This document shows positions 1-64,000 of a stretch of DNA of 64,000 nt, in pieces. Origin of the DNA: Eledone cirrhosa. Taxonomy: Eukaryota. The translations under genes and the position numbers were made by a program. Each line of letters opens with the position of its first letter. The first letter of the stretch is position 1. Location: NCBI GenBank assembly GCA_964016885.1, contig OZ024764.1, forward strand, positions 2,480,001 to 2,544,000, given 5' to 3'. The notes under the pieces were generated by a model. The model saw nothing but the letters and a program-made list of their open reading frames with translations. It was not told the DNA's origin and made no database searches.

Positions 1-2237
1 ATACAATAGTATATATAGAGTAATGTAAATGTTATGTGAGATATTATGTGAGGTAAAGCCTTTACTGTGACAATACAATAGTATATATAGAGTAAGGTAA
101 ATGTTATGTGAGATATTATGTGAGGTAAAGCCTTTACTGTGACAATACAATAGTATATATAGAGTAATGTAAATGTTATGTGAGATATTATGTGAGGTAA
201 AGCCTTTACTGTGAAAATACAATAGTATATATAGAGTAATGTAAATGTTATGTGAGATATTATGTGAGGTAAAGCCTTTACTGTGACAATACAATAGTAT
301 ATATAGAGTAATGTAAATGTTATGTGAGATATTATGTGAGGTAAAGCCTTTACTGTGACAATACAATAGTATATATAGAGTAATGTAGATGTTATGTGAG
401 ATATTATGTGAGGTAAAGCCTTTACTGTGACAATACAATAGTATATATAGAGTAATGTAGATGTTATGTGAGATATTATGTGAGGTAAAGCCTTTACTGT
501 GAAAATACAACAGTATATATAGAGTAATGTAAATATTATGTGAGGTAAAGCCTTTACTGTGAAAATACAACAGTATATATAGAGTAATGTAAATATTATG
601 TGAGGTAAAGCCTTTACTGTGAAAATACAATAGCATATACAGAGTAATGTAAATGTTATGTGAGATATTATGTGAGGTAAAGCCTTTACTGTGAAAATAC
701 AATAGTATATATAGAGTAATGTAAATGTTATGTGAGATATTATGTGAGGTAAAGCCTTTACTGTGAAAATACAATAGTATATATAGAGTAATGTAAATGT
801 TATGTGAGGTAAAGCCTTTACTGTGAAAATACAATAGTATATATAGAGTAATGTAAATGTTATGTGAGATATTATGTGAGGTAAAGCCTTTACTGTGAAA
901 ATACAACAGTATATATAGAGTAATGTAAATATTATGTGAGGTAAAGCCTTTACTGTGAAAATACAATAGCATATACAGAGTAATGTAAATGTTATGTGAG
1001 ATATTATGTGAGGTAAAGCCTTTACTGTGAAAATACAATAGTATATATAGAGTAATGTAAATGTTATGTGAGATATTATGTGAGGTAAAGTCTTTACTGT
1101 GAAAATACAATAGTATATATAGAGTAATGTAAATGTTATGTGAGATATTATGTGAGGTAAAGCCTTTACTGTGAAAATACAACAGTATATATAGAGTAAT
1201 GTAAATATTATGTGAGGTAAAGTCTTTACTGTGAAAATAGAATAGTATATATAGAGTAATGTAAATGTTATGTGAGATATTATGTGAGGTAAAGCCTTTA
1301 CTGTGAAAATACAATAGTATATATAGAGTAATGTAAATGTTATGTGAGGTAAAGTCTTTACTGTGAAAATACAATAGTATATATAGAGCAATGTAAATGT
1401 TATGTGAGGTAAAGCCTTTACTGTGAAAATACAATAGTATATATAGAGTAATGTAAATGTTATGTGAGGTAAAGCCTTTACTGTGAAAATACAATAGTAT
1501 ATACAGAGTAATGTAAATGTTATGTGAGATATTATGTGAGGTAAATCCTTTACTGTGAAAATACTATAGTATATATAGAGTAATGTAAATGTTATGTGAG
1601 ATATGTGAAGTAAAGCCTTTACTGTGAAAATACAATAGTATATATAGAGTAATGTAAATGTTATGTGAGGTAAAGCCTTTACTGTGAAAATACAATAGTA
1701 TATATAGAGTAATGTAAATGTTATGTGAGATATTATGTGAGGTAAAGCCTTTACTGTGAAAATACAATAGTATATATAGAGTAATGTAAATGTTATGTGA
1801 GATAAAGTCTTTACTGTGAAAATACAATAGTATATATAGAGTAATGTAAATGTTATGTGAGGTAAAGCCTTTACTGTGAAAATACAATAGTATATATATA
1901 GAGTAATGTAAATGTTATGTGAGATAAAGCCTTTACTGTGAAAATACAATAGTATATATAGAGTAATGTAAATGTTATGTGAGGTAAAGCCTTTACTGTG
2001 AAAATACAATAGTATATATAGAGTAATGTAAATGTTATGTGAGGTAAAGCCTTTACTGTGAAAATACAATAGTATATATAGAGTAATGTAAATGTTATGT
2101 GAGGTAAAGCCTTTACTGTGACAATACAATAGTATATATAGAGTAATGTAAATGTTATGTGAGATATTATGTGAGCTAAAGCCTTTACTGTGAAAATACA
2201 ATAGTATATAAAGAGTAATGTAAATGCTAAAGGGTTA
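1..2237 (+). repeat. 72-bp (with 60-bp variant) satellite array ending in a piggyBac-like terminal repeat
   Basis: Unit ATACAATAGTATATATAGAGTAATGTAAATGTTATGTGAGATATTATGTGAGGTAAAGCCTTTACTGTGA(A/C)A. The array ends in TAAATGCTAAAGGGTTA, the reverse complement of the TAACCCTTTAGCATTTA end at ~44533. Lies in a PRPF8 intron. Confidence 0.9.
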
Positions 2238-2239
2238 GC

Positions 2240-2725
2240 TAGGCTTCTATAAGGTTGTATCTTATAGGAGATTTCTTGGGTGCTTTAATGATAGGGATCT
2301 TAGTCCTATCATGTCGTATCTCATAGATTTCTTTGGTGTTTTAATGATAGAGGCTCCAGTCATATCCTGTTTCAGACAGGAAATTTATTGCGCGTGTTAA
2401 TAAAAGGGACCCCAGTCCTATCATGTTACAGTTCACACCTATGTAGGTTTAGCTGGCCTCCTACAGGGTTGTATCTCATGGAAAGTTTCTTGAGTGTTTT
2501 AATGATAGGGACCCACCCCAGTCTTATGCTGGTACACCTCACACCTATGTAGGTTTTACTGGCCTCCCAAAAGGTTCTATCTCATAGGAGGTTTCTTGGA
2601 TGTTTTAAAGATAGGGGACCCAATCCTATCATGTTATTACAGCTCACACCTATGTAGGTTTAGCTGGCCTCTTTTTTCAGAGGTCTGTTTGATATATTTT
2701 AATAAAAAGGCCCCAGTGCTATCAT
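2240..2725. repeat. Diverged tandem copies of a dispersed ~110-120 bp module
   Basis: Module TTTTAATGATAGGGACCCCAGTCCTATCATG...CACACCTATGTAGGTTTAGCTGGCCTCC; also at 10660-11940 and 52960-53275. Confidence 0.7.
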
Positions 2726-2810
2726 ACACACACATATGTATGTGTGTGTGTGTGTAGGGGTCCTAGTCCTGTCACACCCCACACATGGTAATGATTAACA
2801 TGACACTTAC

Positions 2811-2975
2811 CCCCATTGGGCGATGTAGATAGGCTCAACAACCCATGGGATCTCATTGACAAATGTAATGGCCCCTGTGATGTGATAGAGGACCTTCACA
2901 TCCCGGATCTGTTCCCAGGGCATCGGCATATTCTCCAACAGTTTCATGACAGCGTGGGGCATATATTTGAGGGCC
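2811..2975 (-). CDS. PRPF8: Pre-mRNA-processing-splicing factor 8, coding exon 3
   Basis: (G)[54 protein letters not shown](G), the conserved PRP8 N-terminus. Acceptor TGCAG, donor GTAAGT; phase matches the previous exon. Confidence 0.97.
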
Positions 2976-3011
2976 CTGCAATAAAATACATAAAAAATAA
3001 ACATTACAACA

Positions 3012-3974
3012 CAAACGCTTTCATTACCCTATTCCTAATAAACCCTTTCATTACCCTATTCCTAATAAACCCTTTCATTACCATATTCCTACTAAACCCT
3101 TTCATTACCATATTCCTAATAAACCCTTTCCTTGCCCTATTCCTAATAAACCCTTTCCTTACCATATTCCTAATAAACCCTTTCATTACCCTATTCCTAA
3201 TAAACCCTTTCATTACCCTATTCCTAATAAACCCTTTCATTACCCTATTCCTAATAAACCCTTTCATTACCCTATTCCTAATAAACCCTTTCATTACCCT
3301 ATTCCTAATAAACGCTTTCATTACCATATTCCTAATAAACCCTTTCATTACCCTATTCCTAATAAACCCTTTCCTTACCCTATTACTAATAAACCCTATC
3401 ATTACCCTATTCCTAATAAACCCTTTCATTACCCTATTCCTAATAAACCCTTTCATTACCCTATTCCTAATAAACCCTTTCCTTACCCTATTACTAATAA
3501 ACCCTTTCATTACCCTATTCCTAATAAACCCTTTCATTACCCTATTCCTAATAAACCCTTTCATTACCCTATTCCTAATAAACCCTTTCCCTACCCTATT
3601 CCTAATAAACCCTTTTCTTACCCTATTCCTAATAAACCCTTTCATTACCATATTCCTACTAAACCCTTTCATTACCATATTCCTAATAAACCCTTTCCTT
3701 GCCCTATTCCTAATAAACCCTTTCCTTACCATATTCCTAATAAACCCTTTCATTACCCTATTCCTAATAAACCCTTTCCTTACCCTATTACTAATAAACC
3801 CTATCATTACCCTATTCCTAATAAACCCTTTCATTACCCTATTCCTAATAAACCCTTTCATTACCATATTCCTACTAAACCCTTTCATTACCATATTCCT
3901 AATAAACCCTTTCCTTACCCTATTCCTAATAAACCCTTTCATTACCCTATTCCTAATAAACCCTTTCATTACCT
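3012..3974. repeat. 27-bp minisatellite, left part
   Basis: Unit AAACCCTTTCATTACC(C/A)TATTCCTAAT, about 35 copies; resumes at 4923. Confidence 0.95.
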
Positions 3975-4922
3975 TCTATAATATAATAAAGTAAGGAATG
4001 TGGGACTGTGTCCCAAATATATTTTTTTATCCCGTTAGTAAAATAAGTTGGATTACTTTGAATAAATAATGAATATTACATAATCTATCTACTAAATTTC
4101 CTAGCTGTTGATTAAACATAAATATTCTTATATATAATGATTGCTTATTTTAAGATTCACTTCTTTAAAAATGTTCAAATGTTAACACTTCCAGTTAGCG
4201 TCCGTTATATCATAACACTTATTACATCGCTTATGTAAACATCAATATATTTGCATCGTTATATAAGGTTTCATTACATGTCACCGTAATGCAGTTTATA
4301 TATAATATCGTCTTTTTTTAAATGTATCATGGATTACTTTACTGATTACAGAAGACAGTGTAACACAGTCTCTCTTCAATTTCTGTGTATATTGTCAATT
4401 ACAATGTAGAAGATCACGCCACCTAGCCTTGACTTTGTAGGCAGTCAATTAACTGCCCTTAGTTCTGACGTCAGTAGCTGAATAAACTCTCTCGTCGACT
4501 GCTGTCTCGAGAGGCGAACGGACGCATTTTCACGATGCCGAAACAGCGATAGCACACCATACAGTCAAGGGATAATTACCAATTACCAACCTAGGAACAA
4601 CTGATATGATAACCTGTTTTGTTAGTCGCTCTGATTAAAATACTCATGTATATATAATCTCGAGGTAGGTTTTTTTTATTTGGTTAATTGTGTACCTACA
4701 CCTTAACAACAATTAGAAGAGATGTTCTACCAGCCAAGCTAGGGAAACGAACTCCCCTCTAAATCATAAAAAAACAACGCAGCCTTCTAAAATGGTGAAC
4801 ACCTCTCCTAAAACAATTTTATTTGATGTATCTACATGTATATATATTTGCATATAATATCAATATACACACTACACATGCTAGCAGAAAACTGCTCAGA
4901 GGGTGGTTTTTTTTTCTACTAG
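3975..4922 (+). mobile_element. Non-autonomous Helitron-like element inserted in the 27-bp array
   Basis: Starts TCTATAATATAATAAAG; ends with imperfect hairpin AAAACTGCTCAGAGGGTGGTTTT then CTAG|T. Removing it restores the 27-bp register with no TSD. A partial reverse copy lies at ~13700-13965. Confidence 0.65.
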
Positions 4923-5312
4923 TATTCCTAATAAACCCTTTCATTACCATATTCCTAATAAACCTTTTCATTACCATATTCCTAATAAACCTTTTCATTA
5001 CCATATTCTTAATAAACCTTTACATTACCATATTCCTAATAAACCTTTTCATTACCATATTCCTAATAAACCTTTTCATTACCATATTCCTAATAAACCT
5101 TTACATTACCATATTCTTAATAAACCTTTACATTACCATATTCCTAATAAACCCTTTCATTACCATATTCCTAATAAACCTTTTCATTACCATATTCCTA
5201 ATAAACCTTTTCATTACCATATTCCTAATAAACCTTTACATTACCATATTCCTAATAAACCTTTTCATTACCATATTCCTAATGAACCCTTCCATTACCA
5301 TATTCCTAATGA
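4923..5312. repeat. 27-bp minisatellite, right part
   Basis: Same unit as 3012-3974, about 14 copies. Confidence 0.95.
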
Positions 5313-5354
5313 ATCTATCTGCTCCTACCCAGAGATCTGTGACTATATACTTAC

Positions 5355-5523
5355 CCTAAATAAACTCTTTTGTCGTGTCGGAACTTCCTGTTAGTCATGT
5401 CGCCGTGGTCTCGGATAATCTTCCGGACATGCTCTGGTGGCATCTCTTCTTTCTGTGCATCCACAAATCCAAACTTTCGTTTGTCTGCATATCTCTTTGA
5501 TTGCAACTGTTGCCATTTACGAG
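5355..5523 (-). CDS. PRPF8: PRPF8 coding exon 2
   Basis: (A)[55 protein letters not shown](G); acceptor TCTCAG, donor GTAAGT. Confidence 0.97.
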
Positions 5524-5599
5524 CTGAGAAACAAAAAACAAAAAAGAACGCAATAATTGAACAGAAAATGTCTAAAAATAAGTTAATTTAAATTTATAA

Positions 5600-6783
5600 T
5601 CTTTACTGGGGGACAGATTGTTGTGAATATTTACAGTATTACAGTAAAGACTAATATTTAATGTGATGTAGTCAGTGTTGTTTTGTACTAAATGTTTATA
5701 GTATCTTTACTGGTGGACAGATTGTTGTGAATATTTACAGTATTACAGTAAAGACTAATATTTAATGTGATGTAGTCAGTGTTGTTTTGTACTAAATGTT
5801 TATAGTATCTTTACTGGTGGACAGATTGTTGTGAATATTTACAGTATTACAGTAAAGACTAATATTTAATGTGATGTAGTCAGTGTTGTTTTGTACTAAA
5901 TGTTTATAGTATCTTTACTGGTGGACAGATTGTTGTGAAAATTTACAGTATTACAGTAAAGACTTTAATATTTAATGTGATGTAGTCATAGTGTTGTTTT
6001 GTACTAAATGTTTATAGTATCTTTACTGGTAGACAGATTGTTGTGAAAATTTACAGTATTACAGTAAAGACTTTAATATTTAATGTGATGTAGTCATAGT
6101 GTTGTTTTGTACTAAATGTTTATAGTATCTTTACTAGTGGACAGATTGTTGTGAAAATTTACAGTATTACAGTAAAGACTTTAATATTTAATGTGATGTA
6201 GTCATAGTGTTGTTTTGTACTAAATGTTTATAGTATCTTTACTAGTGGACAGATTGTTGTGAAAATTTACAGTATTACAGTAAAGACTTTAATATTTAAT
6301 GTGATGTAGTCATAGTGTTGTTTTGTACTAAATGTTTATAGTATCTTTACTAGAGGACAGATTGTTGTGAAAATTTACAGTATTACAGTAAAGACTTTAA
6401 TATTTAATGTGATGTAGTCATAGTGTTGTTTTGTACTAAATGTTTATAGTATCTTTACTAGTGGACAGATTGTTGTGAAAATTTACAGTATTACAGTAAA
6501 GACTTTAATATTTAATGTGATGTAGTCATAGTGTTGTTTTGTACTAAATGTTTATAGTATCTTTACTAGTGGACAGATTGTTGTGAAAATTTACAGTATT
6601 ACAGTAAAGACTTTAATATTTAATGTGATGTAGTCATAGTGTTGTTTTGTACTAAATGTTTATAGTATCTTTACTGGTGGACAGATTGTTGTGAAAATTT
6701 ACAGTATTACAGTAAAGACTTTAATATTTAATGTGATGTAGTCATAGTGTTGTTTTGTACTAAATGTTTATAGTATCTTTACT
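5600..6783. repeat. 104-108 bp tandem repeat filling a PRPF8 intron
   Basis: Unit CTTTACTGGTGGACAGATTGTTGTGAA...TAAATGTTTATAGTAT, about 11 copies. Confidence 0.95.
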
Positions 6784-6834
6784 AAAGTACATCTTGGAGT
6801 GATGAGTTGGGAGAATGGAAAGGGGTTTACATAC

Positions 6835-7051
6835 CTTTCTCCTGGAGCTTCTCCTCTGACATATAATCCGGAGGTTTCGGCTGCACGGGTTGTGGTGGTG
6901 GCTGTGGGAGTGGAGGCAATTGTGGGGGTGGTTGGGGCTGCATTTGTGGTGCCAGCTGCATCTGCATTGGCTGTTGACCAGTGATCAACACCGGCTGACC
7001 GGTCAACAACAGGGGCTGACCCGTAGGGGTAAACACGTAAGGAAACGCCAT
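6835..7051 (-). CDS. PRPF8: PRPF8 coding exon 1 (exon probably spans 6835-7102 including 5' UTR)
   Basis: MAFPYVF...PPDYMSEEKLQEK matches the PRP8 start (human ...PDYMSEEKLQEKARKW). Donor GTATGT; upstream acceptor TCTCTGCAG at 7103. Confidence 0.93.
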
Positions 7052-7627
7052 CGTAACCCCTACTACTTCTCCGCTCACAAACTAAAGCTGTACCAGGTTA
7101 ACCTGCAGAGAAAAATAAAAATGAAATAATGGTTTCTGACGTAGGAACAAAGCCAATATTTTGGGGGCAGGGGAAAGTTGATTAAATCAACCCCAGTACA
7201 TTACTGGTACTATATATTTATTAAAGATATAATATTGACCCCATCTAACAAAGCACTCTGAATTATAACTGAGGCAGGCTAGAGGACTATGTCACATAAC
7301 CTCTCTTGTGCTAGTGACATGATAAAATACACCCAGTCCAGGCTGTAAAGTGGGTGATGCTAGGAAGGGCATCCAGCTCCAGACAAACCCTGGTAAAAAC
7401 TATGGCAAGCACAACATAACAATAAAAAATGTGTCCCTATATTTATATGGTGTGTATATCTATCTAGAGCTGTACGGGAGCCTCCCAAAAGTGACAGAGG
7501 AGACTGAGGTTAGCTGGACATGCTCACCGACATCCAGAGTTGACACTGCACTCAGTGCACCTACATGGACACACTGGAAGAGGGAGACCAAGGTTGACAT
7601 ATGCATATACATTTATATATATATATA

Positions 7628-8020
7628 TACATTACTCTATATATACTATTGTATTTTCACAGTAAAAGCTTTACCTCACATAATATCTCATAACATTTAC
7701 ATTACTCTATATATACTATTGTATTTTCACAGTAAAGGCTTTACCTCACATAATATCTCACATAACATTTACATTACTCTATATATACTATTGTATTTTC
7801 ACAGTAAAGTCTTTACCTCACATAACATTTACATTACTCTATATATATACTATTGTATTTTCACAGTAAAGGCTTTACCTCACATAATATCGAATCTATG
7901 AGATTTTGAAAGTATTTATTTTGAGAACAATACCTTAATATCAGTTTGAGCGACCAGTTCCAGCCAGTTTCAACAGAAAGAGGTAGAGAATTGTGGCCGG
8001 TTTGAACATTAAAGGGTTAA
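7628..8020 (-). mobile_element. piggyBac-like MITE copy with about 3-4 units of the 72-bp satellite
   Basis: Minus strand starts TTAACCCTTTAATGTTCAAA, follows the same ~140-bp leader as 44533, then satellite units. Confidence 0.7.
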
Positions 8021-8246
8021 GGTTTCAAGGTCCAGTAATGACCATATCTTTAGATTGTAAAGGATCAGAATTGTGGCCTAATCTTGAAACCTTGTTCCGT
8101 GTATGAGCATAAATAAATAAATACTATATCATATGTATATATTTGTAATTGGACAATATTTAATATTACCCACTCTACTACCCCAAGTATTGAGCACTCT
8201 GATGGTTATGGTCCACCTGGTATCTTACCACACCTCTTTGTTATAT

Positions 8247-8578
8247 ATATGGCTTAGTGGTTAGAGCATTGGCATTGCAATCGAAAGGTTGTGAGTTCAA
8301 TTCTCGGACCGGGTGATGTGTTGTTTCCTTGAGCGAGAGACTTTATTTCACATTGCTCCAGTTTACTCAGCTGTAGAAATGAGATGATAGGGACTGGGGT
8401 CCCTATCATTTCACTGCAAAGTGGTTGTGGAGGTGCCACGGCAAAAAAGCAGCCAGCACTCACTGTAAATGAGGTTGGTGTTAGGAAGGGCATCCAGCTG
8501 TAGAAATAAAGCCGAATCAGTTCCCGTCCCACCCTTGCAAGCAGGGAAAAGCGGACGTATGACGATGATGATGATGAT
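8247..8578 (+). mobile_element. tRNA-derived SINE family 1 (CORE-like body, RTE-type tail)
   Basis: A-box TGGCTTAGTGG, B-box GAGTTCAATTC, TTCCTTGAGC(A/G)AGACACTT body, tail CCCACCCTTGCAAGCAGGGAAAAGCGGACGT(ATG)n. Confidence 0.85.
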
Positions 8579-9026
8579 AACAAATAGTTTATCGCTCTAC
8601 ATGGCTGAATACAATAAATGTAATCTGAGTTTTTCGAATATTAATGATAATATTCGATTCGTTTGCAATTATGCAAACAGCCTCTTTAAAGCCATGTCAG
8701 TAGAATGGCCCCAGGAGGGGGGGGGGGGGGTGATCCCGGCCGCGGCGCCAAGCGGTTCCAGCTTGTGTTCAGCAGAAATATATATATATTGAGTGCTTCC
8801 AATCTACTGTAAAACTCATTCTTTGACATAATCATCGAATATTGTTTAACAACTTAATACTTATATATATATAAGTTCCCTTATATATATATATATATAA
8901 GTTCCCTTATATATATATATCAGTTCCCGTCCCACCCTTGCAAGCAGGGAAAAAGTGGACGTAAAATGAAATGATAATGATGATAAAGAACAGAAGAGCG
9001 TCTACAACATCAAAAGATTTTTATTG

Positions 9027-9071
9027 GCTTACAATGTTTCTTCCTTACGTAACCGTAGGGTTCGTCAGAGC
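9027..9071 (-). ncRNA. Minimal type I hammerhead ribozyme-like motif (Penelope-type)
   Basis: Minus strand GCT-CTGACGA-ACCCTACGGTTACGTAAGGAA-GAAA-CATTG-TA^AGC; stem I GCT/AGC, predicted GUA cleavage triplet. Confidence 0.55.
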
Positions 9072-9993
9072 TATAAAGGGGGTTTGATTGGTGTTATGGA
9101 CTCTACCAACCAAACATTCAAGAACAAAGAGTAAAGAGAGTAAAGAGCAAAGTCCTGGATGGGGTTGGGATGTTCTTGAGTGATATAGGTAGGTAGTCTT
9201 TAGTTAGCATGCTGCCAATCAATTATAATCATACACACAAGGTGGACAGGTTATAAGGATTAAGCTCAACCGGGGGGGAGCCGTAGAAATATACATAATA
9301 AAACATATTCATTTATTTATATTTTGAATAACATATATATATATATATTGTAACGTCCAGTTACTGTATGTTCTCCAGACTGACCACTCGATGTGTAATT
9401 TCCAGTAGGTATATTGGTGTAGTACTAATAAAAAGGACCAAGTCGGACGAGCTTCTTATTAGAGGGTCGAGCCAGATCGAACCTTCAGTTGATCAATGCC
9501 GAAACGCTCGTCAAACGCAATAAAGACATAACACTTCGTCCTTTTTATTATTATTAGTATATATATATTTATTTAATTATATAATTAAATAATTCTGTAC
9601 TATACATAGAGCAGTCTTCTTTCCTTTACCTTTTCTACTTAACACATAACATATATATATATATACACACACACACACGTGTATATAAGGGACACAAAGC
9701 AATCACTAACGATCATATTATGAATCTATGTTCCCACCCTACATATATGTATAAGTATTCTGTGGTGTATATGTGTATATACATATATACACATACATAT
9801 ATATAAATACATAATATAATACAATAGACTGAAACCAGAAATGCCGCCGCCCGGGGGTGAAATACAAACCAGATTATATTTAACTATATATATAAACAAA
9901 TCATCAAAGATGTCCTTTAAAAACCATGCAACACGAACTCCAGACTCTTAATTATTAATTGTCCGTGTAATATAATAAAAAAAATTAATTAAA

Positions 9994-10125
9994 TCTCACC
10001 AAAATACAGCAAATCTCTCCAAATCGTCTGAAAAATTATTTCATTTAACACAAAATACAGATTTCTATGAAATGAAAGTATGGCGGTGATCTTGACACAC
10101 TTCCGGTTATACCACTTCCGCTTTA
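9994..10125 (-). promoter_or_regulatory. Probable PRPF8 promoter and non-coding first exon
   Basis: Two ETS/GABP-like motifs (ACTTCCGG ~10099, ACTTCCG ~10114), YY1-like ATGGCGG at 10080, and a minus-strand donor G|GTGAGA at 9994-10000 upstream of the 7103 acceptor. Confidence 0.5.
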
Positions 10126-10399
10126 CTTTCGTATTTTTCGATTTTTTTTTATTTTATGAATATTATTATTTTTTTTATTGAATATATCATGTAAATAGAG
10201 TTTAATAGATAAAGATAAACAAAAGATTTGGATTGAGAAGAATTGAATTTAAAATAGGAAAATGTAAAATAGGAAACTAAGAAAATAGTTTATTAGTTTT
10301 ATTTTTTACCAAAGAACGATAACTCTTTGTTTATGATCAAAGAAAAATAACTCTGTATGGAATAAATCTATTTGTTATATCTGTCTATTTATGAAATAG

Positions 10400-10583
10400 T
10401 AATAATTTCTACTTTTGGCACAAGGCCATCAATTACCCAGTGCAGTACTGGTACTTTATTTTATCGACACCGTAAGGATGAAAGGCAAAGTTAACCTCGG
10501 TGGGATTTGAACTCAGAGCGTAAAGGGGCGTAACTCTATTCTGCAAAGCATGACGTCCGACCTTCTACCGATACTGCCAATCC
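10400..10583 (-). mobile_element. tRNA-derived SINE family 2 (Nin/Deu-like domain)
   Basis: Minus strand GTGGATTGGCAGTATCGGTAG...GAGTTCAAATCCC...ACTTTGCCTTTCATCCTTACGG...GATAAAATAAAGTACCAG...GGCCTTGTGCCAAAAGTAGAAA. Confidence 0.8.
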
Positions 10584-10794
10584 ACAGTGCTCAGGTGCAC
10601 TACAATGCACCAAACATGCATGTATAGTACATAGAATAATGTAAAAATCATAGATTTCTCGGGTATTTTAATGATAGAGGTCCCCTGTACTATTCGGTTT
10701 AGCTGGCCTCCTACTAGGTTATCTGATAAGATATTTTCCAGGTGTTTTAATGATAGGGCTCCCTGTACTATCATGTTACAGACCCTAACAAAGC

Positions 10795-11360
10795 AGGTTT
10801 AACTGGCCTACTACGAGGTTATATCATAGGAATTTTCCAAGTTGTTTTAATGATAAGAGACCCTGTACTACCAGGTTTAGCTGGCCTACTACGAGGTTAT
10901 ATCATAGGAAATTTCCAAGTTGTTTTAATGATAAGAGACCCTGTACTACCAGGTTTAGCTGGCCTACTACGAGGTTATATCATAGGAAATTTCCAAGTTG
11001 TTTTAATAAGAGACCCTGTACTACCAGGTTTAGCTGGCCTACTACGAGGTTATATCTTAGGAAATTTCCAAGTTGTTTTAATGATAAGAGACCCTGTACT
11101 ACCAGGTTTAGCTGGCCTACTACGAGGTTATATCATAGGAAATTTCCAAGTTGTTTTAATTATAAGAGACCCTGTACTACCAGGTTTAGCTGGCCTACTA
11201 CGAGGTTATATCATAGGAAATTTCCAAGTTGTTTTAATTATAAGAGACCCTGTACTACCAGGTTTAGCTGGCCTACTACGAGGTTATATCATAGGAAATT
11301 TCCAAGTTGTTTTAATAAGAGACCCTGTACTACCAGGTTTAGCTGGCCTACTACGAGGTT
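10795..11360. repeat. 78-bp tandem repeat expanded within the dispersed module
   Basis: About 7 near-identical copies; the 213-aa ORF has a 26-aa period. Confidence 0.9.
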
Positions 11361-11948
11361 GTTATATCATAGATTTCCCGGGTGTTTTAATGATAGGGAT
11401 CCCTGTACTATCATGTTACAACCCCTACCAATATAGGTTCAGCTGGCCTCCTACAATTTCAGAAGCCTATCATAAAAAAGACCTATTATAAAAATCAAGG
11501 TTATCTCATAGGAAATTTTCTAGGTGTTTTAATGATAGGCTCCATTGGACTATCATGTTGTTACAACCCCTATCAATGCAGGTTTAGCTACCCTCCTACG
11601 AGGTTGTATCTCATAGGAGGTTTCTGAAGTGTTTTAATGATAGGGGCCCTAAACTTACCATGTTCTGACAACACACACCTATGTAGGTTTAGCAGGCTTC
11701 ATGCAATGTCGTACTTCATAGGAGGACACTTGGGTGTTTTAATGAAAGGCACGCCTGTCATATCTTACAATTATAACACACACCTGTGTAGGTTTAGCTG
11801 GCCCCTACGTGATTGTATCTCGTAGATTTTTGTGGGTGTTTAAAGCCTCTATCTTGTATTGTCACAGCTCACACCTATGTAGTGTAGCTGACCTTCTACG
11901 AGGTTTCCTCATATGAGGAGGTTTTTCTTCTCAGGTGTTTCAGTAATA

Positions 11949-12426
11949 GGAGGCTGCCAGTCTGGGAAACGAACTCACATTCTTTATGACCTTGAGTCCC
12001 AAAACCTTAGAGGCTGCCAGTCTGGGAATTGAACTCGCATCCTTTATGACCTTGAGTCCCAACACCTTAGAGGCTGCCAGTCTGGGAATTGAACTCGCAT
12101 CCTTTATGACCTTGAGTCCCCAAACCTTAGAGGCTGCCAGTCTGGGAATTGAACTCGCATCCTTTATGACCTTGAGTCCCAACACCTTAGAGGCTGCCAG
12201 TCTGGGAATTGAACTCGCATCCTTTATGACCTTGAGTCCCAACACCTTAGAGGCTGCCAGTCTGGGAATTGAACTCGCATCCTTTATGACCTTGAGTCCC
12301 AACACCTTAGAGGCTGCCAGTCTGGGAATTGAACTCGCATCCTTTATGACCTTGAGTCCCAACACCTTAGAGGCTGCCAGTCTGGGAATTGAACTCATAT
12401 CCGTATAACAGTGAGTCCAACACCTT
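11949..12426 (-). repeat. 60-bp tandem repeat derived from a tRNA-like SINE head
   Basis: About 8 copies; minus-strand unit contains AAAGGATGCGAGTTCAATTCCCAGACTGG versus SINE head AAAGGTTGTGAGTTCAATTCTCAGACCGG. Confidence 0.85.
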
Positions 12427-12694
12427 CCGTTCTATACAGCTATCCATCTTTCATTTTCTCTATCTATCTCTTCATCGATCCACCTCTCTGTCTATCTCTC
12501 ACTCACCTTATAACTATTTCTCTTTCTTCCTCCTCCTCCTCCTCCTCCTCTCCCTCTACTCATACTCCTTCTCTCATCTCTCTCTCCCTCTCCTCACTTA
12601 CGCTCATCTCTCTCTCCTCCTGCTCTCACGTTTTTATAACTCTTTCTTCATCTCTTCTTCTCCCTCTCACCTTATTTTAACCCCTTCTTTCCCT

Positions 12695-13570
12695 CACACG
12701 TTATTTAAGCCTTTTCCCACCACCATTCCTCCCACTCCCACGTTACTTCTACCCCTTCTCTCAGCCATTTCTCTCCCTCTCACGTTATTTAAGCCTCTTC
12801 CCACAACCATTCATCCCACTCCCACGTTACTTCTACCCCTTCTCTCAGCCATTTCTCTCCCTCTCACGTTATTTAAGCCTCTTCCCACAACCATTCATCC
12901 CACTCCCACCTTACTTCTACCCCTTCTCTCAGCCATTTCTCTCCCTCTCACGTTATTTAAGCCTCTTCCCACAACCATTCATCCCACTCCCACGTTACTT
13001 CTACCCCTTCTCTCCCTCTCACGTTATTTAAGCCTCTTCCCACAACCATTCATCCCACTCCCACGTTACTTCTACCCCTTCTCTCAGCCATTTCTCTCCC
13101 TCTCACGTTATTTAAGCCTCTTCCCACAACCATTCATCCCACTCCCACGTTACTTCTACCCCTTCTCTCAGCCATTTCTCTCCCTCTCACGTTATTTAAG
13201 CCTCTTCCCACAACCATTCATCCCACTCCCACCTTACTTCTACCCCTTCTCTCAGCCATTTCTCTCCCTCTCACGTTATTTAAGCCTCTTCCCACAACCA
13301 TTCATCCCACTCCCACGTTACTTCTACCCCTTCTCTCCCTCTCACGTTATTTAAGCCTCTTCCCACAACCATTCATCCCACTCCCACGTTACTTCTACCC
13401 CTTCTCTCCCTCTCACGTTATTTAAGCCTCTTCCCACAACCATTCATCCCACTCCCACCTTACTTCTACCCCTTCTCTCAGCCATTTCTCTCCCTCTCAC
13501 GTTATTTAAGCCTCTTCCCACAACCATTCATCCCACTGCCACCTTACTTCTACCCCTTCTCTCAGCCATT
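12695..13570. repeat. 84-bp (71-bp variant) pyrimidine-rich tandem repeat
   Basis: Unit CACGTTATTTAAGCCTCTTCCCACAACC...CTCCCTCT, about 11 copies. Confidence 0.9.
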
Positions 13571-14350
13571 CCTCTCCCAACACCCATTCTCTCCTCCCCC
13601 CCTTCTCTGTAACATCACCAGATCCTCTCACTACCACCCTGCCTTCACCAATGAATGAACTTTACGTGCAACTTTGAAAAGAAGTCAATTTTAAATGATT
13701 TATTTTTACGAAATTTAGTAGATTAATTATGTAATCTTCATTCATTATTTATTCATTATTTATTCAATGAGTTCAAATCCCGCCGAGGTTAACTTTCCCT
13801 TTCACCCTTACGGGGTCGATAAAATAAAGTACCAGTAATACACTGACTAATTTGCTGGCCTTGTGCCAAAAGTAGAAACAATTATTTATTCAAAGTAATC
13901 CAACTTATTTTACTAACGGGATAAAAAGTTATAAACCGTACGCAGTCCCGCAGATCTTCCTTTATTATTGTTTATAAGAACTATAAACACCACCGTAACA
14001 GACTTTCTACCAATGTGTTGACCCAACCGATGGTAATGTATAATTCTTATCTTCACCACACAACCTTGCTTCTGTTTTTCAGATTCCTTCTCTGTTTATT
14101 TTTCTCTCTCTTTGAAGCCGTGGTATTCATTCTCCGTTCGTCTTCCCTTTACATACTTTTATTTTGTTTTTATGATAATGAAATTATTGTGTACAGAGCT
14201 CAGGTGCACAACTCATCAATGGTGTATGTGTAGTACAACTCATCAAGGTGTATAAAAATATAATTGTTTCTACTTTTGGCACAAGGCCAGCAATTAATCC
14301 AGTACATTACTGGTACTTTATTTTATCATAAAAATATAATATTATACTTT

Positions 14351-15098
14351 GGCGTTCCTTACTTTTAGCGGTCGCAAGAATTTAAGTAAATTTATTTTCA
14401 TTCGGACGTTCGGTCGTGTTTACATTTTGTTTGTGTGTTTAAAGGAAACATGCTGGCGACGAAGCTTCTTCTTTGCACGGCTCCATGTGTTCTCTATGAG
14501 CTGTGTGTGCACATCAAGGTCCGCAGGATCTACAAAGTTCCGTTCGTGCACCACAACATCATGAACGTAAATCCCACCTTCAATTTCCGAATAGGAAGCC
14601 CAACCGTCGGAGATGATGCGGCTGCCTGGCAAAATCCCTGCTGAATGATGGGGACGAGAGTGTCACGGCTTCGATTTGGGACTTCTACAAGGCAGCAGCG
14701 TCCAGAATGGCGTTCAACAGCGCCGAAGACCCAGTGGCCTTGTCTCCACAGGCCACGATGATACTTTCTATGGAAGTATTTGTATTCTTCTATCTCGACA
14801 ATGATGCACTCACCATTCTGCAAGCCTCATTACAAGATGGTTGGGCTTCCTATTCGGAAATTGAGGAAATTGAAGGTGGGATTTACGTTCATGATGTTGT
14901 GGTGCACGAACGGAACTTTGTAGATCCTGCGGACCCTGATGTGCACACACAGCTCATAGAGAACACATGGAGCCGTGCAAAGAAGAAGCTTCGTCGCCAG
15001 CATGTTTCGTTTAAACACACACGACCGAACGTCGTGTTTACATTTAAATGAAAATAAATTTACTTTCGTTCTTGCGACCGCTAAAAGTAAGGAACGCC
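14351..15098. mobile_element. Merlin (IS1595/ISXO2-like) DNA transposon, defective fold-back derivative
   Basis: TIR GGCGTTCCTTACTTTTAGCGGTCGCAAGAA at both ends; 9-bp TSD TTATACTTT/TTATAATTT. Transposase motifs VEIEE..RKYHRG..WVFGAVER, IISDGWASY, VVHERNFVDP..HTQLIENTWSRAK. Confidence 0.88.
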
Positions 15099-15175
15099 TT
15101 ATAATTTATTGAACGGTGGATTGGCAGAGGGTTGGACGCCATGCTTTCCAGCATAGTTATGTCCCTTTACGATCT

Positions 15176-15926
15176 GAGATGGAGGTGATGACAGTGGGAG
15201 TTTGGTTCCTCTGTGTCAGGACCTGGTGTACATGTGAGATGGGGAGGGTGAGAGAGATGGAGGTGATGACAGCGGGAGTTTGGCTCCTCTGTGTCAGGAC
15301 CTGGTGTACATGTGAGATGGGGAGGGTGAGAGAGATGGAGGTGATGACAGTGGGAGTTTGGCTCCTCTGTGTCAGGACCTGGTGTACATGTGAGATGGGG
15401 AGGGTGAGAGAGATGGAGGTGATGACAGTGGGAGTTTGGCTCCTCTGTGTCAGGACCTGGTGTACATGTGAGATGGGGAGGGTGAGAGAGATGGAGGTGA
15501 TGACAGTGGGAGTTTGGCTCCTCTGTGTCAGGACCTGGTGTACATGTGAGAGAGATGGAGGTGATGACAGTGGGAGTTTGGTTCCTCTGTGTTCGGACCT
15601 GGTGTACATGTGAGATGAGGAGGGTGAGAGAGATGGAGGTGATGACAGCGGGAGTTTGGCTCCTCTGTGTCAGGACCTGGTGTACATGTGAGATGGGGAG
15701 GGTGAGAGAGATGGAGGTGATGACAGTGGGAGTTTGGTTCCTCTGTGTTCGGACCTGGTGTACATGTGAGATGAGGAGGGTGAGAGAGATGGAGGTGATG
15801 ACAGCGGGAGTTTGGCTCCTCTGTGTCAGGACCTGGTGTACATGTGAGATGGGGAGGGTGAGAGAGATGGAGGTGATGACAGTGGGAGTTTGGTTCCTCT
15901 GTGTTCGGACCTGGTGTACATGTGAG
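15176..15926. repeat. 78-bp tandem repeat
   Basis: Unit GAGATGGAGGTGATGACAGTGGGAGTTTGG...GGGGAGGGTGAGA, about 10 copies. Confidence 0.92.
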
Positions 15927-16115
15927 TGTATTTTCCACTAACGACCCTTGTAACCGTACATTGGCACTCTATTGTTCTATGCGAACAACTAAACTACTCG
16001 CCGTTTCTACACACTACTCTCTCTCTCTCACACACACTACTTCTTATACTTCCCCTTTGTATGTCTGTATGCAAGGGCCTTGTTTCAGTGGGGTACCAAG
16101 GGACAAGTCCTCCCC

Positions 16116-17073
16116 ACTGTAAAGTAGTGGTGGAGGTGCCACGCAAAAAAGCACCCAGCACTCACTGTAAAGTAGTCGTGGAGGTGCCACGGCAAAAAAG
16201 CACCCAGCCCTCACTGTAAAGTGGTCGAGGGGGTGCCACGGCAAAAATAAACCACCACTCACTGCAAAGTGGTCGTGGAGGTGCCACGGCAAAAAAGCAC
16301 CCACCACTCACTGCAAAGTGGTCGTGGAGGTGCCACAGCAAAAAAGCACCCACCACTCACTGCAAAGTGGTCGTGGAGGTGCCACAGCAAAAAAGCACCC
16401 AGTACTCACTGTAAAGTGGTCGTGGAGGTGCTACAGCAAAAAAGCACCCAGCACTCACTATAAAGTGGTCATGGAGGTGCCACGGCAAAAAAGCACCCAG
16501 CCCTCACTGTAAAGTGGTCGAGGGGGTGCCACGGCAAAAAAGCACCCAGCCCTCACTGTAAAGTGGTCGTGGAGGTGCCACGGCAAAAAAGCACCCAGCC
16601 CTCACTGTAAAGTGGTCGAGGGGGTGCCACGGCAAAAAAGCACCCACCACTCACAGTAAAGTAGTCGTGGAGGTGCCACAGCAAAAAAGCACCCAGCCCT
16701 CACTGTAAAGTGGTCGTGGAGGTGCCACGGCAAAAAAGCACCCAGCACTCACTGTAAAGTGGTCGTGGAGGTGCTACGGCAAAAAAGCACCCAGCACTCA
16801 CTGTAAAGTGGTCGTGGAGGTGTTACAGCAAAAAAGCACCCAGCACTCACTGTAAAGTGGTCGTGGAGGTGCCACTCAAAAAAGCACCCAGCACTCACTG
16901 TAAATGAGGTTGGTGTTAGGAAGGGCATCCAGCTGTAGAAATCAAGCCAGAATCAGTTCCCGTATGAGCAAGACAAGGTCATCCGACTGGACACTGCCCA
17001 CAACAGGACAACCCGTCTAACCCATGCTAGCGTGGAAGAACAGACGTAAAAACGGTGATGATGATGATGATGA
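16116..17073 (+). mobile_element. SINE family 1 3' part with an internal 49-bp module amplified about 16 times
   Basis: Unit CACTGTAAAGTGGTCGTGGAGGTGCCACGGCAAAAAAGCACCCAGCACT, then the normal SINE 3' body and (ATG)n tail. Confidence 0.85.
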
Positions 17074-17264
17074 CAACAAAGACACTGTGGTAAAATACCA
17101 TGTGTCTCCTACATATTTATACAGACATACAGTGTGACTGTTTTGTTATTTATCAGCACTGACTTTGGGGTCAAACCACCACCATTACTACTACTGCCAC
17201 TACTACTAATAATAATTGTATCTACATTAGGCACAAGGCCAGCAATTATCCAGTGTATTTAATA

Positions 17265-18178
17265 ATAATACTGCTAATACTACTACTACTACCACTACTA
17301 CTACTACTACTGATAATACTGCTGCTACTACTACTGATAATACTGCTGCTACTACTACTACTACTACCACTACTACTACTACTACTGATAATACTGCTAC
17401 TACTACTACTGATAATACTGCTACTACTGCTACTGATAATACTGCTACTACTGCTACTGATAATACTGCTACTACTACTACTGCTAATGCTGCTACTACT
17501 ACTACTGCTAATACTGCTGCTACTACTACTGATAATACTACTGCTACTACTACTACCACTACTACTACTACTGCTACTACCACCACCACTACTACTACTA
17601 CCTCTGCTGTGGCTACTACTACTACTGTTACCACCACCACCACTACTACTACTACCACTGCTACTGCTACTACCACCACCACTACCACCACTACTACCAC
17701 CACCACTACTACTACTACCTCTGCTGTGGCTACTACTACTACCACCACCACCACTACTACTACCACTGCTACTACCACCACCACTACTACTACCACTGCT
17801 ACTACCACTACTACTACCACTACTACCACTACTACTACCACTGCTACTACCACCACCACTACTACTACCACTGCTACCACCACCACCACTACCACCACCA
17901 CCACTGCTACTACCACCACCACCATCACCACCACTACCACTACTACTACCACTGCTACTACCACCACCTCCACCACTACTACTACCACTGCTACTACCAT
18001 CACCACTACTACTACCACTGCTACCACCACCACCACTACCACCACCACCACCACTACTACCACTGCTACTACCACCACCACTACCACCACCACCACTACC
18101 ACCACCACCACTACCACCACTACCACTGCTACTACCACCACCACCTCCACCACCACCACTACCACTACCACTACCACT
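17265..18178. repeat. (CTA/CCA/CTG)n trinucleotide low-complexity tract
   Basis: Direct reading; source of the poly-V/S/L/T ORFs. Confidence 0.95.
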
Positions 18179-18335
18179 GTCTCTTGCCATTATAAGTACA
18201 CATTAACCCACCATAAGTTCAGGTCACATGACTAAAAGAATTCAAGTGAGGTGTACCACTCAGAGAGACAAGCAGGTTTGCCCATAACACATCCAACCTA
18301 ACGACTGAGGTAGGTGAATATATGTACCTATACTA

Positions 18336-20120
18336 TAGCTAGACTTGCTAGAAATAGCAGCCAAATCTCCCTCAAATAACACCCTACTGTCTTATGTATG
18401 AGGGAGACCTCTACATGGTAGCTAGACTTGCTAGAAATAGCAGCCAAATCTCCCTCAAATAACACCCTACTGTCTTATGTATGAGGGAGACCTCTACATG
18501 GTAGCTAGACTTGCTAGAAATAGCAGCCAAATCTCCCTCAAATTACACCCTACTGTCTTATGTATGAGGGAGACCTCTACATGGTAGCTAGACTTGCTAG
18601 AAATAGCAGCCAAATCTCCCTCAAATAACACCCTACTGTCTTATGTATGAGGGAGACCTCTACATGGTAGCTAGACTTGCTAGAAATAGCAACCAAATCT
18701 CCCTCAAATAACACCCTACTGTCTTATGTATGAGGGAGACCTCTACATGGTAGCTAGACTTGCTAGAAATAGCAGCCAAATCTCCCTCAAATAACACCCT
18801 ACTGTCTTATGTATGAGGGAGACCTCTACATGGTAGCTAGACTTGCTAGAAATAGCAGCCAAATCTCCCTCAAATAACACCCTACTGTCTTATGTATGAG
18901 GGAGACCTCTACATGGTAGCTAGACTTGCTAGAAATAGCAGCCAAATCTCCCTCAAATAACACCCTACTGTCTTATGTATGAGGGAGACCTCTACATGGT
19001 AGCTAGACTTGCTAGAAATAGCAGCCAAATCTCCCTCAAATAACACCCTACTGTCTTATGTATGAGGGAGACCTCTACATGGTAGCTAGACTTGCTAGAA
19101 ATAGCAGCCAAATCTCCCTCAAATAACACCCTACTGTCTTATGTATGAGGGAGACCTCTACATGGTAGCTAGACTTGCTAGAAATAGCAGCCAAATCTCC
19201 CTCAAATAACACCCTACTGTCTTATGTATGAGGGAGACCTCTACATGGTAGCTAGACTTGCTAGAAATAGCAGCCAAATCTCCCTCAAATAACACCCTAC
19301 TGTCTTATGTATGAGGGAGACCTCTACATGGTAGCTAGACCTGGTAGAAATAGCAGCCAAATCTCCCTTAAATCACACGCTACTGTCTTATGTATGAGGG
19401 AGACCTCTACATGGTAGCTAGACCTGGTAGAAATAGCAGCCAAATCTCCCTCAAATAAAACCCTACTGTCTTATGTATGAGGGAGACCTCTACATGGTAG
19501 CTAGACCTGGTAGAAATAGGAGCCAAATCTCCCTTAAATCACACCCTACTGTCTTATGTATGAGGGAGACCTCTACATGGTAGCTAGACCTGGTAGAAAT
19601 AGCAGCCAAATCTCCCTCAAATAACACCCTACTGTCTTATGTATGAGGGAGACCTCTACATGGTAGCTAGACCTGGTAGAAATAGCAGCCAAATCTCCCT
19701 CATATCACATCCTACTGTCTTATGTATGAGGGAGACCTCTACATGGTAGCTAGACTTGCTAAAAATAGCAGCCAAATCTCCCTCAAATCACACCCTATTG
19801 TCTTATGTATGAGGGAAACCTCTACATGGTAGCTAGACCTGGTAGAAATAGCAGCCAAATCTCCCTTAAATCACACGCTACTGTCTTATGTATGAGGGAG
19901 ACCTCTACATGGTAGCTAGACCTGGTAGAAATAGCAGCCAAATCTCCCTCAAATAAAACCCTACTGTCTTATGTATGAGGGAGACCTCTACATGGTAGCT
20001 AGACCTGGTAGAAATAGGAGCCAAATCTCCCTTAAATCACACCCTACTGTCTTATGTATGAGGGAGAACTCTACATGGTCGTTAGACTTGCTAGAAATAA
20101 CAACCAAATACTCCTCAAAT
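18336..20120. repeat. 83-bp tandem repeat
   Basis: Unit TAGCTAGACTTGCTAGAAATAGCAGCCAAATCTCCCTCAAATAACACCCTACTGTCTTATGTATGAGGGAGACCTCTACATGG, about 21 copies. Confidence 0.95.
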
Positions 20121-20353
20121 CACACACGTGTGTGTGTGTGTGAATATATATATATAATATTTAATATAGAAATGGCTTCTACAAGACTAAAACTATTTCA
20201 TTGAAAGGAAAGAGTTCTAGTCCTGTAGAAGCCATTTCTATATTAAATATTTATACTCTGCTATGTATTGAGTACCTTACTGTGGTTACCCCCGATTTAA
20301 CCCGGGATACACACACACACGCATGCATATATGTATATATATATATATATATA

Positions 20354-20738
20354 TACGATATTAAATAAATGGAAACTATATTTATAAAACCATATTTATT
20401 TCACTATATATATTTCAGGGATATCATATTAAAAATATGGTATGCCTTCTTCAGACAAAATACAATATAAACAGTCTTATAAATAGATAGATTTGACATA
20501 CCTTTCAACTTCAACTTCCATTTAAAAAGTTGATTTGGTAGTCAAATCAACTACCAAATCAACTTTTTAAATGGAAGTTGAAGTTGAAAGGTATGTCAAA
20601 TCTATCTATTTATAAGACTGTTTATATTGTATTTTGTCTGAAGAAGGCATACCATATTTTTAATATGATATCCCTGAAATATATATAGTGAAATAAATAT
20701 GGTTTTATAAATATAGTTTCCATTTATTTAATATCGTA
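20354..20738. mobile_element. Perfect 189-bp-arm inverted repeat, Penelope-like inverted pLTR remnant
   Basis: Arms 20354-20542 and 20550-20738 with a 7-nt loop; contains CTGAAGA...GAAA-TATATATA hammerhead-like core; set in (TA)n. Confidence 0.6.
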
Positions 20739-20873
20739 AATATACTCCAAATACTTGTTGAGTGCTTTTATATCAGTTATAAATATTTACTCGTTGTAAC
20801 CCAACAATTTAAATAAAACTTTGCATATATATATATATATATATGAGAAAGTATGACCCCTATATATATATAT

Positions 20874-21090
20874 ATTTAATTAGAAAGTGAACAACACAAT
20901 ATATAACTAATCCATTACCAAAGGTTTCAGGAACCCAGACAGTATTAACATACGTCTAGTTCGTTCACCAGACAAAGATAACCCCTCTCTCTGATGAACG
21001 AACTAGCCATATATTAATATTGTCTGGGATCCAGAAACCTTTGGTAATGGAGTAGTTTTATATTTTGTGCTGTTCACTTTCTAATTAAAT
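20874..21090. mobile_element. Imperfect inverted repeat with hammerhead-like core (Penelope-like)
   Basis: About 95-bp arms; CTGATGA(20991)...GAAA-CCTTTGG-TA; followed by a CTCTG...GAGCAC tail. Confidence 0.55.
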
Positions 21091-21240
21091 AGCTCTGTTC
21101 TGTACATGGAGCACTCTTTTTTCCTTTGCGTTTTCTTTGGAATTACGTAAAACACATATATATATATATATATACACTAAGAATAATGAGTTCTAAACTC
21201 AAGCAGTCCTTTACATATATATATATCTTTTCCTGAAGTC

Positions 21241-21569
21241 ATCATCATCATTTCATTTTACGTCCACTTTTCCCTGCTTGCAAGGGTGGGACGGGAACTG
21301 ATTCTGGCTTGATATCTACAGCTGGATGCCCTTCCTAACACCAACCTCATTTACAGTGAGTGCTGGGTGCTTTATTGCCGTGGCACCTCCACGTCCACTT
21401 TACAGTGAAATGATAGGGACCCCAGTCCCTATCATCTCATTTCTACAGCTGAGTAAACTGGAGCAATGTGTCTTGCTCAAGGAAACAACACATCACCCGG
21501 TCTGAGAATTGAACTCACAACCTTTCGATTGCAAGCCCAATGCTCTAACCACTAAGCCATGTGCCTCCA
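21241..21569 (-). mobile_element. SINE family 1, near full length
   Basis: Reverse complement of the 24328-24670 copy. Confidence 0.85.
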
Positions 21570-21972
21570 TAAAGTGTGTATACATTTTATTATACATATA
21601 TATGTTTGAAGTTTTTCATATACAGTACTAAACCCTTACTTTATCAAGGGTAAGAAATGGCACTAGTTTTTTTTCATACCAAGCTTCTGTGTATAATCAC
21701 TGGCAACTCTCAGAGATTCCACTTCAGCTCCACTCATGGTTGACCTAGGGCTAAACAATCTGTTAAATGAATTTATCTTAAATCTTGCCCTAAATTCTTA
21801 TCTAAAACTCACCTATATATGTATCATCATCGTTTGACGTACATTCTTCCATGCTTGAATGGGTTAGACGAGTTGTCTTGTTGTGGGCAATGCTAGGTCA
21901 AGTGACCATGTCTTGCTCATATAGAACTGATTTTGGCTTGATTTCTATGACTGGATGCCCTTTCTAACACCA

Positions 21973-22278
21973 ACCACTTTACAGTGTGGACTGGGTGCTT
22001 TTTGTTGTGACACCTACATGACCACTTTACAGTGTGGACTGGGTGTTTTTTGTTGTGACACCTACATGACCACTTTACAGTGTGGACTGGATACTTTTTG
22101 TCGTGACACATACATGACCACTTTACAGTGTGGACTGGGTATTTTTTGTCGTGACACATACATGACCAATTTACAGTGTGGACTGGATACTTTTTGTCGT
22201 GACACATACATGACCACTTTACAGTGTGGACTGGATACTTTTTGTCGTGACACATACATGACCACTTTACAGTGTGGA
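21973..22278. repeat. 48-bp tandem repeat inside a SINE-related fragment
   Basis: Unit ACCACTTTACAGTGTGGACTGGGTGCTTTTTGTTGTGACACCTACATG, about 6 copies; related to the 49-bp unit at 16116 on the opposite strand; also at 32967-33125. Confidence 0.85.
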
Positions 22279-22384
22279 TTGTTATATATATCAATCAAAT
22301 TTTTGCTTAATACATTTAATTGCTGACTATTGTTTCTTATATATAACTCATATATAAGTATAAATAATATTATTAGCATATATA

Positions 22385-22812
22385 TCATCATCATCATTTC
22401 ATTTTACGTCCGCTTTTCCCTGCTTGCAAGGGTGGGACGGGAACTGATTCTGGCTTGATTTCTACAGCTGGATGCCCTTCCTAACACCAACCTCATTTAC
22501 AGTGAGTGCTGGGTGCTTTTTTTGCTGTGGCACCTCCACGACCACTTTGCAGTGGATTGATAGGGACCCCAGTCCCTGTCATCTCATTTCTACAGCTGGA
22601 TGCCCTTCCTAACACCAACCTCATTTACAGTGAGTGCTGGGTGCTTTTTTGCCGTGGCACCTCCACGACCACTTTGTAGTGGAATGATATGGACCTCAGT
22701 CCTTATCATCTCATTTCTACAGCTGAGTAAACTGGAGCAATGTGAAATAAAGTGTCTTGCTCAAGGAAACAACACATCACCCGGTCTGAGAATTGAACTT
22801 ACAACCTTTCGA
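22385..22812 (-). mobile_element. SINE family 1 with internal duplication, 5'-truncated
   Basis: The segment TTTCTACAGCTGGATGCCC...ATCTCA occurs twice. Confidence 0.8.
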
Positions 22813-22894
22813 AAATAAATTGCTCTAGGGTTCTTATATATGTGATATATATTTATCTTTATCGAGCCCTCTTTGGATTTTAGTCTTCAAATTT

Positions 22895-22925
<31 letters not shown>

Positions 22926-23009
22926 GTAAAATGTAAACAGAAATAATACAATAAGTACAGTATATGGAAGGAATATATTAGGTTAACGCTTGATATAGCA
23001 AGAAGAGGG

Positions 23010-23045
23010 TCTTAACGTTTCGGATGCTAGTCCTTCATCAGAAGA
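23010..23045 (-). ncRNA. Minimal hammerhead ribozyme-like motif (Penelope-type)
   Basis: Minus strand TCTT-CTGATGA-AGGACTAGCATCC-GAAA-CG-TT^AAGA; stem I TCTT/AAGA, stem II GGA/TCC, palindromic stem III ACGT. Confidence 0.65.
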
Positions 23046-23353
23046 AAGAATGAGAAATAAAATAGATTGAGGGGACGGGTGGGATGGAATTGGAAAAAAA
23101 TGTCTTTAACTGTTGGTGCTAGACCACCTGTGACCCGTTGGGTCGAGTTCACTTCAAAATAAATTTTAAATAATTAAAATATACACAGACATGTATATAA
23201 TGTGAAATGAAATTGGAAGGCCCATATATATATATGTGTATGTATATATATATAAATGTGTGTATATATAAATGTTTCTACTTTAGACACAAGGCCAGCA
23301 ATCACCCAGTGCATTACTGGTACTTTATTTTATCGAATATAAATGTGTGTATT

Positions 23354-24310
23354 CTAGAGAATAAATTCCAAACTTGGAAGCAGGGACTAGAAAGAAAGGG
23401 TCTCAAAGTCAACATGACAAAGACTAAGGTCCTTATAAGTAGACGAGAAAACAGAACCCAGATCCCCTCAGGGAAATGGCCTTGCTCAGTATGTAGGAAA
23501 GGTGTAGGTAGGAACTCCATTCTCTGCCCCAAATGCAAACAATGGGTACACAAGAGATGTAGCGGGATCTCAGGAAGCTTAATTAAGAATGTAGGCTTCA
23601 CATGCAGCAGCTGTGCTGAGACAGCAAGCAGCAAACAGCCACAGGAAACAAGTACCACCAATCTCTGGGAGGGCTCTGTAGAAACAGTTGACAGCTTCTG
23701 CTACCTAGGTGATCGAATTAGCAGCAGAGGTGGGTGTTCAGAAAGTACAATAACTAGGGTAAGAACGGGATGGAAGAAGTTTAGGGAACTACTACCACTG
23801 CTAGCTGCAAAAGGCTTCTCCCTCAGAATGAAAGGCAGACTGTATGATGCGTGTATCCGAACAGCAATGTTGCATGGTAGTGAGACCTGGGCGCTGAAGG
23901 TGGATGACTTACGTAGATTAGAGAGAAATGAAGCCTGCATGCTCCGATGGATGTGTAACAGTAATATACGTGAACGACAAAGCATAAATGAATTGAGAGA
24001 GAGACTGAGCATAAGAGGTATCAAATGCTGTGTGCAGGAGAGGCGGTTGCGCTGGTATGGACATGTGATGCGTATGAAGGATGACAGCTGCATAAAAAGG
24101 TGCAGAGCACTAGAAGTTGATGGAAACCGCAGAGTGGGGAGACCCAAGATGACCTGGGATGAGGTGATAAAAGCCGACCTTACCCAATTACACCTCTCAA
24201 AGGCAATGACACACGACCGTGACCTCTGGCGTCACACAGTAATACAGAGTACCCGACCTCCCATGGGTACAAGCTGAAGCATATAGACGTAAAACGGTGA
24301 TGATGATGAC
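23354..24310 (+). mobile_element. RTE-clade LINE, 5'-truncated (RT thumb and C-terminal region)
   Basis: GLKVNMTKTKV, VDSFCYLGD, AMLHGSETW, RRLRWYGHVMR, GRPKMTW; Cys/His insert; (TGA)n tail. Confidence 0.92.
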
Positions 24311-24327
24311 ATATATATATATATATG

Positions 24328-24670
24328 TGGAGGCACAAGGCTTAGTGGTTAGAGCATTGGCCTTGCAATCGAAAGGTTGTGAGTTCAATTCTCAGACCAG
24401 GTGATGTGTTGTTTCCTTGAGCAAGACACTTTATTTCACATTGCTCCAGTTTACTCAGCTGTAGAAATGAGATGATAGGGACTGGGGTCCCTATCATTCC
24501 ACTGTAAAGTGGTCGTGGAGGTGTCACGGCAAAAAAGCACCCAGCACTCACTGTAAATGAGGTTGGTGTTTGGAAGGGCATCCAGCTGTAGAAATCAAGC
24601 CAGAATCAGTTCCCGTCCCACCCTTGCAAGCAGGGAAAAGTGGACGTAAAATGATGATGATGATGATGAT
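24328..24670 (+). mobile_element. SINE family 1, full length
   Basis: tRNA head, CORE-like body, RTE-type tail with (ATG)n. Confidence 0.88.
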
Positions 24671-24735
24671 GTATGTGTGGGTGTCTGTGATCTATATAGA
24701 CTGGTCATAAACACATACAGATATACACACACATT

Positions 24736-24777
<42 letters not shown>

Positions 24778-24864
24778 ACACCACCAGCTCTCTCTCTCTT
24801 CCATTCTCCCTCTCTCTATGTCTCTCTTTCAATCTACTCTCTCACAACCACTATCTCTTCCTTC

Positions 24865-25225
24865 TTTTTTTCAAATACCACTTTGGAAGAAGAATCAGGA
24901 TGGAGAGAGAGGTGGTGTACCCCAGTAAGTTTTATGAAAGGTGGGTGAAAGTGGCGAGAATGGCCCGAGTGAATGGGCCTTCTCTCTATATTAGGTTGAG
25001 GAAAGAGAGGAAAGGAGTACAAACTCTTCGTACTCCTGGAGATGAGGGTTGCACATTTTTTGGGGGTATGTGTTACCCATATGAAATGTCTCCCCCTATT
25101 GGGGAAAATCGACTAACTTTTTAAATTGCATTTGTGATAACATTTTACACGTTTTTATTGTATGTAAACTTCCCCCTTTGTATTTGTCCCTTTCTTTTGT
25201 GCCCCTGTGGCTAATAAAGAAACAT
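24865..25225 (+). mobile_element. Probable L1/Tx1-like LINE 3' end fragment
   Basis: FFKYH..KKIRMEREV..KFYERWVKVARMARVNG resembles an ORF2 C-terminus; followed by a T-rich UTR and AATAAA. Confidence 0.4.
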
Positions 25226-26096
25226 ATCTATCCTGTTAGCAGATATAAAACTATGTGTGTCAGTTTAAAGTGTAATAGGTGTATTGTACTACTGTTCAAG
25301 CCTTCGTACAGACATCATAATAAAATCTTCTTCACCCACTTATTCCTGAGTGGTTTGTTGTGTCTACTGTTCAAGCCTTCGTACAGACATCATAAAATCT
25401 TCTTCACCCACTTATTCCTGAGTGGTTTGTTGTGTCAAAGTCCCCAAACACTCCTTCCAGTGGGTCCTGTTAGAAACAACCATCTCCATAGTAACATAAT
25501 TGTGTACTTGACACACTTTAGTGTTGGAGATCTATCCAATAAAAGGACCCGTACATGCTTTTCCGGCCCATTAGACACCACTTCGCATAAGACGCTCCCT
25601 CTTTTTTTATATGAGGATTTTTTCAACATGCTGACACGTGTCTGTGTGTGTGTACCTGTGTCTGTATGTGTGTGGATATCATCACCATCATCACCATCAC
25701 CTTGCTTTCTACAGCTGGATTCCCTTCCTAACACCAACCTCATTTACAGTGAGTGCTGGCTGCTTTTTTGCCGCGGCACCTCCACGACCACTTTGCAGTG
25801 GAATGATAGGGACCCCAGTCCCTATCATCTCATTTCTACAGCTGAGTAAACTGGAGCAATGTGAAATAAAGTGTCTTGCTCAAGGAAACAACACATCACC
25901 CGGTCTGAGAATTGAACTGTATATGTGTATATGCAAATAAAATATAGTTATTAACTCATATTGATACCCTGCAATTAACAAGCTCAAAGTATAAATACTG
26001 AGCATTATAATCGATAAAATAAAGTACCAGTAATGTACTGGGTAATTGCTGGCCTTGTGCCTAAAGTAGAAACAATTATAATCTACACATAATATT

Positions 26097-26327
26097 ATAA
26101 TTGTTTCTACTTTTGGCACAAGGCCAGCAATTATCCCAGTGCATTATTGGTACTTTATTTTATCGACCCCGTAAGGATGAAAGGCAAAGTCAACCTCGGC
26201 GGGATTTGATCTGAGTTCAAATCCCGCCGAGGTTGACTTTGCCTTTCATCCTTACGGGGTCGATAAAATAAAGTACCAGTAATGCACTGGGATAATTGCT
26301 GGCCTTGTGCCAAAAGTTGAAACAATT
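26097..26327. repeat. Hairpin formed by two head-to-head SINE family 2 halves
   Basis: About 110-bp near-perfect arms around a TCTGAGT loop at ~26210-26216. Confidence 0.85.
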
Positions 26328-26690
26328 ATTTATTCAAAGGGCGGTGGATTGGCAGTATTGGTGGAGGGTCGGACGCCATGCTTTCCAGTATAGTTACGTC
26401 CCTTTACGAGGTTGACTTTGCCTTTCATCTTTACGGGGTCGATAAAATAAAGTACCAGTAATGTACTGGGATAATTGCTGGCCTTGTGCCAAAAGTAGAA
26501 ACAATTATTTATTCAAAGTAATCTACCTTATTTTACTAAGGGGATTAAAAAAAAAAAAACGGACTCCTCTCCTTAATAATATTATGATATCCAATATTTG
26601 CCGGCCTATTGGACACCCCTTTTTATTATATTTTACGTTATATTTTGATGTTTTTTAGGCATTTTTATGGACCACGTCCAATATTTGTAA

Positions 26691-27093
26691 CCTCCACTCC
26701 ACACACCTCCATTACACCACACCATCACACACCACCACCACCACTCCACACCACACCGCCCACCACACATCACCGCCACCACACCACCACCATACCACAC
26801 CACCACCACCACACCACACCTTCACTCCACACACCACCACCACCACTACACACCACCACCACCACCACCACTACACACCACCACCACACACCACCACCAC
26901 CACACACCACACCTCCACACACCACCACCACCACTACACACCACCACCACCACCACCACCACTACACACCACCACCACCACCACTACACACCACCACACA
27001 CCACCACCACCACCACACACCACACCTCCACACACCACTACCACCACACACCACTACCACCACACCACCACACCACCACACATCACCACCACC
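26691..27093. repeat. CAC-rich tract, inverted partner of 28638-28945
   Basis: 26691-26751 is the exact reverse complement of 28885-28945 (61 bp); further collinear anchors follow. Confidence 0.85.
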
Positions 27094-27202
27094 AACTGTG
27101 TGTCCAACTTACTAAAACTGTTTGATTTGACCTTAATTCTTATGTAAAACTTGCTTTTTTTTTCCTTTGCAGTAGAACCCGAGTCTCCACAGGCCATGAA
27201 AG

Positions 27203-28594
27203 ATGTTCTTACGACCCCCACACTTGTTACGCTCCACCCTCTGTTGGATACCCAAGTACACAACAACAACAACACTACAACAACTGGTCAGAGGGATTTC
27301 AACTAACCAGGAAGTATCTTTGACGGTGTGTCCAGAAAACGCATTGGTCGATGAACGACTGACCCTCTGTGTCGATGGTTTGAAGCCCAAAGAAAATGTG
27401 ACACTTTGTGCCACTCTGGAGCAGCACTCAAAGAAACGACAAACCATATTTGAGTCATTGGGTCATTTCAGGGCTTCACCCGATGGACGGATCAATCTGG
27501 CCACTGACCCTTGTTTATCAGGGACCTATACGGGTATCGACGCCATGGGGCTATTTTGGAGTATGAGACAGGTTGTCGGAAAATATGGGAGAGTTATTAC
27601 AAAAGATGCCACACAACCCTTGGATTGCACTGTAACGGTTTTCCAGGGTCATATATCCTCAGACCCGCAACATTCGCCATCTACAGCCGACTCTCCACAG
27701 CAGCCCTTGGTAACCAAACTGGTGAGACGTTGGTTTATGAAACCGGGGGTTGCTGGGGTACGGAGGATCCCAATCAACGACGGAAGACTGCGGGGTAGTT
27801 TGTTCATACCAGGTGGCAAGCCTCAACAACATCAACAATATCCCGCTGTGATAGACCTATTTGGCAGTGCTGGAGCCCTGATAGAGTCCCGAGGGGCTTT
27901 GTTGGCCTCCCATGGATTTGTTACCCTGAGTTTGGCCTATTTCTGTTACAAGGACTTACCCCTAGTCATAACAGATGTTGATTTTGAGTACTTCGAAGAA
28001 GCTGTCAAGTGGTTAGCTAACCACCCGCAAGTTTCTAGTGTGAATGGTATAGGTGTGTTAGGGACATCGTTAGGAGGTGTAATAGCTCTTTACATGGCCA
28101 AACAATGCCCTCAGGTAAGCGCAGTCATCAATATAAATGGTTTACCTGTGTTTTTTGTTTTACCAATCCGTCACAACGGCAAACCCATTCCGTACTGCTG
28201 CACGACGGAGTCTGGTAATATCACAGTACACGATGACGGGAGTATAGTGGCATTTTGGAAGCTGGACGAGTCAAAACAGTTTCTCTTGGACGAGACAAAC
28301 CGCTGTAAAATTCTTACTTTGATAAGCAGCGATGACCAAGTGCTCTACACCAGTGACTTCTACCTCTGGCTCGACAAGTTACCCCCATCCAAAAGACAAG
28401 ACATTCAGTACCTGGAATATGAGGGCGCTGGCCATCTACTTGAACCCCCCTACACCCCTCTCTTCCACTGTGTCCACTCTGCAATGTTTGGAGGCCCTAC
28501 CGTGTTTGGCGGCAAACCTCGACAACATGCTCTGGCCCAAGAAATGTCCTGGGCAAAGATAATTGAATTTTTCACTGAACAACTATTGAAATAG
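27203..28594 (+). CDS. Acyl-CoA thioesterase / bile acid-CoA:amino acid N-acyltransferase family protein (type I ACOT/BAAT), 463 aa, uninterrupted CDS
   Basis: GTYTGIDAMGLFWSM, GRLRGSLFIP, PAVIDLFG, GALLASHGFVTLSLAYF; catalytic Ser in GTSLG, Asp in SSDDQ, His in YEGAGHLLEPPY. In-frame TGA just upstream of the ATG; acceptor TTTGCAG at 27172. Confidence 0.95.
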   Translation: MFLRPPHLLRSTLCWIPKYTTTTTLQQLVRGISTNQEVSLTVCPENALVDERLTLCVDGLKPKENVTLCATLEQHSKKRQTIFESLGHFRASPDGRINLATDPCLSGTYTGIDAMGLFWSMRQVVGKYGRVITKDATQPLDCTVTVFQGHISSDPQHSPSTADSPQQPLVTKLVRRWFMKPGVAGVRRIPINDGRLRGSLFIPGGKPQQHQQYPAVIDLFGSAGALIESRGALLASHGFVTLSLAYFCYKDLPLVITDVDFEYFEEAVKWLANHPQVSSVNGIGVLGTSLGGVIALYMAKQCPQVSAVININGLPVFFVLPIRHNGKPIPYCCTTESGNITVHDDGSIVAFWKLDESKQFLLDETNRCKILTLISSDDQVLYTSDFYLWLDKLPPSKRQDIQYLEYEGAGHLLEPPYTPLFHCVHSAMFGGPTVFGGKPRQHALAQEMSWAKIIEFFTEQLLK

Positions 28595-28637
28595 AAACTA
28601 TCACCTCGTTCTGATGCCTGTGTCAAATGATAGTATC

Positions 28638-29187
28638 TGTGGTGGTGGTGGTGTAGTGATGGTGTGGTGTAGTGGTGTGTGGTGGTGGTGTGTGGTGGTA
28701 GTGGTGTGTGGAGGTGTGGTGGTGGTGGTGTGTAGTGGTGGTGGTGGTGTGTAGTGGTGGTGGTGGTGGTGTGTAGTGGTGGTGGAGGTGGTGTGTGGTG
28801 ATGGTGGTGGTGGTGTGTGGTGTAGTCATGGTGTGTGGAGTGAAGGTGTGGTGTGGTGGCGGTGGTGGGTGGAGTGGTGGTGCTGTGTGGAGTGGTGGTG
28901 GTGGTGTGTGATGGTGTGGTGTAATGGAGGTGTGTGGAGTGGAGGTGGTGTGTGGTGGTGGTGTGGTAGTGGTGTGTGGTGGTGGTGGTTGTGTAGTGGA
29001 GGTGTGGAGTGGTTGTGGTGGTTGTGTAGTGGAGGTGTGGAGTGGTTGTGGTGGTGGTGTAATGGAAGTGTGTGATGGTGGTGGTGGTGTGTGGTGTAGT
29101 GGTGGTGTGTGGTGGGAGTGGTGATGGTGATGGTGTGGAGGTAGTGGTGGTGTAGTTGTGTGGTGTGTGATGGTGGTGGTGGTGGTG
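28638..29187. repeat. GTG-rich tract just downstream of the thioesterase stop codon
   Basis: Direct reading; the first ~310 bp are an inverted homologue of 26691-27093. Confidence 0.9.
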
Positions 29188-29479
29188 ATAAAAAAAATGA
29201 TACTGTTTGTGATGATGATGATGATGGTTATGTTTGATGAAATGTCATGATAGTGATGATGATGACAAAATATATGATAGTCAGTGTTCAAGTTTGCTGG
29301 CAGCATTGTCGTATATATGTATCTCTTGGTTAAGAGAGTGGGTAAGAGAGTGGGACTGGCTTTGTGCAGTACTTTTCTCACTATAAAAGCTTCACGGCAC
29401 AGGCATTGCTTTATATCTGGAGATCTCTCTGCACTTGTCGTCACATGGTACCATGGGCCCAGCACTATGTGTCAATAAT

Positions 29480-29625
29480 TGTCACAAGTGTAGTGTTTGT
29501 ACCAGAGTTTTCAAGTTGCTGGCTGGATTAAAAAGTCACACTCGTTCAGCGCATCGGTAGGGGTTCTCCTACATGGATATAAAGTAGTGGCCGTACTTGA
29601 AAACGAGTTGGCAGCCACTATACTA
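29480..29625 (+). mobile_element. Probable RTE/BovB-type LINE 3' end with a C2H2-like motif
   Basis: HKCSVCTRVFKLLAGLKSHTRSAHR* (29483-29560), then a short UTR ending in CTATACTATA. Confidence 0.45.
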
Positions 29626-29974
29626 TATATATATATATGTATGGTCATTTTTGTAAGCCTCTACAATGCAGATGGGTAAATCTCTGAGTAAGAAAAGCAG
29701 GGGGGAGTAGGAAGAGACATGTAAAATGAAATGAAAACAAGAGATGAAGTTACCTTGGAATAGATTTATCGGTCCCTATATTTCGGACTTCACATCCATT
29801 GTCAGAGGATTCCAAAGGAAAACTGGAGATTTGTCGCAAAAGAATGAATGTGGCCATTTGTTGCTATATATTTATATATCTTTTCTCTAGCCAGGTGGTG
29901 CTATTAAGTTAGACATGGCCTGGGGCCAATACTGGCCAAAACCTATGAGAGTTATATATATTATTTATTCTTCA

Positions 29975-30165
29975 GGGCAGTGGATTGGAAGTATAGGTAG
30001 AGGGTCGAACGCCATGCTTTGCAGCATAGTTACGGCCCTTTACGGTCTGAGTTCAAATCCTGCCGAGGTTAACTTTGCCTTTCATCTTTACGGGGTCAAT
30101 AAAATAAAGTACCAGTAATGTACTGGGGGTACTTGCTGGCCTTGTGCCAAAAGTAGAAAGAATTT
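29975..30165 (+). mobile_element. SINE family 2, full length
   Basis: GGGCAGTGGATTGG head, B-box GAGTTCAAATCC, CCTTTCATC..GGGTCAATAAAATAAAGTACCAG body. Confidence 0.82.
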
Positions 30166-30321
30166 ATTCATTCTTCATCATTAACATTGATATAAAAAAA
30201 TAATAATTATTAGATGGCTAATTCTCCTGGTAATGAGGTGGCAGTGAGACGGGGGAGGGATAGGGAAAAGAATTATGAAATGAAAAGCAGAGATGAAGTT
30301 ACCTTGGAATAGATTTATCGG

Positions 30322-30358
30322 TCCCTATATTTCGGACTTCACATCCATCGTCAGGGAT
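30322..30358 (-). ncRNA. Minimal hammerhead ribozyme-like motif within an ~85-bp direct repeat
   Basis: Minus strand TCC-CTGACGA-TGGATGTGAAGTCC-GAAA-TA-TA^GGG; the second copy at ~29772-29808 has a mutated core, CTGACAA. Confidence 0.6.
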
Positions 30359-30475
30359 TTCGGAGATTGTCGGAGAGAGGCATCTACATGGCCATGTGTT
30401 GCAGATACAGAGCTTGGCTAGATGTGGTTCAGCTGAACACATTGCTGTCCTTTCTTATTAAACTCTGCCATGTTC

Positions 30476-30915
30476 AATGCTGTGCAGGGGTGTTCCAACA
30501 GGGGGCATATCAGGAGGTGCTGTGGAGGGGTGTTCCAGCAGGGGGCATATCAGGAGGTGCTGTGGAGGGGTGTTCCAGCAGGGGGCATATCAGGAGGTGC
30601 TGTGCAGGGGTGTTCCAGCAGGGGGCATATCAGGAGGTGCTGTGGAAGGGTGTTCCAGCAGGGGGCATATCAGGAGGTGCTGTGGAGGAGTGTTCCAGCA
30701 GGGGTCATATCTGGAGGTGCTGTGCAGGGGTGTTCCAGCAGGGGGCATATCAGGAGGTGCTGTGTAGTCTGTGGTTCGATGCTGCAGTCACACACAATGT
30801 CCCCATCCTTTAAATATCCCCATTTTGCAAGATTGACTTTTGTACGTCCAACACCAGACCTTAATCTGTTGAGGTATTTCCACACTACATAGTTTGTATC
30901 TGCTTTCACTCTTAA
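30476..30915 (-). mobile_element. Non-LTR retrotransposon C-terminal CCHC fragment with its own 40-bp segment amplified about 7 times
   Basis: WKYLNRLRSGVGRTKVNLAKWGY..CDC..QTTQHLLICPLL; the 40-bp unit encodes QHLLICPLLEHPC. Confidence 0.7.
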
Positions 30916-31621
30916 TGGGATCTTCTGAAACTCACCAATTCTTTGGTTAAACTTTAATCTGTATATATATATATATATATGGGTGATGTGTTAGTGTAAT
31001 GGTAGCACAGTGGTCAATGTACGTCAATACTCATCTTTTTCCATTTTTATCTGAGGGTTCTAAACCCCATTATCAGGCTAAAATTTCTTTAGTCAAAAAT
31101 ACAGTGAAAGCTATATATTTTCTAACTTACTTGATATATATATATCTGATGATTTCTAATGAATGAAACAGTTCTAGTCCTGTAGAATCTCATCTATATT
31201 AAAACTGTTATACTCTGCTATGTATTGAGTACCTTACTTACTGTGGTTACCTCCGATTCAACCCGGAATAACGTATATATATATATATATATATATTATT
31301 CAAAATGTTAACAAATGAAAAATATTCACATAATTAAAATATATACGTTATTATATATCTGTTTTTTTCAGTACGTCCTCATCAGACAAAATATATGATT
31401 TGATATATGACATACCGCGACGGTCTTGATTATTCAATTCCTTCGTTGAGTAATCAACGAACAATATTAATCTTTGGTTATATATATATATATATATGCA
31501 CAGATACATTATATACTTTGGCTGTGAAGCGCACAACTTAATGTTTATGATGATGTTTATGTTTAAATATGTTGAGAATAAAAATATGATTTTTATAGTT
31601 TATAATATTTATGATGATGAT

Positions 31622-32678
31622 AAGTTGGAAAGAGGACAAGACTCTGATTTCATGAAGGAAATGGCCATGTTCGATATGTAGGAAAGGAGTTGGCATAAAC
31701 TCCATAGAATGTACACAATGCAGATCTTGGGCACACAGGACTGGCTGTCCATGGGAACTTCTCTATGCTGATGATCTGGTACTTATAGCAGAATCAGTAG
31801 AGGAGCTAGAGAATACATTCTGGCTATGGAAACAGCAGTTGGAATCAAGAGGACTGAGAGTGAACCTAGCTAAGACAAAAGTGTTGATAAGTAGAAGAGA
31901 GGACAAAACTCTGATTCCGTCAGGGAAATGGCCATGTTCGATATGCAGAAAAGGAACTGGCATAAACTCTATAGAATGTACACAATGCAGGTCCTGGGTA
32001 CACAAGAGATGTAGCGGGATAGCAGGCAAATTAACAGGTAGGGAAAACTTCATATGCAGTAGATGTACAGGGAAATTTTACAGTAGAAGTCGCATTGATA
32101 GACACATTTTTCAAATGCAGGTAAGATCTATAGAGGTGGTTGATAGCTTCCAGTACCTAGGTGATCAGATTAGTAAAGGTGGAGGGTGCTCCGAGGCCAT
32201 AGTATCTAGAATAAGGACAGGATGGAAGAAGTTTAGGGAGCTGCTTCTTCTGTTGACAACGAAGGTTAGTTGTATGATGCTGCATGGTAGTGAGACATGG
32301 GCAGCAACTGTGGAAGATATGCAACAGCTGGAGAGAAATTAGGCAAGCATGCTCCAAAGGATGTGCATGAACGACCAAGCATAGACGAGTTTAGAGAGAA
32401 ACTGTGTATAAGAGGGATAAGTTGTGGTGTACAGTAGAGAAGATTGATGGTATGGACATGTGATGCTGAGTAAAGAAGTGCCAAGAAATCCCAGTGGAAG
32501 GAAGACGCAGTAGAGGAACGCCACGAAAAAGATGGGCGGAGGTGGTAAGAGCAGACCTCAGATCGCTGGAGTTCATGGGGGAGATGGCAAAGGACTGTGG
32601 CAAGTGGAGAGATGCTGTGCTGAATAGGCCCTGTCCCACCCTTGCAAGCAGGGAAAAGCGGATGTAAAATGATGATGA
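31622..32678 (+). mobile_element. Degenerate RTE-clade LINE, second subfamily
   Basis: CPWELLYADDLVL, GLRVNLAKTKV, FQYLGD, MLHGSETW, with stops and frameshifts; the 3' end CCCACCCTTGCAAGCAGGGAAAAGCGGATGTAAAATGATG is shared with SINE family 1. Confidence 0.88.
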
Positions 32679-33769
32679 GAATAGTGTTGCCTTTGAAATT
32701 TTTCTATTGTTTTTTTTTTGCTCACCCCAAGCAAGGCAATACAGCCACTAAAATACAGTGGTTTTTGAGAAAGAAGAAGGCTTAGATAGAGGGAATATAA
32801 TTATAGATTTATGTATATATATCATCATTTAACATCCATTTTCCATGCTAGCATGGGTTAGATAAACGGTCCTATTGTGAGACAAGCCAGGTTAGAGGAC
32901 CATGTCTTGCTCACACAGAACTGATTTGGGCTTGGTTTCTATAGCTGGATGCCCTTCCTAAAACCAACCACTTTACAGTGTGGACTGGGTGCTTTTTGTC
33001 GTGACACCTACATGACCACTTTACAGTGTGGACTGGGTACTTTTTGTCATGTTACCTACATAACCACTTTACAGTGTGGACTGGGTGCTTTTTGTTGTGA
33101 CCCCCTACATAACCACTTTACAGTGTTGATGATGGTAAGTTATTTTAAGGCAACAGAGTAACAACCCAGAGATTTAAAAAACAATGTAATAAAAAACATT
33201 TTTTTAAGTGTTAATGATAAATAACAAATTATGTTTTAAAAATATTTTAAAATATATCAAATATATTATACAAAGTTGTTGAGTTGAATATAAAGACAGG
33301 GATTGACTGGTGGTTTTAAGGGCCAAGGAGGTGATAGGGTTGTTAGGGATTAGTCTACAGACAGGTGGTTTTAAGGGCCAGGGAGATGATAAAGATCTTA
33401 CGGATTAGTCTACTGACAAGTGGTTTTAAGGGCATCAAAGATGATAGGGTGCTTTGATGTTGCTTACATATATGTACATTAGTATATACACGCACACACA
33501 CATATATATGTGTGTGTATATAGATAAATAAATGTATATACACACATGCATTATAAATAAAGGGATAGGTCTATAGACATTGGTCTTTTAAAGCAGCAGT
33601 CACCAACCAGAGGCCCGCAAGAAAATATTAACGTATTTATGTTTTTTTAAAAATTGATATTAGTGGTCAGTGGGATTAAGTGGTCGGTGAGGTCCGAAAG
33701 GTTGGTGACCGCTGGGTGACAAGACGAGGGGGTAATAGGGTGATTTGTTCACAAATCTTGATGTTATAC

Positions 33770-34008
33770 ATATTTTATATACATATATACACATACATAG
33801 ACACATATATAATGTGTGTGTATATAGATAAATGTTTATATATATACACACACACGTGTGTATATATATATATGTGTAAATGTTTATATATACACACGTG
33901 TGTATATATATATATACATGAATATATATATACATACACACAAAATATGTATGTATAGATAGATAGATAAATGTAAATACATATATAAATGTGTATATAT
34001 ATATATAA

Positions 34009-34072
<64 letters not shown>

Positions 34073-34500
34073 ATATATATATATACACATATATATATAT
34101 ATATACACATATATATATATATATACACATATATATATATATATACACATATATATATATATATACACATATATATATATATATACACATATATATATAT
34201 ATACACATATATATATATACACATATATATATATATATACACATGTATTACACATGTATATACACATATTACACATGTATATACACATATTTATATATGT
34301 ATATACAAATGTGTGTATATGTATATATATATATACACACGTATATATTTATTTATATATATATATACAAATGTGTGTATATATATATATATATATACAA
34401 ATGTGTGTGTGTGTATATAAATATATATATATATATACATACACACACATTTTTGTATATATATATATATATATATATATACAAATTGCGTGTGTGTATA
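33770..34500. repeat. (TA)n/(CA)n compound microsatellite
   Basis: Direct reading. Confidence 0.95.
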
Positions 34501-34697
34501 TGTTTAATATAGAAATGGCTTCTACAGGACTAGAACTGTTTCACTTGAAAAAAATCATCAGGAAAGCCGACTGTCAATGTGTTATGGTGGTATTTATATA
34601 TTTTCTGGTGACAGGGATGGGTGGAGGTTATTAGTTAATGGGTTTAAAGAATAGGGACTCTTTGAAAAACTGTATTTAGAGAAACATACAGATACAG

Positions 34698-34890
34698 ATA
34701 ATTGTTCCTACTTTTGACACAAGGCCAGTAATTACCCCAGTGCATTACTGGTACTTTATTTTATCGACCCCGTAAGGATGAAAGGCAAAGTTAACCTCGG
34801 CGGAATTTGAACACAGAATGGCAAGGGCCGTAACTCTATGCTAGAAAGCATGGCGTCTGACCCTCTACCGATACTGCCAATCCACCACCC
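34698..34890 (-). mobile_element. SINE family 2 (another copy at ~35143-35350)
   Basis: Reverse complement of the 29975 copy. Confidence 0.8.
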
Positions 34891-35524
34891 TTGATAATAA
34901 TAATAATGTTTTTTTTATTAATCACAAGGGTGGACACAAAGTATAAGATTAAGGACAGCAGAGGACAATATAGAGCAACACAGGACAATATAGAGAATGT
35001 AGGTCAATATAGGACAACACAGGTCAATATAGGACAACACAGGTCAATACAGGACAATATAGGTCAATACAGGACTTACAGGCCGTAACTCTATGCGTCA
35101 AAGCATGGCTTCCGACCCTCTACCGCTTCTGCCAAGATACAGATAATTGTTTCTACTTTAGGCACAAGGCCAGCAATTACCCCAGTGCATTACTGGTATT
35201 TTATTTTATCGCCCCCGTAAGGATGAAAGGCAAAGTCAACCTCGGCGGGATTTGAACTCAGATCGTAAAGGGAGGTAACTATGCTGGAAAGCATGGCGTC
35301 CGACCCTAGTTACGTCCCTTAACGATCTGAGTTCAAATCCCGCCGAGATACAGATAATGATACAAATTCAGGGACTCCTAATATTCAAGGTTCAATTATT
35401 CTAAGTAAACAAATAATTTTCATTAAGGGGTTGTCTGGTTCATAAAGTGAAGTCTCCAAACGGTAAGCTGTGTACAATCACATCTGACCACTTTACACAT
35501 TAATTTCATTATTATTATTGTTAT

Positions 35525-36260
35525 TACATATATATATATATGTACACACACACACGCACATATATATATGTACACACACACATATATATATATCTATACA
35601 TTTATAAAGATATATATATATATACATTTATATATATATATATATACATTTATCTATATAAATATACATTTATTTATATATATATACATTTATTTATATA
35701 TATATATGTATATATACATTTATAAAGATATATATATATATATATATATATACATTTATATATATATATATATATATATACATTTATTTATATATATATA
35801 TGTATATATACATTTATTTATATATATATATGTATATATACATTTATAAAGATATATATATATATATATACATTTATATATATATATATATATATATACA
35901 TTTATATATATATACACATACATACATTTATATATATATATATACGTATACATACATTTATATATATATACGCATACATACATTTATATATATATATATA
36001 CACATACATACATTTATATATATTTGTTATATTATTATTATTAATATATTTATATATATATATATTATTATTATTATTAATACTGTTATATATATATATA
36101 TATATATACATTTATATACACATACATACATTTGAGCTTAATTGCAGGGTATCAATATGAGTTAATAACTCTACATTTTATTTGTATATATATACATTTT
36201 TATATATATATACATTTTTATATATATATATATACTTTTATATATATATATATATAAAAA
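35525..36260. repeat. (TA)n-rich microsatellite tract
   Basis: Direct reading. Confidence 0.95.
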
Positions 36261-36476
36261 AGAACGATCGACTTTCGTCAAATCGGACCGAGGGAACAAT
36301 GTTTCCGTTGGTCTTTCCAATTGCTAATACTATCTATCGGTCGCAACTCCAGGTAGAAGGAGCAACGTGAAATAAAGTGTCTTGCTCAAGGACATAACGC
36401 ATCGACTGGTCCAGGAATCGAACTCACAACCTTACGTTTGCGAATCCAATTCTCTAAACACTCAGCCACACGCCTT

Positions 36477-36515
<39 letters not shown>

Positions 36516-36724
36516 TTCTATATACATATATATACATTTATATACAAATATATATATATATACATACACACATTTCTATATATAGCATTAAAAAGACCTG
36601 ATGCCATATGCAGTTGTATATAGATTTATAAATATCTCCATGACACATATTTTTCTGGGGGCCATAGCCAGATAGTTCTCATCCTACAAATTCTGATAGC
36701 CTGGGCTTGTCAGATTAAGCTACT

Positions 36725-39700
36725 TCTCTGAATTGAGAGACCACAGCTCTGATACTACAGACATGAGATTAGAATGTCTCAGGAAAGAATCTCTGGATTG
36801 ACAGATCATAGCTCTGATACTACAGACATGTGGTTAGAATGTCTGAGGAAAGAATCTCTGAATTGAGAGACCACAGCTCTGATACTACAGACATGAGATT
36901 AGAATGTCTCAGGAAAGAATCTCTGGATTGAGAGATCATAGCTCTGATACTACAGACATGTGGTTAGAATGTCTGAGGAAAGAATCTCTGAATTGAGAGA
37001 CCACAGCTCTGATACTACAGACATGTGGTTAGAATGTCACAGGAAAGAATCTCTGAATTGAGAGATCATAGCTCTGATACTACAGACATGTGGTTAGAAT
37101 GTCTGAGGAAAGAATCTCTGAATTGAGAGATCACAGCTCTGATACTACAGACATGTGGTTAGAATGTCTCAGGAAAGAATCTCTGAATTGAGAGATCACA
37201 GCTCTGATACTACAGACATGTGGTTAGAATGTCTGAGGAAAGAATCTCTGAATTGAGAGACCACAGCTCTGATACTACAGACATGTGGTTAGAATGTCTT
37301 AGGAAAGAATCTCTGAATTGAGAGATCATACTCTGACACTACAGACATGTGGTTAGAATGTCTCAGGAAAGAATCTCTGAATTGAGAGACCACAGCTCTG
37401 ATACTACAGACATGGGGTTAGAATGTCTCAGGAAAGAATCTCTGAATTGGGAGATCACAGCTCTGATACTACAGACATGTGGTCAGAATGTCTCAGGAAA
37501 GAATCTCTGGATTGAGAGACCACAGCTCTGATACTACAGACATGTGGTTAGAATGTCTCAGGAAAGAATCTCTGAATTGGGAGACCACAGCTCTGATACT
37601 ACAGACTTGTGGTTAGAATGTCTCAGGAAAGAATCTCTGAATTGGGAGACCACAGCTCTGATACTACAGACTTGTGGTTAGAATGTCTCAGGAAAGAATC
37701 TCTGAATTGGGAGACCACAGCTCTGATACTACAGACTTGTGGTTAGAATGTCTCAGGAAAGAATCTCTGAATTGGGAGACCACAGCTCTGATACTACAGA
37801 CTTGTGGTTAGAATGTCTCAGGAAAGAATCTCTGAATTGGGAGACCACAGCTCTGATACTACATACATGTGGTTAGAATGTCTCAGGAAAGAATCTCTGA
37901 ATTGGGAGACCACAGCTCTGATACTACAGACTTGTGGTTAGAATGTCTCAGGAAAGAATCTCTGAATTGGGAGACCACAGCTCTGATACTACAGACTTGT
38001 GGTTAGAATGTCTCAGGAAAGAATCTCTGAATTGGGAGACCACAGCTCTGATACTACAGACTTGTGGTTAGAATGTCTCAGGAAAGAATCTCTGAATTGG
38101 GAGACCACAGCTCTGATACTACAGACTTGTGGTTAGAATGTCTGAGGAAAGAATCTCTGAATTGGGAGACCACAGCTCTGATACTACAGACTTGTGGTTA
38201 GAATGTCTGAGGAAAGAATCTCTGAATTGGGAGACCACAGCTCTGATACTACAGACTTGTGGTTAGAATGTCTCAGGAAAGAATCTCTGAATTGGGAGAC
38301 CACAGCTCTGATACTACAGACATGTGGTTAGAATGTCTCAGGAAAGAATCTCTGAATTGGGAGACCACAGCTCTGATACTACAGACTTGTGGTTAGAATG
38401 TCTGAGGAAAGAATCTCTGAATTGGGAGACCACAGCTCTGATACTACAGACTTGTGGTTAGAATGTCTGAGGAAAGAATCTCTGAATTGGGAGACCACAG
38501 CTCTGATACTACAGACTTGTGGTTAGAATGTCTCAGGAAAGAATCTCTGAATTGGGAGACCACAGCTCTGATACTACAGACTTGTGGTTAGAATGTCTCA
38601 GGAAAGAATCTCTGAATTGGGAGACCACAGCTCTGATACTACAGACTTGTGGTTAGAATGTCTCAGGAAAGAATCTCTGAATTGGGAGACCACAGCTCTG
38701 ATACTACAGACTTGTGGTTAGAATGTCTCAGGAAAGAATCTCTGAATTGGGAGACCACAGCTCTGATACTACAGACTTGTGGTTAGAATGTCTCAGGAAA
38801 GAATCTCTGAATTGGGAGACCACAGCTCTGATACTACAGACTTGTGGTTAGAATGTCTCAGGAAAGAATCTCTGAATTGGGAGACCACAGCTCTGATACT
38901 ACAGACTTGTGGTTAGAATGTCTCAGGAAAGAATCTCTGAATTGGGAGACCACAGCTCTGATACTACAGACTTGTGGTTAGAATGTCTGAGGAAAGAATC
39001 TCTGAATTGGGAGACCACAGCTCTGATACTACAGACTTGTGGTTAGAATGTCTGAGGAAAGAATCTCTGAATTGGGAGACCACAGCTCTGATACTACAGA
39101 CTTGTGGTTAGAATGTCTGAGGAAAGAATCTCTGAATTGAGAGATCACAGCTCTGATAATACAGACATGTGGTTAGAATGTCTGAGGAAAGAATCTCTGA
39201 ATTGAGAGATCACAGCTCTGATACTACAGACATGTGGTTAGAATGTCTCAGGAAAGAATCTCTGAATTGAGAGACCACAGCCCTGATACTACAGATATGG
39301 GGTTAGAATGTCTCAGGAAAGAATCTCTGAATTGACAGATGACAGCTCTGATACTACAGACATGTGGGTAGAATGTCTGAGGAAAGAATCTCTGAATTGA
39401 GAGATCACAGCTCTGATAATACAGACATGTGGGTAGAATGTCTGAGGAAAGAATCTCTGAATTGAGAGATCACAGCTCTGATAACTACAGACATGTGGTT
39501 AGAATGACTCATGAAAGAATCTCTGAATTGAGAGACCACAGCTCTGATACTACAGACATGTGGTTAGAATGACTCATGAAAGAATCTCTGAATTGAGAGA
39601 CCACAGCTCTGATACTACAGACATGTGGTTAGAATGTCTCAGGAAAGAATCTCTGAATTGAGAGACCACAGCTCTGATACTACAGACATGAGGTTAGAAT

Positions 39701-42700
39701 GTCTCATGAAAGAATCTCTGAACTGAGAGACCACAGCTCTGATACTACAGACATGTGGTTAGAATGTCTCAGGAAAGAATCTCTGAATTGAGAGACCACA
39801 GCTCTGATACTACAGACTTGTGGTTAGAATGTCTGAGGAGAGAATCTCTGAATTGAGAGATCACAACTCTGATACTACAGACATGTGGTTAGAATGTCTC
39901 AGGAAAGAATCTCTGAATTGAGAGACCACAGCTCTGATACTACAGACATGTGGTTAGAATGTCTCAGGAAAGAATCTCTGAATTGAGAGATCACAGCTCT
40001 GATACTACAGACATGTGGTTAGAATGTCTCAGGAAAGAATCTCTGAATTGAGAGATCACAGCTCTGATACTACAGACATGTGGTTAGAATGTCTCAGGAA
40101 AGAATCTCTGAATTGAGAGATCACAGCTCTGATACTACAGACATGTGGTTAGAATGTCTCAGGAAAGAATCTCTGAATTGAGAGACCACAGCTCTGATAC
40201 TACAGACATGTGGTTAGAATGTCTCAGGAAAGAATCTCTGAATTGAGAGATCACAGCTCTGATACTACAGACATGTGGTTAGAATGTCTCAGGAAAGAAT
40301 CTCTGAATTGAGAGATCACAGCTCTGATACTACAGACATGTGGTTAGAATGTCTCAGGAAAGAATCTCTGAATTGAGAGATCACAGCTCTGATATTACAG
40401 ACATGTGGTTAGAATGTCTCAGGGAAGAACCTCTGAATTGAGAGATCACAGCTCTGATACTACAGACATGTGGTTAGAATATCTCAGGAAAGAATCTCTG
40501 AATTGAGAGATCACAGCTCTGATACTACAGACATGTGGTTAGAATGTCTGAGGAAAGAATCTCTGAATTGAGAGATCACAGCTCTGATACTACAGACATG
40601 TGGTTAGAATGTCTGAGGAAAGAATCTCTGAATTGAGAGATCACAGCTCTGATACTACAGACATGTGGTTAGAATGTCTCAGGAAAGAATCTCTGAATTG
40701 AGAGATCACAGCTCTGATATTACAGACATGTGGTTAGAATGTCTCAGGGAAGAACCTCTGAATTGAGAGATCACAGCTCTGATACTACAGACATGTGGTT
40801 AGAATATCTCAGGAAAGAATCTCTGAATTGAGAGATCACAGCTCTGATACTACAGACATGTGGTTAGAATGTCTCAGGAAAGAATCTCTGAATTGAGAGA
40901 CCACAGCTCTGATACTACAGACATGTGGTTAGAATGTCTGAGGAAAGAATCTCTGAATTGAGAGACCACAGCTCTGATACTACAGACATGTGGTTAGAAT
41001 GTCTCAGGAAAGAATCTCTGAATTGGGAGACCACAGCTCTGATACTACAGACTTGTGGTTAGAATGTCTGAGGAAAGAATCTCTGAATTGGGAGACCACA
41101 GCTCTGATACTACAGACTTGTGGTTAGAATGTCTGAGGAAAGAATCTCTGAATTGGGAGACCACAGCTCTGATACTACAGACTTGTGGTTAGAATGTCTC
41201 AGGAAAGAATCTCTGAATTGGGAGACCACAGCTCTGATACTACAGACTTGTGGTTAGAATGTCTCAGGAAAGAATCTCTGAATTGGGAGACCACAGCTCT
41301 GATACTACAGACTTGTGGTTAGAATGTCTCAGGAAAGAATCTCTGAATTGGGAGACCACAGCTCTGATACTACAGACTTGTGGTTAGAATGTCTCAGGAA
41401 AGAATCTCTGAATTGGGAGACCACAGCTCTGATACTACAGACTTGTGGTTAGAATGTCTCAGGAAAGAATCTCTGAATTGGGAGACCACAGCTCTGATAC
41501 TACAGACTTGTGGTTAGAATGTCTCAGGAAAGAATCTCTGAATTGGGAGACCACAGCTCTGATACTACAGACTTGTGGTTAGAATGTCTCAGGAAAGAAT
41601 CTCTGAATTGGGAGACCACAGCTCTGATACTACAGACTTGTGGTTAGAATGTCTCAGGAAAGAATCTCTGAATTGGGAGACCACAGCTCTGATACTACAG
41701 ACTTGTGGTTAGAATGTCTCAGGAAAGAATCTCTGAATTGGGAGACCACAGCTCTGATACTACAGACTTGTGGTTAGAATGTCTCAGGAAAGAATCTCTG
41801 AATTGGGAGACCACAGCTCTGATACTACAGACTTGTGGTTAGAATGTCTCAGGAAAGAATCTCTGAATTGGGAGACCACAGCTCTGATACTACAGACTTG
41901 TGGTTAGAATGTCTGAGGAAAGAATCTCTGAATTGGGAGACCACAGCTCTGATACTACAGACTTGTGGTTAGAATGTCTGAGGAAAGAATCTCTGAATTG
42001 GGAGACCACAGCTCTGATACTACAGACTTGTGGTTAGAATGTCTGAGGAAAGAATCTCTGAATTGAGAGATCACAGCTCTGATAATACAGACATGTGGTT
42101 AGAATGTCTGAGGAAAGAATCTCTGAATTGAGAGATCACAGCTCTGATACTACAGACATGTGGTTAGAATGTCTCAGGAAAGAATCTCTGAATTGAGAGA
42201 CCACAGCCCTGATACTACAGATATGGGGTTAGAATGTCTCAGGAAAGAATCTCTGAATTGACAGATGACAGCTCTGATACTACAGACATGTGGGTAGAAT
42301 GTCTGAGGAAAGAATCTCTGAATTGAGAGATCACAGCTCTGATAATACAGACATGTGGGTAGAATGTCTGAGGAAAGAATCTCTGAATTGAGAGATCACA
42401 GCTCTGATAACTACAGACATGTGGTTAGAATGACTCATGAAAGAATCTCTGAATTGAGAGACCACAGCTCTGATACTACAGACATGTGGTTAGAATGACT
42501 CATGAAAGAATCTCTGAATTGAGAGACCACAGCTCTGATACTACAGACATGAAGTTAGAATGTCTCATGAAAGAATCTCTGAACTGAGAGACCACAGCTC
42601 TGATACTACAGACATGTGGTTAGAATGTCTCAGGAAAGAATCTCTGAATTGAGAGACCACAGCTCTGATACTACAGACTTGTGGTTAGAATGTCTGAGGA

Positions 42701-44268
42701 GAGAATCTCTGAATTGAGAGATCACAACTCTGATACTACAGACATGTGGTTAGAATGTCTCAGGAAAGAATCTCTGAATTGAGAGACCACAGCTCTGATA
42801 CTACAGACATGTGGTTAGAATGTCTCAGGAAAGAATCTCTGAATTGAGAGATCACAGCTCTGATACTACAGACATGTGGTTAGAATGTCTCAGGAAAGAA
42901 TCTCTGAATTGAGAGATCACAGCTCTGATACTACAGACATGTGGTTAGAATGTCTCAGGAAAGAATCTCTGAATTGAGAGATCACAGCTCTGATACTACA
43001 GACATGTGGTTAGAATGTCTCAGGAAAGAATCTCTGAATTGAGAGACCACAGCTCTGATACTACAGACATGTGGTTAGAATGTCTCAGGAAAGAATCTCT
43101 GAATTGAGAGATCACAGCTCTGATACTACAGACATGTGGTTAGAATGTCTCAGGAAAGAATCTCTGAATTGAGAGATCACAGCTCTGATACTACAGACAT
43201 GTGGTTAGAATGTCTCAGGAAAGAATCTCTGAATTGAGAGATCACAGCTCTGATATTACAGACATGTGGTTAGAATGTCTCAGGGAAGAACCTCTGAATT
43301 GAGAGATCACAGCTCTGATACTACAGACATGTGGTTAGAATATCTCAGGAAAGAATCTCTGAATTGAGAGATCACAGCTCTGATACTACAGACATGTGGT
43401 TAGAATGTCTGAGGAAAGAATCTCTGAATTGAGAGATCACAGCTCTGATACTACAGACATGTGGTTAGAATGTCTGAGGAAAGAATCTCTGAATTGAGAG
43501 ATCACAGCTCTGATACTACAGACATGTGGTTAGAATGTCTCAGGAAAGAATCTCTGAATTGAGAGATCACAGCTCTGATATTACAGACATGTGGTTAGAA
43601 TGTCTCAGGGAAGAACCTCTGAATTGAGAGATCACAGCTCTGATACTACAGACATGTGGTTAGAATGTCTCAGGAAAGAATCTCTGAACTGAGAGATCAC
43701 AGCTCTGATACTACAGACATGAGGTTAGAATGTCTGAGGAAAGAATCTCTGAATTGAGAGATCACAGCTCTGATACTACAGACATGTGGTTAGAATGTCT
43801 CAGGAAAGAACCTCTGTATTGAGAGATCACAGCTCTGATATTACAGACATGTGGTTAGAATGTCTCAGGGAAGAACCTCTGAATTGAGAGATCACAGCTC
43901 TGATACTACAGACATGTGGTTAGAATGTCTCAGGGAAGAACCTCTGAATTGAGAGATCACAGCTCTGATACTACAGACATGTGGTTAGAATGTCTCAGGG
44001 AAGAACCTCTGAATTGAGAGATCACTGCTCTGATACTACAGACATGTGGTTAGAATATCTCAGGAAAGAATCTCTGAATTGAGAGATCACAGCTCTGATA
44101 CTACAGACATGTGGTTAGAATGTCTCAGGAAAGAATCTCTGAATTGAGAGACCACAGCTCTGATACTACAGACATGTGGTTAGAATGTCTCAGGAAAGAA
44201 TCTCTGAATTGAGAGATCACAGCTCTGATACTACAGACATGTGGTTAGAATGTCTCAGGAAAGAATCT
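36725..44268. repeat. 65-bp satellite array, about 116 copies, with higher-order duplication
   Basis: Unit GAATGTCTCAGGAAAGAATCTCTGAATTGAGAGACCACAGCTCTGATACTACAGACATGTGGTTA. Confidence 0.97.
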
Positions 44269-44531
44269 GGACAGATTTTGTAGGCGAAAAGAACAGGTAG
44301 GAGAACCCGGGTGGGTCATGCTTGCAGATCCAGCCAGATCAGTTGGGGACGGTTGCTTCTGACAGGAATAAGTGGTCGAAGTAAGAAGGAGGTTTTTATA
44401 CATCTCACATCTGACGAGCCCAAGTTATCGGAAATGGTAGGATGAACAATCTAGACGTGGTCCTCGGTGAAATGTGTATCACAGAGATATAAATAAACCT
44501 AAACTACAACTGCATATGGCTTCTGATCTTT

Positions 44532-47500
44532 TAACCCTTTAGCATTTAATCTGGCCATATCTGACCAGAGTTCTCTCATTTCTTTCTGTTCAAACTGGCT
44601 GTAACTGGCAGCTCATCATGTGAAGGTATTGTTCTCAAAATATTTAATATCAAAATCTCATCGATTTGATATTACGTGAGATAAAGCCTTTACTGTGACA
44701 ATACAGTAGTATATATAGAGTAATGTAAATGTTATGTGAGATATTATGTGAGGTAAAGCCTTTACTGTGACAATACAATAGTATATATAGAGTAATGTAA
44801 ATGTTATGTGAGATATTATGTGAGGTAAAGCCTTTACTGTGACAATACAATAGTATATATAGAGTAATGTAAATGTTATGTGAGATATTATGTGAGGTAA
44901 AGCCTCTACTGTGAAAATACAATAGTATATATAGAGTAATGTAAATATTATGTGAGGTAAAGCCTTTACTGTGACAATACAATAGTATATATAGAGTAAT
45001 GTAAATGTTATGTGAGATATTATGTGAGGTAAAGCCTTTACTGTGAAAATACAATAGTATATATAGAGTAATGTAAATGTTATGTGAGATATTATGTGAG
45101 GTAAAGCCTTTACTGTGAAAATACAATAGTATATATAGAGTAATGTAGATGTTATGTGAGATATTATGTGAGGTAAAGCCTTTACTGTGAAAATACAATA
45201 GTATATATAGAGTAATGTAGATGTTATGTGAGATATTATGTGCGGTAAAGCCTTTACTGTGAAAATACAATAGTATATATAGAGTAATGTAGATGTTATG
45301 TGAGATATTATGTGCGGTAAAGCCTTTACTGTGAAAATACAATAGTATATATAGAGTAATGTAAATGTTATGTGAGATATTATGTGAGGTAAAGCCTTTA
45401 CTGTGAAAATACAATAGTATATATAGAGTAATGTAAATGTTATGTGAGATATTATGTGAGGTAAAGCCTATACTGTGAAAATACAATAGTATATATAGAG
45501 TAATGTAAATGTTATGTGAGATATTATGTGAGGTAAAGCCTTTACTGTGAAAATACAATAGTATATATAGAGTAATGTAAATATTATGTGAGGTAAAGCC
45601 TTTACTGTGACAATACAATAGTATATATAGAGTAATGTAGATGTTATGTGAGATATTATGTGCGGTAAAGCCTTTACTGTGAAAATACAATAGTATATAT
45701 AGAGTAATGTAAATGTTATGTGAGATATTATGTGAGGTAAAGCCTTTACTGTGACAATACAATAGTATATATAGAGTAATGTAAATGTTATGTGAGATAT
45801 TATGTGAGGTAAAGCCTATACTGTGAAAATACAATAGTATATATAGAGTAATGTAAATGTTATGTGAGATATTATGTGAGGTAAAGCCTTTACTGTGACA
45901 ATACAATAGTATATATAGAGTAATGTAAATGTTTTGGGAGATATTATGTGAGGTAAAGACTTTACTGTGAAAATACAATAGTATATATAGAGTAATGTAA
46001 ATGTTATGTGAGATATTATGTGAGGTAAAGCCTTTACTGTGAAAATACAATAGTATATATAGAGTAATGTAAATGTTATGTGAGATATTATGTGAGGTAA
46101 AGCCTTTACTGTGACAATACAATAGTATATATAGAGTAATGTAAATGTTATGTGAGATATTATGTGAGGTAAAGACTTTACTGTGACAATACAATAGTAT
46201 ATATAGAGTAATGTAAATGTTATGTGAGATATTATGTGAGGTTAAGCCTTTACTGTGACAATACAATAGTATATATAGAGTAATGTAAATGTTATGTGAG
46301 ATATTATGTGAGGTAAAGCCTTTACTGTGAAAATACAATAGTATATATAGAGTAATGTAAATGTTATGTGAGATATTATGTGAGGTAAAGCCTTTACTGT
46401 GAAAATACAATAGTATATATAGAGTAATGTAAATGTTATGTGAGATATTATGTGAGGTAAAGCCTTTACTGTGAAAATACAATAGTATATATAGAGTAAT
46501 GTAGATGTTATGTGAGATATTATGTGAGGTGAAGCCTTTACTGTGAAAATACAATAGTATATATAGAGTAATGTAAATGTTATGTGAGATATTATGTGAG
46601 GTAAAGCCTTTACTGTGACAATACAATAGTATATATAGAGTAATGTAAATGTTATGTGAGATATTATGTGAGGTAAAGCCTATACTGTGAAAATACAATA
46701 GTATATATAGAGTAATGTAAATGTTATGTGAGATATTATGTGAGGTAAAGCCTTTACTGTGACAATACAATAGTATATATAGAGTAATGTAAATGTTTTG
46801 GGAGATATTATGTGAGGTAAAGACTTTACTGTGAAAATACAATAGTATATATAGAGTAATGTAAATGTTATGTGAGATATTATGTGAGGTAAAGCCTTTA
46901 CTGTGAAAATACAATAGTATATATAGAGTAATGTAAATGTTATGTGAGATATTATGTGAGGTAAAGCCTTTACTGTGACAATACAATAGTATATATAGAG
47001 TAATGTAAATGTTACGTGAGATATTATGTGAGGTAAAGCCTTTACTGTGAAAATACAATAGTATATATAGAGTAATGTAAATGTTATGTGAGATATTATG
47101 TGAGGTAAAGCCTTTACTGTGACAATACAATAGTATATATAGAGTAATGTAATTGTTATGTGAGATATTATGTGAGATAAAGCTTTTACTGTGAAAATAC
47201 AATAGTATATGTAGAGTAATGTAAATGTTATGTGAGATATTATGTGAGGTAAAGCCTTTACTGTGACAATACAATAGTATATATAGAGTAATGTAGATGT
47301 TATGTGAGATATTATGTGCGGTAAAGCCTTTACTGTGAAAATACAATAGTATATATAGAGTAATGTAAATGTTATGTGAGATATTATGTGAGGTAAAGCC
47401 TTTACTGTGAAAATACAATAGTATATATAGAGTAATGTAGATGTTATGTGAGATATTATGTGAGGTGAAGCCTTTACTGTGAAAATACAATAGTATATAT

Positions 47501-49160
47501 AGAGTAATGTAAATGTTATGTGAGATATTATGTGAGGTAAAGCCTTTACTGTGACAATACAATAGTATATATAGAGTAATGTAAATGTTATGTGAGATAT
47601 TATGTGAGGTAAAGCCTATACTGTGAAAATACAATAGTATATATAGAGTAATGTAAATGTTATGTGAGATATTATGTGAGGTAAAGCCTTTACTGTGACA
47701 ATACAATAGTATATATAGAGTAATGTAAATGTTTTGGGAGATATTATGTGAGGTAAAGACTTTACTGTGAAAATACAATAGTATATATAGAGTAATGTAA
47801 ATGTTATGTGAGATATTATGTGAGGTAAAGCCTTTACTGTGAAAATACAATAGTATATATAGAGTAATGTAAATGTTATGTGAGATATTATGTGAGGTAA
47901 AGCCTTTACTGTGACAATACAATAGTATATATAGAGTAATGTAAATGTTACGTGAGATATTATGTGAGGTAAAGCCTTTACTGTGAAAATACAATAGTAT
48001 ATATAGAGTAATGTAAATGTTATGTGAGATATTATGTGAGGTAAAGCCTTTACTGTGACAATACAATAGTATATATAGAGTAATGTAATTGTTATGTGAG
48101 ATATTATGTGAGATAAAGCTTTTACTGTGAAAATACAATAGTATATGTAGAGTAATGTAAATGTTATGTGAGATATTATGTGAGGTAAAGCCTTTACTGT
48201 GACAATACAATAGTATATATAGAGTAATGTAGATGTTATGTGAGATATTATGTGCGGTAAAGCCTTTACTGTGAAAATACAATAGTATATATAGAGTAAT
48301 GTAAATGTTATGTGAGATATTATGTGAGGTAAAGCCTTTACTGTGAAAATACATTAGTATATATAGAGTAATGTAAATGTTATGTGAGATATTATGTGAG
48401 GTAAATCCTTTACCGTGAAAATACAATAGTATATATAGAGTAATGTAAATGTTATGTGAGATATTATGTGAGGTAAAGCCTTTACTGTGAAAATACAATA
48501 GTATATATAGAGTAATGTAAATGTTATGTGAGATATTATGTGAGGTAAAGCCTTTACTGTGAAAATACAATAGTATATATAGAGTAATGTAAATGTTATG
48601 TGAGATATTATGTGAGGTAAAGCCTTTACTGTGACAATACAATAGTATATATAGAGTAATGTAAATGGTATGTGAGATATTATGTGAGGTAAAGCCTTTA
48701 CTGTGAAAATACAATAGTATATATAGAGTAATGTAAATGTTATGTGAGGTATTATGTGAAGTAAAGCCTTTACTGTGAAAATACAATAGTATATATAGAG
48801 TAATGTAAATGTTATGTGAGATATTATGTGAGGTAAAGCCTTTACTGTGAACATACAATAGTATATATAGAGTAATGTAAATGTTATGTGAGATATTATG
48901 GGAGGTAAAGCCTTTACTGTGAACATACAATAGTATATATAGAGTAATGTAAATGTTATGTGAGGTAAAGCCTTTACTGTGAACATACAATAGTATATAT
49001 AGAGTAATGTAAATGTTATGTGAGGTATTATGTGAGGTAAAGCCTTTACTGTGAACATACAATAGTATATATAGAGTAATGTAAATGTTATGTGAGATAT
49101 TATGGGAGGTAAAGCCTTTACTGTGACAATACAATAGTATATATAGAGTAATGTAAATGT
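44532..49160 (+). mobile_element. piggyBac-like MITE left end followed by about 63 units of the 72-bp satellite
   Basis: TTAA-CCCTTTAGCATTTA terminus, ~140-bp leader, then the array from ~44670 to 49160. Confidence 0.8.
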
Positions 49161-49527
49161 AATGTTCCGTACCATTTATACATTTTGTTGAGTGCTTCAT
49201 TTTATCTGCATTACAGCCAACTGACTAAAATACGGTTTGTACATCCCTGCTTGGTTTGGCCCTTATTTTAATAATAATAATTGTTTCTACTTTTGGCACA
49301 AGGCCAGCAATTACCCCAGTGTATTACTGCTACTTTATATTATCGACCCCGTAAGGATGAAAGGCAAAGTTAACCTCGGCGGGATTTGATAATAAAATAT
49401 ATATTTTATTAAATATATATATATATATACACACACACACATATATATATATGCATATATATGTATAGATATATATATAGATATATATATACATATATAT
49501 GCATATATATGTATACATATATATATA

Positions 49528-50468
49528 TGTTGTTATACTTTGGGAGGGTCATGTTGCCAATAAGAAACACACGCACCAGTTGCTTTCACTCCAATCTATA
49601 TATATAAAGCTGTGGTTGTCTGTCTGTCTATCGATTTTTGGCACAATCTTAGAATCTCTGACGGAATTGCACCGAAATTGCTCTACTTGTACATTGAGCC
49701 CTAGCGAAGACATCGGAAAAAAAATATTTCAAATTGACCCACCCTATGTGACGAAATCGAATCTAATGTATCGATTTTTGAGCGTAAGTGACGAGTTATT
49801 TCCCTTTGTTCTGTTTACATTGAGCGTCTTACGTTCTGTTTACATTTTCTGCGTGCAAAAATTAAAAAAATTACGCTGGCTTTCTCAGCGTTTAAAATGA
49901 CATTAACACAATACACGAACAGCTGTCGAGCCAGCAAAATTTTGACCCGCAAAATTCATCAGTTCGAACACTAAGCTTCCGTTTTGCTTCATTTCCATTT
50001 AAAAGCCTTATAAAACAATATTTTTACTTGAAAACAAGTCTATTTAAAGACTACGTAAAACAAGCAAATATTTCATAAGAAAAAGCAAAAATTATATAAG
50101 TTTATTTAAAATATATGTATCTGTAAATTTCGTTAGGCGTGCAGACAGACAGTCGTGCAGACAGACTTTAAGCCAAAAAAGAAACTTAACATTGTAACTT
50201 TAACACAGCTACTGAGCGACCCCGAGCAACGCCGGGCTTTACTGCTAGTTTATTATAAATTAAATTTATAAATTTCCGGTTGGTTGGTCGGTTGGTTCCA
50301 CAACCAGACGGTTGTTCATATATATATATATATATATAAACAACCGTCTGGTTGTGGAACCAACCAACCAACCGGATATTTATAAATTTAATTTATAATA
50401 AATTGAAGTGAAAGCAACTGGTGCGTGTGTTTCTTATTGGCAACATGACCCTCCCAAAGTATAACAAT
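49528..50468. repeat. Long hairpin element interrupted by a Helitron-like insertion
   Basis: Left arm 49528-49594 plus 50249-50315 is the reverse complement of 50339-50468; the loop is (TA)n. Confidence 0.85.
49595..50248 (+). mobile_element. Non-autonomous Helitron
   Basis: A|TCTATATATATAAAG 5' end, (GTCT)n, 3' hairpin CCCGAGCAACGCCGGG then CTAG|T; no TSD, confirmed by the intact opposite hairpin arm. Confidence 0.88.
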
Positions 50469-50524
50469 ATCGGTTTCAACACACATTCTCAGATAAAGAA
50501 TTTTGCTAAACAAATTCAGAAACG

Positions 50525-50526
<2 letters not shown>

Positions 50527-50575
<49 letters not shown>

Positions 50576-51235
50576 CACATATATATGTATACACATATAT
50601 ATATATGTATACATATATATATATGCATATCAATGTATACATATATATATAAATATATATATGTATACATATATATATTTATATATACATATACATATGT
50701 AAGTATATATATGTATGAATATATATATATGAATATATATATATGTATATATATATTACACATGACTAACCCATGCCAGCGTGGATAAATGGACGTAAAA
50801 TGATGATGATGACACATATACATACATACATATATATATATATACATACATATATACACATACATATATACATACACACATACACACATATGTATATATA
50901 TATATACACACACATTCATATATATATATATGCATACATATACATACATACATATATATACATACACATATATATATATACATATATACACATATATATA
51001 TATATATATGCATGGATATATACACACACACATATATGTACATACATAGATATATACACTTATATATATACACACACACACACACATATATATATATACA
51101 CACATATATATACATATATATACATACATATATACACATATATACATACATTTATACACATATATATATACACACATATATATATATATATATATACATA
51201 CATATATATACATATATATATATACATATACACAA

Positions 51236-51306
<71 letters not shown>

Positions 51307-51309
51307 CAT

Positions 51310-51350
<41 letters not shown>

Positions 51351-51757
51351 TACACTTATATATATACACACACACATATATATATATATATACATATACA
51401 CACACACATATATATATACATTTATACACATATATATCATCATCATCATCATTTTACATCTGCTTTTCCCTGCTTGCAAGGGTGGGACGGGAAATGATTC
51501 TGGCTTGATTTCTACAGCTGGATACCCTTCCTAACACCAACCTCATTTACAGTGAGTGCTGGCTGCTTTTTTTTATATATACATACATATATATATATAT
51601 ATATACATATACACAAATATATATATATATACATATATACACATATATATACATACTTACATACTCATATATATATATATACATATATACACACATATAT
51701 ACACACATATGTATATACATACATATATATGCACATACATATATACATACATATATA

Positions 51758-51799
<42 letters not shown>

Positions 51800-51874
51800 T
51801 ATATACATATATACACACATATATACATACATATATATATACACATACATATATATATATATGCATATATATAT

Positions 51875-51914
<40 letters not shown>

Positions 51915-51990
51915 GTACATACAGATATACACATATATATATATACATACATATATATATATATATACATACATATACACACATATATAC
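50527..51990. repeat. (TA)n/(CA)n tract with SINE-tail fragments
   Basis: Direct reading; SINE 1 tail at ~51438-51570. Confidence 0.92.
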
Positions 51991-52002
51991 ATTCATACGT
52001 TC

Positions 52003-52927
52003 GTTCACTGAGGTATATCTATAAACATGCATTTTCACTGAGGCGTGAAAGTTTTACTCTCGTCACTGGTTCCAGCCATTAGACTCTGGCCATGCTACAG
52101 CACCAATCGTTATATTTTTAAAATATTTATTTATTCAAAATGTTGAGGCTGTGACAGAAAGTCCTGTAATGTTCACTGGAGCATGAGATCTAGTTACTTA
52201 GGTATTGACCAATTCAAGCGTGACAACAGCAATGTGGGTGCAGGTGACTTTGTTTCTTTGCCATGTCACTGAAGCGTGACTAGTAGTAGTACTGTTTACT
52301 GAGCAATGACAGCTATGATGTGAGTTCACTGTGGCGTGATGGAGTTGCGATCAACGAAGCATGACACTTGTGATTTCTGTTGTAAATACATTATTCACTG
52401 AAGTATGATGCCTTCTTGTCATTTCTGTTGGAAGTGGTGAGTATTTTAGTGGACCATGACAGCAATGTGTTCGCTGTTGCGTGACACAGGAAGTGGTGGT
52501 GGTGTATTCAGTGGAGTGTTATAGAGTGTGTCCAGTGAGCCATGGCATTAAGCAGATCTGATTTCCATTCAAGGTAGTGTGTTCAGTGATGCATGAACTA
52601 AAACAGCAGTGAGTTCACTATAAGTAATGGAGTGTTCGATGGAGCATGGCGGTAGTGTGCCCAATGGCGCATGGCACACATGGTTTTTGTTGGAAGCAGT
52701 ATAAATCAGTGATGCATGACAGCAGTAAGTTGTTGTGTTCAATGAACCGTGATTGATTTGCACAGGATTTCCATTGGATGTGGTGTGTCCAGTGATGCAT
52801 GACAGTGTGTTGACCTTGTGTAGTGATGTGTTCAGCGGAGCATGACAGAATAATGTTGAATGTGGTGTGACTGTAACTTTTCTGTGTTCACTGAAGCATG
52901 ACAGCAGTATGTCCAATGAAGCATGTC
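52003..52927 (+). promoter_or_regulatory. Homotypic cluster of about 20 co-oriented motifs GTTCANTGRAGCRTGACA resembling Pax paired-domain sites
   Basis: Examples: TGTCACTGAAGCGTGAC (52264), TTTCACTGAGGCGTGAA (52033), GTTCACTGGAGCATGAG (52171), GTTCAGTGATGCATGAA (52581), GTTCACTGAAGCATGACA (52886). Spacers are unrelated to each other. Function is inferred. Confidence 0.5.
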
Positions 52928-53274
52928 TCTTGTGATATATGATTTCTGTGTTGGTTTGTAGGAAGTTTTGTGGGTGTTTTAATGTTAGGGACCCCAGTTC
53001 TATAATGTTACAGCTGACACCTATGTAGGTTTAGCTGGCCTCCTACAAGGTTGTATCTAATAGGAGGTTTCTTGGGTGTTTTAATGATAGGGCCCCCAGT
53101 CTGATGTTGTTAGGTTTAGCTGGCCTCCTACAAGGTTGTATCACAAAGGAGGCTTCTTGTGTGTTATAACGATAGGGTTCCCAATCCTATCATGTTGCTG
53201 TTGATATACCTCACACCTAAATAGGTTTAGCTGGTCTCCCACAAGCCTCATATCACAGGAAGTTTGGGTGTTTT

Positions 53275-53550
53275 CACCCTTTAGCATTTAAATCGCCATA
53301 TCTGGCCAGAATTTTTTCACCTCTTTCTGTTCAAACCGGCTGTAAAAAACTGTTCATACTGATGTTAAGGTATTGTTCTCAAAGTAAATAATATCAAAAT
53401 CTCATAGATTCAATATTATGTGAGGTAAAGCCTTTACTGTGAAAATACAATAGTATATATAGCGTAATGTAAATGTTATGTGAGGTATTATGTGGGATAA
53501 AGCCTTTACTGTGAAAATATAATACAATTGTATATATAATGTAAATGCTA
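53275..53550 (+). mobile_element. Short piggyBac-like MITE copy with about 2 satellite units
   Basis: CACCCTTTAGCATTTA end, same leader as 44533, two 72-bp-type units ending TAAATGCTA. Confidence 0.72.
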
Positions 53551-53815
53551 TGTGAAGTGAAGTGTCTTGTTCAAGAACACAATGCATCACCTTGTCGGTG
53601 AATCTAACTTCCAAAACCTTATGATGATGGGTTCAACAGTCCTACTCTACCGACAGGCTCCCACATCTTTACCAGATGAAGGGACACAGCTTCACAAGGT
53701 AGGTAGGGTATGAAGAGAGAACGAGTCTAAAAATGCTACCACTGAGGTCAGAAGGGGTCAGAGGTCAGGATGTGAGAGGCGAGATGAAAAAAAAAAAACT
53801 ATTTCAACGGGAAAG

Positions 53816-53944
53816 CTATAGCTTCTTATCCAGGAGCACGTATCCTTCTCTGTCCTTTATGCGTACGTGGCCGTTGGCGAACTTTGTCTCCTGGCGGCCA
53901 TCGGGGAAGATAGTCTTACGGGTGCCATCAGGGTACTCTCGTCT
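53816..53944 (-). CDS. CENPJ: Centromere protein J (CPAP/SAS-4), terminal exon
   Basis: RREYPDGTRKTIFPDGRQETKFANGHVRIKDREGYVLLDKKL*; acceptor CTCCCAG; matches the Tcp10/G-box C-terminus. Confidence 0.93.
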   Translation of the reverse strand, partial: RREYPDGTRKTIFPDGRQETKFANGHVRIKDREGYVLLDKKL

Positions 53945-54087
53945 CTGGGAGGAAGAAAAAGACAGAAAATTAGAGGAAAATATATAAAATATATTTTTGA
54001 TATTTTGCTTTTTTTCACCGTAATATAAGACAGAATATTTCTTTTTCTTTGGTTGTGTCAACTGCACAACACCCTCTCTAGCATTCT

Positions 54088-55035
54088 GTAGTGTGGTGGT
54101 GGTGATGTAGTGGTGGTGGTGGTGTTGGTGGTGTAGTGGTGGCAGTGGTGGCGGTGGTGGTAGTGGTAGTGGTGTTGGTGGTGGTGGTGTAGTGGTGGCA
54201 GTGGTGGTGGTGGTAGTAGTAGCGGTGGTGGTGGCAGTGGTGGTGGTGGTGTAGTGGTGGCAGTGGTGGTGGTGGTGTAGTGGTGGCAGTGGTGGTGGTG
54301 GTGGCAATGGTGTTGGTATTGGTGGTAGTGGTGTTGGTGGTGGTGTTGGTGGTGGTGGCAGTGGTGGTGGTGTTGCTGGTGGTGGTGATGTAGTGGTAGC
54401 AGTGGTGGTGGTGGTGGTGGTATTGGTGGTGGTGTAGTGGTGGCAGTGGTGATGGTGGTGTAGTGGTGGTAGTGGTGTTGGTGGTGGCAGTGGTGTTGGT
54501 GGTGTAGTGGTGGTGGTGGTAGTGGCAGTGGTGTTGGTGGTGTAGTGGTGGCAGTGGTGGTAATGGCGGTGTAGTGGTAGCGGTGGTGGTGGTGGTGTAG
54601 TGGTGGTGTTGGTGGTGGTAGCAGAGGTGGAGGAGGTATTGGTGGTAGTGGTGGTGGTAGTAGTAGAGGTAGTAGAGGTGGTGGTAGTGGTGGTAGTAGT
54701 GGTGGTGGTGGTAGTAGTGGTGGCAGTGGTAGTAGAGGTGGTAGCAGTGGTGGTGGTAGCAGTGGTGGTGGTGGTAGTAGTGGTGGCAGTGGTAGTAGAG
54801 GTGGTAGCAGTGGTGGTGGTAGCAGTGGTGGTAGACATGGTAATAGTGGTGGTAGTGGTGGTGGTAGTAGAGGTGGTGGTAGTGGTAGCGCTGGTGGTGG
54901 TAGTGGTAGCGGTGGTGGTGTTGGTGTTGGTGGTGTAGTGATGGTGGCAGTGGTGGTGGTGTAGTGGCAGTGGTAGCAGTAGAGGTGGTAGCAGTGGTGG
55001 TAGACATGGTAATGGTGGTGGTAGAGGTGGTGGTG
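54088..55035. repeat. (GGT/AGT)n low-complexity tract in the last CENPJ intron
   Basis: Direct reading. Confidence 0.95.
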
Positions 55036-55059
55036 TTAATGGTGTTGTTTAAAACCTAC

Positions 55060-55255
55060 CTTAAAGCGGTCAGTGTGTATTTCTCGTTGACCGTTGGGGA
55101 AGATCAAAGTCCGTACCCCATTAACCTCCACCTTAATCACCGTTCCATCCAGGCAATGGCTTTCCTCTGATCCATCTTCATGGAGGTACTTGATTGTTTG
55201 GTCAGGGAACGTGATCTCTTGGCTGCCATTAGGGAAATGTTTCTCTACTTGGCCC
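55060..55255 (-). CDS. CENPJ: CENPJ exon (Tcp10 domain)
   Basis: GQVEKHFPNGSQEITFPDQTIKYLHEDGSEESHCLDGTVIKVEVNGVRTLIFPNGQREIHTDRFK; TTTAG/GTAGGT; phases consistent. Confidence 0.94.
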
Positions 55256-55524
55256 CTAAAACAACAGAAAATAGATATTTGTGGGGGCAGGAAATTCCAG
55301 TTTTTTAATTTAACCCACAAAAACCACGGCAGTGATGTTCAGGCTCCAGTGTCAAGTGATGGCATTATACAAAAACAAGTTGTAGCCATCAGCTTCGTAC
55401 GGACATATAACACACATACACACACACGTATATACCCATACACACACATATAGCTCTATATACAAAACGTTTTTTTTCCCCTTTCAGGTAGACGCACTCC
55501 ATCATCCTCTCTTCTAAAGAGACG

Positions 55525-56185
55525 CCCTGCTGGACAGGAAGGCAGTCCATCACAGGGTTAAACCCCCAGCTATTACTGGTACTTATCCTGGTTTCATGGC
55601 CTGAAGCGACTGAGAGTACAAGACTTCCTCCTAGACAGGACACCAGTCCATCACAGGGTTAAACGCCCAGCTATTACTGGTACTTATCCTGGTTTCATGG
55701 CCTGAAGCGACTGAGAGTACAAGACTCCCTGCTGGACAGGACACCAGTTCATCACAGAGTTAAACCCCCAGCTATTACTGGTACTTATCCTGGTTTCATG
55801 GCCTGAAGCAACTGAGAGTACAAGACTCCCTCCTAGACAGGACACCAGTCCATCACAGAGTTAAACCCCCAGCTATTACTGGTACTTATCCCGGTTTCAT
55901 GGCGTGAAGTGACTGAGAGTACAAGACTTCCTCCTAGACAGGACACCAGTCCATCACAGAGTTAAACCCCCAGCTATTACTGGTACTTATCCCGGTTTCA
56001 TGGCGTGAAGTGACTGAGAGTACAAGACTTCCTCCTAGACAGGTCACCAGTCCATCACAGGGTTAAACCCCCAGCTATTACTGGTACTCATTTTCAGCTG
56101 AGTATACTGGAGCAATGTGAAATGAAATGTTTCACCCAAGAACACAACACACAACCCAGGAATCGAACCCACGACATTATGATCG
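55525..56185. repeat. 101-bp tandem repeat (about 5.5 copies) running into a minus-strand SINE-like head
   Basis: Unit CAGTCCATCACAGGGTTAAACCCCCAGCTATTACTGGTAC...AGACAGGACAC; ends in CAGCTGAGTATACTGGAGCAATGTGAAAT...GGAATCGAACC. Confidence 0.85.
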
Positions 56186-56345
56186 TAACCTACCCTATGG
56201 TAACCTACCCTACAGTAACCTACCCTATCGTAACCTACCCTATGGTAACCTATCCTATGGTAACCTATCCTATGGTAACCTACCCTACGGTAACCTACCC
56301 TAAGGTAACCTACGCTACAGTATCCTACCCTACAGTAACCTACAC
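56185..56345. repeat. 15-bp minisatellite
   Basis: Unit GTAACCTACCCTATG, about 11 copies. Confidence 0.9.
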
Positions 56346-56813
56346 TATAAGCTACAGCAAGACATTAATATTACTATAATCTCTAAGTTAGACTTAACAA
56401 ATATGAGATTCAGTAGAAATAAATGTGGTGGGTTGCTAGAGTTATGGTAAGTGGTGTACAACGAGTGTTAGGCAGGCAGTTTCACTGTTTACCCCTCAGT
56501 GGTAAAGGTTCACATTTTATATTTGGTGGACAAGTCGACCCCTGGATTTGGAGAGAGATTTTTAGGCTCCAAATGTCGACTTGTACGCCGGCATATACGA
56601 TGAGTCAAAATATTTCAAGCATTATCAACTTATATGTGTGTGTAAGTATATATAAATCTGTATGAGCAAGGCCCAGTCTCTAATCTGGCTTGTCTCACAA
56701 TCCGACAACTCGTCTAACCCATGCTAGCAAGGAAAAATGGACGTTAAACGATGATGATGATGTATGTATATGTATGCAGTGTGTGTGACGCAACAAGTAG
56801 GATAGATTCTTAC

Positions 56814-56887
56814 GTGGGGAACTCCAACACCTCCAATCCATCAGGGTGGGTGGTCACCGTTGTTTCTGATTCAGCATAGAAGTAGAT
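56814..56887 (-). CDS. CENPJ: CENPJ exon (74 bp)
   Basis: IYFYAESETTVTTHPDGLEVLEFP(T), compare human [35 protein letters not shown]. Confidence 0.92.
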
Positions 56888-57213
56888 CTGTGAAGGGAGA
56901 GAGAGTCAGGCAGAGAGTGTAGGTGAGAGAGAGAGGTAACTTAACAAAGGTTCTTACATAAAATTATGAGGGAAGGTTTTTAGATAAATATAAACACTTT
57001 AACCCTTTCATTACCATATTTCTAATGAAAGACACTGTTGGTGTTTGGAACATAACTTAACAAAGGTTCTTACATAAAATTATGATGGAAAGTTTTTAGA
57101 TAAATATAAACACTTTAACCCTTTCATTACCATATTTCTAATGAAAGACACTGTTGGTGTTTGGAACATAACTTAACAAAGGTTCTTACATAAAATTATG
57201 AGGGAAGGTTTTT

Positions 57214-57485
57214 CATCATCATCATCATCATCACCGTTTTACGTCCGTTCTTCCACGCTAGCATGGGTTAGACGGGTTGTCCTGTTGTGGGCAGTGTCTG
57301 GTCGGCTGACCATGCCTTGCTCATACAGGAACTGATCTGGCTTGATTTCTACAGCTGGATGCCCTTCCTAACACCAACCTCATTTACAGTGAGTGCTGGG
57401 TGCTTTTTCGTGGCGCCTACACGTCCACTTTACAGTGTGGGCTGGGTGCTTTTTTGCCGTGGCACCTCCACGACCACCTTGCGGT
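57214..57485 (-). mobile_element. SINE 3' body and (ATG)n tail fused to the RTE copy
   Basis: Same 3' sequence as 16860-17073. Confidence 0.8.
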
Positions 57486-57502
57486 GGGGGGGGGGCATAT
57501 TG

Positions 57503-58637
57503 TTTATATGCTTCAGCATGTACCCATGGGAGGTCGGGTACCCTGTATTACTGCGTGACGCCAGAAGTCACGGTCGTGTGTCATTGACTTTGAGAGGTGT
57601 AGTTGGGTAAGGTCGGCTCTTATCACCTCATCCCAAGTCATCTTGGGTCTCCCCACTCCGCGGTTTCCATCAACTTCTAGTGCTCTGCACCTTTTTATGC
57701 AGCTGTCATCCTTCATACGCATCACATGTCCATACCAGCGTAACCGCCTCTCCTGCACGCAGCATTTGATTCCTCTTATGCTCAGTCTCTCTCTCAATTC
57801 ATTTATGCTTTGTCGTTCACGTATATTACTGTTACACATCCATCGGAGCATGCAGGCTTCGTTTCTCTCTAATCTACGTAAGTCTTCCACCTTCAGCGCC
57901 CAGGTCTCACTACCATGCAACATCGCTGTTCGGATACACGCATCATACAGTCTGCCTTTCATTCTGAGGGAGAAGCCTTTTGCAGCTAGCAGTGGTAGTA
58001 GTTCCCTAAACTTCTTCCATCCCGTTCTTACCCTAGTTATTGTACTTTCTGAGCACCCACCTCCGTTGCTAATTCGGTCACCTAGGTAGCAGAAGCTGTC
58101 TACTGTTTCTACAGGGCCCTCCCAGAGATTGGTGGTACTTGTTTCCTGTGGCTGTTTGCTTGCTGTTTCAGCACAGCTGCTGCATGTGAATCCTACATTC
58201 TTAATTAAGCTTCCTGAGATCCCGCTACATCTCTTGTGTACCCATTGTTTGCATTTGGGGCAAAGAATGGAGTTCCTACCTACACCTTTCCTACATACTG
58301 AGCAAGGCCATTTCCCTGAGGGGATCTGGGTTCTGTTTTCTCGTCTACTTATAAGGACCTTAGTCTTTGTCATGTTGACTTTGAGACCCTTTCTCTCTAG
58401 TCCCTGCTTCCAGGTTTGGAATTTATTCTCTAGTTCTACCATAGATTCAGCTATGAGTGCGAGGTCATCAGCATACAGGAGTTCCCATGGGCATCCGGTC
58501 TTAAACTCCTCCGTTATTGCCTGCAGGACTATGATGAACAGGAGAGGGCTAAGAACAGAGCCCTGGTGGACCCCAACCTGTACGCTAAATTCCTCGCTAT
58601 ACTCATTGCCAATCCTAACTTTGCTGACTGCTCCTCT
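57503..58637 (-). mobile_element. RTE-clade LINE, 5'-truncated, open RT frame
   Basis: GVHQGSVLSPLLFI, CPWELLYADDLALI, then a near-identical match to the 23354 copy. Confidence 0.93.
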
Positions 58638-58857
58638 TTTTAGATAAATATAAACACTTTAACCCTTTCATTACCATATTTCTAATGAAAGACACTGTTG
58701 GTGTTTGGAATATAACTTAACAAAGGTTCTTACATAAAATTATGATGGAACGTTTTTAGATAAATATAAACACTTTAACCCTTTCATTACCATATTTCTA
58801 ATGGAAGACACTGTTGGTGTTTGGAACATAACTTAACAAAGGTTCTTACATAAAATT

Positions 58858-59046
58858 CTAATTGTTTCTACTTTAGGCACAAGGCCAGCAATTACCCAGT
58901 GCATTACTGGTACTTTATTTTATCGACCCCGTAAGGATGAAAGGCAAAGTTAACCTCGGCGGGATTTGAACTCAGATCGTAAAGGGACGTAACTATGCTG
59001 GAAAGCATGGCGTCCGACCCTCTACTGATACTGCCAATCCACCGCC
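58858..59046 (-). mobile_element. SINE family 2, full length, with 13-bp TSD
   Basis: Flanked by CTTACATAAAATT at 58845-58857 and 59047-59059. Confidence 0.88.
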
Positions 59047-59281
59047 CTTACATAAAATTATAATGGAAGGTTCTTAGATAAATATAAACACTTTAACCCT
59101 TTCATTACCATATTTCTAATGTAAGACACTGTTGGTGTTTGGAACATAACTTAACAAAGGTTCTTATATAAAATTATAATGGAAGGTTCTTAGATAAATA
59201 TAAACACATTAACTCTTTTGTTATGAGGGGTGGTTTGAGAGAGTTTGGTATGGAACAGGGATAAAATAGATAAACACCTAC

Positions 59282-59422
59282 CACTGTTTGGTCGGCTGTA
59301 ATCTGCTTGATGTCACCATTGAAAAAATGTAGAGCGATGTGTTTACCACTGGCGGACATCTGTTTCTTGGTGCCGTTGGAGAATAACAGCTCTCGGGCAC
59401 CATTTTCATAAACTTTCTCTGT
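59282..59422 (-). CDS. CENPJ: CENPJ exon (141 bp)
   Basis: TEKVYENGARELLFSNGTKKQMSASGKHIALHFFNGDIKQITADQTV; TTCCAG/GTAGGT. Confidence 0.93.
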
Positions 59423-59888
59423 CTGGAATTACGGTGGATTGTAGAGAAGGGAAAAGAAATATATGTAGTCATCAGGTCAACTTTGTCTTTCATACTTTCA
59501 GGGGTCAATAAAAAGAGTTCCAGTCAAGTCTAGTACTAGTGAAGGCACATGGCTTAGTGGTTAGAGCATTGGGCTTGGAATCGAAAGGTTGTAAGTTCAA
59601 TTCTCAGACCGGGTGATGTGTTGTTTCCTTGAGCAAGACACTTTATTTCACATTGCTCCAGTTTACTCAGCTGTAGAAATGAGATGATACGACTGGGGTC
59701 CCTATCATTAAATTACCCAAGACACCTCCAACGAGATATACCTTGGAGGAGGCCAGCTAAACCTGCAGAGGTGTGAGCTGTCACACACACAGTACTGGGG
59801 TCGATTCTTCCTCGATATCTTTTTCTCACTTCTCTCACCTTCTCTCAAAGAAATAAACTCTGTTCAGGAGTTACAGAAATATATATAA

Positions 59889-60527
59889 CATCATCATCAT
59901 CACTGTTTCACATCCGTTCTTCCACTCTAGCATGGGTTAGACGGGTTGTCCTGTTGTGGGCAGTGTCCGGTCGGCTGACCTTGTCTTGCTCATACAGGAA
60001 CTGATTCTGGCTTGATGTCTACAGCTGGATGCCCTTCCTAACACCAACCTCATTTACAGTGAGTGCTGGGTGCTTTTTTAGCCGTGGCACCTCCACGACC
60101 ACTTTACAGTGGAATGATAGGGACCCCAGTCCCTGTCATCTCATTTCTACAGCTGAGTAAACTGGAGCAATGTGAAATAAAGTGTCTTGCTCAAGGAAAC
60201 AACACATCACCCGGTCCGAGAATTGAACTCACAACCTTTCGATTGCAAGCCCAAGCTCTAACCACTAAGCCATGTGCCTTCACAATATATGTGAGTGTGT
60301 GTGTGCATATATATATATCATTTCATTTTACGTCCGCTTTTCCCTGCTTGCAAGGATGGGACGGGAACTGATTCTGGCTTGATTTCTACAGCTGGATGCC
60401 CTTCCTAACACCAACCTCATTTACAGTGAGTGCTGGGTGCTTTTTTGCCGTGGCACCTCCACGACCACTTTACAGTGGAATGATATGGACCCCAGTCCCT
60501 ATCATCTCATTTCTACAGCTGAGTAAA

Positions 60528-60530
<3 letters not shown>
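59889..60530 (-). mobile_element. Two SINE family 1 copies (59889-60282 near full length; 60318-60530 partial)
   Basis: Same head and body as 24328; the two copies have different 3' tails. A + strand head fragment lies at 59541-59708. Confidence 0.8.
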
Positions 60531-60576
<46 letters not shown>

Positions 60577-60892
60577 TTATCTTGGTGCCACAACATCCAG
60601 TCCGAAACAAATGAGGTCGTGTAGGTGTCACGACAATAAAACACACAGTCCACGCTGTAATGTGGCCGTGTAGGCAACACGGTAAAAACCTCCCAGCCCC
60701 ACACTGTAAATGTGGTTGGTGTTAGGAAGGGCATCCAGCTGTAGAAAACCCGCCAGACAGTCCTATGCGAGCAAGACAACCACTCTTGCCTCAAGTAGGA
60801 AAACTCCCGTCCAAACCCATGCAAGCGTCTTAAACGATGATGATGATGATATATATACACACACACATATGTATATATATATATATATACAT

Positions 60893-61050
60893 AAGACCAT
60901 GAAAAATATGGGCGGAGGTGGTGGGAGCAGACCTCAGATCACTGAAGCTCACGGAGGAGATGATGAAGGACTGTGACAAGTGGAGAGATGCTGTGCTGGA
61001 TAGGACCTGTCCCACCCTTGCAAGCAGGGAAAAGTGGATGTAAAATGATG
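60893..61050 (+). mobile_element. RTE LINE 3' end fragment (second subfamily)
   Basis: Matches 32520-32678. Confidence 0.75.
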
Positions 61051-61381
61051 ACGGTACAAATTCATATACACATACATACATTTACATACATATAATCACA
61101 TATACATATATACTCGCAAACACATATACATATATATACACATCGATACATATATAGACATACATACACACACACACACATATAAACACACACACACACA
61201 CATAAACACACACATATAAACACACACACACACACATAAACACACACACACACACACACATATAAACACACACACACACACACACACACATATAAACACA
61301 CACACACACACATATAAACACACACACACACACACACATACAAACACACACACACACATATAAACACACACACACATATAA

Positions 61382-61428
<47 letters not shown>

Positions 61429-61555
61429 GTGTCCCGGTTATTCACTGAATTTTCCTCAGAACCTAACTAATAATTGTTCGTAGAAACCACCGAATATTCG
61501 CAGAATTGTAAATATCTTTGGCAATTTATTTGATGGATTTTTTCATGGCAACATA

Positions 61556-62413
61556 TACGAGGTGTGTTAGAAAAGTGCCAGGACTGATGTCACAAAAGAT
61601 TTATTTGAAACCCAAACTTCACACTAAGAGTTTTCTCCTTCAAAGTAATCCCCCTGGAGTCTAATGCACTTTTCCATCCATTTCTGCCATGCTTGCATGC
61701 ACTGCTGGAAGGATTCTTCCCCGATACTCCGCAGTTCCGTCGTCACGGCCTTTTTGATGTCGTCCATGTCTTCAAAACGGGTCCCCTCCGGTTCGTACTC
61801 GAAGATCCATGACTCATCACCGGTGATGACTGTCCCTAGCAAGTCTGGTTCGGTTTCAAGACGCTCGAGGATGTCCTGGCACACTTGCAAGCGTCGACCC
61901 TTCTGGCCATCGTTCAGCAGTTTTGGCACCATCTTCGTGCAGACTTTCCGCATGTCCAAATCTTCAGTGAGAATCTTCCAGACACTGTCCCGATTCATGC
62001 CCAGCTCATTTGCCATCAGTCGAAGTCAGCCGACGATCGCTACGCACCATCTGCCTGACGCGCTCAACGTTGACCTCAGTCCTTGTTGTTGAGGGCCTTC
62101 CGCTCCTGGGGTCATCTTGCACCACTCAAAAACACGTGAGCGTGACATCGTCTCATCTCCATACACTTGCTGCACCAATCTCAGTGCTTCTGACGGAGTT
62201 TTCCCCAACCGTACCAGAAACTTCAAGTTTGTTCGTTGCTCTGTGCTCATTGCTTGACGACCTGGAACAGAGGACATGTATATAAAATTATGAAGAAAAA
62301 AGTTTGATCGCTGCAGAGAGCCAAGATTACAGTTACATACTCCAGGGGGATTTCTTCGAAGGAGAAAACTCTTAGTTTGGGTTTGAAATAAATCTTTTCT
62401 GACACACCTCGTA
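61556..62413 (-). mobile_element. Tc1/mariner transposon, internally deleted
   Basis: Termini TACGAGGTGTGTTAGAAAAG / CTTTTCTGACACACCTCGTA in TA context; EQRTNLKFLVRLGKT, MSRSRVFEW, KMVPKLL, VITGDESW, and C-terminal CIRLQGDYFE. Confidence 0.92.
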
Positions 62414-62591
62414 TATTTAACACTAAATTATCAACAACAATATACCGTATTTGCTGGCCTATTGGACGCCCCTTCGTATAAGACTCTCCCTCTTTTTTTA
62501 TTATATTTTACGTTATATTTTGACATTTATAGGCATTTTTATGGACCACATCCAATACTAGCAGTTTTTTCACTCTTTGCAGGTGTTCTAG

Positions 62592-63102
62592 GCAAATACC
62601 GGGGGACAACTGTGTATCTTGCAAATACCCTGCAAATACCAGGGGACAACTGTGTATCTTGCAAATACCCTGCAAACACCGGGGGACAACTGTGTATCTT
62701 GCAATTACCCTGCAAATACCAGGGGACAACTGTGTATCTTGCAATTACCCTGCAAATACCAGGGGACAACTGTGTATCTTGCAATTACCCTGCAAATACC
62801 AGGGGACAACTGTGTATCTTGCAAATACCCTGCAAACACCGGGGGACAACTGTGTATCTTGCAATTACCCTGCAAATACCAGGGGACAACTGTGTATCTT
62901 GCAAATACCCTGCAAATACCGGGGGACAACTGTGTATCTTGCAATTACCCTGCAAATACCGGGGGACAACTGTGTATCTTGCAATTACCCTGCAAATACC
63001 AGGGGACAACTGTGTATCTTGCAAATACCCTGCAAACACCGGGGGACAACTGTGTATCTTGCAAATACCCTGCAAATACCGGGGGACAACTGTGTATCTT
63101 GC
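62592..63102. repeat. 40-bp tandem repeat, about 13 copies
   Basis: Unit GCAAATACCCTGCAAATACCAGGGGACAACTGTGTATCTT. Confidence 0.95.
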
Positions 63103-63125
63103 TTCAGACAAACATGAACCCTCAC

Positions 63126-63333
63126 CTTTCCATCAGAATGTTGGATTTCTTCCAAGACATTCCCTTGAACAATCCCAGAATGCTTCAGGGTTTTGTTGCT
63201 GCTGCTGCTGTTGGTGGCAAGGTTGTTGTTAGTGGTGGTGGTGGCCTTCATCCTTACCTTCCCCTTCTCCGCAGCACCTCTGCCTCTCCCTTGGTCTTCC
63301 TGGGTCGAATGGGTTTGGGATGAGGCAGCCAAC
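63126..63333 (-). CDS. CENPJ: CENPJ exon leading into the Tcp10 domain (gene continues off the right edge)
   Basis: LAASSQ...GNVLEEIQHSDGK, compare human EISHPDGK|VEKVY; CTGACAG/GTGAGG; phase-0 join to the 59422 exon. Confidence 0.82.
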
Positions 63334-63632
63334 CTGTCAGATAAAAGGGGACATTGGGTATGAGTGAGGGAGAGAGAGAGGAGAGAAAGTGTGTGAAGGG
63401 GAGAGAGAGAGAGAGAGATGACAAGCTGACTTTGGTGGTGAAGGAACATAACTTAACAAAGGTTCTTACATAAAATTATGATGGAAGGTTTTTAGATAAA
63501 TATAAACACTTTAACCCTTTCATTACCATATTTCTAATGAAAGACACTGTTGGTGTTTGGAACATAACTTAACAAAGGTTCTTACATAAAACTATGTTAG
63601 AAAGTTTTTAGATAAATATAAACACTTTCTAT

Positions 63633-64000
63633 TTAAAGCTGTATATAGCTATGGTGCGGCCACACTTAGAATTTGCATCACCAGTCTGGAACCCCTATCT
63701 TGCTCAGAATATTGACCTCCTGGAAACTGTTCAGAGACGTGCAACCAAGTGAATACCCTCCATCAGGCATCTACCATACTCTGAACACCTTGCTTCCCTG
63801 GGCATGGATACATTGAAGCTCCGATGCCTGGCAACTGACCTGGTAAACACCCACAAAATTATTAACCATTTTGCCAACAACAACTCTGAGTACCTTTTTG
63901 ATTTCCATGTGTCTAACACACGTGGACATGCCTACAAAGTCAGAAAGCAGCACAGCTCCCATGACTTTCGCTAACATTTTTTCATGCTCAGAGTTGCTGA
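63633..64000 (+). mobile_element. CR1-clade LINE RT C-terminal fragment, degenerate
   Basis: LKLYIAMVRPHLEFASPVWNPYLAQNIDLLETVQRRATK*IPSIRHLPYSE. Confidence 0.85.

Follow-up and report, generated by a model that had tools for sequence, protein, structure and literature searches.

The question raised by this locus is whether a dense run of Pax-like motifs, lying between an AT-rich microsatellite and the last coding exon of CENPJ, is a regulatory platform kept by selection or the decayed remains of a tandem repeat. On balance we lean, without great assurance, toward the latter, an old decayed minisatellite with a Pax-like unit. The motif array itself is real. A previous reading of the window (the whole stretch of 64,000 nucleotides analyzed here), made from the sequence only, had listed 21 occurrences of a bipartite motif, and all 21 positions hold it, 20 of them with four or fewer mismatches to the consensus proposed in that reading; the copy placed at 52207 is present on the plus strand, but starts one base later, at 52208, and has five mismatches. 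Two weaker copies, at 52003 and 52855, can be added to the list (Table 1), and an extra broken copy lies near 52613, the sole one among 13 spacers tested. The single orientation and fixed internal spacing claimed for the motif were borne out, in that every copy is on the plus strand and ungapped, even though the spacers differ in length. In the window as a whole, all 14 matches with three or fewer mismatches to the proposed consensus fall inside the array, as do 20 of the 28 with four or fewer, all on the plus strand. The array copies are about 24% diverged from the array majority sequence, and the array was not reported by TRF.

Table 1. Features of the array, its surroundings and related loci (window positions, except those prefixed by G000 or C)
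Feature	Position	Strand	Basis or remark
18-nt motif array, 23 ungapped copies	52003..52928	+	consensus mismatch scan and spacer alignment
Motif starts, copies 1-12	52003, 52033, 52171, 52208, 52264, 52294, 52324, 52349, 52393, 52444, 52469, 52506	+	
Motif starts, copies 13-23	52530, 52581, 52634, 52659, 52704, 52737, 52787, 52830, 52855, 52886, 52911	+	
Two-class spacer region (6-7 nt class; related 26-33 nt class)	52342..52959	+	
Dispersed-repeat fragment between motif copies 2 and 3	52052..52120		16 short matches elsewhere
AT-rich microsatellite bounding the array	50527..51989		TRF
Tandem piece of a dispersed repeat, three to four copies of 85-110 nt	52959..53267		
Very high-copy dispersed element with two copies of a 72-bp unit	53268..53555		
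Two overlapping AATAAA on the CENPJ sense strand, candidate polyadenylation signal	52126..52135	-	use putative
CENPJ/CPAP last coding exon, 42 codons plus stop	53816..53944	-	Pfam Tcp10_C
CENPJ/CPAP preceding exon, upstream limit approximate	55060..55239	-	CPAP structures, E=1e-22
Duplicated block, window copy	51970..53593		about 93% identical to C5 copy
Duplicated block, C5 copy	G000:C5:67188836-67190530	-	
Young minisatellites elsewhere	C10:11.94 Mb (27 bp); C12:41.93 Mb (44 bp); C12:7.94 Mb (25 bp); C4:319.37 Mb (36 bp); C3:318.96 Mb; C3:371.52 Mb		

How good is the likeness to a Pax site? Fit was scored as mismatches to published consensus strings (as a merged string). P6CON, a Pax paired-domain consensus, was taken from PMC2612750, and the Pax2/5/8 core, AAGCGTGAC, from PMC3403905; none of the strings used here comes from the passages searched in PMC4330359, PMC2760872, PMC5737492, PMC4538810, PMC4488758, PMC2192461 or PMC8616915. 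The array matches P6CON, read as its reverse complement, in register and has the same bipartite layout and spacing as a Pax site. Within one, two and three mismatches of the merged string there are 5, 10 and 15 sites, where the rate in 243 kb of other sequence would predict 0.004, 0.02 and 0.18. The resemblance to Pax2/5/8 sites put forward at the outset thus stands. The agreement is incomplete, however, as most copies have 3-6 mismatches to P6CON. The array majority departs from that string at two columns: 15 of 23 copies have A at column 13, a position occupied by G in both published strings, and column 17 is C, as in the Pax2/5/8 core, in 16 of 23 copies and the A of P6CON in 2. Paired-domain exons were found at no fewer than five loci in the genome, none of them on C25, and the Pax2/5/8 exon on C4 is identical to human PAX5 (1k78_A) at 55 of 56 residues, so that the same DNA preference would be expected; a paired domain of the Pax2/5/8 type would probably recognize the best copies of the array in vitro. 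The Pax families of cephalopods and their expression are described in PMC5333810, and a literature search, mostly of openly readable papers, turned up no cephalopod array of Pax sites. Some 420 kb upstream of the Pax2/5/8 gene is an isolated exact motif (C4:119397896), noticed post hoc, whose position may be chance.

The spacers, held by the sequence-only reading to be unique, proved to be related to one another. They fall into short and long classes: among the 13 spacers of at least 15 nt, 8 of 78 pairs align at p<0.02, where 1.6 would be expected (significance being drawn from single-base shuffles); five of the spacers share a length of 7 nt and are 51% identical among themselves; and six long spacers (26-33 nt) have a stretch in common, with a gapped identity of 64% versus 58% when shuffled, a weak excess. 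Because the spacers form related classes, the array would have grown by tandem duplication, and their pattern points to a basic unit of 25 nt, alongside a larger one of about 75 nt that holds two motifs. The head-to-tail units are related beyond the motif, as in a degenerate minisatellite, with the likeness among the long spacers being weak. A uniformly decayed tandem repeat had been named beforehand as an observation that would tell against a binding platform, and this is in part what we see, in that the spacers do align as a decayed repeat. We propose that a 25-base unit was duplicated in tandem to give a minisatellite that has since decayed, that growth may have proceeded by unequal duplication of one-motif and two-motif blocks, that a dispersed repeat probably inserted later at 52052-52120 (a segment over which depth is raised in sequencing runs X1, X2 and X4), and that the match of the unit to a Pax paired-domain site probably arose by chance.

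The way in which the copies have decayed is uneven, and it can be read with or without selection. Column conservation correlates with the information content of P6CON (r=0.45; by permutation, p=0.036 with 17 columns, 0.014 with 18 and 0.016 with 20), which is one signal that favors selection. Column 6, unspecified in P6CON, is among the most variable (A6 C9 G7 T1), and its neighboring columns are 91% fixed. In neutral simulations, run without indels and without a CpG effect, a single burst followed by uniform decay never yielded columns so uneven (0 of 400 runs), a half-and-half growth model was borderline, with 3% of runs matching, and continuous growth by duplication reached this unevenness in 30% of runs and the joint pattern of a three-allele column and fixed columns in 11%. 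Decay free of selection thus reaches the observed pattern under continuous growth and never under a single burst. The lack of gaps in the motif copies, set beside the variable spacer lengths and the single broken copy, also speaks against plain decay. Among the 14 copies on the right-hand side, conservation was 0.64 in the best 18-nt segment and 0.47 in the other 7 nt, an excess of motif over spacer that was equaled in 7.6%, 25% and 39% of neutral runs, depending on the growth model. By a clock of JC 0.065 at 18 My, a calibration made for another assembly and quoted in PMC13282606, a divergence of 24% from the majority sequence would correspond to about 70-80 My if neutral. The array would then be tens of millions of years old.

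A block that includes the array is also found on C5, where it lacks the CENPJ exon. A repeat that is cut off at the C5 boundary runs on in the window (as judged by eye), and the window copy is therefore likely the parent. The 5% difference between the two copies would represent about 7 My by the same borrowed clock. Changes between them number 9 of 181 positions in the motif core (5.0%), 8 of 224 in the other motif columns, 23 of 504 in spacers (4.6%) and 36 of 656 in the flanks (5.5%). Motifs were thus no better conserved than spacers over this interval, a result that the sequence-only reading had said would weigh against its proposal, although the comparison of core with spacer (Fisher p=0.84) has low power and half of its branch is probably neutral; with about four changes expected per branch under neutrality, the test is blind to partial constraint. 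When core changes were polarized by the array majority sequence, the C5 copy was found to have six core substitutions and two motif-breaking deletions and the window copy three core substitutions moving away from the consensus, so that 8 of the 11 core-damaging changes are in the orphan copy (p=0.11). Each copy has 10 Pax-like sites with two or fewer mismatches. A paired-domain exon that we take to be eyegone-like (C5:67699447-67699584) is about 510 kb away from the orphan copy, a proximity noticed post hoc that may be chance.

To judge the array against its genome, we scanned the 3.0-Gb genome with a two-core Pax pattern. Of the 168 matches, the 100 that were listed fall at 14 loci on C1-C13, one of which is the C5 copy, leaving at least 13 others; a control pattern in which the half-sites were exchanged matched 73 times, at 13 loci genome-wide, 9 of them on C1-C13. 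Two-core repeats are therefore about as common on C1-C13 with the Pax core (at least 13 loci) as with a scrambled one (9 loci). A stricter pattern gave 44 matches, which consist of the array, its C5 copy, two young minisatellites and, on C4, a duplication of two sites. No old degenerate cluster was found among the 13 other two-core loci listed or the two new loci of the stricter pattern, and several of the other two-core loci examined are young, uniform minisatellites. Arrays of Pax-like units thus arise repeatedly, and among the matches listed the window array is the lone old one: the young minisatellites share its head-to-tail units and its core but are near-uniform, whereas the window array is about 24% diverged and was missed by TRF. 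One of the repeats, at C10:11943339-11943974 (L075-L097), consists of 24 copies of a 27-bp unit with a full-length Pax-like 17-mer in two alternating variants; at C4:205.19 Mb (L065:3287-3335), an AT-rich and otherwise unique sequence holds two near-perfect sites, 31 bp apart. Exact 17-mers elsewhere occur at eight isolated loci, as single sites in all eight and not as clusters, which is mildly high against about three by hand estimate; an exact-17-mer control gave one match, a figure biased by the forced CG, and a spacing-shifted control gave none, with a pattern too long to inform.

The place of the array relative to CENPJ bears on what it might do. CENPJ is on the minus strand with its stop codon at 53816-53818, as had been claimed. 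Four sequencing runs from one study and one organism label (X1-X4), none recorded as RNA, contain the array. X1, X2 and X4 come from a single sample, possibly the one that was assembled, and their identity to the window copy is therefore uninformative on polymorphism. X3, whose kind is not recorded, comprises 88 million letters of contigs that give neither strand nor transcript ends. A 2,411-nt record in X3 that covers 53490-53946 departs from the genomic sequence exactly at the acceptor of the last exon (two bases are shared beyond the exon start at 53944), whereas X1 and X2 continue past the acceptor into the intron. We infer that the X3 record is a spliced mRNA, although X3 also has some intron cover and the upstream exon lies outside the compared stretch. 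A second X3 record matches 52147-53043 letter for letter, and the C5 letters that were listed are all absent from X3, whereas X1, X2 and X4 hold both copies. No X3 contig spans 53043-53490 or joins the exon to the array, but some bins are uncovered and holes prove nothing. Since this spliced-RNA-like run holds the window copy only, the array is likely within the CENPJ 3' UTR.

The sequence-only reading had coupled that location, which we thus regard as likely, with a second proposal, that the array is a repeated RNA element, and a structured element of this kind found no support. Such an element, offering sites for a protein or a small RNA, would be in keeping with the X3 contigs at the splice acceptor and over the array and with the AATAAA near the far end of the array, but two array copies lie beyond that signal, the minus strand (the only one folded) shows no excess of folding (z=0.40), and an Rfam scan of the array gave microsatellite noise or matches far below cut-off. 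Moreover, the variable columns 6, 9 and 10 would sit in any miRNA seed, and a bipartite 17-mer of fixed spacing would better suit a DNA-binding domain; we consider an RNA element unlikely. Still less probable, to the point of being nearly dismissible, is that the motifs are the sub-terminal transposase-binding repeats of a Tc1/mariner-like element. Transposases of that group carry paired-like domains, and the duplicated block has moved once; against this, all sites are co-oriented, and the block, of which only two full-length copies were found (a lower bound), begins inside another repeat and ends in a microsatellite, which is not the picture of a multi-copy element. Readings of the array as an iron-responsive element, a miRNA seed, a nuclear-receptor inverted repeat or a CENP-B box were dropped on inspection of the letters alone. 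A coding reading was rejected as well: a 153-codon minus-strand frame (52569-53030) contains several in-frame motif copies, but the spacer lengths are not divisible by three, and 6 of 7 indels relative to the C5 copy break the frame.

The surroundings are rich in repeats of their own. The 72-bp unit of the dispersed element beside the array also forms an array at 45000-49165, and the sequences at 53268-53555 and 44530-49165 represent an element with TTAA-CCC-type ends, presumably piggyBac-like, within which the 72-bp unit has grown into long arrays. Tandem copies of a roughly 60-bp unit fill the 7.5 kb from 36740 to 44270. There are two transposase remnants, at 14617-15051 and 61624-62427: respectively a weak ISXO2/Merlin match below cut-off and what we assume to be a mariner-like piece. 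Facing CENPJ, on the plus strand at 27200-28594, is an uninterrupted 464-codon frame with both BAAT/acyl-CoA thioesterase domains.

Where the unit came from is a separate question, and a possible though rather doubtful source is the antisense strand of an abundant LINE, from which the unit would have been taken and then amplified; this origin is compatible with either a minisatellite or a selected cluster. The LINE encodes a reverse transcriptase (Pfam RVT_1) and is, we presume, RTE-like; its M-L-H-W codons, read antisense, would supply the Pax-like core. Three young arrays (L032, L038 and L098/L102) are tandem copies of exactly this LINE segment, and the sequence after the motif at 52349 resembles the continuation of the LINE arrays (p=0.003, or 0.07 after 23 tests). 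On the other hand, a profile of nine LINE segments finds nothing in the array, eight motif-independent LINE copies give a best p of 0.02 uncorrected, the bases preceding the motif fail to match the LINE, and two further loci (L044 and L045) align only because a pattern derived from the array selected them. At L032:1450-1730, L038:1500-1800 and L098-L102, the antisense of the LINE segment yields a Pax-like 12-base core, and the family may spread such cores widely. Just outside the window, an 80-bp tandem array at L018:7180-9165 derives from another piece of this LINE family.

The alternative that deserves most weight is a homotypic cluster of Pax2/5/8-class sites, born by duplication but kept by selection as an enhancer or a sink in the CENPJ 3' end, in which single sites would be free to turn over; we regard it as tentative. 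Clusters of sites for one transcription factor occur in enhancers, and the array likewise holds many sites for one factor, densely packed in less than 1 kb. In favor of the cluster, the majority base is an allowed one at 14 of 15 specified columns, with C allowed at column 17, columns 12-13 are CA or CG in 18 of 23 copies and TG in 2 (the copies not being independent), conservation follows the consensus (p 0.014-0.036), the genome encodes a cognate Pax2/5/8 protein, 8 of the 11 damaging changes fall in the orphan copy, and all 44 matches to the stricter pattern include no second old degenerate cluster. Set against it are the equal rates of change in motifs and spacers between the two copies, the sufficiency of neutral models, the abundance of chance Pax-like arrays in the genome, the retention of the CG of the published core in just 6 of 23 copies, and the neighboring genes, CENPJ and an acyl-CoA thioesterase gene, with no obvious developmental target adjoining. 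Unlike homotypic enhancer clusters, moreover, the sites are co-oriented, descend from one unit and show no constraint between the two copies. A more elaborate version, which we hold a shade more tentatively still, is that a repeat, perhaps seeded by the antisense of a LINE, was amplified in the CENPJ 3' end and later retained by selection as a 20-site Pax2/5/8 landing pad (enhancer or sink); the young Pax-unit minisatellites would then be earlier stages of the same process and the orphan copy a built-in control. We return to the old, decayed minisatellite with a Pax-like unit as the reading that we prefer.

Pax sites borne by tandem repeats have a counterpart in the mouse, whose major satellite repeats reportedly carry Pax3/Pax9 sites with shown binding; those repeats are megabase pericentric arrays, whereas the window array spans 0.9 kb, exists in two copies, lies at the end of a gene and has predicted sites. 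If the array is neutral, then a decayed minisatellite in a repeat-rich genome can mimic a dense enhancer, which calls for caution in motif scans. If it is selected, then it would be a compact and testable platform for a developmental regulator, born from a tandem repeat in a cephalopod, and the 93%-identical orphan copy and the younger arrays would offer the comparison.
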